A DNA stretch of 64,000 bases, taken from positions 82,214,001-82,278,000 of the forward strand of contig NC_086097.1 of NCBI RefSeq assembly GCF_963921235.1, written 5' to 3'. The stretch comes from Mobula hypostoma (taxonomy: Eukaryota). Position numbers and translations under genes: made by a program. The notes beneath the pieces were generated by a model that was not told where the DNA came from, did no database searches, and was given only the letters and a program-made list of their open reading frames with translations. Below, one piece after another: positions 1-64,000 of the stretch (the first letter of the stretch is position 1; each line of letters starts with the position of its first letter).

Positions 1-660
1 AAGCAATGGCTAATGTCACTTGGGTCCTAACAAAGATCATCCCTAGTAAGGAAGAGCCTAATCATCTGTCCATGACAATTTACGGTATTATCCTCGTCAA
101 ATTTTCCCACCAAACTACTAGGACTACGGTTGACTAGAAACTTAAATGGACCATACACACAAATGTAGCATGGCTTCAAGGTCAGAAGCTAAGTGTTTTG
201 CGATGAATGACTTGCCTCCTGATTTCCCCTTCATTTACAAGCTTTTGGGTCGATGTCTGATGGTATGCTCTTTGCTTGTCTAAATGAGTGCAGATCTGAC
301 ATCTCGCTAGAAGGTCAAAAGCATTCAAAACAAAAGGCTTAAATTAATTGGCATATCTTCCACCATCCTGCAAGTCTATTACTTTAAGCACCAGCGCACA
401 ATAACTGCACTGTGTGCCAACCCCAAAATGCACTACAATCACTTTCAGAGGCTACTCAGAGAGCATCTCTGAAAGCTGTGACCCCTATCACCAGAGAGTT
501 AAAGGCAGCAGATGTATCAGAGCATCACCATCTGCTTGTTCCCCTTCAAGTCTCACATCATCCTGACTGAAAACGTGCTACTGCCCCTTCATCATGCCAG
601 AGTTACAATTCTGAAACATGCTGCTCAACAGCCCGACTGGTAAGGGTGTATATTGTTGTT
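1..660 (+). mobile_element. Old, decayed CR1/L2-type LINE 3' fragment
   Basis: Degenerate LINE-like 3' sequence (e.g. ttccccttcaagtctcacatcatcctgact); no ORF; recognised by resemblance only. Confidence 0.45.
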
Positions 661-997
661 TCCAGAAATTACAAAAAAAATAAATAAGGCAGTCAATTGC
701 ACATGCAATTAGCACAATTGCAAATTAGCAAGCTAATTACAATTCTTAAAAGAAACACAAAACATTAAAAAAAAGATCCCACTGATTTTACTGCTTCACA
801 GGCAAGCAAATTATAAACAAATTCTTGGAATTAACAAATAGGATTAATTTTCAGACAGTTTATCTTCAACAGGGATTGTTGAAGAGTAAATGTGGGTCAT
901 AATACCAGAAGAACTTGGGAACTCGTCTGTAAATTTTATTGTAGGTCTAACTCACCTGCACAAGTGGAAAATACCTTGATGGCAGCAACTTTTATTC

Positions 998-1340
998 AGA
1001 TAGATAGATAGATAGATAGACAGATAGACATACTTCATTGATTCCGAGGGAAATTGGGTTTCGTTACAGTTGCACCAACAAAGAACAGAGTATAAATATA
1101 GCAATATAAAACCATAAGTAATTAAATAATAATAAGTAAATTATGCCAGATGGAAATAAGTCCAGGACCAGCCTATTGGCTTAGAGAGTCTGACCCTCCA
1201 AGGGAGGAGTTGTAAAGTTTGATGGCCACAGGCAGGAATGACTTCCTATGACGCTCTGTGTTGCATCTCAGTGGAATGAGACTCTGGCTGAATGTACTCC
1301 TGTGCCCACCCAGTACATTATGTAGTGGATGGGAGACATA
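998..1340 (-). mobile_element. Rex1/Babar-type LINE 3' end with (TATC)n tail
   Basis: ORF 1173-1451 encodes HPLH..STFSQSLIPLRCNTERHRKSFLPVAIKLYN (Rex1-type C-terminus); 3' UTR nearly identical to 63382-63700; (GATA)n at ~998-1030. Confidence 0.85.
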
Positions 1341-1883
1341 GTGTCTCAATAGCAGTTGGGACTTTTGCTCATTACTCCAATGCACAGAGAGGGCTGTAAT
1401 CAAATGTTTTACATGCAGAACCAGACTACAACAAAACCTGGAATAAGACAAGCCGAAGGCACTTATACATTTTATTGTTCATTAGATCAGATAATCAATG
1501 ACGACCTGTATTTCCATTGCTGGCAGAAGGTATTAGCAGTGTTACCGTGAGAAGTATTTGCACTAATGCTACATTGTAAAAGTTGCTAAAATGATGCATT
1601 ATAATTTCAGCAGAGGCTAATTGTGTTTTTCTGAAAGCTTGGAACTGTGTGGTATGGACAATCCAACAATGTTCTGCCATTTATGAAGCAAGTTGTGTTT
1701 CTATTGGAATGGTGGTGCTAAAACAAGTGTTCTTTGAAAGTACAGTATGTATTGTTAAGACCATAAGTTAGGAAGATTTGAGATCTCCATTGTATTGTTA
1801 CTGACTTCTGTAAGGAATTAGATTCTTGACAAAAAATGAATATATTCAGTACTGATTTATTTGCAAGAGATTCTGTTGATCAC

Positions 1884-2245
1884 TAGATTAGATTAGATTA
1901 TGAGGACACACAATCCTCTTTTATTGTCATTTAGTAATACATGCATTAAGAAATGATACAATTTGTTCCTCCAGAATGATATCACAGAAACACAACACAA
2001 AGCAAGACTGAAAAAACTGACAAAAACCACATAATTATAACATCTAGTTACAACAGTGCAAAACAACACCGTAATTTGATGAAGAACAGACCATGGGCAC
2101 GTAAAAAAAAAGTCTCAAAGTCTCTCGGAAGTCCAATCATCTCACGCAGACGGTTGAAGGGAGAAACTCCCTTCCATGAGCTTCGAGTGCCGCAAACTTG
2201 CCGATGCAGCATCCTGGAAGCACCCCGACCACAGTCCGACCACAC
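1884..2245 (-). mobile_element. 5'-truncated non-autonomous retroposon with (TCTAA)n tail
   Basis: Reverse complement of the 3' part of 38968-39634; also matches 8932-9130. Confidence 0.8.
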
Positions 2246-2479
2246 TACCACTGCACAATATGGCTGCAAATTGTAAAAGTGACTTTGGGCAAGGCTACAT
2301 CAACCAATGAGTTGAAGAAGGTTATGGACCCTCTGTCGGCAGATGGGATTAATTAGATTGGCATCATGGTAGGCACAGTCCATAAGACCATAAGACCATA
2401 AGACAAAGGAGCAGAAGTCGGCCATTTGGCCCATCGAGTCTGCTCTGCCATTTTATCATGAGCTGATCCATTCTCCCAT

Positions 2480-5340
2480 TTAGTCCCACTCCCCCACCTT
2501 CTCACCATAACCTTTGATGCCCTGGCTACTCAGATACCTATCAATCTCTGCCTTAAATACACCCAATGACTTGGCCTCCACTGCTGCCCATGGTAACAAA
2601 TTCCATAGATTCACCACCCTCTGACTAAAAAAATTTCTTTGCATTTCTGTTCTGAATGGGTGCCCTTCAATCCTTAAGTCATGCCCTCTCGTACTAGACT
2701 CCCCCATCATGAGAAACAACTTTGCCACATCCACTCTGTCCATGCCTTTCAACATTCGAAATGTTTCTGAGGTCTCCCCTCATTCTTCTAAACTCCAAGA
2801 AGTACAGTCCAAGAGCAGACAAACGTTCCTCATATGTTAACCCTCTCATTCCCAGAATCATTCTAGTGAGTCTTCTCTGTACCCTCTCCAACGTCAGCAC
2901 ATCCTTTCTTAAATAAGGAGACCAAAACTGCCCACAGTACTCCAAATGAGGTCTCAGCAGCGCCTTATAGACCCTCAACATCACATCCCTGCTCCTATAC
3001 TCTAATCCTCTAGAAATGAAAGCCAACATTGCATTCGCCTTCTTCACCACCAACTCAACCTGGAGGTTAACCTTAAGGGTGTCCTGTACAAGCACTCCCA
3101 AGTCCCGTTGCATCTCAGAATTTTGAATTCTTTCTCCGTTTAAATAATAGTCTGCCTGTTTATTCCTTCTGCCAAAGTGCATAACCATACACTTTCCAAC
3201 ATTGTATTTCATTTGCCACTTCTTTGCCCATTCTTCCAATCTATCCAAGTCTCTTTGCAGACTCTCTGTTTCCTCAGCACTACCGGCCCCTCCACCTATC
3301 TTCATATTGTCATCAAACTTAGCCACAAAGCTGACTATTCTATAATGCAAATCGTTGATGTACAATGTAAAAAGAAGCGGCCCCAACACAGACCCCTGTG
3401 GAACACCACTGGTAACCGGCAGCCAACCAAAATAGGATCCCTTTATTCCCACTCTCTGTTTCCTGCCAATCAGCCAACACTCTCTCCACATAAGTAACTT
3501 TCCTGTAATTCCATGGGCTCTTATCTTGTTAAGCAGCCACATGTGTGGCACCTTGTCAAAGGCCTTCTGAAAATCCAAATATACAACATCCACTGCATCT
3601 CCCATGTCTAGCCTCCTTGTAATTTCCTCAAAAAATTGTAATAGGTTTGTCAGGCAGGATTTTCCTTTAAGGAATCCATGCTGAGTTCTGCCTATCTTGT
3701 CATATGCCTCCAGGTACTCTGTAACCTCATCCTCGACAATTGACTCCAACAACTTCCCAACCATGGATGTCGAGCTAACAGCTCTATAATTTCTTTTTTG
3801 CTTCCTTGCCCCTTTCTTAAATAGCAGAGTGACATTTGCAATCTTCCAGTCCTCCGGAACCATGCCAGGATCTATCGACTTTTGAAAGATCATCATTAAT
3901 GCCTCCGCAATCTCCACAGCTACTTCCTTCAGAACACGAGGGTGCATTCCATCTGGTCCAAGAGATTTATCTACCTTTAGACTATTCAGCTTCCGGAGTA
4001 CTTCCTCTGTCGTAATTGTGACTGCGCACACTTCTCTTCCCTGCCACCCTTGAGTGTCCGGTATACTGCTGATGTCTTCCTCAGTGAAGATTGATGCAAA
4101 ATACTCATTCAGTTCCTCCGCCATCTCCTTATCTCCCATTACAACTTCTCCAGCATCATTTTCTATCAATCCTATATCTACTCTCACCTGTCTTTTACTC
4201 TTTATATACTTGAAAAAGCTTTTAATATCCTCTTTGATATTATTTGCTAGCTTCCTTTCATAGTTCATCTTTTCCCTGTTAATGAACCTTCTTAGTTTCC
4301 TTTTGTAAGCTTTAAAAAACTTCCCAATCCTCTGTCTTCCCACTAATTTTTGCTTCCCTGTATGCCCTCTCCTTTGCTTTAACTTTGGCTTTGACTTCTC
4401 TTGTCAACCACGGTTTCATCCTTTTTCCATTGGAAAATTTCTTCTTGTTGGAATATACCTGTCTTGTACCTTCCTCACTTCTCGCATAAACTCCAGCCAC
4501 TGCTGCTCTGCCATCCTTCCCGCCAGTGTTCCTTTCCAGTCAACCTTGGCCAGTTTCTCTCTCATGCCACTGTAATTTCCTTTACTCCACTGAAATACTG
4601 ACACATCAGATTTCAGCTTCTCTTTTTCAAATTTCACAGTGAACTCAATCATGTTATGATCACTGCCTCCTAAGGGTTCCTTCACCTCAATCTCTCTAAT
4701 CACCTCCGGTTCATTACACAATACACAATCCAGTACAGCCGATCCCCTAGCGGGCTCAACAACAAGCTGTTCTAAAAAGCCATCTCGCAGACGTTCTAAA
4801 ATTCTCTCTCTTGAGATCCAGTGCAGACCTGATTTTCCCAATCCACTCGCATGTTAAAATCCCCCACAATTATCATAACATTGCCCTTCTGACAAGCCTT
4901 TTCTATTTCCAGTTGTAATTTGTAGTTCACATCACTGCAACTGTTTGGAGGCCTATAAATAACTGCCATCAGTGTCCTTTTACCCCTGAGATTTCTTAGC
5001 TCAATCCATAAAGATTCTGCACCTTCTATATCACCCATATCCTATATCACCTCTTTCTAATGATTTAATATCGTTTCTTACCAATAAAGCCACGCCTCCC
5101 CCTCTACCTACCTTCCTATCCTTCCGATACACCGTGTATCCTTGGACGTTCAGCTCCCAGAGACATGCATCCTTTAGCCTGAGTGATGGCCACAACATCA
5201 TACCTGCCAATCTGTAGCTGAGTGACAAGATCATCCACCTTATTCCTTATGCTGTGTGCATTTAAGTATAACACCTTAAGACCAGTATTTGGTACTTTTC
5301 GCTTTGATTTCACTGCAACTTTATTGCACTGCAACTCATC
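2480..5340 (-). pseudogene. CR1 ORF2 (APE endonuclease + reverse transcriptase), frameshifted
   Basis: VLYLNAHSIRNK, IIVGDFN, LGGSDHN (endonuclease); VYLDFQKAFDKVPH, GVPQGSVLGP, KFDDN (degenerate FADD) in the 549-aa ORF 2694-4343; split over several frames. Confidence 0.92.
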
Positions 5341-5467
5341 CCAAAGGCTACAAATTTGCCCCATCACCTGCCTGTCTTTCCTGACATCCTTACTGCTCAC
5401 TATCTTAGATTTATTTTTGTTTTCCCCTTCCTCCGCTCTATCATTCCGGTTCCCATCCCCCTGCCAA

Positions 5468-6401
5468 ATTAGTTTAAACCCTCCCTAACAGCTCTATTAA
5501 ACTTTCCCGCCAGGATATTGGTCCCCTTCGAGTTCAGGTGTAACCTGTCCATTTTGAACAGGTCATACTTCCTCTAGAAGAGATCCCAATTATCCAAGAA
5601 TCTGAAGCCCTGCCCCCTGCACCAGTCTCTCAGCTACGCATTCATCTGCCTGATCCTACTATTCTTGCCCTCACTAGCACGTGGCACAGGTAGCAATCCC
5701 AAGATTACTACCCTGGAGGTCCTGCTTCTCAGCTTCCTTCCTAACTCCCAGAAATCTCTCTTCAGGACCTCCTCCCTTCTCCTATCTATGTCATTGGTAC
5801 CAACATGTACCAAGACAACTGGCTGCTCGCCCTCTCCCTTCAGAATATTCTGGACCCGATCTGAGACATCCCGTACCCTGGCACCTGGGAGGCAACACAC
5901 CATGCGGGTATCTCTGTCAGGCTCACAGAATCTCCTGTCTGTTCCCCTGACTATGGAATCCCCTACGACTACCGCATTCCTCTTCTCCCTCCTTCCCTCC
6001 TACACAACAGCGTCAGGCTCAGTGCCAGAGACCCGGTCACCGTGGGCGTCCCCTGTCAGGTCATCCCCCTCAACAGCATCCAGAATAAGATAGTTGCTGA
6101 GGGGGACAGCCACATGGGTGCTCTCCACTATCTGGGCATTTCCGTTCCCTCTATTGACAGTGACCCAGTTTTCTGACCCCTGTAGCCTAGGGATGACTAC
6201 CTCCCTGTAGCTCCTGTCTATCACCTCTTCACTTTCCCTGATAAGCAGTACGTCATCAAGCTGCAGCTCCAGATCCCTAACACAGTCTCTGAGGAGCTGC
6301 ATCTCGGTGCACCTGGTGCAGATGTGACCATCAGGGAGCCTGGAGGTCTCCCAGGATTCCCACATCTGACACCCTGAACAAAGCACTAACTCTGCAGGCA
6401 T
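5468..6401 (-). pseudogene. CR1 ORF1 (Cys-rich zinc finger + leucine zipper + SGNH/GDSL esterase)
   Basis: CSGCQMWE..HICTRC, LELQLDDV, VVGDSIVRG, CLPGARVRDV, HVGTND; in-frame stops at 6000-6002 and 5634-5636. Confidence 0.9.
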
Positions 6402-6499
6402 GCTATGTAATTCTACAGGAATGAAACAGGAAAAATAAGTACCTCGTCAAACAGATGAACTTTTTAAACCTTTAGCTCTTCCCGTTAGCTGTGAGAGCA

Positions 6500-6801
6500 C
6501 TGCCGCTCCTGTCTGTCCGGGCCGATTCACGAAGGGGGGAGGGGAGAAAAAAAAAGAGTTGATGCTTCACTCTCACCTCTTCCCGTTGCTGCCGAAGCCC
6601 GTTGAAGCCAAAGCCTTGCACTCTGCTACCACTCACTCCACTGCCCGCTCCAACAGCTGCCCGCTGTATAGGGTGGTCTCCTTTTTAAACTCTCTGTGCT
6701 GTCCTGTTGACGTCACGCGCCTGCGCAGTCTCCTCCTTCTTGCACTCGAAGAAGCTTTTTAAAAAACTGCCTTCCTTCAGAATTCAGCTCCCACGCCGCT
6801 C
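6500..6801 (-). promoter_or_regulatory. CpG-rich CR1 5' UTR / putative internal Pol II promoter
   Basis: Perfect CRE TGACGTCA at 6708-6715 next to an NRF1-like TGCGCAGGCGCG; TTTAAAAA ~20 bp downstream on the - strand. Confidence 0.5.
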
Positions 6802-7004
6802 TATAGTCCTGATCCAAAAAAAGACATGGGCTGAAAGGTCTTTTCTTCTACTGTATGGTTCTACGTTCTATGTTCTAGTCACTCCTAATGCAACATTTAT
6901 GATGGAAGGTCAAGGACCCTGCAAATAAATATTTTGTAATGAGAAATGCTGTGTTCTTACAAATATTTTATCATTCCAAAATTTTATGTGAATATTGTTC
7001 ATCA

Positions 7005-7290
7005 TAAACACAAGAGATTCTTCAGATGTTGGAAATCTAGATTGTTGGAGTGCTGGAGATACTCAGCAAGTCAGGCAGTATCTGTGGAAGGGCTTTTGAC
7101 TATGCAGTTGATGTTCAGGGTCGAGGCCCTTGCTCAGGGCTGGAAAGGAAGGGGAAAGAAGCCAGAATAACAAGGTGGGGGAAAGAAAAGGAGTACAAGC
7201 TGGCAGGTGATCGGTGAAACCAGGTGAGAAGAAGGCGGGTGGGTGTTGGGGTGGGGGGGTGGTGCTGAAATAAGAAGCTGGGAAGTTTAT
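7005..7290 (-). mobile_element. Penelope-like terminal repeat fragment
   Basis: tgctggagatactcagcaagtcaggcag matches the repeat at 57060-57221 in reverse; decayed hammerhead motif at ~7105-7143. Confidence 0.75.
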
Positions 7291-7829
7291 TGCTAAACTA
7301 ACTGAGTTAACTCCAGGACAAAAGTTAGATATAAATTATTCTGGGTAAAATGCCCAAATTATTTACAATGTATTCAGAAATTGTGAACTGTACAATAACA
7401 TCATGTACTTTTCAAAGCCTTCCTCAAGAATTTTCCACCACATTTGAGTTTTCAGATCATTACAGTTTTGAGAGTGTCCCATCATCATTCATTATATTCA
7501 GAAATCAGTAACTTTCTGAATTTTCTATCATGTGGCACTGATGTTATTCAATAAAATTTGACTTGATCTGCTTTTGCCTAAAGGATTAAAGCTTGAATTC
7601 TCAAAGCTTAATTTCAAAGAAATTTTACGGTTAGATGATTAACATCCATTTCTGATATGAATTACTTTCAAAGATACAGCACATTACACAAAGTCTTACA
7701 CAATATTTCAGCGAAAGCCTCGTACCCCAGAGGCTTTTTGGACTCAATGTGTGTGTTTTTTTTTGCTCTCAGAATATTTTCACATTGACAGGTCATATTT
7801 TTTTTAAATAGCTTTACTCTTGATAAAAA

Positions 7830-10110
7830 TGTTTTATTATTGCCACATGTATTAAGATACAGTGAAAAGCTTGTGTTACATGCTCTTCATACAGATCAAA
7901 TCATTGCTCCGAGCATTGAGATAGAGCAAGGTAAAATAATACAATGCGGAATAAAGTGTAAAATCTAGAAAAAAGTGTATTGCAGGTAAACAATAAAGTG
8001 CAAGATCATAACGAAGTAGATTCTGAGGCCAAAAGTCCATCTTATCATACTAGAAGTCAGTTCAGAACCTGGGGTCGAGCCTGAAGGCTGAACTCGTGAT
8101 CGGCAAGTGCTGGGGTCGACAAGCAGAGGTCAGCAAAGTCCAGAGGGCAAAGCTGAAAGTCAAAGTTCAGACCTCAGTGAGTCTGGAGGTATGTTATGTT
8201 GTAATTGGAATGTGTGGCAATACTTGCAGGCTGCCTCCAGCGCATCCCAAAAAAGGATTTCGCAGAATATTTTGATCTACTCGTCATAAATAAATCTGAA
8301 TCTGATTCTGAGGTCCAGAGTCCATCTTATCTTACAAGTGGTCCATTCAAGAGTTGGAGAAGAGCTTGATTGAGGCTGCATTTGAGCCTGGTAGTACGTG
8401 CTTTCAGGTGGTGTACCTTCTGCCCAATGGGGGAGGAGAGAAGAGGGTGGGGTATTTGATTATGCTGACTGCTTTACTGAGGCAAACAGAGTATAGGCTA
8501 TTCAGGGAAAGCTGGATTCCTTAAACTGTTGAGGTGTATCCACAACACTCTGCTGCCTCTTTCAGTTACATGCAGAGCAGTTGCCATACTAAGAATTATG
8601 CATCAATATACACGGCGCTGTGATTAAAAATCGATAAGGCTTGATGTGGACATCCCAAATTTCTTTGGCCTTCTGAGGAACCTGGGACTTTGCTGAGCTT
8701 TCCCAGCTGTGACGTTTACATGGTTGGACCAGGACAGGCTACTGGTGATGCTCACTGTTAGGAACTTGATGTACTTGACCCTCCTGACCTCAATATCATT
8801 GATGTAGGCAGGAGCACGTGCAAGCCCACCACCTGCCCCACCCACCCTTCCTGAAGTCAATGACCAGCTCTTTTGTTGATATTGAAGGAAAGGTTGCTGT
8901 GATGCCATCATATTACCGTGCCCATGCTCTGCTCTTTATCGAATTATGGTATTGCTTTGCACTAGTGTAACTATATGTTATAATTATGTGGTTTTTGTCA
9001 GTTTTAGTCTTGGTCTGTCCTGTGTTTCTGTGATATCATACTGGAGGAACATTGTATCATTTCTTAATGCATGCATTTCTAAATGACAATAAATGAGGAC
9101 TGAGTGTCCTCATAATCTAATCTAATCTAATATTCCTTTCTGTACTATGGTGGCAGAATCTGCAAACCTGAGTCAGAGCAGAGGCCTGTGCACGCATCAT
9201 GAGTGTACAGGGAGTAGAGCAGGGGACTGAAATGTACCCTTAAGGACCATCACTGTTTACACTAATCATGATTGCAGCCAAGGAACCAGTTGCAGAGGGA
9301 GACATTGACTCCCAAGGTCCTTGCATCATGGGCAGGAGCAGATGTCATCAGGTGGTGCCCAACCTGCATAGAGTGTTTTGACCCATAACCGCTACACTCT
9401 CCAGTTGGCAGGTCGGCAGTGGTGGCCAAGTCACTGCCCATCTGCTCCTGATTTCCACCTCAGCTCCTCTCGCCTGACTTTGGTGATGAGTTTGCCTGGA
9501 ATATTAGTATTGATGGCGGAGCTGTAGTTATCTTTATTGTCAAGATGCTTTCGAGATGAATGTAAGGCCGGGAAGATGGTATCTGCTGTGGATCAGTTTC
9601 AGCAGTAGGGAAATTGCAGTAGGTTGAGGTTGTCTAGGAGTTTGGAGCTGATGTGTGCCATGACAAGCCTCGTGAAACATTTTGTGATAGTAGATGTCAG
9701 AGCCACTAGGCAGTTGTCATTAAGGTACATTATCTTGTTTTTCTGTGTACTGGGATGATAGTGGTCCTCTTAAACCAGGAGGGAACCAGAGCCTGAAGCA
9801 GGGAGAAGCTAAAACTGCCTGCAAATTACTCTGCCAGCTGCTCTGCACAGGTTCTAAGGGGATAGCGAGTGACTCCAGCAGGGCCCAATGCTTTCCACAG
9901 GCTCACCCTCCGGAAGACTGACCTTTGTCCACACCGATGCTTGTAAATTCAGCAGCACAGGACATTGTTGGGGTAAATAGTGACATACTTGCTCCCTTCG
10001 GTTCAGAATGTGCTAAACTCATTGAGAAGGATGCCTGTTATCAGCAATGCTGCCCAACCTCGTTTTATTACCTGTTATAGTAAGTAAACCCTGCCACAGC
10101 TGATCTAATG
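7830..10110 (-). mobile_element. Decayed Rex1/Babar LINE with internal insertions
   Basis: ORF 8624-8911 (YINDIEV..KFLTVSITSSLSWSNHVN..KAQQ..FLRR.KKFGMS); insertions at ~8047-8303, 8932-9130 and ~9324-9475. Confidence 0.75.
8932..9130 (+). mobile_element. 5'-truncated copy of the (TCTAA)n-tailed non-autonomous retroposon
   Basis: Nearly identical to 39425-39634; ends cataatctaatctaatctaa. Confidence 0.85.
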
Positions 10111-10159
10111 CATCTCAAAGTAGTGTAAATCCATTTTCAAATTGAATGAACTTCCTTAG

Positions 10160-11390
10160 AATTCCAAGTACAAAGTAAATTTATTATCAGAGTACATAGA
10201 TATCACCATATACTATCTTGAGATTAATTTTCTTGCGGTCATTTAAAAGAAAATGAAGAAATGCAATTCAATTTATGAAAAAGAACAAAAAAGGACAAAT
10301 TGTACAAATAATAAAAATAAATGAAATATACTGAGTTGTAGAGTCCTTGAAAGTGAGTCTATAGGTTTTGGAGTTGGTTCAGCATTGAGGTAAGTGAAAT
10401 TATCCATGCTGGTCCAGGAGCCTGATGGTTGTTGGGCATTAAACTGCTCCTGAAGGTTGTGATGTGGGACCTAAGACCCCTGGACTTCCTACCTGATGGT
10501 AGTAGTGAGAAGAGAGCATGGCCTGGTTGATAGGGGTTCTTGATGATGGATGTTGCTTTCCTGTGGCAGCACTTCTTGTAAATGCAAATGATGGGGAGGG
10601 CTTTGCCTGTGATGGTCCGGGCTGTTTTGTGTAAACTTTTCTATTCCTGGGCCTTGGTGCTTCGATACCAGGCCGCAATACAAACAGTCAGGATCCTCTC
10701 CGCTGTGCATCTGTAGAACTTTGCCAGAGTTCTAGATGAACCTATGCAAACTTCTAAAAAAGTAGAGGCACCTTCATGCTTTCATTGTGATGGCACTTAC
10801 AGGACAGATCCTCTGATATGGTAACACCAAGGAATTGAAACTCATTGACCCTCCCCACCTTTGATTCCCTAAATACAACTAGCTCCTACCCCCTGTAGTT
10901 GATAATCATCTCTTTTTTTTTGCTGACATGAGTGAGAGGTTGCTGTTATGGCGCCATTGAACAAGATCTTCAATCTCCCTCCTATATGCCGATTTGCCAC
11001 CACTTTTGATTCGGCCAGCAATAGTGGTGTCATCAGCAAACTTTAATATGGCATTTGTGTTGTACTTAGCCACACAGTCATAGGTACAAGGCAAGCAGAG
11101 CAGAGGGCTTAACACACAGCCTTGTGGTGATGCGCCAATGGTGATTGAGGAGGAGATGTTGTTGCTAACCCAAACTGACTGTGGTATGCAAGTGAGGACA
11201 TTGAGGATCCAGTTGCACAGCGATGTTTTGAGTCCCAGGTCTTGAAGTATATTGATTAGCTTTGAGGGGATAATACTGTTGATTGTTGAGCTTTAATCAA
11301 TGAAGAGCATCCTGATGTCTGCATCTTCACTGTCCAGGTGTTCCATTGCTGAGTGAAGAGTCAATGATTTAGCATCTGCTGTTGACCTCT
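10160..11390 (-). mobile_element. Rex1/Babar LINE 3' half
   Basis: ORF 10906-11115 LSPLL..TYDCVA..KFADDTTIAGRI; Rex-type 3' UTR. Confidence 0.85.
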
Positions 11391-11392
11391 CA

Positions 11393-11528
11393 CAAACAAG
11401 AGAAATTCTGCCCATGCTGGTAATCCAAGCAACAAACACAGAACGCTGGAAAATCTCAGTAGACCAGGCAGCACCTATGGCAAAGAGTAAACGGTTGACA
11501 TTTCAGGCCGAGACCCTTCATCAGGACC
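11393..11528 (-). mobile_element. Short Penelope-derived terminal-repeat unit beginning at a hammerhead motif
   Basis: Homologous to 57087-57221; homology stops at the 5' strand of hammerhead stem I. Confidence 0.8.
11493..11528 (-). ncRNA. Minimal type I hammerhead ribozyme motif (Penelope-type)
   Basis: - strand GGTC-CTGATGA-AGG GTCTCGG CCT-GAAA-TGTC-AACC: intact CUGAUGA and GAAA boxes, 3-bp stem II, GUC cleavage triplet, 3 of 4 bp stem I. Confidence 0.7.
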
Positions 11529-13084
11529 AATCTAGCCCTCTGCTGATCTCTTGGATATCCAGGGCTTCTGGTTGGGGAAGCCTCTGAACGATTTTGTGGA
11601 CTTACACCCAATAAACAAGAGCCTTTATGAAGGCCATAACAACTGTAACAAAAAGCCTTGCTAGTCTAAACTTGTTTGGTCCTTGCAGAGAGATTCCCCT
11701 GAATTAGTGAGAATGTTACATTTTTGCAAGGAGCCTTTTAGAACATCCTTTAAAAGTTTTCTCTTCTGGTAATCTTGCTGTAGTGGATCTTGGACATGCC
11801 CAATGGAACCGCCCAAATGTAATTAAAGCCTCATTGCTGAGTAAATTAAGGCAGAGGCAGACTCTGATGTTGGTTTGCTTATCCTTCCAGTGGCTGAGAA
11901 GATGTAGCATTGGTGCTACCTTTCCAATGCTTTGAGATGCCTGTTCTAGATAGTCATGGTTTCTGAATCAAATAGGAAGGCAATGATTACCGCTGCCTGG
12001 TAGACCAACTGCTGTGTCTTAATTTTTTTCACCAAGCAATGATTTCCTTAATTAGGTTTTCTAAATTTAATTTAAAAAATCAAAGATAGTTAAATGCAAT
12101 GCTAATGAAATCTGGTTCATTTCCCAATGAACCATTCAGTCTGGCAGTAAAATACAAGGCCCATTTGGCGTAGGAAGTTAAAATTGATCACATTTAATGC
12201 AATGTATTTTCCCTGTGATTTGTAGAGTTTTGCTCTGTATTTACAGTACCTATGCCTCAGCAAACTTAAGTACTCTTTTCAGACTCAGGCCATTGGAAAG
12301 TATTTAATTTTAACCTTGGCTCTGAGAACACTCGTGCTTTAAGTGAACAATTAACCAAAAGAACAACATTGGGATTGCAGAAGTTGGGGGAGAGCAGTGA
12401 AAGGGACTTTTGGTTCGGGATTGGAAACTTGAACCTTTGCAAGTCTTGAAAAAATAATCTGTTAGCACCTAAGTTCCAAATGTGCTAAATAATACCTCTG
12501 AGATTCTTAATGTTTGAACTTGGGAATTCAATAAAGAATGAACTGCATTTAATGATGGGATTTTAAATTTAGTTCTAAAATCACCCATTACACTATCTTT
12601 TCAGCTATGATGCTGTATTTTCACCTAGAATTGCATTTAACACAAATGTGTGTATTCCATCCCCCTTAGCTGCATTGAGGTGGTGTGCTGGGTCGAACTG
12701 CACATAACAGAAGTGGCTTAATACCAGCGTGTAGTTTGCTAGACCAGTTGATAGCCAGCCACTATAGACTTCAAATGTATGATAGTAAATAGTATATTAT
12801 TGTTGAATTTTAGGAAGTTGTATGGGGGATTAAAATAAGTATCGATTGTGCATCAATATCATCAAGGGGCTTTCTGCCCAAGCTCACCAGATGTGAATGA
12901 AAAGAAAACTCAGAGACCTTAATACGTCAAAGAGATTTGTAAAAAACTACTTAGATGGGAAACAGAATATTGGTGTTCTCAAAGAGGGGATTTCTTTTGA
13001 TTCCTCTTCATTTTTCCCAAAAAACCTGTCATGATTGAGTGATTACCATTGGGAATTATACAGTTTATCTTTCTTTGCTCCTTC

Positions 13085-14415
13085 AGGTCAGCTCTGGAAG
13101 GATTTGCAGGCCATTACTTCCAAAAAAAGTGAAACCTAACATCATGACTGGCTGTGATGCTTCATTCTCAGATGAGCTCCACCACCTTTCACGCTCGCTT
13201 TGAAAGGGAGAATAAAACTACAGCTAGAGGATCCCTGCAGTACCACGTGACCCTGTGATCTCTGTCTTGGAAGCCAATGACAAGATGTCTCTCAAGGGGT
13301 TGAACCCTGGTGAGGCGACATGCTGCGATAGCATACCTGGTAGGGCCCTGAAAACCTGTGCAAACCAATTGGTGGGAGTGTTCAAAGGTGTTTTCAATCT
13401 CCTATTGCTACAGTCAGAAGTTCCCATCTGCTTCAAAAGGGCAACAATCATACCAGTGCCCACGAAAAGCAGAGTGAGCTGCCTCAACGACTATCACTTA
13501 CATTGACGATGATGAAATGCTTTGAGAGGTTGGTTATGGCTAGAATCAACTCCTGCCTCAGCAAGGACCTGGACCCTCTGCAATTTGCCTATCATCACAA
13601 TAGTCTACAGTGGATGCGGTCTCATTGGCTCTTCCTAAGGCCTTGGATCACCTGGACAATACTAATACTTACATCGACTACAGCTCAGCGTTTAACACTA
13701 TCATTGCTACAGTTCTGATTGAAAAGCTCCAACACCTGGGCCTCTGTACTACCCTCTGCAACTGGATCCTCAACTTCCTCACCAGAAGACTACAGTCTGT
13801 GCGGATCAGAAATAGCATCTTCACCTCACTGATAATCAAAACTGGCATACCTCAAGGATGCCAGCATTGCCCCTTGCTGTACTCTGTCTACACCCATGAC
13901 TGTGTGGCTAAGCACAGCTCAAATGCCATCTATAAATTTGCTGATGGCACAGTTATTGTTGGCAGAATTTTGGATTGTACAATCTTGGACTCGGCTGGCA
14001 CGTGGCCAAGTGGTTAAGGGGTTGGTCTGGTGATCTGAAGGTCGCTAGTTCGAGCCTCAGCTGAGGCAGCGTGTTGTGTCCTTGGGCAAGGCACTTAACC
14101 ACACATTGCCCTGCAACAACACCGGTGCCAAGCTGTATCAGCCCCAGTGCCCTTCCCTTGGACAACATTGGTGGCGTGGAGAGGGGAGACATGCAGCATG
14201 GGCAACTGCCGGTCTTCCATACAACCTTGCCCAGGCCTGCACCCTGGAAACCTTCCAAGGCGCAAATCCATGGTCTCACGAGACTAACGGATGCCTATTA
14301 CTGTAATTTACAGTTTTTATTATTACGTATTGCAACGTACGCCTGCTGCATAACAACAAGTTTCAGAACATACGCCAGCCAGCAGTATTAAACCTGATCT
14401 GATTCTGATTCTGAT
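13085..14415 (+). mobile_element. Rex1/Babar LINE (internally deleted) with SINE insertion; (TTCTGA)n tail
   Basis: ORFs 13255-13506, 13503-13718, 13610-14017: [42 protein letters not shown]. Confidence 0.9.
13993..14300 (+). mobile_element. tRNA-derived SINE
   Basis: A box TGGCCAAGTGG, B box GTTCGAGCC, central gtgtccttgggcaaggcacttaac, LINE-like tail ending ggatgcctattac. Confidence 0.85.
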
Positions 14416-14419
14416 TCCA

Positions 14420-15355
14420 TCATTAATTCTCATCTGTATTCACGAAGGAGAAAGACATCCTAGACAGAGAATTTGGAGATGGGGACAATGAGTTTCGAGT
14501 TCTGGAACAAATGACTTCCAGCAGGCTTAAGGGTGGATGTATCCCCGGGGCTCTGATTAGATACATGCAAGACTTCTATCGCTGGGGTTCTAAATGAAAT
14601 TTTCAAATCTTCTCTGGCCATAGCTGACTGGCAAGCATTCAAGAAGGGCATCTGGGATCATCAAAATTATTGCAGGCCAATCAATCTAACTTCAGAGGCG
14701 GGAAAATTATTGGATAACTACCTGAAGGATAGGATTGGTTTGCATTCTGCCATCTGTGATCTGCCATCGAGCTGAGGATTTGAGCCGGGCTGCTGGGCCT
14801 CAGGAGAAGCTGGATTGGATTTGGAAGAGCTAACCTGGGAGGATACCATGCTGCTGCCTACTACTGAGAGGCAATGGAGTGGGTGCGAAGGAGATGTGCA
14901 GTGAAACCGTGACTGACTGTCTTGGACATTTTTTTTGCGATCGCAAGACCCTGTTGGACACTGATTGTTGCAGGCCTGGCGAGACAGGCAGAAAGCCAGC
15001 AGTATCACCTCAGTTATAGCTTGCATGTTGTAGCGTGGCATCTGGGTTCAGTTAGCCTCTCCTGTTGGTGCTGCCCTCCAGTGGTGGATCAATGGATTTA
15101 CAGGCTGGACTGCCGGGAACCATCAATTTGCAGGACTTGAACTAGAATTAGTTTTCTTACGTGACTATGTTCTTTTTTTTTCTTTCTCGTTATTTTGAAT
15201 GCGTGTGAATGTTTTTGCACCTTGGCCCCAGAGGAACACTGTCTCATTCGGCTGTATCCATGTATGGTTTGAATAACAATTATACTTGATTTGATTTGAT
15301 TTGATCTGGAGTGGCGGCAATTGATCGGGGATAATTGGCATGTCTTTGTTAAGTA
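14420..15355 (+). mobile_element. Old CR1 ORF2 fragment interrupted by an (ATTTG)n-tailed non-autonomous element (~14750-15305)
   Basis: CR1-like ttcaagaaggg..aattattgcaggccaatc resumes at tctggagtgg after the insertion; tail ttgatttgatttgatttga. Confidence 0.6.
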
Positions 15356-15362
15356 TGGATCC

Positions 15363-15681
15363 TGTTATGTTGTTGTGTGAAATCAGGTTCGCAGGTCTGG
15401 TAAGTGAGAGAAGAAGACACTCACTACTCATAAAGTTAACTATTTATTTACAGGACAAGACACACCGTAAATATTTAGTAAACCCTCTAAATTACACCCA
15501 ATTACAATTACTTACCTAACCTGAGAACCTGAAGTGGCAGAACGAAATACACACTAAACATAAGCACAGTGGCAAGTACTTATCAAAAGTGTGCGCCCTG
15601 GCCCTCTTTACTGCAGCACACCCCCACTGTTTATTGTTTCTGCACACCTGGCTGCCTATGGTAACCCACCAGCATATAACA
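15363..15681 (-). mobile_element. Solo LTR
   Basis: Termini TGTTATG...CATATAACA; flanks ATCC/TTCC (3 of 4 match a 4-bp TSD); AATAAA on the - strand near the 3' end. Confidence 0.65.
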
Positions 15682-15949
15682 TTCCCTCAGTCGACATCTT
15701 TCAGGTAGCTAACGAAAATGTCTATTTTCCTTCTTTTACATCTGTTTTTCACCTTAAGTGTGTTTCTGGGGCTTTTGGAGCCTGTGAAGTTCCAGCTTGG
15801 AGATTGTTTGAGTGAGCCAGCACTTTGCAGACTCCAAGAAGATTCCGGGAAGTGAGCACGTACTTGGACAGCCCTGATGTGAAGAAACTTTGGGATGGGA
15901 CTTCATTTCACCATTTAAGGCATCCATGAATTGCCAATTAGAGCATCGA

Positions 15950-16495
15950 GGAAGATTGAGATAGCCAGGCAAATGCGGAAGGCCAGCGAGCGTTCAGTGC
16001 TGACTGCCTTCGTTTTGATCGTTGCCAGAGAAGGAGTTGGTGAGTGGCCTTTCACTGTGTGTCTGGCTGTGGCAGGCGGGTAGGCCTCTCTGCCTCTCTG
16101 TCGATGAATGTCAGTGATATCATTGGATGGTTTTGTGGTTATCCGTTTATGGATTGGACTATTGCATGTATGGACTGTGGACTTTTTCAGACTTAAAGTC
16201 TTTATATTCTGAGTTTTTTTTTATCACGCATTCCTATTCCATTTTGCTGTGTGAGGGGGGTGTTTGGTGGTTGATATTCTACTGTTTTTTTTGTGCAGGG
16301 GAGGGGTTGTTTGAGGGTCAATGTGCTTGGAGGGTTTGGGGTGTTGATGATCGCGATGCTGTTCTTTTTTGTGCGGGGGGCATTGATGTTTCTCTTTGAA
16401 TGACTTTCATGTTCTTTCTTGTCTCAGGGCTATCTGGAGACGACAATTTTCAGAGTTGTATGTGGATAATAAATGAACCTCTGATCCTTTGGACC
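15950..16495 (+). mobile_element. Non-autonomous retroposon with Rex-type 3' end (family of 38637-39972)
   Basis: Shares ctatctggaga..tttcagagttg..gataataaatgaacct with the reverse complement of 38637-38710; 5' boundary approximate. Confidence 0.65.
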
Positions 16496-17522
16496 TTCGA
16501 AAGGAGGCCGTGTTGTTGCCACAAGCTAGATTTAAACTATACTGGTGCATTAAACCACTACGATGATTAGTCTCTGGAATTGTGCCTGTGAGACTCCCGG
16601 GAGCTGATGCTCCCAAAGTTCTTCATTCTTATATTTTTTCCTCTTTCAAAGGGAAACTGAAGTCTGGAACATGCCACCGGAGAGACTGAAGGAAGCAGGA
16701 AGTCTCATAACATTCAAGAAGTATTCGATGATCAGGAAGGAAAATCAGAAGTACCAGATTAATCACTTCAGAACTTTCCCCGCAATAGATATCTGATGCT
16801 AATGCAGATTAGAAATATTTTGAACTATTAGGTAATCTCATAAAGTTTATGTTTCACTCTAAGCAGGAAGTTGTAGTACATTGTTCTGTCAAGAAAATCA
16901 ATTGACATACAGGAGGAGAGCAGTATTACTTGACACTGCTAGAATTCCAATGTGAACATTTTACTGAAGTAATGCCTGGGCATCTTATGCTTTATTTATT
17001 TTACAGATGCTTTGATATTGTCAATTCTGGTGGTCAATCAATTGAAACAGTTACTTCCCTGTTCACTTTAAATTGATAGTATAACTTGCTGTGTTGTGGA
17101 TTGAGCATGTTTGTGAATCTTCACGGTAGTGAACTCCAAGTCCTGGTCAGGAGGTGTGAAGTGTGTAATGTGCTTTTCCACTCTGGACAAGAGACAGTGA
17201 ATGAGAAGGTGGTTCTTCCAGGAGATTCTTGCATTCCTGCCATTCTCAGGATAGTGCTGATAAGTAGGGACTCTTTGCGTGCAGTTCCGATGCGAATCAT
17301 TCATTTAGGACTACTGCAGCTGGAATCTTCAGTCACAGCCATGCGTACTTCAGGAGGCAACGTCATTTTAAGACGTTACAAAAAATCTATTAATCCTCAA
17401 AATCAACGAACCTCAGACAGCAGACTCAGGACATGAGTGCAGTTCCTCGTTAAGAAAACAGAAGCAGGGAAGGCCTTCTGGGCTACAGGTATGATTGAAA
17501 TGTGGAGGCTTTAGACACCAAC

Positions 17523-20500
17523 TCAGAATCAGAATCAGAATCAGGTTTATTATCACTGGCACGCGTCATGAAATTTGTTAACTTAGCAGCAGCAGTTCAA
17601 AGCAATACATGATAATAGATAAATAAAAATAAATCAAGTACGGTAAATATATATATGTATATTGAATAGATTAAAAATAGTGCAAAAACTGAAATAATAT
17701 ATATTAAGAAAATGAAGAAAAAGGTAAGGTAGTGTACTTGGATTCAGTGTCCATTTAGGAATCATACGTCAGAGGGGAAGAAGCTGTTCCTGAATCACTG
17801 AGTGTGTGCCTTCAGGCTTCTGTACCTCCTTCCTGATGGTAACAATGAGAAGAGGGCATGCCGTGTGTGATGGGGTTCCCTAATAATGGACACCGCTCAC
17901 TATAGGTGCCTTGGATACTCTGGAGGCTAGTACCCAAGATGGAGCTGACTAACTTTACAACTTCCTGTAGCTTCTTTCAGTCCTGTGCAGTAGCCCCCAC
18001 CGCTGCCCCCCCCCGCGTACCAGACACTGATACAGCTTGTCCAAATGCTCTCCACGCTACATCTTTAGAAAATTCTGTAAACACAAAATATTCTGCAGAT
18101 GCTGGGGTCAAAGCAACACTCACAACAAACTGGAGGATAGATGCTCAACTGATGATGCTGCCCGACCTGCTGAGTTCCTCCAGCTTGTTATGAGTACAGT
18201 ATAGAAAATTTTGAGTGTTTTAGATGACAAACCAAGTCTCTTCAAACTACTAATGAAATGGAGCCACTGTCTTGCCATCATTATAGCTGCATCGATATGT
18301 TGGGACCAGGTTAGATCCTCAGAGATCTTGACACCCAGGAACTTGAAATTGCTCTCTCTCTCTCCAATTCTGATCCCTCTGTGAGGATTGGTTCATGTTC
18401 CCTTGTCTTACCCTTCCTGAAGTCCACAATCAGCTCCTTCATCTTACTGACACAAGGTTATTGCTGCAACACCAAGCAACTAGCTGGTGTATCTCACTAC
18501 TGCATGTCCTCTCATCTCCATCTGAGATTCTACCAACAATGGTTGTATCATCAGCAAATTTATAGATGGTATTTGAGCTATACCTAGCCACACAGTCATG
18601 TGTATAGAGAGAGTAGAGCAGTGGGCTAAGCACACACCCCTGAGGTGTGCCAGTGTTGATCGTCAGCAAGGAGAAGATATTATCACCAATCCACACAGAT
18701 TATGGTTTTCTGGTTAAGAAGTCAAGGATTGAATTGCAGAAGGAGGTAAAGAGGCCCAGGTTCTGTAGATTATCGATTAGGACTCTGGGAATGATGGTGT
18801 TAAATGCTGAGCTATAGTCAATGAACAGCATCCTGACATAGATATTTGTACTGTCCAGGTGATCTAAGGCTGTGTGAAGAGCCATTAAGATTGCACCTGC
18901 CGAGGACCTATTGTGGCAATAGGCAAATTACAGTGGGTCTAGGTCCTTGCTGAGACAGGAATTCATTCTAGCCATGACCAACCACTCAAAGCATTTCATC
19001 ATTGTAGATGTGAGTGCTACTGGACGATAGTCATTAAGGCAGCTCACACTAGGCACTGGTAGAATTGCCACCTTTTGAAGCAGATGGGAAATTCCAACCA
19101 TAGCACTGAGAGGTTAAGAATGTTCTTGAATGCTCCTGCCAGTTGGTTGGCATAAGTTTTCAGAGCCTTATCAGATATTTCATTAAGTCTGCCGCCTTGC
19201 GAGGGTTCACCCTCCTTAAAGACAGCCTGAATTCGGCCTCCAAGACAGAAATCACAGGGTCACCATGTGCAGCAGGGATCTTCAAAGCTGTAGTTGTGCT
19301 CTCCCTTTCAAAGCGGGCATAGAAGGCATTGAGTTCATCTGGTGGTGAAGCATCACTGCTATTCATGCTATTGGGTTTTGCTTTGGAGGAAGTAATGTCC
19401 TGCAAACCCTGCCAGAGTTGACGTGTATCCAATGTTGCCTCCAATTTCACTCAGAGTTGTTTCTTCGCTCTTGAAAAAGCCTTTCGCAAGCTATACCTGG
19501 TTTCCTTGTTCAGACCTGAGTCACCAGACTTAAATGCCACAGATCTAGCCCTCAGCAGGTGATGACCCTCCTAGCTTTTGCTTTGGGAACGTACAGCAAG
19601 TTTTCATAGGCACACATTCATCCATGCAGATTTTAATAAAGTCGGTAACAACTGCGGCATAGTCATCCAGATTCAAAGATGAATCCCTGAGTACAGTCCA
19701 GTCCACCACTTCAAAGCAGTCCTGTAGGCACTCCTGTGCTTCAATCGTCCATACCTTCCTGGTCCTCACTACTACTGCTGCAGTCTTCAGTCTCTAACTA
19801 TACTCGGGGAGTAGAAGTACACCTAGGTGATCAGACTTCCCGAAGTGTGGGCGTGGAATAACATGGTAAGCACTCTTGATGGTGGTATAACAGTGGTCCA
19901 GTGTATTGTTTCCTCTGGTACTACAATTGATTTGTTGATGGCAATTATTTAGTGACTTTTTCAAGCTGGCCTGGTTAAAGTCCCCAAAAATGATGGTGAA
20001 GGTGTTAGAGTGTGCTGTTTTACGCATGTTGATCATTTAAAGACTATTTGACATTGGCCTGAGGTGGAAATGCTACCAAAATGATCACAGAAATCTCCTA
20101 TGGCAGGGAAAATGGACGGCACTTAATGGTGAGAGACTCCACATCTGGTGAGCAGAATTGGGACAACACTGATACATTTGTTCTCTAAGAGGAGTTGATC
20201 ATGGGGCATACACCTCCACTTCTGCTTTTGAGAGACTCGATAGTCCTTTCCTGATGGTGTGTAGTGAAGATGTCAATCTGAATCACTGTCAGGTATGGAA
20301 AGGGTTAACTAGGATTCCATGAAACAAAGGACACATGTAGTCCTAATGTCCCTCCGATTCTGCACCCTAGTTCTGAGATCTTCGATTTTACTTACCAGAA
20401 ACTGTACGCTTGCCAGAAAGATAGTCGGTATTGGGAATTGAAAACCCCATTTTCTTTAACGCAGCTGTATCCCTGACAGGCAGCCATGTTTCCTACGCGG

Positions 20501-20600
20501 AGTCCAGCCAGAAGTAAGGCCTCAGTTGGCATTGTTCCTATTGGTTTTAAGCAGCAACATCTTTATTAACTGTACAGACCTTGGAAGCAGTTGTGATTCT
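17523..20600 (-). mobile_element. Near full-length Rex1/Babar LINE, inactivated; (TTCTGA)n tail
   Basis: Endonuclease IFGDFNQ..TRGNNTLDHCY..GKSDH (19794-20036); [39 protein letters not shown] (18439-18885). Confidence 0.92.
18078..18196. mobile_element. Inverted (head-to-head) Penelope terminal-repeat remnant inserted in Rex1
   Basis: aaacacaaaatattctgcagatgctggggtcaaagcaacac (reverse) joined to gatgctgcccgacctgctgagttcctccagc (forward); both match 57135-57220. Confidence 0.75.
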
Positions 20601-20689
20601 CAGCTGTATCAGGCTGATCTGGGAATATGTCATTACATCCATTGAGCTGTGCTGCACGAGACCGCCTTCAAGGCCCCCTTCAGCCCACG

Positions 20690-20965
20690 TTGTCTGTGCT
20701 GAGCTTGAGGCCAATCAAAACTAATCCCTTCCACTTGCACATGGCCCATATCCCTTCATTTCTTGCATATTCATGTGCTTTAGTAAAAGCCACTTAAACA
20801 CCACCATTGCGTCTGCTTCCACCATCATTCCCAGCACCTACCACAGTCTGTGTAAAAAACTTTCCGTGTATATCTCCTTCAAATGTTATCCCTCTCACAT
20901 TAAAGCTATGTCTGTATAACATTAAATTGGACAACCCAGTGCATAATCCTTCATCTCTAGCTGGG
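20690..20965 (-). mobile_element. CR1 3' end fragment
   Basis: Typical CR1 3' UTR/ORF2 end in reverse (cttcagcccacgttgtctgtgctga...ccctctcacattaaagctatg). Confidence 0.7.
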
Positions 20966-20984
20966 AACAAACACTAAGCCAAAT

Positions 20985-21290
20985 GGAGCAGAATTGCTCG
21001 ATGAAGTGACACCCCAATTTACATCGGATCTCACTAATGTAGATGAGGCCGCATCGGGAGCACCAGACACAATAGACAACCCCAGCAGAATCACAGGTGA
21101 AGTATTGACTCACCTGGAGGGATTGTTTGGGGCCCTGAATGGAGCTGAGGGAGGAGGTGAATGGGCAGAAGTAACACTTGGGCCACTTGTAGGGATAAGT
21201 GCTACGAGTGAGATTAGTGGGGAAGGACGAATAGACAAGGGAATCATGGAGGGGGAAACGATCCCTGTGGAAAGCAGAGAGGGGTGGTGA
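20985..21290 (-). mobile_element. Penelope-like GIY-YIG endonuclease fragment
   Basis: ORF 20922-21113 FTCDSAGVVYCVWCSRCGLIYISE; homologous to 56390-56680. Confidence 0.85.
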
Positions 21291-21294
21291 AAAA

Positions 21295-22060
21295 ATAGTG
21301 AGGCAGCGTACATGGGTTCATTGTCCATTCAGAAATCTGATGTTGTTGGGGAAGAAGCTGGTCCTAAAACATTGAGTGTGTGTCTTTATTCTCTTGTACC
21401 TCCTCCTAGAAGGTAGTCCCTGGATGATGGGGGTCCTTAATGACAGATGCCACCTTTTTGAGGCATTATCTTTTGACGATGTTCTCAATGCTGGGGAGGC
21501 TAGTGCCCATGATGGAGCTGGCTGAGTTTACAACTTTCTGCAGCTTTTTCCAATCCTGTGCAGTGGACCCTCCATACCAGACGGTGATGCAACCAGTTAA
21601 AATGCTCTCCAAGGAACATCTGTAGAAATTTGCGAGTGTCTTTGATGACATAGTAAATCTCCTCAAACTCCTAATGAAATATTGTTGCTGTTGTGCTTCC
21701 TTTGTAATTGCATCAATACGTTGGGCCCAGGATAGATCTTCAGAGATGTTGACACCCAGGATATTGAAACTGCTTCAATGAGAACTGGTGTGTTTCCTCA
21801 GCATCTCCTTCCTGAAGTCCGCAAACAACTCCTTAGTCTTACTGACACTGAATTCAGGGTTGTTGGTACAACAGCACTCAACCAGCTGATCTATCTCTCT
21901 CCTGCACATCTCCTCATTTCCATCTGAAATTCTGCCAACAATAGTGGTGTCATCAGCAAATTTATAGATGGTACTTGAGCTGTGCCTAGCCACACAGCCA
22001 TGGGTGTAGAGAGAGTAGAGCAGTGGGGTTAAGCATGCATCCTTGAGGTGCACCACTGTT
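21295..22060 (-). mobile_element. Rex1/Babar LINE RT/3' fragment
   Basis: PLLYSLYTHGC..KFADDTTIVGRI (21775-22119); NFYRCSLESILTGCITVWYG (21466-21666). Confidence 0.88.
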
Positions 22061-22109
22061 GAGAAGTCATTTCCTATATGCATTCCCTGATTTACCGGTA
22101 CCCTGAAGG

Positions 22110-22980
22110 AGTTCTCCAATGTATCCAGAGCACCTTTGCCAAGGTATATAGGGTCCTGGGTCTTGTCTAGAATATAAAAAAGTCAGCGGTCCTATATCTG
22201 ACACCACTCAACCCGACATCGCCCAGTCAGCCGTTTATCCAGCCCTCTAATAAAGTTGATAGCACCTTTGAAAATGTAGACCACTTTCCCAATCTTGGCA
22301 GCATTCTCTCCTCAAAAGCAGGCATTGACTGAGAGATCAACCAGTGTCTGAATAACACTAGTGGAGCTTATACAAGATTCATGAAAAGAGTCTTTGAAAA
22401 CCACGACCTACAGGTCTGAACAAAACTTTTGATCTATAGAACAGCCGTCCTTCCTACATTACTGTATGGTGTTGAATCATGGACCATCCACTGAAAGTCC
22501 TGGAACAACATTACCAAGGAAGCTTTTGAGGATCACTCGGAAGGTCAGATACACTAACACCAGCACACTGGATGAGGCCAACATGAACAGCTTCTCCACC
22601 ATGACAAAGCAACACCAACTCTGATGGATAGGTCAGGTCATTTGGATGTCTAACTCAAATCAGATACTTTACTCCCTGTTGAAAGAAGGTCAAAAGAAAA
22701 TGCTTTAAAGGAGACATCAAAATCGGCATGAGAAATTCAACATTACGTCTAAATACTGGGAAGACATTGGACTCGATAGATACACCTGGAGGAAATCAGT
22801 TCAAGAGGCAGCTGTGAACAGAGAGACCGAGCAACCAAAAGACCCAACCGCTAACCACAACCACCACGTACTGCATCACATTGCATTAGAATATGTGGAT
22901 CTTGGATTGGCCTCCATAGCCAACAGACAAGCCCTTTGGAGAATATACACTCCACTCGAATGATTGCACTACTGTTACTA
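22110..22980 (+). mobile_element. RTE (BovB-like) LINE 3' fragment
   Basis: Translates to FENVDHFPNLGSILSSKA, LPTLLYGVESWT and a degenerate QLRWIGQVI (RTE C-terminal region), with stops. Confidence 0.75.
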
Positions 22981-24503
22981 GGTTGTGACCACAACTGTTT
23001 TCTGCTCAGCAATCACTCAGCTTGTGGAATTTCAGACAGGAATTAGATAGTCTGATCCTTTGGCATATTGTTCAGCACTCAGTGGTGAGCTGGTGAGATT
23101 TCAGGATTGGCCTTCTTAACCTGATGATGTCAGTGTTAATGCCAAACATCCATAAAAGCCTGTGTTGTGGATGTAGTGGCCAGACATGCATGATTAATAA
23201 TTTATTCTCCTGTAAGTCTAAAGTAAAAGCCCATCAATGGCAGTAGGCTTAAATCACACTGAGATCTTTTAAATGTATTGTGTGAAATAGGTGTCACATG
23301 GGAGGGAGGTTGGCTTATTTGCTGTTCCAGATCCACTGCTGCCATGTCATTATTGACTGGCCCGTTTAAAAGTTGCGGCCACTCTTTCCACCGCAACCCA
23401 CCGTACCGATTTCTGGTTCCAGGCACCTCGTGGGGATAAGAATGGCACATGGTCTTTTTTCCCTTTGTCCCCAGGGCATGCTTCACAGAACCTTTGGGAA
23501 AGTATACTCCAGACTCACATGCACTCTTACCTAAGTACCTGTATGCTGAATATTTAGTTTTGCAGTTTGTGTTGTACGTTTTCATAAATAAAACAGCGGA
23601 GGCATTTTATGCTTAAGAAAAGCTGTGCCATCTAAATTTATTGAACACCAAGAAAAAAACTGAACACAAAGCACAGTCAAAGTCCTTTATGTAATTACAT
23701 AATCAAGTCATACCTGCCTTTTAAAGTGAACCCTGTTAGGATGTTTTTTGGGGGGATTAGTACAAACAGCAAATAACTTCAGCCACCAATCTTCAGATTT
23801 GACTATGAATTGAGGATTAAATCCAAAATGTATCTCTAAACAATGGGTTCATAAGAACCAAAAACCAAGTTAATTGGTAGACCAGACAATGCTGCTTTAA
23901 ATTTGTTATCTGGAGGCTCTGTGGTGTGGGTACGAAACGGGAAGTGTGAAGTTTCTGTATAGTTCAAAGGAAGCATTGTGGATGAATTGTAAATATGGAA
24001 TTGTCCTTTGATCCAAGTCCTTGACATCCACAAGCTGGCAGTTCTTAAGATAGATGAATAGTCCCTGGGCACACAGTAAATCTGCACTGAGCAGAGGGGT
24101 CTAGTCACTTTAGCAAGGCTGAAGTCCCACATGTAACATTGCCCACTGAAGCAGAGCATCACCCATCATGATCTGTAGGTCTGGACCCTGCTGCCATTGG
24201 CAGCCTCATGTGAGGTTTCATCACTCATTGCCTTCTCATCGATATGTGATGCTGGCAGCTCACTCACCTGAGCACCCCTGTCACTCAGGAAGCGTCACCC
24301 TGAAAGGTGTCCATAAGGAACAGTAGATGACCCTGGCAGCTGGAACCCACAGTGTTCACAGACCTCTGATGTCCCAAAGCGCTGGCACTGTCGCAGCTCT
24401 GAGCAGCCCTCGTACCAAATCGAGCGTGATAAAAACTCCGACCTGCGTTGTCTGTTTCACAGCCGAGGGTGTCCTTATGTTGGGAGCCTTGCTGACCGGG
24501 CTT

Positions 24504-26489
24504 GGTGCCAGAGGACTGGAAAATTGCCAAATGTCACTCCACTCTTTAAGAAAGGAGGAAGTCAGCAGAAAAGAAATTATGGACCAGTTAGCCTGACCTC
24601 AGTGATTGGGAAGATGTTAGAATTAAGGACAAGGTGATGGAGTACTTGGTGACACGGGACAAGATACTACAAAGTCAGCATGGTTTCTTTATTGTGTGCA
24701 GTTTTGGTCCCCTAATCTGAGGAAAGACATCTTTGCCATAGAGGGAGTACAAAGAAGGTTCACCAGATTGATTCCTGGGATGGCAGGTCTTTCATATGAA
24801 GAAAGACTGGACGAACTGGGCTTGTACTCGTTGGAATTTAGAAGATTGAGGGGGGATCTGATTGAAACGTATAAGATCCTAAAGGGATTGGACAGGCTAG
24901 ATGCGGGAAGATTGTTCCCGATGTTGGGGAGGTCTAGAACGAGGGGTCACAGTTTGAGGATAGAGGGGAAGCCTTTTAGGACCGAGGTTAGGAAAAACTT
25001 CTTCACACAGAGAGTGGTGAATCTGTGGAATTCTCTGCCACAGCAAACTGTTGAGGCCAGTTCATTAGCTATGTTTAAAAGGAAGTTAGATATGGCCCTT
25101 GTGGCTACAGGGGTCAGGGGGTATGGAGGGAAGGCTGGGTTCTGAGTTGGATGATCAGCCATGATCATAATAAATGGCGGTGCAGGCTCAAAGGGCCGAA
25201 TGGCCTACTCCTGCACCTATTTTCTATGTTTCTATGTTTCTATGTTTAAGGGGAAATCCTGCCTGATAAACCTGTTGGAATTCTTTGAGGAGATTACAAA
25301 TAGGGTAGATAAAGGGGATACAGTGAATGTTGTATATTTGGACTTTCAGAAGGCCTTTGACAAGGTGCCACACATGAGGCTGCTTACCAAGTTAAGAGCC
25401 CATGGTATTACAGGGAATTTACTAAGATGGTTAGAGCATTGGCTGATTGGAAAAAGGCAGCGAGTGGGAATAACTCTTGTCTGGTTGGCTGCCAGTGACT
25501 AGTGGTGTTCTGCAGAGGTCAATGTTGGGACCACTTCTTTTTATCCAGTATATAAATGATTTAGATGATGTTGCCAAGTTTGTAGATGATACAAAGACTG
25601 GTGGAGGGGCAGGTAGTGTTGATGAGAAAACAGGTAGACTGCAGAAGGACTTAGACAGATTAGGAGAAATGAAATATAATGTTGGAAAACGCATGGTCAT
25701 GCACTTTGGTAGTAGAAATAAATGTGGAGACTATTTTCTAAATGGGGAGAAAATCCAAAAATCTAAGATGCAAAGGGGCTTGGGAGTCCTTGTGTAGAAT
25801 GCCTTAAAGGTTAAATTGCAGATTGAGTTGGTGGTGAGGAAGGCAAATGCAATGTTAGCATTCATTTCAGCAGGTCTAGAGTACAAGAGCAGGAATATGA
25901 TGCTGAGGCTTTATAAGGCACTGATGAGGCCTCACCTTGAGTATTGTGTACAGTTTTGGGCTCCTCATCGTACAAGATATGTGCTGGCATTGGAAAGGAT
26001 CCAGAGGAGGTTCACAAGGATGATTCTAGGAATGAAAGAGTTATCATACGAGGAACAGTTGATAGCTCTGGGCCTGTACTCGCTGGAATTTAGAAGGATG
26101 AGGGAGGATCTCATTGAAACCTTACGAATGTTGAAAGGCCTAGACAGAGTAGATGTGGAAAGGATGCTTCCCATGGTGGGAGAGCCTAGGACAAGAGGGC
26201 ACAGCCTCAGGATAGAGGGACATCCGTTCAAAACAGAGATGCAGAGAAATTGCTTTAGCCAGAGGTGAATTTGTGGAATTTGTTGTCACATATGCAGCTG
26301 TGGAGGCCAGGTCTTTGTGTGTATTTAAGGCAGAGATTGTTAGGTTCTTTAATGGACATTGCATCAAAGGTTACAGGGCGAAGGCTGGGAAATGGGGGTT
26401 GAAGAGGCGAGAAAAAAGGATCAGATTAAATGTCAGAGCAGACTTGATGGGCCAAATAGCCTAATTCTGCTCCTATATCTTATGGTCTT
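24504..26489 (+). mobile_element. 5'-truncated CR1 (same subfamily as 2381-6801) inserted in Gypsy gag
   Basis: RT motifs KGKSCLINLLEFFEE, LDFQKAFDKVPH, KFVDDTK, RPHLEYC; tail tcttatggtctta; CTT at both junctions. Confidence 0.9.
24691..25246 (+). mobile_element. Young CR1 3' fragment nested inside the preceding CR1
   Basis: Uninterrupted 149-aa ORF 24696-25145 (QFWSP..GHSLRI..FFTQRVVNLWNSLP); (TTTCTATG)n tail; splits host catggtttcttt|aaggggaaatcc. Confidence 0.92.
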
Positions 26490-27017
26490 ATTGAGGTGGA
26501 GAAAGAAGGAGGAATGATGCACTGTTGTCTAGTTGCACGTAGACTAGTTGGCATTTTAACAAGCTCCCTATAGTCCTTCATGGGTACATTAATGAGGGCT
26601 ATATGAACTTGATTGGGCATTTGCTGCATAAAGAGTTCTTTAAAAACAAAACAAGGGTGATGATTTCCCAAGAGAGACGGCATGTGGTCTATTAGCTTTG
26701 AAGCTTTGCTGAGGCCGGACAAAGAGAGCAACTATTTGGCGCATTCAGACTCCATAGTCCAAACATCTGTAAAAGATGAGTTTTCAGCAGTAGGTATTTA
26801 TCATGTTCAGGCAGGTGTTCTACTTGACTCACCGCTCCCGCGGCTGTGGAATTACTGAGAACAGAAATATTAAGTGTTGTCAGCAGTGTGTTCTCGTCGC
26901 GCAAATGGGGCCTCAGCTTGTACAAACCAAGCAATGGGATTTGGCTCCCAAAATTCCAGCAGATTAAAAGCAACTCCATTGGCCAACATGTTCAATAACT
27001 CTGGACTCGTCCTGGAG

Positions 27018-27031
27018 CATCAGGGTCACCA
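27018..27031 (-). promoter_or_regulatory. Primer-binding site (tRNA-Trp type)
   Basis: TGGTGACCCTGATG one base after the 5' LTR; matches the tRNA-Trp PBS TGGTGACCCCGACG apart from two CpG-type transitions. Confidence 0.85.
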
Positions 27032-27391
27032 ACGTAAGTTTTCGCAAATAAAATGGCGGAGGCGTTTTATGTTTAAGAAGCGTGGTAGCAACTCATTTAT
27101 CAAACACCAAAAAAAACTGAGCACAAAGTGTGGTCAAAGTCCTTTACATAATTACGTAATCATGTCAGACCCAAACCTTAAAACTAAACCCCAACCTAAC
27201 ATCGGTGGATGAGAATTCTATTCATTTCTGCCAATTACATTACCCTACAGTGTAACTTGGGGGGACTTAAATGTTCGTTTGAATCTTTTACTGTTTGTAA
27301 ATAAATGATTAATATACTTATTTGTAATCAGTGTCTTCTGCCTCACTCAGCAAACCTGTGAACCTGCTTTCACATTACAGCAGCCCTATAC

Positions 27392-28584
27392 GGTACAGAA
27401 GTTCCGTTTTGGAGACATTGCTTCTTAGGCTAAAAAGAGTGCCAACAAATGAGAAGCGGTCTACAATTTCTTGAATCACATTAACATGAGTAGCAACCAG
27501 GGCTGAGTCGTCTGCATACAGAAGCTCTCTGACACAAATCTCTCTTGATTTGCTTGAGGCTTTGAGTCTTGACAAGTTGAACAATTTTCCATCTGAGCGA
27601 GTCCTGATGTACACACCTTTGTCCAAATTATGGTCCATTATTTCCAAAACTGCAGCAAGATATAGTGTGAACAAAGTTGTAGCAAGAAGGCATCCCTGTT
27701 TTCTTCTGTACCAGCCCCCTCCTCCTCTGTGTAGTCCCAGTGAGACCCAACCACCAGTCATATCGGTCAATGGGGTAGCACTGAAATGTTCTGACTCTTT
27801 CACATACGTAGGAAGCGCTGTGACTAACATCAACTCATCAGATCTGGAAGCTGAGAGGAGAATTCAATCAGCTACAAAAGTCTTCGTTACTTTGTAGAAG
27901 CGACTTTGGTCTCGCCACAACATTATAATGGCAACCAAGGTCAAAGTGTATAACACAGCTGTTTTACCATCTCTGCTTTATTCAACTGAAACAATGACAT
28001 TGTATCAGAAGCACATCAAGAAATTGACCAAGACACAACACAGGCATTTACGCCAAATATTACACATCAAGTGGCAAGAGTGGGTACCAGACGTGGAGGT
28101 GCACAAACATGCTAGGACAGTCAGCGTAGAGTCGCTCATTACAGCTTCTCAGCTGCGTTGGACTGGTCATAACACAAGAATGGTGATGATCTTTAACCCA
28201 AAGCTGTTTTCCATGGCGAGCTACATGAAGGAAAGAGGAAGCACGGTGGTCGGAAGCTGCACTACAACGCTGTGCTCAAGCTCCACATGAAGAACACTGA
28301 CATCAACGTCAACACCTGGGAGAAAGGTGCTTTGGACAGAAGAAGTTGGCACCGCACTGTCAAGAAATCAATCCCAGCTATCGAGGAGAAAAGGCAGAAG
28401 AAATATGAAGCAGGTCATGAACGCAGACATTCGGTGCTAGACCAGTCAAATCACAAATGCAACCGATGTGGGAGACAGTGCCAATCCAATGTTGGTCCTG
28501 TGGCCCATAAACGTGCCTGCAGAGACTAAACTCTCAGCACAGTCAACATCAAAATTGATGGACAGCTGAAGAAGTAGAAGAAGA
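27392..28584 (+). mobile_element. RTE (BovB-like) LINE with inverted 5' segment
   Basis: - strand 27392-27700: KQGCLLATTLF..ELLYADD..SKTELLY; + strand from ~27703: LLYQPPP..FTYVGS..QLRWTGH..CNRCGRQC..HKRAC; (GAA)n tail. Confidence 0.9.
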
Positions 28585-30237
28585 TGTATATGGAGAAAAA
28601 CAGATTGTTTTGTTGGAACTTGATATTTGGTACTGTCGAAATTCATTGAATTCGGTAACTACAACTTTCAATGTTGTCAGCCATTTTCTTTGGTTGGTGA
28701 GAGGTTGGGGAAGTAGATAAACGTGCAGCCAGAATTGATTGGAGAAAATGTATGTCTAGGAATGTGGGCACGTGTGGGCTGGAGTCAGGAGCCCAGGAGT
28801 GGGGCAGATGTGATAGATTTGCTAGGGGCAGATGTGGGGGCAGGGCAGGGACAGCAGGTATGATGCTGTAGCCATGGGTTGGGAGAGTGAATTGGGGTTG
28901 TATGTAAGGGGCTGGGAACGTAGGTGCATGTGGGCTCAGAGCCAGTGGTCAGGAACAGAGCCGGGTACATTGCTCCAATTGGGAGTCAGCTATCAGAGAA
29001 CAGCCAGGAGTGTGAGCTAGTAGATGAGAGTGAGGTGGGAGGCAATGGGCAACACAACTGTGCCTGAGTCCATACTTTTTCGTTGTAAGGTAGCTACACA
29101 AGTTCCCACCAACACGTGAGCATTAATACCCATGCAACATCTCTTGTCATCTCCATTGTTCTTGCCACCGGATCAAGCCCCTTGCTCTGTTAAGTCTACT
29201 AAAAGAAACCCAAAGCACAGACAGCTTCCACTGTACAATGTGAAGCATGAGATTTGAAATGACAGAAATCAAACAGATCATACCTCCAGTGACAGATGAA
29301 AATTTAGGAGCTTGGGGGCAATGATGTGGATGATCAACGTGACACAACAGACAGAGAATGGCCAATATAAAGAACATGCTGGAAATCTTCAGTACAGGTA
29401 ACATCTGTAAAAAGAGAAACTAAATTCTGAGAAAGAGATTTCAGCTTGAAACATTAGATTTTCTGCTGTCATTGCAGAGGAAGCCTTTTCAGTTGCTTCT
29501 GACCAATGGCTAAAGAGCCACTCCCTAAATGATAGTGTGTAGCAGCACGGTGAACGTGATCTTCACCAACCACCAGTTCCAGGATAAATGAAGGGAGTAA
29601 CACCAGCCACTGTACATGACCTTTCTCAGGCTCACCAAAGGCATTGACTTCATCAAGCAGAAAGGACTGTTGACCATTCTCCTCAGAAAAAGCTCCCCAC
29701 AATTTATCTGTGTCTTAATTGTTTCCTGGTGCCCTGCAATCTATAATCCCGAACAACACAACACTGAAGGTCACTGCCAAACAAGATTGCATCAATTTCT
29801 CAATGCCACAATGTTGCACTTCACGTTGAAAAACTTCCCATGGGAGTGGAGCTTATCTTCAGAGTTAATGGGAATCTTCACCCCACAGCAACTGTACTTC
29901 AGGACTGTTACCCCAGCTTTATTAATCAAACTGCAGTATGCCAACGTTGCTTATATTTGAGAATACTTGGAGACAAAGAATACTTTCACTAAGGCATATG
30001 AGAGAATGTGATTTGCACTCAGCATTGTCCTGTCTCAAACTTAGTCTGCCGTACAATACTTATCACTAGCAATAAAGGTTTACGGCAAGACCCTGGAAAA
30101 CATGGATCACTTCTCTCATCCTGGTAGTCTTTTCTTAGCACAGCTATACAATATTGACAATATTAATCATTGCCAACACAATTTTTCCTCAGTTTGAGAT
30201 CAAGGGTATTTGAAAATCAACACCTCAGCTCTGATAA

Positions 30238-30710
30238 AATCAGAATTAGAATCAGGTTTAATGTCATCGGCATATGTTGTGAAATTTGTTAACTTTGCTG
30301 CAGCAGTACAACACATGATATAGAGAGAAAAAGAAAACTGAATTGTAGTAAATATATATATAATTGTTATTTAAGTAATTCGTGCAAAAAATAGGAAATA
30401 AAAAAAGGTAGTGTTTATGGATTCAATGTTCATTCAGAAATCAGATAGAAGAGGGGAAGAAGCTGTTCCTGAATTGTTGTGTGCGTGCCTTCAGGCTTCT
30501 GTTCCTCTTTTCTAATGGTAGCAATGAGAAGAGAGCATGTCCAGGGCGGTGGAGGTCCTTAATGATGGACGCCGCCTTTCTGAGGCACCGCTCCCTGAAA
30601 ATGACTTTTATACTGTACTGTGGAGGCTGGTGCCCATGATGCAGCTGACTAATATTACAACTCTCTGCAGCTTACTTCGATCCTGTGCAGTAGCCACTTC
30701 CCCATGCTAC
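30238..30710 (-). mobile_element. Rex1/Babar 3' fragment, (TTCTGA)n tail, within a decayed RTE fragment (~30040-30850)
   Basis: Homologous to 17523-18000; left flank encodes TLENMDHF (RTE-like). Confidence 0.75.
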
Positions 30711-30852
30711 CAAGTAAATAACAAAACCAGCTGTTTACTGGATAGCAGTGATCCCTGATCTAATATCTGCTTCTGAGATTAGACTTCCAAAAGCAGGCAT
30801 TTCAAGATACTGAGGAGATAAGATAACCCTGTCTCTACAGCATATTTGGGCT

Positions 30853-31064
30853 TGTAAGTTTCTGCAAATAAAATAAAGTGAGGCATTTTATGTTTAATGA
30901 AACCTGAAACACATTTTATTGAACTCCAAAACCTAAACACAAAAGTGCATTAAAAATCCTTACGTAATAATGCCATCACGTCAGCCTAGCCTCTTGAAAA
31001 GAAACCCCCACTATTGACAGTGGTTGTGAATTAAATGCATTTCTCCCAATTACATTACCCTACA
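30853..31064 (-). mobile_element. Solo Gypsy LTR related to the 23573-27249 family
   Basis: TGTAAG...caattacattaccctaCA, homologous to 27033-27249; flanks GGCT/GGTT (3 of 4 TSD match). Confidence 0.85.
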
Positions 31065-31144
31065 GGTTCACTAGAAGGATAAGGTAACCAATGTTGGTGA
31101 CCTTCTCTAGGTTAGCCTCCCCAGCTTTGAGACCCTCATTATAT

Positions 31145-31270
31145 CAGTCCAGTTGAAGGGTTTTGATTTGAAACACTAACTCCCATTTCTCTCTGTACAT
31201 GCTGCCTGACCCATTGCATTCCTCCAGCAGTTTGTTTCTGCTCCAGATTGCATCTGCAGTCTCTCGTGTC
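31145..31270 (+). mobile_element. Short Penelope-derived unit starting at a decayed hammerhead motif
   Basis: cagtc-cagttga-agggttttgattt-gaaac then gctgcctgacccattgcattcctccagc. Confidence 0.7.
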
Positions 31271-31399
31271 CTCCTTATTCTCCTCAATGGGCTACTTTGA
31301 TCAATCCCCATTGTTATTAGTCCAGACACTGGACTCCCAAAACAAAGCTTTGTTGTGTCATAGGTAGAGGCTACCAAGCAAAGCTTTCCTGAATTAAAG

Positions 31400-31790
31400 A
31401 TAAAATCTCTGCTTAATGCTGGAGACCTCAGGCATGTGAGAAACTGTACTTGAGCACTCCAGTCAGCTGGTTGGCACGGTTTTTCAGTTTCCTGCCAGGT
31501 ACACCATTGGGCTCTGACGTCTTGTTCACGCTCCTGAAAGATATTCAAACGCCGGCCTCTGAGACAGAGGTCACAGAGTGCCAGATGCTGCAGGGATTTA
31601 TGAGAGGTATAGTTGCATTCCCCATTTCAAAGTGTGCATATAAGGTGTTCAGCTCATCGGGTTGTGAAGCATCACAGACATTTAACAAGGTTAGGTTTAG
31701 CCTTGTAAGAATGACCCGCTGTAGCTGATATGCACCCAATTCTGTCTCTAACTTCACCCAGAATTAGAGGAGGTGGACTGTCAACATACG
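31400..31790 (-). mobile_element. Rex1/Babar internal fragment
   Basis: CDASQPDELNTLYAHFE..SVSEAGV (31545-31757). Confidence 0.8.
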
Positions 31791-33004
31791 GGCCAGAGGT
31801 TTCCCAGCTCCCAACAAAACAGAGAGCAACTTGCAAGGAATCTGCCCATCTTTCCTCCCAAAATGAATATAAGTAGCCAGTTAAGGCAGTTACCTGCACA
31901 TGGTTTGGCTAATCTGACCCTCTTCACTGTAACAAATGTGAATATAAAAATGAAATGGAAACCAGAGAAAAGTTTTAAGTTTACTTTAAAAAAGACTGTA
32001 GCTGAATAAGAAAACTCTTAAAGTAAATTATCTGTCACTGATTTTGCTACTGAATTACAGGAGCACACTATTTTTTATGAACAGCTAAGTAGTGAGCATT
32101 CATTACATTTCAATGCTTCATTAATGTACACTTTGGGAAAATTTCCCACAATGATGAACACAGCATGAATCTCTGGTAGCTGGGTACACTAATTCATCTT
32201 TCAGGAGCTTAATAACTTAATGAGTAAAAGCAAAATCATCCGCAGTATAGTAATTAACAAAACTGATTAATGCTGCTCATGTGAATTAAATTGTTGTATT
32301 TTCCTTTTCCTCATCACCAATGCACACATTCTTTTCCTTTATGGATTGAGCTTTCAAACATAAACGTTTCTATTGAGCACTATCTAAAATTTGATTTGTT
32401 GTAAATCATGTTACAGCATTAAAAAGTTGTCATAAATCCCACCTCATGATAACAATTGGTGGGAGATAGATTTGACAAGCATGTCTGGGTTACTTGCCCC
32501 TTTGCTTATTTTTCCTTATCAGGTGGCTACAGAGTTGTTTAAAGTAACCAAAAAAGTCTGAACCATGTAAAGATTAAATCCTTTAAGATTAAATGTACAA
32601 CTGTTCTTTGGTATGTGAAGTGTATGCCACTGGTAAATGGATATACTGGTGGAAAGTTGATTGACTTGTCTTGAATGGAGAAAGATTTCAGAAAATTTGT
32701 CATATCACACATAGCTGCATATTAATAGCACTTTGACTATTTGTTTGCTTATCTTGTGTGCCGGAAGTTATATACAAATTACTTGCCATATTTCTTCAAT
32801 CTCCCATATCTCCCCACCTCAGGCATTTAATTTATTCCCAAACCATCTGGTTATTATTTTTCTGTTTGGAAAGCCTTATCACTCTAACGTGTTTTAAACA
32901 ATATACCTGAAAGTGGTGTTCAGATTATGAACCTCTGCTGTGATGCCCTCAGTTCCTCCCCATACTCTGTTGTTGATGGATTGAATAATATGCATGCTCT
33001 TACA

Positions 33005-33600
33005 TAGCAACACACACACACAATGCTGGAGGAACTCAGCAGATCAGGCAGCTGCTTTGGAAATGAATAAGCAGTCGATGTTTCCGGTTGAGGCCCTCTA
33101 CCAGGACTGGAAAAGAATGGTGGAAGATTCCAGGATAAGAAGGTAGGTGGAGGGGAAGGAGTACAAGCTAGAAGATGATAGATGCAGCCAGGTGGGTGGG
33201 GAGGGAAGGGAGATGAAACAGGAAGCTGGGAGGCGATAGGTGGAAAAGGTACAGGGCTGGAGAAGAAGGAATCTGACAGGAGAGGGCGGTGGACCATAGG
33301 AGAAAGGGAAGGGGCAGCACCAGGGGGAGATGATAGGCAGGTGAGAAGAGGGAAGAGGCCAGAGTGGGGAATAGAAGGAGGGGAAGGGAGGGGAAATAAA
33401 CTACCAGAAGTTGGAGAAATCAATGTGCATGCCATTAGGTTGGAGGCAACCTAGACAGAATATGAGTGGTCTTATCCTGGCAAGAGAGGTCATGAGCCGA
33501 CATGTCAGAATGGGAATGGGGATGGGAATTAAACTGGTTGGCCACTGGAAAATCCTGCTTTTTGCAGATAGAGTGGAGGTGCTCTAGAAAACAGTCAGCT
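33005..33600 (-). mobile_element. Penelope-like 3' part (endonuclease C-terminus + terminal repeat with hammerhead remnant)
   Basis: Homologous to 56660-57190; - strand CAGTC-CTGGTAGA-GGGCCTCAACCG-GAAAC-ATC-GACTG at 33072-33109. Confidence 0.85.
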
Positions 33601-33784
33601 CAGACCCAAACAGCCAACATGTTATTCTGAGTCTGCAATGCCTGGTTCCACGTTCTTTGTCAGGAGATGCACCCACTCACCACCCATCTGTCAAAGCCTG
33701 CTCGAATCTTTTACGTTCATCCAATCTGCTCATATTGTTCCAAACATTAGAGTGCGCAGACTATGCGTTCTCTGTGTCTAACGT

Positions 33785-33945
33785 GGGGCAGTACAGTGGG
33801 CCAGACACAGAGGTGCCGCCTCATGACCCTGGAGAACCATGGTAAATCCCGGCCTTTGCTGCTGTCTGCATGGAGTTTCACATTCTCCCCGTGACCTTTC
33901 AAGTTTTCCCCAGTGCTCTAGTTTTTTTTTCATATCCCAAAGACA
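33785..33945 (+). mobile_element. V-SINE (HE1-like), 3'-truncated
   Basis: V-core tgcatggagtttcacattctccccgtgacc...tcccaaagac after a decayed tRNA-like head. Confidence 0.7.
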
Positions 33946-33949
33946 ACAA

Positions 33950-35785
33950 GGAAAAATTAGGTACCTGAGGAGTATAAGAAATGCAAGAGAACTCTAAACA
34001 GAGAAATCAGGAGAGCTAAATGAACGCTTGAGTTTGTTCTAGCAGACAAGGCAAAGGTAAAAACCCAACGGTTTCTATTGGTGTATTAAAAGCAAAAGGA
34101 TAGCAAGGGACAATATTGGTGCTGCTGAAGATCAGCGTGGCCATCTATGCATGGAGCTGAAAGAGATGGGTGGGGGAATCTTTAATGGATTTTTTGCATT
34201 TGTCTTTACTTGGGAGAGGGAAACAAAGTCTATGGCAGTGAAGCAAAACAGCAGTGAGGTAGTGACACATATACAGATTTCAGAGGAGGAAGTGCTAGCT
34301 GTCATGAGGCAAATCCCCAGGGCTTGACATGGTGCTCCACCAGCCCTCATGGGAGGTCAGAGCAGAAATTGTGGGGGCCCTAGAAGAGGCATTTAAAATG
34401 TTCTTAGACCCAGGTGAGGTGCTGGTGGATTGAAGGTTACCTAATGTTTAAGAAGAGCTCTAAAGATAAGTCAGGAAATTATAGGCCAACGAGCCTGACA
34501 TCAGTAGTAGGAAAGGTATTGGAAGGTATTCCAGGGGACCAGATATATAAGTATTCGGAAAGACAGGGACTGATTGGGGATAGTCAACACGGCCTTGTGC
34601 GTGGTGGGTTGTGCTAATTAAACTTATAGAGTTTATCGAGGAGCTTACCAGGAAAGTTGATGAAGGAAAGTCAGTGGATATTGTCTACATGGGCTTCAGC
34701 AAGTTATCTGGTAAAGTCCCGCAAGGGAGGTTAGTCAAGAAGGTTCAATTGCTTGCCATTCTCGATGAGATACTAAACTGGATTCACCATTGGCTGCGCA
34801 GGAGATACCAGAGAGAGGCAGTATCTTCTCTGACTGGAGACTTGTTATTAGTTGTGTGCCACAGGGAATGATCTGGATGTTAATGCAGTAAACTAGATCA
34901 GCAAATTTGTGAAAGACAACAAGATAGGAGGCATAGTACAGTGACGAAAGCTACCAAAGCTTGCAGCAGGATCTGGTCTGGTGGGGAAAATGGGCTGAAA
35001 AATGGCAGATGGAATTTAATGCAGGCAAGTGTGAGGTGTTGCACTTTGGGAGGACCAACCAGGGTAGGCCTTACAGAGTGAATGGTAGGGCTCTGAGGGG
35101 TGCTGTGGAACTGAGGGATCTGAGAATACAGGTGTATAATTCATTGATAGTGGCATCACCGGTAGATAGGATCATTACGAGGGCGCATTGGTCTTCATAG
35201 ATAAAAATATTGAGTGCAGGAGTTGGGATGTTTTGTTGAAGTTATATAAGACATTGATGAGGCCTAATTTGGAGTTGTGTGCAGTTTTAGTTACCTACCT
35301 ACAGGAAGGATGTAAACAAGATTGAAGGAGTACAGAGAAAATTTATAAGGATGTTGTTGGGACTGTAGGACCTGAGTTATAAGAAAAGATTGAATAGATT
35401 AGGATTTTATTCCCTGGAGCATTGGAGAATGGGGGTAGATTTGATAGGGGTATACAAAGTTATGAGGGATATAGATGGGGGTAAATGCAAGCAGAATTCT
35501 TCGAATGAGTTTGGATAAGACTAGAACTACGAGTCATGGGTTAAGGGGAACATGAGTGGAATCTTCTTCACTGTTGGTGAGCATGTGGAACAATCAGCGT
35601 AGGTGGTGGATGCATATTTGATTTTAACATTATAGAGAAATTTTGATTAGTATATGGATGGGAGAGGTATAATGGACTGTGGTCCGGAGGTGCAGGTCAA
35701 TGGGACTAGGCAGAATAATAGTTCAGCATGGACTAGATGGGCCAAAAGGCCTATGTCTGTGCTGTAGTACTCTATGACTCTATGT
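33950..35785 (+). mobile_element. Decayed CR1 LINE (ORF2 3' part)
   Basis: GNYRPTSLTSVVGKVLE, VDIVYMGFSK, KWQMEFNAGKCEVLHFGR; tail actctatgactctatg. Confidence 0.88.
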
Positions 35786-36714
35786 CTGTTCCTAAATGCC
35801 TCTGAGACTTTCAAAAAGGTGTATGAAGTTTTAATACTTAGAGCATGAAACTTAAATGCTTAAAACAACAATCAAAATCAAAAATAACTCAATACTTAAA
35901 ATTTATTAAAACATTCAAGATTAGTTTTTATAAAAATTGTGAAGACTTGAACATTGTTAAAGGAATACTTCAGGAAGCTTTTTTCTAATGCCTCTCTTCT
36001 TACATGACCTTACATCTATTCTCTTCCTTTAAACCAGCCCTTGCAACTTCTTGGAACATGTGCAGAATTTTCTGTCAAGTTCACAATGTATTTGTAAAAT
36101 AAGCCCACGTTCCTCTCTTTCACCGAAGTGAACAAAGAGCCTAGAAGTGAATCGTATGCAGGTAATTATTGGTGGCAGATTCTAGATTTCGGTGTTCACA
36201 CGAGTTCATGCAGAAATCCCAAACTTATTGAAAGTTCTGCATTCCCTACTGCCCAGTAAGATCATGGCAGGACTTAGCTTCCATTATTATGTTGACTGAC
36301 GGATTGTTGGATATTAAAGTGCAATTGAGCATCACTGAATAACTGTTTAGCACCTCACTCATGTACTCAGGCTGATATTCAGACATTTTTAGGTCAATTG
36401 TAATGAAATTTTAAAAATATTTGTTCCTTGTTCTTTTCTGACAAATATTAAGTATTCACAAACAATACAGGAAATGTACAGGAACTCAAGGTTCAAAGAG
36501 ATTACTAGAGAAATATAAATAATAAATACAGAAAGAAAGAAAAATAGTTTAGAGTAAGAGACAAAATAATACTTACCAATGAATCACTAAAACACACTAC
36601 TGCCAGAGGGAATATCCATTCCTCCTCCTTCTCTCACACCTTCATTCCATCCATCTCTCTTCCTTCCCCCTCCCCCTCGTTCTCCTTATCTCTAGCTCCT
36701 AGCACTAGTCAAAA

Positions 36715-36985
36715 CCCAGCCTAGCGGTTAACACGACACTATACATCTCAGGGCGTCAGAGTTTAATTCCGGCTTCCTCTGGAATCAGGTTCCTTCCTGT
36801 GTCCATATATGTTTCCTCTGGGTGCTTTAGTTTCCTCCCACAGTCCAAAGATGTACCGGTTAATAGGTTAATCAGTCATTAAAAATTGTCCCGTGATTAG
36901 GCCTGTGTTAAATTGGGGGGTTGCTAGGCAGCGTGGCTTGAAGGCCTGAAGGGCCTATTTTGTGCTGTACTAAATAAAAAAAAAA
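36715..36985 (+). mobile_element. V-SINE with CR1-like tail and poly(A)
   Basis: tttcctctgggtgctttagtttcctcccacagtccaaagatgtac core; gaagggcctattttgtgctgta tail. Confidence 0.8.
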
Positions 36986-38004
36986 GAGAAGATTCCCTTT
37001 TGCACACAGAAATTTCCCCTGTTTTTACCTTCCGGAACCTTTTTCTCTAATATTCTTCCATGGAACAGTGGCAGGTGATATCTGCACCCGCAGAATCATC
37101 TTCCTCTTCCCAGACAAACATGTTTTCACCATTATCTTCTCTCAGAGCTGTAGAATAGTGCTCATACTAAGTTCTCAAAAGCAATGCTGTGGACTGATCC
37201 CCTTCTACTTTCTCAAAACATTCCCACATTCCAGACCAACAGCATTTTGTCTTACTAACTTCCATTTTGTGTAACGTACAACCAATTTAACTCTTTCCTT
37301 ACCTCAATGCATTGAGAAATGTGAATTTGCATTAATTATGAATTAATTATCAAAGTATATAGCATTGCTAAGCCATCAGGACAACCCGCACCTGTTGAAT
37401 TTAACAATAGCTCCTGTTGCATTTCCGAAAGCATCAATTATTCTGCTTGACTGTCACTTGACCTTCAGTCGGCCTCAGGGTGGCAGTTGTTCCTTGTGAG
37501 CAGCTATACTTTGATGAATGGTGTAACAAAGCCTCTTAAACATTCTCTTGAGAAAGGAATGGCAAAGCAGTTATGTTCTTTTAAAACATCTCGCACTTAC
37601 AAATTGACTTCTGTGCCCCCAAAATGTACAAAAGCATTCCTTGCAATGCCTGTAAACAAAATTCTTTCATCATCCCATGTCAGGTGACCCAAAGGCATGA
37701 CAAAATGATAATATCTTAAATAAAATAGCAAAGAGAGACTAGGAATGGAATTTCAGAGTTTGCGAGCTAAGTGAATAACATGCGATTTTAAACATTGAAG
37801 CAATTAAATTCAAAAGACCAGAAACTAAAGAATGATTGATATCTCTGAGAATTACAGGGTTCAGAAGATTTAAGGAAGGGTAAGGCCACAGGGATTAGGA
37901 ATTTTTTAAATGAGGCATTGCTCAATTAGGAACCAAAATGGCTCAGCAAACAAAAGGGAGGTGAAATTATGGAATTATATAAATTTGGAAATGGGAAATA
38001 GAAC

Positions 38005-38255
38005 ATAACATAAACATCACAGCACAGAAATAGTCCCTTCCTCCTATCATCCCTATACCAACCAATCTAAACTAAATCCATTTGCCTGCTTGTGGTCTAT
38101 GTCCTTTCATTCCCTGCCAGTCTATGAGCCTGATTAACTGCCTCTTCAACAAAGCTAATGTGTCTTCATCCATCACATCCTCTCTCAGTGCATTCCAGCC
38201 ACCTACCTCTCTGTTTAAAAAGAAATCTTATCCCACACATTCTCCTTTAAGCATC
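38005..38255 (-). mobile_element. CR1 3' end fragment
   Basis: Reverse CR1 3' UTR (cacagcacagaaatagtcccttc...gcattccagccacctacctctctg). Confidence 0.65.
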
Positions 38256-38636
38256 CCCCCTCTGGGAGTGGCGGCAAATTGGAAGGGGATTGAACTCTGA
38301 ACAATACCAGACAGGGAATCAGGGAGAGGAGAAGATTTGGTCATCAGCATTTGACAATATGGTAGGCAGAACAAAAGACAACTCTCAGAGAAAATGAATC
38401 TGGAGGTGCTTGAGAGTAGGTAGCAGGGAAACTGAAAACAATTTCTTAAAGTCAGTTCCTTAAGTATGACAGGCATGTTGGCTAAAGTAGTATGGAAAAT
38501 ATATTAAAGATGGTGGTGGTAAATAAGGAATGGAAACACGTAATTCTACTGTGCAGCACAAATTGCATTTGATAAAATTACCTTCCAATCCTGCTAAGTA
38601 AAGAAAATATCAATAATAAATTTTAAAAGGACGCTT

Positions 38637-39972
38637 TTAACAAAGGTTAAAAGGTTCATTTATTATCAAAGTATGCAACTCTGAAATACTTCTTCTCCAG
38701 ATAGTCATGAAACGGAGAAAGAAAAGACAGGTAGCATGATCATCAACCCCCAAGTCATTCCTCCCGCACAAAAAAAACAAAAAAATGAAACAGCCACATT
38801 GACCCCAAATCCCCCTCCCCTGCACACACAAAAAAAGAAGAAAGTTCGGACGGACAACACAGAATATAAAAAAAACATAAGACTGAAAAAAAGTCTACAA
38901 TCTAAGTCCACAACCAAAATCCAGAAAACCTGGACACCATTCTCGCTCTCTGTAGCAGAGCGATCTCTAGAGGAGAAGATGGTGGGGCAACGCAGCTTGC
39001 ACGGCCACTCCGGTGAATGATATCTGTTATCTGTCAAGTAGGGTGCCGTGCACAATCCTGATTTGATGGCGACAGACATGAGAGCACGGAGGAACATCTG
39101 TGAAACTTCTGAAATGCCTGCTACATTGCCACTGCTACTGTGTGATCCAGAATCTCTGGAGGAGAAGGCCACGAGTCCTCGGCTTTGCTTGTTGCTCAGC
39201 GGCTGGGGTGGGGTCGAAGCGCTCGGCAGAGATGGTGCTTGGTGCTTGGTGTCAGAGGGCTGGTCGGAGGCTCGAAGTTTTCGGACGGACTCAGAATTGG
39301 CTGCGGTCAGGTGCTTCCAATGCATCAGCAAATTTGCGGCGCTTGGAGTTCATGGCAGGGGGAGTTTCTCCCTTCTACCGTCTGCGTGAGATGATGGGGC
39401 TATCGGGACTTGAGACTTCCTTTTTACAGTGCCCATGATCTGCTCTTTGTCAAATTACGGTATTGCTTTGCACTGTTGTAACTATATGTTATAGTTATGT
39501 GATTTTGTCAGTTTTAGTCTTGGTTTGTCCTGTGTTTCTGTGATATCTTTCTGGAGGAACATTGTATCATTTTTTAATGCATGCATTTCTAAATGACAAT
39601 AAACGAGGACTGAGTGTCCTCATAATCTAATCTAATCTCACCAGCAATAAGGAGGCAGTCTCTCCTCTCTGGCAGAGATCAATCCCCCTGCAATAAGAGG
39701 TTTAATCAGTGAAATGGAGTTGAACGGCAGCTCAGAGCTTTCTCACCATGAAGTTCCCACATGCTGCCTTGACCTCCTGGAGTCCCCTCGGAGAGAGTAG
39801 AGTGCTGAAACACCCAAATGATCTCCAAACTGCAAATCACAGGCTCCAACAGTTCCCGAAACATGTTCAAGACAAAAAACAAATGTAAAAGACATAAAAG
39901 AAGTGAAATATATGGTTTCCTGATCTATCCAGAAGCTGTTGACCGAAGGAGTTTTGTATGCAGGCGCCATCT
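38637..39972 (-). mobile_element. Non-autonomous retroposon starting CAAGATGGCGCC, split by the 38968-39634 insertion
   Basis: YY1-like motif at 39963-39974; 3' end shared with 16400-16495. Confidence 0.6.
38968..39634 (+). mobile_element. Full-length ~670-bp non-autonomous retroposon with (TCTAA)n tail
   Basis: Starts gagaagatgg; ATCTC TSD at 38963-67 and 39635-39; two 5'-truncated copies elsewhere in the window. Confidence 0.8.
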
Positions 39973-40691
39973 TGAATGGATTGGCATATTTAGTAATAAG
40001 TTTGGATAACTTATAGAAAAACTCAAAGAATGTCCAAATAAATTTAAAAAAAGAGGATAGAATATGAATTAATTAACAAGCAGTGTCTATAAATATGCAA
40101 CAAGGAGAAGAATACCATCTATAAATGTGGGTCCCTTAACAAGGAATTAGGGAGAGAGGAAGGTAAAGGATTTGGTTGAACAGAACATTTGTCATCTGAT
40201 CTTAAAATAGAACGAACTTTGGGAACCAAAATCTAATGAGACTGATAAATTAAACATTAGCTAAGAACAAAGTACTGGAGAAATAAATGTGATTAAAATT
40301 AGGCAAATTCCCTGGATGTGATGAGGTATTACGTGAAAGTTTGTTGTACTAGATTAGGGCCCATGAGAATAGGGCAATATATTAGCATGGACAGTGGATT
40401 GACTAATGGGAAAGAAAAAAAAAACAACAAAATTAAATCAGAGTGCAGATACTAGATATTCATTTTCATTTTGGCAACTTTTTACTTGTGGCAAGTGGTC
40501 AGTGCTGTGACCTCAGCTATTTACAGCCTACTTTAATATTTTGGTCAAGGGATACATCCAAGCTGTAATGCAGCACAGAGCAATTTGTTTATAGCCATAA
40601 ATGGAATGTGTGATTTTAATACTCTGTGTGCCTTTTACACTGCTTCCAATTTACTCCAGTAAATGGCACCAAGTTTTTGGATGAGGAGTTT

Positions 40692-43198
40692 CCTTCCTTC
40701 CTTCCTTGCACCCTTAACTCCTGGTGGAGTCATCAGGGAGCCGTCATGACAAGCTTTGCATCAGTCTGTTCCATCTGTTGTGGTTGTGTGACAGAGCCTG
40801 GGTCACCGCAAATGTTTTCCCTGTCCATTCTTTAATGTTGTCCGTCCATCTTTTCCTCTATCTACCTCTCCTTCTTCTCCCCTCCACAGTTCCTTGTAGA
40901 ACAGTCTTTGCAAGGCCACTGGATCGTGTTACGTGGCCGTACCATCTCAACTTTCTTTTCTTCACCATTGTGAGAAGGTCTTCATGGGGGCCATTGTGGT
41001 GCTGGATGGTCTTGCGGACCTGCTCGTTTGTGATGTGGTCTAGGTATGAGATGCCCAAGATGTTGCGATAGCGTCTCATTTCCAAAGCCTGAATCTTTCT
41101 CCGTAGCTCTGCTGTGAGGGTCCATGTCTTACATACGTACAGGAAGACGGAGAATACCAGTGCATGCAGGAGTCTGATCTTGTACTTCATGGTGATGTTG
41201 CTGTCCTTCCATATTGTCTTGAGTCTGGATAGTGCAGTCATCGTCTGTGCAGTTCTTGCCAGGACTTCTGGTCTTGATCCTTCATCACTGACGATTACCC
41301 CCATGTATTTGAACTGCTGCACTGTCTCAAGTTTCTGACCATGGACTGAGAAGTCTGTTGTGATGGCACAGTTAGCACTTGCCATGAGCTTGGTTTTCTC
41401 AGCCCTTATTTCCATTCCAATCTTTGTGGAAGCTCTGTCAAGATGGCTGACCAGGTTGGCCAGTTCGTCCTCTTTTCCTGCAAGTCCAACAATACTGTCA
41501 GCAAATCTTAGGTTTGTGATGTTCCTCCCCCTCCGATGCCCACATGATCTTCAAGGGCAACTCTCATGATTCGTTCCATGAAGACTTTGAAGAGAGTAGG
41601 GGAGAGGAGGCAGGCCTGATGGACTCCTACAGAGGTATGGAACCACTCCCTGATGGTGCCCTGCGCGAGCACTGCACTAGTTGCCTTGGTGTAAAGCTGA
41701 TCGATTACATGAATCAGCTTCTGTTCCACGTTGAATTTCTTCATGGTGGCCCATAAGGCATCGTGCCAGACTCTGTCAAATGCCTTCTTGAAGTCTATGA
41801 AGCCATGGTAGAACTCTCTCTGGTGCTGAAGGTGTTTCTCACAAAGGGTGCGGAGGTTGAAAATCTGCTCAGTTGTGCTTCTGCCCTTACGGAAGCCTGC
41901 TTGTTCCTCAGAAATGATGTCTTCTGCCTGAGGTCTCAGTCTGTTCAAGATGATTCTGAGCATTACCTTGCTTACATTGCTGATCAAATTGACGGTACGG
42001 TAATTCTGGCAAAGTTGGAGATTGCCTTTCTTGGGAAGCACAATGACCAGCGACTGAGTCCAAGGTGTGGGCCATTCACCTGTCTGCCAGATCTTATTGC
42101 AGATGGTGGTAAGCATGTCTATCGTGGCCTCTCCTCCATGCTTCAGCAGTTCAGCAGGGATGTTGTCAACTCCTGCTGACTTCCCGCACTTCAGTGATTG
42201 TATTGCAGCTTCAACGTCTTCACGCATGATTGGATAGTCATCCTCATTGGAAGATTTCTGCACATTCAGCACGCTTGGATCCCCTTTGCTCTGGTAGTTG
42301 TACAGTTCTGAACAGTACTCTGTCCACCTTTCCATTATTTCCTTTTCTTCTGTGAGATTTTTGCCATTTCTGTCTTGGATGGTGTTCACTTTGGCTTGTT
42401 TTTCTTTGGTAAGAGCTTTCACCAGTTGGAATGCCTTCTTTGTGTTGTTGTTGGAGAGACTGTCTTCAATGTCCGCACATTGTTCAGCTATCCACCTTTG
42501 CTTTGCTTCCTTCATTTCCCTCCTGATTTCCTTGTTGATTTTCCTGTATTCTGTTCTTCCCTCTGCTGTGTTTTTATCTTTCTTTAATTTCCTTCTTGTG
42601 TCACACGTATCCAGTATCTTGTTAGTGAACCATGGTTTAGACTTACAGTGGCTTTTCCCCAGAATCTTGCTTGCTGTTTCTGCCATCACTGTGTTAAAGT
42701 TATTTGTGGTGGTCTCCAGGTCTTCATCAAAGAGGAGTACTGGTGCAAACTTCCCCCCAAATGCTGCCTGAAATTCTTCAGAGATGGTGGGGTCTTTCAG
42801 TTTTTCAAGTTCGAATCTCATCCGGCTGTTTTTTGGCTTGTTGATTCTCTTCAAGCGCACTCTGATGTTCATCATGACAAGGTCATTGAAACTGCCCACG
42901 TCTGCTCTTGGGAATGTTCTGGTCTTCAGTCTGCTCACACTAGATTTGTGCCATCTTTGCACCAGGATGTAGTCAATCTGGTGATGTTGACCACTGGGGG
43001 CATGCCAGGTCCATCTTCGGGATGCTCTGTGCTCTTCAAGTGTGTTTGACAGTACCATGTTGTTACAACTGGCAAATTCCAGCAGGCGTAGTCCCCTCTC
43101 ATTGGAGGTGTCATTGCATGAGGGGCCGATGAGATCCCCCCACTCATTTTGTGCGTCTCTGCCCACCCTGGCATTCCAGTCACCCTGAATGATCAAAA
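40692..43198 (-). mobile_element. RTE-clade LINE, 5'-truncated, relatively young
   Basis: 562-aa ORF 41508-43196 (GDWNA, WTWHAP..QIDYIL, EEQAGFR, FIDFKKAFD) and 185-aa ORF 40858-41415; FADD mutated to FADS; (GGAA)n tail; 11-bp TSD ATGAGGAGTTT (40681-91, 43199-209). Confidence 0.95.
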
Positions 43199-45099
43199 AT
43201 GAGGAGTTTGCAAAGTTTTATAAATGAGTGCACAAGATATTAATGGATGTGCAAACATATGAGACTATCTATTTTGCATTAAGCATTTTTGTTATCTTTG
43301 TACACTGGCTTAGTAAATCTACAATTTTGATCTGGACTTACTTTATAGATGGAATGAAAGTGTTGTTTGATGTGAAGTGTTGGTGCTGGATTCCTGGAAT
43401 AATAAATGCTGATCTCATTGCAATCCATAAGAGGCTGAGAGGATAGGTTCTAGTAAACTGTATATTGGCTGTAGCATCTGAAATTGGGGCACACTCTCAC
43501 AAAAATTAAATGCTTACTTAGGACTTGAGGAGAATTAATTATATTCAACAGTTCATTAATCTTTGGAATTGTTCATGCAGAGATCTGTGAAAGTTGCCCA
43601 TGTTGAGTCTATTCCCACTCCAGAGCAGACTCCTGATGGTACTGAGCACACAAAAATCTGATGCAAAGGTAGAGTTCAGCGCAAAGATCTGCCATGAACA
43701 TATTGCATAGCAGAATGTGCTCAAGAGGTCATCTGTCTTCAGCTTGTTCCCTTTTCCTATTCCTAAATACAGCCTCTTAAACTGAAAAATCTATTACCAA
43801 TGGATGATCTGGATAAAAAGCAATTTTTCTATAAATTTTCCCTCAGATAACATAAACCTTACTTTTAGCAATTTACCCTAGGAATAACATATACTGGGGA
43901 TCAATATTAGCCACAATTTAACTCACTGGGGCCTTAGAGATTTTGACTAATTTTTGCATATGAATCTTAGAACCATGTAGTAATGACTACACTGAGATTT
44001 TCAATGGACGATGTTAATACATTCTCCAGGAACTGAATATTCACATCAAATTCTCATTAACAAATTAAAATGAAAATGGAAATAACTTCATATACTTAAA
44101 AATTCTTATCCTCAGAACAACTTTTAAATTTCATGGCTCACAGAAAGGCAACAACATATCACTGGTGTGGATAAAAGCTGGGTGCAGGAAGAGTGGCAAA
44201 AATCCTATTTTCCCCAGTTTTATTTGAAAACTAGGCATAAAATAATGTCAACATTTTCACCAAGATGAGATAACACTGTGTTTCTAAGGTTTCTTTATGT
44301 TTTATTCACTGATTTAACTGTTTAAACATAGTCCAAGGGCAATTCTCTTTATTGGTCTTCCACTAAAATATATTATTTCCTTCAAATACATAATTTTATA
44401 AGCCAAACTCAGATTCAATATGGGTAGAAGACTATTCCCAGCTCTTCTGCAATTCAAAATTTAAATCAGTTAATAGCTCCCATGCGAAATGTAAGGTATT
44501 TCACATTCTTAGTGAAAATCTGTTCCTTAATTAAAAATTCATCACTAGTAGAGATGCACCTTAATCTGTTTAAAGACCTTATCACTCTGGCATGGTCATA
44601 TATTCAGTTCCATTCTACAGGGAGTCTGCACACAGGAAGCATCATTTACTACCACAGATAATGTAACTTGATGTTTTTTTCCTTGTATGGTCACTAATGC
44701 AGTGTAACAAACAGTAGTTCATCCAAAGAGATAAAAATAAGAATTGCTTCAATTGAAATGCTTCAAAGTCTTGAATATGCCTTAATTAATGTACAGTCAA
44801 CTTCTACATTTGCATGACTCATCAACTGCTTTTAACCTTAATGTGCATAAAGACCTGCATGAGTGGAGGCTTTGAGAATAAACCCCAGAATGTTTGCAAG
44901 AGGAAAATAAACAGAATAATACCTTAAATATTCAAGATTAATGGCAATTGCTTCTCCTTTATAGGCTTCACTTGGAGCTACTCTGTGGTACCTGTGGATA
45001 GGGCAAAGGGGTGCTTGAAAGGATGGGTACTTGGATAGTTTGTGAGGTGGTGAGTTCCTTTTGCTGTTTGCATCAGGCTTCACATAGCAGTGTGAAAAA

Positions 45100-46400
45100 A
45101 CCAAGGGCACTTGGGGTCCAAGCACCTCAAAATTGTCACACAAGTTGATAGGGTGGTTAAGAAGGTGGGTCGGGGGATTGGGTACAAAAGCCATGAGATA
45201 ATGTTGCAGCTCTGTAACGCTCTGGTTTGGTCAGAAGTGGAAGCTTTAGAGAGGATATGGAGGAGATTTACCAGGATACTGCCTGCATTAGAGAACATGT
45301 CGTATGAGGATAGACTGAGTGAGCTAGGGTTTTTCTCTTTGGAGCAAAAGAGGATGAGAAGCAATTTGATAGAGGTATACAAGTTTATAAGAGACCCACT
45401 CAGTGGCCCAATTTTTTTTAGGTACACCTGCTGATAATGCAAATATCTAATTAGCCACACATGTGGCAGGCAAAGAACCTCTACCTCAAAGTCAACAAAA
45501 CAAAGGAGCTGGGGACCGACTTCAGGAGAACTTGCATCACTTCCAATCAACTTTACATCAGCAGCACAGCAATGGAAACTGCAAGTAGATTCAAACGCCG
45601 GGGAGTGCTTATCTCGCACAACCTCCCTTGGTCCCAGGACACATTCTACACAATCAAAAGCAGAATATAGGGTTAATGGCAGGATTCTTAGCAATATGGA
45701 GGAACAGAGGATCTTGAGATACACTTCCAGAGATCCCTTAAAGTTGTCACGCAAGTTGATTGGGTGGATAAAAAGGCATATGGTGTGTTGGCCTTCATTA
45801 GTCGGGGGATTGAGTTCAAGAGCTATAAGGTAATGCTGCAGTTCTATAAAACTCTGGTTAGACCACACTTGGAGTATTGCATTTAGTTCTGTTTGCCTTG
45901 TTATAGGAAGAATTTGGAGGCTTAAGAGAGGCTGCAGAGGAGATTTACCAGGATGCTGCCTGGATTAGAGGGCCTATCTTCTGAGGAAGGGATGAATGAG
46001 CTAAGGCTTTCCTCTTCAGCACAAAGGAGGATGTAAAGTGACTTTAGAGAGGTGTATAAGATCTTGAGAGGTATTGATAGGGTGCAGAGACACCACCTTT
46101 TTCCCAGGGTGACAATCATCAATAATGGTGGATATCCTTTTAAGGTAAGTGGGAAGAAACTTTTTGGGGACTTGTCAGAGGGGGTAGTTTTTTTTATACG
46201 GAGACCGTAGGTGCCCAGAATGCATAGGGTGATGGTAGAGGCTGATACTGTAGGGACACTTAAGAGACTCATAGATGTGATGTAAAAATATGGAGAGTTA
46301 TGGGCTGTGTAGGAGGGAAGGGTTAGATTGTACAATAGGTTTATATAGACCAGCACAACATCGTGAGCCAAAGGGCCTGCACCTGCACTGTACTGATCCA
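45100..46400 (+). mobile_element. Two tandem CR1 3' fragments separated by a Tc1-like end and a Rex1 fragment
   Basis: 45105-45392 and 45660-46400 both encode EALER..RRFTR.LP.LE; Rex1-like NLYLKVNKTKEL..DFRR at 45461-45670. Confidence 0.75.
45398..45475 (+). mobile_element. Tc1/mariner-type terminal inverted repeat remnant
   Basis: cactcagtggccca..ttaggtacacctg resembles a vertebrate Tc1-type TIR; no partner end found. Confidence 0.55.
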
Positions 46401-47016
46401 TGGTCAGTGTTCTCCTGATGCACACACATGAGGTTCTCCTTCTCCACCTTGATTGATAATGGTGAGATCTCTCTGGGACTCCTCAAATAAAGCCTCCAGC
46501 CAACCCGATGACTCCTAACCGAGAGGTGCGGAGTGATTAGCAGTATGTAGACTGCCCTAAAGTCCACCACAATTGCTTTCCCCATGAAGAAGAGCCAGGC
46601 TTAGTTTGGTGAGAATGACCAGAAGATTGAGGAGTTAACTAACTGCAAACTCAAGTTGCTCCTGAATTGGAAGCATGATCATTCAATATTTCTGTTGCCG
46701 CTGATATTGCGGCCCAAATTGATGGAAACAGAGCAGAATTAGGGTGGTAATGATAATGTTGACAGCTTTGAAAATAGCTACTAATGTAGTTTAACAGGTG
46801 CTACTGCTTGGACTAGGGTCCTTACTATAAGATCTTGTGCTTGTTGCCCTGCTAAAACAAGGTAATGGTTATGAAAAGACCATGCTCCAAGCATATCGTC
46901 AGGAGAAGAAACCCTTTGGAGTTAGCTTTCCCAACTCCTTCCTTGTTAGAAGATTGTATCTTTTCCCACCCTGGTGCAGAGGTTATCCAAGAAGATTAGT
47001 TTGCCTTCCTCTAGAA

Positions 47017-47098
47017 CAGGGGTTCCCAAACTTTTTTTTATGCCATGGTCCCCGACCATTAACCGAAGGGTCCATAGACTCCAGATTGGGAACCACTG
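47017..47098. mobile_element. 82-bp hAT (Charlie-type) MITE
   Basis: TIRs CAGGGGTTCCCAA / TTGGGAACCACTG; perfect 8-bp TSD CTCTAGAA (47009-16, 47099-106). Confidence 0.93.
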
Positions 47099-48654
47099 CT
47101 CTAGAACATGGATCAGAATTTTTAAGTGACTGAAGTAGAAATGCTCCTCTTATCTCCCTGTAGCTACTACGTAGATGCACCAGCTGTACGAGAGCAGTAA
47201 ATTGAACATTTTAATAGCAGAATTTATTGTAATGGTGGCTGATAGGAATTCAGCTCCCCCCATGGGCAAGAACACAAAATTCATGTAGTGAGATCTATTG
47301 ATGATATTAGAGTTTATTAATGCAAATAAAACTCTGGTTTCATTGGAAACATTTGGAAAAGACTGTGTGAAATTATAGTTCTTTGCAAATGTGTTTTGAA
47401 AAGATTTTCCTGTGACTATGAGACGCCCTCTTGAGCCCTACATCTTAACAGATGAATACTAAATTTCCCAGTATGTCAGCACAAATATCATTGTATCTGA
47501 CATTTCACGTAACTGTAGTTTTTAAAACTGACATTGGGCATCTCAAGAAGTTGCTTGGACTCCCATTTGCATGTGTGAAGAGTTTAATATCTGCTTTAAA
47601 AAATGACTGAACAACTGCTTGTCCTTATCCAATGAGGTGAATGCCTTTATTATTCTGTTTAGAGATGTGCCTTGGTTCCTGACAACTGTTTGAGGGAATA
47701 GCAGGCTACATAACATCTGAAAATCTTATGATATGTCACCCAGTCTCTGAGTTGTCAAGCTGATGTCAGCTGGGAACCACCCGCTGAGGTTGATGATTGT
47801 GGGATATGGACAGGGTGATGTTGCCTTGGGAGTCCTTGACATTGATTTCAGATCTCTTAGAGTTTCATATTGAACACTTGTACATAAAATATCATTTGTA
47901 CAAGTTTCATGAGGTACAGATACAATGGAAAACTTGCTTGCAGCAACATCACAGGAACCTGGTTTCAGACAACACACTAAACATAAACAATAACACACTA
48001 AACACACACAAAATGGAACGTATAAGCACAATGTGTTACATTGTACTTTGCCCCTTTAACCTTTGGTTTATACTGGGTGGCCAGAAATAGACACTGTGTG
48101 GGTGGTGACCACCATTGTGTGGCTATCTAATGCCAAGGGTGCATGGAGTTAACCCATTCAAGTCTACATTGGGAATAATTTCACCTGGAAATTTTAGCTT
48201 TTGTGACCTACAGCAGGAAAAGGTCAAGGATGCTAGAAATGCCCATTCCAGGTCAGTGATGGGGCATGATTCCAGTTGGCAAATTACTCTGGGTGGAGAT
48301 TTTGGAGGAAAAAGAAAGGATGCTGGAAATCAGAAACAAAAACAGTAAATCTTCTGATTCTGCCAATTTTAGTATGTACATTTGTTGATTAGAACAGTCT
48401 CATCTACAAAACACAGACTGGGGAGGTGCCTTGCAGAATGTTTCAGTTTGGTCCACAAGGGTAACTCCGAGAAATTAACAACCTGTCAGTTCCCTTTCTG
48501 ACTGATCTCATACATTACTCTAAAAGTTCCCAACATAAACATGAGGAAGAGTACTTTGTCTTTCATTGGCCTTCACTCTATCATGAGTATTCCCCTCTGT
48601 CCTCTCCACCTCTCTCGTTTTATGAAACTAAAAACGCATTTGTTTACTCATTTT

Positions 48655-48750
48655 TCCAATCCTAATGAATGGTCCTTGACCAGAAACATTGACAGTTGCT
48701 CTCCACACTGATGCTACCTGACCTGCTGAGTACTTACAGTTTTTATTTAA
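48655..48750 (+). mobile_element. Old short Penelope-derived unit
   Basis: caatc-ctaatga-atggtccttgacca-gaaac-attgacag then gatgctacctgacctgctgagt. Confidence 0.65.
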
Positions 48751-49004
48751 AAACAGAATTTTACTTGATTGCTATCTAAATAAACAGGCTGATTTGTTCC
48801 CAGGAGGAAATTACCTAATTATGATACAAGGTAAACTGTAGTCATAAAGCAAGAATACCGATGCTGGCAGAATCAAAATCAGCTACGCACATCATCTTTT
48901 AGTAGGTGTCTTTAAATGGCATGAAGTTAAAATTGAGACCATTTCAGAGCTGGAGGAGTCATGATCAAAATAGACATAAAAATTAAATATGACTCTCCTG
49001 TTAT

Positions 49005-49369
49005 ATCATCATCATTATGTGCCGTGTCATATGACGTGGGTGATCATGGTCTCCTAATCATGATTGCTCTTGGTAAATTTTTCTATAGAAGTGGTTTGCT
49101 ATGGCCTTCTTCTGGGCAGTGTCTTTACAAGACAGGTGACCGCTGCCATTATCAATACTCTTCAGTGGTCACATAACCAGGACTTGTCATATGCACCAAC
49201 TGCTCATACGACCATCCACCATCAGCTCCCATGACTTCACGTGACTCTGACTGGGGGTGGGGGGGGGCGGTGTTGCTAAGCAATTGCTACACCTCGCCCG
49301 ATGGTGACCTGCAGGGGAAGGAGCATCTTACACCTCCTTTGGTGAAGACATATCTCCACCTCGCCACCC
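49005..49369 (-). mobile_element. SINE-like element with structured non-tRNA head and (ATG)n tail
   Basis: Second copy at 53931-54305 with the same ends; tail tgatgatgat. Confidence 0.8.
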
Positions 49370-50339
49370 ACCTTCTCACATATCTACGGGTACTATTCCA
49401 GCGCTTTACAATCATTGTACAAGTTATTGATTTGCTACTATTTTTCACTTGTAATATATTGTTTCACACCACAAAAGATGCCAAATCATTTCCATTTAAA
49501 TGAAACAGAAAAACAGCAAACTGAAGGCTTCTGCTATTCAGGCAATAAGCCACTGGAATACTGATATAGCTCTGGGCTGATAAGAGGCCTGGAAATAGAC
49601 CTGATATTAATTTAGCCCTTTTCAAAATCCAATATCCCTTAGCTGAAAGTTTGACCCACAGATGAGTCAGACAACTAAGTGAAATTAATGTTGAAAGACA
49701 GTGTAATAAGACAGAATATTAATGATAATTCTCTGCATCTTCAAAATGAATTAGTCAGATTGCAGAGTTTTGTTTTTCTTTGGACATGCAGTTATACACA
49801 CACAATTTTTTAAAACTATAATTATCTCAACTCCCTTACCTTAAAGGTACTTGTTTATACTGATATTTAATTCCAACCATAACTGTCCAACACTCAGATG
49901 TAGCAATATCACAAATGGCTCATTATAGAATAAGCCAGCTCTCTATCTATAATGTCCAACCAAGCACATTTCCCATCAGGAATCACAAGATGGGTTTTGC
50001 CTAACCAGAAATAGCTTCTATTGACATTCTGCACTTGTAACATCTGAATTTAACAGTAAAATTCCAAAACTGTGCTGCATTTTGACAGGTACAGAGTTTT
50101 TTCCAGAAGTTCTATGCAAGAGATTAAAGGCAGTATTAATTTGGGAAGGAAACTGGAAAAATGGATGAAGAAGTTGCAGAATAATGAGAAATGGTAGTTT
50201 TTATTAGAGGTGTGAAGTGGGGGGAAAACAGATAAAGAGTGTTGTTGATACAAGGATTGGTATTGTTGCCTCTGTACCTACTTACATTCATAACTTGAAT
50301 TTGGAATTTCAATGAATTATCAAACAGTCCCAATGTAAA

Positions 50340-50510
50340 ATACCACAGATGCTGGAAATCTGAAATAAACCCAGAAAATGCGAAATATGTTAAGCAGGCT
50401 GGGTCTGTTTCATTTGGCATTCTGGTAAATGAGACATTAACTCCTTTTCTCTTTCCACAAATGCTGTCTGACCTGCTGAACATTTCTTGACTTTTCTGCT
50501 TTTAGTTTCA
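50340..50510. mobile_element. Head-to-head Penelope terminal-repeat remnant
   Basis: cagatgctggaaatctgaaataaac..aagcagg (reverse) and atgctgtctgacctgctgaacatttc (forward). Confidence 0.65.
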
Positions 50511-50539
50511 ACAAACTCTCATAGGAGGAATGAGAAGAA

Positions 50540-51087
50540 TGCAGTCTGGTCACCCCGCTATCAGAAGGATGTTGAGGCTTTGGAGAGGGTGCAGAAGAGG
50601 TTCACCAGAGTGCTGCCTGGTTTAGAGGACACGTGCAATCATGCAAACTTGGATAAACTTGGGCTGTTTTCTCTGGAGCGTCGGAGGCTGAGGGGAGATC
50701 AGAGAGAGGCTTACAATGTTATGAGAGGCATAGATAATGTGGGCAGAGTGTATCTGTTTCCCAGGGTTGAAACGTCTAATATCAGAGGGCATGTATTGAA
50801 CGTGAGAGGTGTTAGATTCAAAGGGGATGTGAGGGGTAAGTTTTTCACTCAGAGAGTGTTGGATGCCTGGAATGCACTGCCTGTTATGGTGGTAGAAGCA
50901 AACACACAAGAGGATTTAAAGAGACATTTAAATAGGCACATGGATCTAAGGAAGATGGAGGGATATGGACATAGTGTCAGTAGGAGGGATAGTGTTTGGG
51001 TGTTTTGATTTGCTTTTTTGCTGGTTCAGCCCAACATGGTGGGCTGAATAGCATTTCCTGTGCTGTATTGTTCTATGTTCTATGTTT
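50540..51087 (+). mobile_element. CR1 3' fragment
   Basis: ORF 50487-51008 WSPRYQKDVEALERVQKRFTR..FFTQRVLDAWNALP; (TTCTATG)n tail. Confidence 0.9.
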
Positions 51088-52384
51088 AAAGAAACACTTA
51101 GATCTGAGCAATAAGCTCCATTACAAAGTACATGGTTAAAATTTATGGGAAGAAGTGGAAGGTGAAATTTAATTAATGTTGCGTATCAATGCTGAATATG
51201 GTGGAAGGTTAACTCCTCAACATTAATATCTTGCGGATTCAAATGTCATGTTGGAAAATCAAAAACATTGCAGGGCCTTTGCTTCAATGCAATGTTGCAG
51301 AATTTCTCCATTGCCGGATGAGGCTTTCATGGAAGTTGGCATAATCCTGTGCTTTGTTCAAAATGAGCAGCGGTTCGTTTCCCAACCTTTTTCCTTCAGA
51401 AAATGTCATCTTAACAAATGAGTCTTTCAAGTGTTGACTTTCCATAAAGTGGCTGCCCAAAGACAACAATTCGAAAACAGTCCATTTGCTTTGAGATATA
51501 TTGAGAAGATGCCTGAGAATGTGGAAGGCCAACTCTTTCTCGACTCCACGATGTTGTTAGAAAAGCCAAAGACAAAATTTGAAGAGATCTCAGGAGGCTC
51601 AGTTCTGGGCGTGTCCAACAGCATAGTAGCAGCATTCAGTGATGCAACTGATAGCTATGGCATTCAACAGAAAATAAGTCTGAAGAAACATTGCATTAAT
51701 TATTCCATTTTCTGATCAGGTTACACCTGCATTGTTATGTTCGTGATCACCAAGACATTCAAGGCCTGAGACTCTAGGTTGATCTTCAAACTCAGACAAT
51801 TGAGTAATGAGGGATAGTGAAAAAACAGGTGCATTTTGTCCCTGGACACCACTTGTGATGGAACTTTGAGTACTCAACAAATGAACACTAGTTCAGATTA
51901 ATAAAAGGCAAATCATTGACTAATGTCAGTATCTCTCTTTTCTCACACAGATGCATAACAAATAAATAGCCTTCTTGCAAAGAGAATGGAGTCAAGTATC
52001 ACTTCACAAAGACTGAATGCCACAAGGGTGGTCTGAATGCTTTCAGTGGCTGAGTTAGAGTGGGCTGAATGGTTGCCCAGTTCTGGCTTATTCTGTAGCA
52101 CCAGTTTCTCTGGTCTATCTTCATCCTCCACCTTGGAATGTAACAATAACTGTGGAACACCACTGCTGGTTTGACTGAGCTAAGCTAATTCAGGACGGAC
52201 AAGAATCATAGCTGGACCTTCTGCTCTAGTTCTTGTGGGAAATGGGAGGGAATCCTAATGTTTACTTGTTGTAAACTACATGTTGTTGAAAACCACAGCT
52301 GAATGTTTCTAGAAAATCAAGCATCCTGTAGGATTTTCTATGCAATGTAATTTCATATCATGCACTGCTGAGAATCTGATTGTT

Positions 52385-52885
52385 GTTCGAAGGTCAAAGT
52401 ACATTTATTATCAAAGTGTGTATACTATATACAAACTTGTGATCCATCTCCTCACAGGCAGCCAACAAAGGAACCCAATAAAAGAAAACCACCAAACACC
52501 TAATGTGCAGAAAAAAAAAATCATGCAACCAATAAAAGCAAGCAAATAACATTCAGAACTGAAGTTCATGAAAGTGAGTCCACAGACCAGCTCTCACTGC
52601 AGCCAGTTCAGGAGCCTAATAGTTGCAGGCCACAGCCTCAGTTCAACACAGGGGTGAGTAAACCTCGCGGAGCAGCGAGCTGAACACTGGCCCGTCCCTC
52701 GCCTCTGCCCCAACACCTTGACCTTTTCAATCTGGCCCAGTACTTGGATCATCTACACCTCATGTCATTCCTCTCCCTCTCAGACTCAGGCCCTTCTGCT
52801 TCAATGCACTCTCAGCCTGGGCCCCACCACCTCTACTCAACCCAAACCCAATCTTTGAAAATCGGCCCAGCGCTTAACTCAGTCA
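52385..52885 (-). mobile_element. Non-autonomous element with Rex-type 3' end
   Basis: gttcgaaggtcaaagtacatttattatcaaagt start resembles 10165-10200 and 38645-38675. Confidence 0.55.
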
Positions 52886-53644
52886 TTGCAGTTTCAACCT
52901 AGTGAGCAAAGTCTTTCAGACTTCTTCCTGCAGTTAACTCCCACTGAAAGAAAAATTGTGTTGCTGTGGATGCTTCTGAACTAATGTTAGTTAGGGCCTT
53001 GCATGAAGGGGAGAATTGTAAGGATGAATGTGCTGAACTGTTCTTGTTCCACACATTATGTTGTTTATAGCTCTGTGACTCATTTCTAAGGCAACAGTTT
53101 GTTTGGCGGAGATGTTGGGTTCCATAACTGAGGCCTTCTTTCCATTCGAATAGATGTATGATTAAAGTGAGGAATAAGAGGATTACAGGGAGCCTGAGGA
53201 AATAAAATTTTACCCTGAGAATGGTTGTATTCTGGAATATGCTGCTTGAGAAGATGATGGTTCCCTAATAATATTTAAAAGAATATGGAAGGATACTTCA
53301 GTCACCAAGACATAGAAGGCTATGAACACAATGCTGATAAAAGGGATTAGTATAGCTGGATAGTTGGTGATTGGCTGGTGTGCTGAAGAACTAGTTTCTG
53401 TGCTGTATAGTTTCTGTGGTTGTATAAAAGGTTCTATGGCCTAATTTGAAGAGCAAGGGGCCATCCCTTGTATCACATTGCATTTTGTTGGATCTTACTA
53501 TCCACAAACCAGCTGTCCAGTTTTATACATTACTAAAATACTTAATCAGCAGTCAATTGCTTTGGGCTGTTTTAAGACTGCTGGAGATCTAACAGAAAAG
53601 TTAGTTTTTGTTCTCTTTTCCTGGTGACTCCATAGGAATTGAAT

Positions 53645-54915
53645 CAATGGGGAGGGAGACAGAAAATCTGTTTGAATTGAATAGTGCCACACAACCTCTC
53701 ATTCCGTGTCAGCAGAACCAAAGAGCTGGTTATTGACCACAGGTGGAAGAAGCTGGAGGTCCACGAGCTAGTCCTGATTAGAGGATCGGTGGTCAACAGG
53801 TTCAGTGGTTGTAAATTCCTCTGTATTGACATATCAGACATCTGTCCTGGGACCAGCACATAAGTGTCATCACAAAGAATGCACCACAGCACCTCACTTT
53901 TCTGAGAGGTTTCCATTGATATGGCATCTCATGATCATCATCATTGTGTGCCGAGTTGTATGACGTGGGTGATCATAGTCCATCCATGACCATAATTGTT
54001 CTTGGCAGCTTTCCCTACTGAAGTGCTTTACCATTGCCTTCTTCTGCAGCAGTGTCTTTACAAGACAGGTGACCCCAGCCATTATCAATACTCTTCAGAG
54101 GTTTCTGCCTGGCCTTAGTGGTGGCATAACCAGGTCGTTATATGCACCAGCTGTTCCTACGACCAGCTGCTCCCATGGCTTCACGTGACCCTGATCGGGG
54201 GACGAAGCAAGTGCTACACCTTGCCCAAGGGTGATCTGCAGGCTGGCGGAAGGAAGGAGCGACGTACACTTCCTTTGGTAGAGATGTATCTCCACTCTGC
54301 CACACATCCAGTATGTCACCAAAAACTTCGACAAATGTCTATAGACGCTCAGTGGAGCGTATCCTAACTGGTTGCATCATGGGCTGGTGTGGAAACAACA
54401 ATGATCAGGAATGGAAAAGGATGCAGAAAGTGCTGGATTTTTACCCATTTCATTGTAGGCAAAGCCTCCTCCACTATCGAGTACATTTACCTGGAGTGCT
54501 GCCACAAGAAAGCAGCATCCACTATCAGAGACTCCCATCTTCGAGCCCATGGCTTTGCTCATTACCACCATTGGGCAGGAGGTACAGAAGCCTTAGGTCC
54601 CACACCACCCGTCTCAGGAACAGTGTTTATCTTACAAGCATCAGACTCCTGACGGCATGGATAACTTCAATCACTACTACTCTCAACCGATCCGATACCT
54701 TTGAATGGAGTAATGACTGGTATTCGTAGTGTTATTTTTGTTTTATTTGGACAGTTTGTCTTTGATTGCCCATTGGTTGTTTGTCAGTCTTTGTTTGTAT
54801 ACAGTATAGTTTTTCATAAAATTATCTTATTTCACTTTTCCTGAAAATGAATCTCGAGGTAGTTTAAGGTAACAAATTAGTACTTCGATAAAAAATTTAC
54901 TTTCAACTTTGAACT
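53645..54915 (+). mobile_element. Rex1/Babar LINE 3' fragment interrupted by a SINE-like element
   Basis: MSPKTSTNVYRRSVERILTGCIMGWCGN..TTRLRNS (54313-54729); tail actttcaactttgaact. Confidence 0.85.
53931..54305 (-). mobile_element. Second copy of the (ATG)n-tailed SINE-like element
   Basis: Homologous to 49005-49369 end to end. Confidence 0.8.
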
Positions 54916-55725
54916 TAGTGATTTACTGTGATCAAAAGTACCAAATAATTGCTTTATTAGTTACAGTTGATGCATGATTCAAAAAGGCAGGCAGAAGTGA
55001 AATGAATAGGAAAAGAAAATTTCAAAAATGATTCATTTCAAACCAATTATGTGTCAGGAGAACAAAACCAGACATGAAAGCTGATTTTCCTTTGTATTTT
55101 CATCACAAATTATGTTATATTTTTACAGTATGTCTTAAAACAACCTTGTTACTTTGCTTGAAGATTTCCCTTGATATGAGCTACCAATGTATGAGATACT
55201 AATTTGATAGATTAGTAATTAAGGTCCTTACTTAGGGATAAGCTCATCAGGCAAAATATGAAAAGGGTATACTAGGTAAAAGTTAACCTGCAGGAGCTAC
55301 TGACAGGAATGTCTACTCAGAGGCATTCAGAAACGAAGCTGAGTCTAAGACCCATATTTTCCTGTAATGGTAAAGGCTTTACCTGTGATGGAGTGGGCCA
55401 TATCCACTACTTTTTTGTAGGAGTTTCCGTTCAAAGATATTGGTGTTTCCATACCAGGCTGTGATGGAACCAGGCCGTATAGTCTCCAATGAACATCTAT
55501 AGAAGTTTGTCAGAGTTTTAGATGACATGCCAAATCTTTGCAAACTTCGAAGAAAGTAGAAGTACTGCTGTGGCTTCTTTGTAATATCACCTATTTGCTG
55601 GACCCCAGACAGATCCTCCAAAATGATAATGCCAAGGGAGGTAGAGTTGCTGGTCCTTTCCACTTCTGATTCCTTGATAAGGACTGGCTCATGGACCTCC
55701 TGCTTCCTCCTTCTGCAGTCAATAA

Positions 55726-57221
55726 CATGTCATTTACCCAGCTACGCCTGCCTCTTCGTTGGGTATGTGGAACAGTCTGTGCCCCAAACCTCTTCTGGTA
55801 CTGCTCCCCAACTTTTCCTTCGGTACATTGATGACGACATTGGTGCTGCTTCCTGCACCCATGCTGAGCTCGTCAATTTCATCGACTTTACTTCAAACTT
55901 CCACCCAGCCCTCAAATTCACTTGGTCTATCTCAGATACTTCTCTCCCCATTCTCGATGTCTCGGTCTCTATCTCTGGAGACAGAGTGTCCACTGACATC
56001 TTCTGCAAACCCACTGACTCTCATAACTACCTCGACTAAACCTCTTCCCACCCCACCACATGCAAAAATGCCATTCCCTATTCCCAGTTCCTCCGTCTCT
56101 GCCGCATCTGCTCCTAGGATGAGGCTTTCCGTTCCAGGACATCTCAAATGACCTCTTTCTTTAAGGATCGTGGTTTCCTTTCTACCGTCATCAATGATGC
56201 CCTCACCCGCATCTCCTCCATTTCCTGCACTTCGGCCCTCACCCCATTCTCCCGCAACCACAACAAGGACAGAGTTCCCCTTGTCCTCACCTACCACCCC
56301 ACCATTCTCCAGATCCAGCACATTATCCTCCGCAACTTCCGCCACCTTCAACAGGACCCCACCACTAAGCACATCTTTCCCTCTCCACTCCTCTCCGCTT
56401 TCTGCAGGGATCGGTCCCTCCGCGACTTCCTTATCCACACGTCCATCCCCACGGATCTCCCACCCGGCACTTATCCCTGTAAGCGCAAGTGCTACACCTG
56501 TCCCTACACCTCAACTCTTGCAACCATTCAGGGCCCCAAACAGTCCTTCCAGGTGAGACAACACTTCACTTATGAGTCTGTTGGGGTCATCTATTGCATC
56601 CGGTGCTCCCGGTGCGGCCTCCTCTACATCAGTGAAACCCAACGTAGATTGGGGGACCGCTTCGTCGAGCACCTCCACTCCGTCCGTCACAACAGACAGG
56701 ATCTCCCGGTAGCCACCCACTTTAACTCTGCTTCCCTTTCCCATTCGGATATGTCCATACATGGCCTCCACTACTGCCATGATGAGGCTAAACTCAGGTT
56801 GGAGGAGCAACACCTCATATACTGTCTAGGTAGTCTCCAGCCCCTTGGTATGAACATAGAATTCTCCAACTTCCGGTAATTCCCTCCCCCTCCCTTCCTC
56901 AATCCCTATTTCACTCTGCCCCCTCCCCCAGCTCCCTCATGGTTCCGCCTCCTTCTTCTACTACCCATTGTTTTCCTGCCTATGACGTCGATGCTTCCCC
57001 TCCCCCACCCCTTTATCTTTCAAATTACTGGTCTTTCAACTGAACCTACAAGCATTCTTCAAATCCTTCCTCCTCCTTCATTCTTCAGTCCTAATGGAGG
57101 GTTCCGGCTCGAAACGTCGACTCACCATCTTTTCCACTGATGCTGCCCGACCTGCTGAGTTCCTCCAGCGTACTGTAAGTGTTGCTTTGATCCCAGCATC
57201 TGCAGATTATTTTGTGTTTAT
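55726..57221 (+). mobile_element. Penelope-like element, 5'-truncated (RT C-terminus, GIY-YIG endonuclease, terminal repeat)
   Basis: FLRYIDD (55623-56039); GVIYCIRCSRCGLLYISET..RFVEH..LEEQHLI..PLGMN (56148-56879); 8-bp TSD GTCAATAA at 55718-25 and 57222-29. Confidence 0.95.
57087..57122 (+). ncRNA. Minimal hammerhead ribozyme motif with mutated core
   Basis: AGTC-CTAATGG-AGGGTTCCGGCTC-GAAAC-GTC-GACT: stem I and GAAAC/GUC intact, CUGAUGA box has two substitutions. Confidence 0.6.
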
Positions 57222-58047
57222 GTCAATAATATGTCTTTGGTTTTGCTGACATTTAGTGAGAATTTATTGTTGTGGCCTGATTCAGGTGGATTTTCAATCT
57301 CTCTCCTATATGCTGATTCATCAATTCCTTTGATTCGGCCAACGACAGTGGTCTCAACTGCAAACTTAAATATGGGATTGGATATGTGCTTAGCCTCATG
57401 GGCATGTGTAAAGCAAGTAGAGCACAGGCTCAGCACACAACCTGTGCTGATAGTGATTGTGGAGGTGATGTTGTTGTCAATCTGAACGGACTGGTGTCTG
57501 CAAGTGGGGAAATCAAGGATCTAGTTGCACAAGGAGGTATGGAGGCCTATGTTTTGGAACTTATTGATTAGTTTTGAGGGGATGATAGTATTGAATGTAG
57601 TCAATGAAATGCATCCTGATGTATGCATCTTCACTGTCCAGATGTTCCAGGGTTGAGTGAAGAGCCAATGCAATGGCAGCTACTGCAGACTTGTTGTGAT
57701 GGTAGGCAAATTGGAGTGAATCCAAGTCACCTCCCAGGAAGGAGTTGATGTGTTTCATCACCAACCTCTCAAAGCACTTCATCATATTTGACGTACGTGT
57801 TACTAAACAGTCATTGAGGCAAGTTGCCATGTTCTTCTTAGGCTCTGGTATAATTGAAGCCTGCTTGAAGCAAGTGGGTACCACTCACTGGTGAAGTGAG
57901 AAGGTAAAGATCTCAGTGAACACTCCAGCTGGTTGATCAGCGCCGGTCTTCGGTACTCAGCCAAGTACCCCGACTGGGCCAGATGCTTTCCGTGGGTTCA
58001 CCCTTCTGAAGGATACTCTTATGTCATCCTCAGAGACAGATATCACA

Positions 58048-58677
58048 TGTACGGGATCTTTCTTTTTTGTATGTTAAATTTAAAATGGCTTCTTTGTTAT
58101 GTTATACTGGGGAATGCTTCTTTGTTATGTTAAATGCTGAGAAAGTCTCTTGCTCGACATTTGCTTGGGCTAATACAGATAGCAGGGTGCTATCAGCCAA
58201 TGGGTGGTCATGTATCGTTTTGTTTTCGGATGATAATGCTGTCTCATATGACTGGGGACGGGGTTTTTGGCGGGGAGTCGGAGGAGAGACGGGGAGTTGG
58301 AGGAGAGACGGGGAGGACGGCGGACGTACGGAAAAGCTCCGGTTGATCATTCCGGGTGGTCCCGAGCCGTGAGTCGACAGGATTCGGGTGGTCGTCCGGA
58401 TTCGATTGAGCTCCAACAGTTGCGCACGAAGAACTTGGACTTTGATAAGTCTTGGCGCCTTTTTTTCATTATTTCCTTTTCTGTATCGAATTTATATTAA
58501 TGTCATAGACTTAGTAATATCTATAAAGTGTACTTGGTAAAACGTACTGGGTGTGCTGGCTGATGATTAATGTTTGGGATTGAGTCGGGCGGCAACCGAC
58601 TCCGTGGGAAGTGTTGAGGCAGGTGCTGGGTGGGATTTGCCCTAGACATATATGAGCCAATATAACTGAGCGTTACA
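58048..58677 (+). mobile_element. Solo LTR (630 bp), young
   Basis: TGTA...TACA ends; perfect CACA TSD (58044-47, 58678-81); CpG-rich; interrupts Rex1. Confidence 0.9.
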
Positions 58678-59620
58678 CACAGAATCATTGGGAGCTGTTG
58701 GTGTTTGTGAAGGTGCCTCCATATTTAGTTAGTCAAAGTGAGCAGAAAAGGCATTGAGCTCATCAGGGAGTGAAATCTTGTTGTTACATATGTCGTTTGG
58801 TTTTACTTTGTAGGAGATGATAGCATTCAAGCCTTGCCACGGCTTCTAGCATCCTTCTGTAATTCCAGTTTGGTCTAGAATTGCCACTTTGCATGTGAGA
58901 AGGCTTTCCAGAAGTTGTACCCGTACATCTTGCATTTTACTGGGTCACCAGACCTGAATGACACTGATCTGGCCCTCAGCAGATTACGGATCTCTTTTGT
59001 CATCCAGGACTTCTAGCTGAGGAAGATTTTAAATGATTTTGTAGGATCCCACTTGTCCACGACTGACATGAAGTCTGTTATAGCTGTGGCATGTTCGTTC
59101 AGATCCTTTGATGAGTCCTCGAATGTGGCCCAGTTCACTGACTCGAAGCAATCTGCAGCTACTGCTCTGCCTCCTGTGACCACCTCTTTGTTGTCCTTAC
59201 TCTTTAGACTCTCCCTGTATGCAGGTGAGACAATCAGATTTCCCAAAGTGCGATCTAGGGATGGAATGGTAGGCATTCCTAGTGTAGCAGTGGTCAAGTA
59301 TGTTGGGGCCCCTGGTGCTGCAGCTGACATGTTCAAAGGTTCAGTTTAATATCAGAGAATGTATACAGTATACAACCTGAAATCCTTATTCTTCGCAGAC
59401 ATCCATGAAGATGTTGATGATAATTGGGCGGAGATTTCTTCAAGCAAGCCTGATTAAAATCCCTGGCAATGATTTGAGAAGTGTCAGGGTAGGCTGCTTC
59501 TTGTTTAGTAATCACAGCACACAACATATTGAGTGCTTGCTTAACATTGGCCTTTGGCGGTATGTAAACTGCAGTCAAGATCACAGAGGAGAATTCTCTC
59601 GGTAAATACAATGAACAGCA

Positions 59621-60038
59621 ATGGTTGAGTGAACTTGGCCTTTTCTCCTTGGAGTGACGGAGGATGAGAGGTGATCTGATAGAGGTGTATAAGATGATGA
59701 GAGGTACTGATCGTGTGGATAACCAGAGGCTTTTTTCCCAGGATTGAAATGGCTAACACGAGGAGACATAGTTTTAAGGTGCTTGGAAGTAGGTACAAGG
59801 GGGATGTCAGAGGTAAGTTTTTCACACAGAGTGTGGTGTGTGCGTGGAAAATGCACTGCCAGCGAAGGTGGTAGAGGCAGATACAATAGGGTCTTTTAAG
59901 AGACTCTTAGATAGGTACATGGAGCTTAGAAAAATAGAGGGCTATGCGCTAGGGAAATTCTAGGCAGTTTCTAGAGTAGGTTACATGGTCGGCACAACAT
60001 TGTGGACTGTAGATTTCTATGTTGTTATGTTTCTATGT
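59621..60038 (+). mobile_element. CR1 3' fragment inserted in Rex1
   Basis: CR1 ORF2 end and 3' UTR; flanked by AACAGCA / AACAGTA (59614-20, 60039-45). Confidence 0.85.
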
Positions 60039-61086
60039 AACAGTACTTTATCATTAGATTTTCCAGGTCAGGAGGACAAGTGCGACAAGACTCCTATGTA
60101 CAAGCACCATAAGGAGGTTATCATGAAACACAGACCCCCACCTTTTCCCCTCTTTGAATTAGCAGTCCAACCCATCTGGTGGACTGAGAAGTCTTCTGGT
60201 CTGACCACATTATCTGGCATACCTGAGATGAGCCATGTCACCGTGAAATAGAGAATGCAGCAATCCTTCATTTCCCCCGATGCAGCAATCTTGTCCTTAG
60301 ATTCTCTATCTTGTTCTCCAGTGACTATACATTTGCTAACAAGATAATGGGTAAAGGAAGTTCTACACCATGCCATTCTTGTCTGGATTGGCGTTCTCCC
60401 CTTCTTCCTCTCTTCCAGTCATGGCGTTGTATCTTCATCTGCTTAAAGCTGCCATACCTGTATTTCTGAGAGTTGCATCCACTCTGTGCTTCGGGATACC
60501 ATAAAATTTCTAGTTCATTAAGACATCTTAAAAGTATGTTAATTAAAGGGAAATTATAGGCTGTAGATTGCAGAGAAAGTAACTCAGAAGAAGTACAGTA
60601 TATCTGGAAGTTTTATGATCACCCTGCAAAGCGTCACCATGTATTGCCAGTGCCATCTTGTACCATACCATAAGCAGGCTAATTAAGTTGCTTTCAATTC
60701 CATGAGCTTCAACTGCCTTTAATAAGGAATTTTACCAAATGTCTTCGAGAAGTTTGCATAAAGAAAGTCTCATCCATTGAACCTCTTTAAACCAAAAAGT
60801 TATCACTTGATCTTCACAATTCCATGCAGATTCTCTTTACTTAAGTGAAACTATTCAAGTTTTTTTTTGTCATTTTAATCTTATTCAAAGATTTGATTGA
60901 CCAAAGCAAACATGAAGCTTATGGCTATGCAATTCCCTGATATCCCTTTCCCATCTTTTTAAAACAGCGAAGTGACATACATTATTCTCCATTCTAAAGG
61001 AATGATTCCTAAGCAAGAGGACTTTTGAAAATTTTGGACTGTTCCCATCTACTTTTAAATCTTAGAGATGAAATACAACTGGTTTT

Positions 61087-63050
61087 AGACCATAAGATCA
61101 TAAGACATAGGAGCAGAATTAGGCCATCTAGCCCATCGAGTCTGCTCTGCCATTCAATCATAGCTGATCCTTTTTTCTCTTCTCCTCTCCCCATAACCTT
61201 TGATGCCATGTCCAATCAAGAACGTATCAATCTTTGCCTTAGATACACCCAACGACCTGGCCTCCACAGCTGCATGTGGTAACAAATTCCACAAATTCTC
61301 CACCCTCTGGCTGAAGAAATTTCTCCACATCTCTGTTTTGAAAGGGCGCCTCTCTATCCTGAGGCTGTGCCCTCTTGTCCTAGACTCTCCCACCATGAAA
61401 AACATTCTTTCCACATCCACTCCATCCTTCTGAATTCCAGCAAGTACAGACCTAGAGCCATCAAACATTCCTCGTATGATAACCCTTTCATTCCTAGAAT
61501 CATCCTTGTGAACCTCCTCTGGACCCTCTCCAGTGCCAGCACATCTTTTCTAAGATGAGGGGCCCAAAACTGTTCACAATACTCAAGGTGAGGCCTCACC
61601 AGTGCCTTATAAAGCCTCAGCATCACATCCTTGCTCTTGTATTCTAGACTTTTGAAATTAATGTTAACATGGCATTTGCCTTCCTCACCACCAACACAAC
61701 CTGCAAGTTAATCTTTAGGGTGTTCTGCACGAGGACTCCCAAGTCCCTTTGCAACTCAGCTTTTTGGATTTTCTCCTGTTTAGAAAATAGTCCACACATT
61801 TATTTCTACTGCTAAAGTGCATGACCATGCATTTTCCAACATTATACTTCACTTGCCACTTTCTTGCCCATTCTCCTAATCTGTCTAAATCCTTCTGCAT
61901 CCTACCTGTTTCCTCAACACTACCTGCCCCTCCACCAATCTTCGTACCATCTGCAAACTTGGCAACAAAACCATCTATTCCATCATCTATATCATTGATA
62001 TACAGCATAAAAAGAAGTGGTCCCAACACCGACACCTGCGGAACACCACTAGTCACCGGCAGCCAACCAGAAAAGGATATTTCTATTCCCACTCACTGCC
62101 TCCTACCAATCAACCAATGCTCTAACCATGTTAGTAACTTTCCTGTAATACCATGGGCTCTTAACTTGGTAAGCAGCCTTATGTGTGGCATCTTGTCAAA
62201 GGCCTTCTGAAAGTCCAAATATACAACATCCACTACATCCCCTTTATCTATCCTATTTGTAATCTCCTCAAAGAATTCCAACAGGTTCATCAAGCAGGAT
62301 TTTCGCTGATGGAAACTATGCTGACTTTGTACCATCTGGTCCTGTGTCACCAAGTACTCCATCACCTCAGCCTTAACAGTGGACTCTAACATCTTCCCAA
62401 CCACTGAGGTCAGGCTAACTGGTCTATAGTTTTCTTTCTGCTGCCTTTCTCCTTTCTTAAAAAGTGATATGACATTTGCAATTTTCCAGTCCTCTGGCAC
62501 CATGCTAGAGTCCAATGATTTTTGCAAGATTATTTCTAATGCCACCACAATCTCTAACGCTACCTCTTTCAGAACCATAGGGTGCAGTTCATCTGGTCCA
62601 GGTGACTTATGTACCTTTAGGTCTTTCAGCTTTTTGAGCACCTTCTCTCTTGTAACAGTAACAGTACCCACTTCTCTTTCTTCACACACTACAACATCCA
62701 ACATACTGCTCGTGTCTTCCACAGAGAAGACTGATGCAAAATACTCATTTAGTTCATCAGCTATCTCCTTGTCCCCCATTATTATTTCTCCTGCCTATAT
62801 CCACTCTCATTTGTCTTTTATTTTTATCATACTTGAAAAAACTTTTACTATCCACTTTGATATTATTTTCTAGCTTGCATTTATATTTCATCTTTTCCCT
62901 TCTAATGACTTTTTTCGTTGCTCTCTGTAGGTTTTTAAAAACTTCCCAATCCTCTGTCTTCCCACTAATTTTTGCTTTGTTGTATGCCCTTTTTTTTGGC
63001 TTTTACAATAGCTTTGACTTCCCCTGTTGGCCAAAGTTGTACTACTTCGT
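61087..63050 (-). mobile_element. 5'-truncated CR1 (same subfamily as 2381-6801), flanked by older CR1-like remnants
   Basis: ORFs 62093-62779, 61715-62092, 61354-61626 (NYRPVSLTS, LDFQKAFD, KFADGTK, RPHLEYC); tail cataagatcataagac. Confidence 0.92.
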
Positions 63051-63381
63051 CTGTTTTGCCAGTCTTTAGTTCTTCATTACCGCTATTTTCTATCACTGTT
63101 TAGCATATGATCTTACTTATTATAAATGGTAATTACTCTGTCAAAGAATAATTGATCAAAGTGTCCAGCATTTCCTAACTTCCTTTTAACATATCTGTTT
63201 GCATTTCCAATGGCACCGTGTTTCTCCTGACCATGTTTTCTTTGTGAAACTCTGAATATTTTCTGTTGATTTTGCTTTTGTAAATTTCACTGCATGTTCC
63301 CATATGCTTCCTCTAATTATATTTTGTTATTAACAACATTCATTTGTGTCAGTGCCATTTTTAATATTTTCACGTTATTCA

Positions 63382-64000
63382 AAGTCATAGTCATACTTTA
63401 TTCATCCTGAAGGAAATTGGGTTTCGTTACAATTGCACCAACCAAGAATAGAGTATAAATATAGCAATATAAAACCATAAATAATTAAATAATAATATGT
63501 AAATTATGCCAGGAAATAAGTCCAGGACCAGCCTATTGGCTCAGGGTGTCTGACCCTCCAAGGGAGGAGTTGTAAAGTTTGATGGCCACAGGCAGGAATG
63601 ACTTCCTATGAGGCTCAGTGTTGCACCTTGGTGTAATGAGTCTCTGGCTGAATGTACTCCTGTGCCCAACCAGTCCATTACGTAGTGGATGGGAGACATT
63701 GTCCAAGATGGCATGCAACTTGGACAGAATCCTCTTTTCAGACACCACCGTCAGAGAGTCCAGTTCCATCCCCACAACATCACTGGCCTTACGAATGAGT
63801 TTGTTGATTTTGTTGGTGTCTGCTACCCTCAGCCTGCTGCTCCAGCACACAACAGCAAACATGATAGTACTGGCCACCACAGACTCATAGAACATCCTCA
63901 GCATCATCCGACAGATGTTAAAGGACCTCAGTCTCCTCAGGAAATAGAGACGGCTCTGACCCTTCTTGTAGACAGCCTCAGTGTTCTTTGACTAGTCCAG
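63382..64000 (-). mobile_element. Rex1/Babar-type LINE 3' end, running off the window
   Basis: ORF 63533-63907 MFYESVVASTIMFAVVCW..RKSFLPVAIKLYN; (ATGACT)n tail. Confidence 0.9.

Follow-up and report, generated by a model that had tools for sequence, protein, structure and literature searches.

A decayed copy of the minimal Penelope-type hammerhead motif in a solo retroelement end of Mobula hypostoma

The motif found at positions 11492-11529, on the minus strand of a 64,000-nucleotide stretch of the Mobula hypostoma genome (contig NC_086097.1; hereafter the window), is a real minimal hammerhead of Penelope-like elements (PLEs). We hold with high confidence that it belongs to the decayed solo end of a Penelope-like retroelement that is very abundant and likely of the Neptune type; the hammerhead of this element is of the minimal kind already known, is predicted to act only as a dimer and is predicted to be crippled in this copy.

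Read on the minus strand, this minimal type I motif covers 38 nt: the 5' arm of stem I (11529-11525), a CUGAUGA box (11524-11518) followed by one extra A (11517), stem II (11516-11505), a GAAA box (11504-11501), the doublet 15.2/16.2 (11500-11499), U16.1 and C17 (11498-11497, the GUC triplet ending at 11497) and the 3' arm of stem I (11496-11492). As C3 is at 11524 and C17 at 11497, the cut is predicted between 11497 and 11496. The first-pass annotation of this DNA, made from the letters alone, had quoted the bases of 11493-11528, which are indeed found there on the minus strand; one outer pair of stem I extends the motif to its full length. It had also announced an intact catalytic core, and this holds for all 11 core positions checked. 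The CUGANGA box with its one extra base—a feature of the family consensus too—is present, and so are the GAAA box and an NUH triplet (GUC). This core is the only intact one among seven related units of the window: the other four gap-free copies carry 2-3 core changes each, and the two gapped copies are broken too. Stem II had been correctly recognized but read one base out of register, since the family register leaves the A after A9 unpaired; the A-U pair that seemed to open the stem is a by-product of the C-to-T change in this copy.

A string of this kind might be hammerhead-like by chance. We searched with a descriptor blind to the family: it asks for CUGANGA, GAAA, a pairable doublet and UH, tolerates no more than one mismatch in stem I, and requires a stem II of at least 3 bp. 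Its single match in the 64-kb window is that at 11492-11529. On simulated windows, 400 for each model, the same descriptor gave 4 matches (order-1 Markov) and 6 matches (order-4 Markov), i.e. about 0.010-0.015 per window; a specific pattern, devised post hoc, gave none in 100 shuffles. A generic descriptor thus does produce some 0.01 matches per window, and the Rfam scan of the window up to E 5 returned five matches, none of them to a hammerhead family, which would both suit a chance origin. But the window holds six homologous units, sister copies follow an ORF, and the majority read from hundreds of contigs agrees with the motif, as described below. We give the chance reading next to no probability; the existence of a repeat family and the position after a Penelope ORF refute it.

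The motif is part of a unit of 139 nt (11391-11529, minus strand), a pseudo-LTR with tail that represents the solo 3' end of a Penelope-like element; the unit starts at the hammerhead and ends 106 nt past C17. Over these 139 nt it matches 57088-57222 at 71%. The window contains in all seven related units with a hammerhead remnant, and one inverted two-part piece without hammerhead. The sister at 55737-57222 (plus strand) is a 5'-truncated element with a reverse transcriptase (RT; YIDD), a thumb, a CX3CxxC linker, a GIY-YIG domain, a 3' UTR and the 3' end in common with 11391-11529; the stop codon of its ORF is at 56877-56879 (plus strand), and its hammerhead (57086-57123, plus strand, core broken at G5 and A9) lies 211 nt past the stop of this broken RT/GIY-YIG frame. 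The one at 33003-33599 (minus strand), also 5'-truncated, is made of a GIY-YIG remnant (33599-33407), a UTR and a short 3' end; there too the hammerhead (33072-33109, minus strand, core broken at A6, G8 and A9) is preceded by the endonuclease remnant. The earlier view of the unit as Penelope-derived is supported by these two sisters. The unit at 7003-7142 (minus strand; hammerhead at 7105-7142, core broken) is the nearest copy on the same strand, 4.35 kb off. Three older units, all on the plus strand, are at 31145-31260 (3' end approximate; hammerhead 31145-31182 heavily decayed), 48657-48739 (G5>A and an additional base in the hammerhead) and 50418-50479 (boundaries approximate; stem II deleted). 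The two halves of the piece without hammerhead (18078-18195) are inverted, 18078-18137 lying on the minus and 18153-18195 on the plus strand.

The 5' ends of the units vary: about 1350 nt upstream of the hammerhead at 57086, about 500 nt at 33072, within a pyrimidine-rich UTR at 7105. As for the 3' ends, three units have a long one in common with the inverted piece, the tail of a further unit is a variant, and the remaining three break off about 35-45 nt earlier. Truncation at 5', an optional tail of 30-40 bp and inverted pieces are described features of PLEs (PMC8557442), and the window units, with their 5' truncation, two 3' end lengths and inverted piece, match them.

With a Hypanus sabinus protein the ORF at 55737-56879 shares 81% identity, with two shark proteins 62% and 56% (12 matches, 444-2000 aa). 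Its Pfam match to GIY-YIG is weak (E 0.045, below the cut-off), YIDD and GIY-YIG-like motifs being present in the one ORF; in its homologs RVT_1 and GIY-YIG are present, again below the Pfam cut-off. Among database proteins, the one named "divergent protein kinase domain 1C isoform X2" (P0001) is Penelope RT/GIY-YIG sequence over its length, and its name is probably a misannotation. A CX2-5CxxC motif is given for Neptune elements, Nematis also having a linker finger (PMC8557442); the CX3CxxC linker, a single motif, suggests that the element is likely of the Neptune type, which was preferred to Poseidon on account of this linker. Two other observations concern the same elements. Past the hammerhead, at 57139-57171, an ATG that opens the frame MLPDLLSSSS comes after a pyrimidine tract, and similar frames exist in three sisters; this is possibly the start of the ORF of the element or the end of an intron. 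Besides, a further Penelope-type ORF fragment (linker region) lies at 20961-21299 (minus strand) with no hammerhead end downstream.

The consensus proposed in the first-pass annotation is borne out by two sources, the window majority and hundreds of contigs from four sequencing runs. Apart from three CpG sites and a single A/G position, where either base can pair with U, the majority read from the five gap-free window copies is identical to it. When contigs of the four runs were aligned to the sister element (55500-57500), their loose ends before 57128 (695, 517, 152 and 69 contigs) yielded this majority again over stem II and everything up to and including the 3' arm of stem I (agreement 0.53-0.63); at the CpG that follows GAAAC, G and A both occur. 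G5 is restored in the contigs, 57093 reading G in 98% of the depth of run X1. The two sisters from which that consensus was partly drawn, 33072-33109 (minus strand) and 57086-57123 (plus strand), do contribute the C that follows GAAA as well as the stem I arms, but the CUGANGA box is broken in both. Copies of the family are very numerous: at 80% or more, 102,306 pieces of contigs in run X1 and 56,923 in run X5 align to 55500-57500, counts that include the host LINE flanks.

The family fold has a stem I of 5 bp, an unpaired A after A9, a stem II of 4 bp with a CUCG loop, closed by G10.1-C11.1 in the window majority and in the contigs, and a loopless ACGU helix III. Helix I of the consensus forms 5/5 pairs and is closed at 2.1-1.1; ACGU is read in the 57086 copy and in the CpG-resolved consensus, with a self-duplex of -3.1 kcal/mol. 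The family consensus fits the one published for minimal hammerheads (min-HHR), i.e. CUGANGAH, G...C, GAAAN, a palindrome and NUH (PMC4209133, Fig. S3).

The same architecture was found outside the window by scanning metagenomes for the hammerhead core, with at least 122 loci listed, of about 460 stretches; among the matches listed, 129 in number, 93 are distinct 38-mers with full flanks. Pairs were tallied where the search pattern leaves them free. In stem I, 2.1-1.1 is kept in 87 of the 93 listed motifs, 2.2-1.2 in 86, 2.3-1.3 in 66 and 2.4-1.4 in 47, against shuffled means of 40, 46, 38 and 32; in stem II, 10.3-11.3 is kept in 80 and 10.4-11.4 in 64 (shuffled means 39 and 44), and the pairs 2.5-1.5 (27/93) and 10.5-11.5 (37/93) are at chance level. 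These motifs reach a covariation score of 0.58; shuffled they score 0.16, and slid no more than 0.17, a difference that relatedness between motifs can inflate. A Penelope-type ORF remnant is present at 24 of the 122 loci (among the matches listed), and the 3' body of the window family at none of the 122 listed. The metagenome motifs are those of other animals' families, and support the architecture rather than this family in particular.

A covariance model built on the 93 motifs returned 24 matches at E≤10, with the 11492-11529 copy at the top (E 0.014), that at 57086 next (E 0.049), and no match at this threshold for the remaining window sisters. As the invariant columns of the model come from the search pattern, that is from the earlier consensus, only its stems are independent. 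The first-pass annotation had called for a search by descriptor or covariance model; 11492-11529 thus comes out as the sole match of the former and the top match of the latter. Minimal hammerheads were also seen in pairs on metagenome contigs, close by on opposite strands at L014 and L059 (53 nt offset), L089 and L110—pairs of this orientation are described in PMC4209133; on L024/L025 the two share a strand and are separated by about 1 kb. At L012:323 the motif lies about 550 nt upstream of the start of a Penelope-type ORF, i.e. in the 5' pseudo-LTR. One match on a viral contig has no stem II; it was taken as chance.

The copy at 11492-11529 differs from the family consensus at seven positions, three of which are of the CpG type and fall at paired sites flanking the core; CpG observed/expected for the whole window is 0.29. 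G1.1>A creates a C·A mismatch at the pair 2.1-1.1 adjoining the cut site, where helix I is open; C11.1>U leaves a G•U to close stem II at 10.1-11.1; C15.2>U changes the palindrome ACGU to AUGU, which forms a tandem wobble only (self-duplex +1.2 kcal/mol). In a double-hammerhead fold model these three changes cost, per dimer, +6.6, +5.2 and +4.3 kcal/mol respectively, and the outer stem I changes 0.0. The homodimer of this copy is at -3.8 kcal/mol in this fold versus -19.3 for the consensus, energies that only rank the copies, because ViennaRNA favours an alternative fold even for the consensus dimer (-34.9 vs -19.3). G10.1•U11.1 occurs in several published min-HHR representatives (PMC4209133, Fig. 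S3), so that C11.1>U alone need not kill the hammerhead; U-G at 15.2-16.2 is absent from the 56 rows of the same figure. On account of the C·A mismatch we file the copy as a decayed member of the family, not a working one.

This copy is probably impaired. The first-pass annotation had suspected as much from the C-to-U change after GAAA, which understated the case: three paired positions are altered, and this change is the least costly of them. Likewise, the ACGU palindrome that it described is that of the family consensus and of the 57086 copy, not of the present one. Most likely, the intact core is luck in a neutrally decaying repeat. The outer stem I of this copy shows an apparent switch from A-U to G-C, the one instance within the family; we set it aside as evidence since it concerns one copy, at the host junction, where it could be host-derived or due to chance.

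Could such a copy still work? It might be the enzyme half of a mixed dimer, cutting other family transcripts in trans: its core alone is intact among the seven units, its 5' arm forms 5/5 pairs (two of them wobbles) with the consensus 3' arm, and AUGU makes four pairs with ACGU. But the double-hammerhead fold of the mixed dimer with the consensus reaches just -4.3 kcal/mol, the nearest same-strand copy, at 7105-7142, is distant as well as broken, and published dimers cut poorly even when intact (PMC4209133). Moreover, Pfam found in the 145 window ORFs of at least 85 aa only retroelement-type domains and no host-gene exon, a survey that short exons escape. We regard this activity as very unlikely. 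The idea can be widened to solo Penelope ends with intact cores in general, which would be trans-acting hammerhead halves: helix III being a palindrome in common and stem I being family-specific, a transcribed solo copy would cut element transcripts or host RNAs bearing a copy. We find this highly improbable. If true, a copy like that of 11492-11529, with the enzyme half intact and the substrate half broken, would cut without being cut, and in a genome with very many copies this might constitute a ribozyme-based brake on the Penelope-like element.

The unit lies in a dead host LINE, remnants of which are found on the minus strand at 11530-11597 upstream (PNQKPW region; homology to other copies up to 11530) and at 10902-11390 downstream (reverse transcriptase, Pfam RVT_1 E 1.8e-11). 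Compared with the LINE copy 57226-59046, less its 630-nt insert, about 640 nt of the host LINE are missing, and no target-site duplication is evident in this comparison. The LINE sequence gives way to the unit precisely at position 2.5 of stem I. This might suggest a non-autonomous element, SINE-like or retrozyme-like, whose 5' end is fixed at the hammerhead and which is mobilised as such; several window units are short, and a preprint (Li et al. 2026, 10.64898/2026.07.22.740005) argues that animal retrozymes derive from PLE pseudo-LTRs. At the opposite, the 5' ends of the units vary, as described, and the window has no tandem arrangement. Besides, other copies of the host LINE continue with CAGT or CTGT, which resemble the stem I arm, so that a join by microhomology or a later deletion, together with the loss of LINE sequence, can explain the boundary; and a 5' end made by the ribozyme would fall after GUC, not before the core. 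An origin as a unit of this kind is therefore, in our opinion, unlikely.

Some observations were made on the LINEs themselves. The 630-nt insert, at 58048-58677, has TG...CA ends and a 4-bp TGTG duplication, and looks like a solo LTR. Contigs of three runs join 55725 to 57234, likely the empty site of the element of about 55737-57222, which is itself inserted in a LINE copy, as the unit at 11391-11529 is. Two open stretches of 569 codons, at 2697-4403 and 41511-43217 (both minus strand; RVT_1 E ~1e-25), are relatively young LINE copies, and an OSK/GDSL-lipase-like match at 5637-5999 (minus strand) is, we presume, possibly the ORF1 esterase of the first of them.

We come back to the preferred reading, that of a decayed solo end of a Penelope-like element. 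Going by published work, two family motifs would pair through ACGU to form a helix III of 4 bp in common, each 5' arm of stem I pairing with the 3' arm of the partner; such a dimer would cut after GUC, slowly, and probably with the help of a protein. As in the Anolis element described below, the RT would begin at a point some 106 nt beyond the cut site, with uncut or re-ligated RNA as its template, and read through the hammerhead. The new copy would be truncated, or later deleted, back to stem I, and methyl-CpG decay would then alter G1.1, C11.1 and C15.2. The ribozyme fold probably persists in master elements and erodes once a copy has inserted.

The earlier claim that the family was processed by its ribozyme is, on the other hand, unsupported. 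Sequence from either side of the cut site is present in the 11391-11529 unit, whose template was therefore uncut or re-ligated; this span, seen directly, argues against the window copies being products of processing. Monomers of min-HHR do not cut, and intact dimers do so only weakly (PMC4209133). For PAc, the Poseidon element of Anolis carolinensis and the sole Penelope element with in vitro data (Frangieh et al. 2024, PMC11167929), cleavage by the hammerhead needs protein, hammerhead mutants inserted normally in vitro, and no RNA-seq reads are reported to start or end at the hammerhead site; the RT starts internally at two sites, which define the tail.

The minimal hammerhead was described in 2014 in pseudo-LTRs of metazoan PLEs (Cervera & de la Pena, PMC4209133), and the window family resembles it in most respects: type I topology, CUGANGA and one extra base, a G...C stem II, GAAA, a C-G palindrome without loop 3, a GUC triplet, a U-rich 5' flank, a position after RT/GIY-YIG and a majority of solo 5'-truncated copies. 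It differs in its short stem II (4 bp, CUCG loop). The 11492-11529 copy has lost the pair 2.1-1.1, the same that is disrupted in the deletion mutant of Fig. S6A of that work. Like PAc, the window family has its hammerhead in a pseudo-LTR, and its genomic copies extend past the cut site to end at one of two nearby points (the optional tail); unlike PAc, which was assayed in vitro, the window element carries a Neptune-like CX3CxxC linker and is known from its sequence. The palindromic, minimal stem III is shared with the PLE hammerheads that cleave as dimers (Lunse, Weinberg & Breaker 2016, via PMC6765202 and PMC6466107), and would imply a dimer here too. Unlike these dimers, the 11492-11529 copy has no tandem partner nearby, and no run of two or more consecutive hammerhead units exists in the window, the nearest same-strand copy being 4.35 kb off. 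Non-LTR retrozymes, reported in one chondrichthyan genome (10.64898/2026.07.22.740005), also have a type I hammerhead and a PLE pseudo-LTR origin; they form tandem arrays with a hammerhead in each unit, whereas the window units are dispersed solo ends.

Since the motif class has been known since 2014, the single copy at 11492-11529 is ordinary and matters little. In the open-access literature we found no report of a Penelope hammerhead in a shark or ray, and cartilaginous fishes appear neither in Table S1 nor in the 56 rows of Fig. S3 of PMC4209133; the window family extends the published min-HHR to these fishes. Being present in so very many copies, this family would be a fitting one for the question of cutting in vivo, to be addressed through intact young elements rather than through the copy described here.
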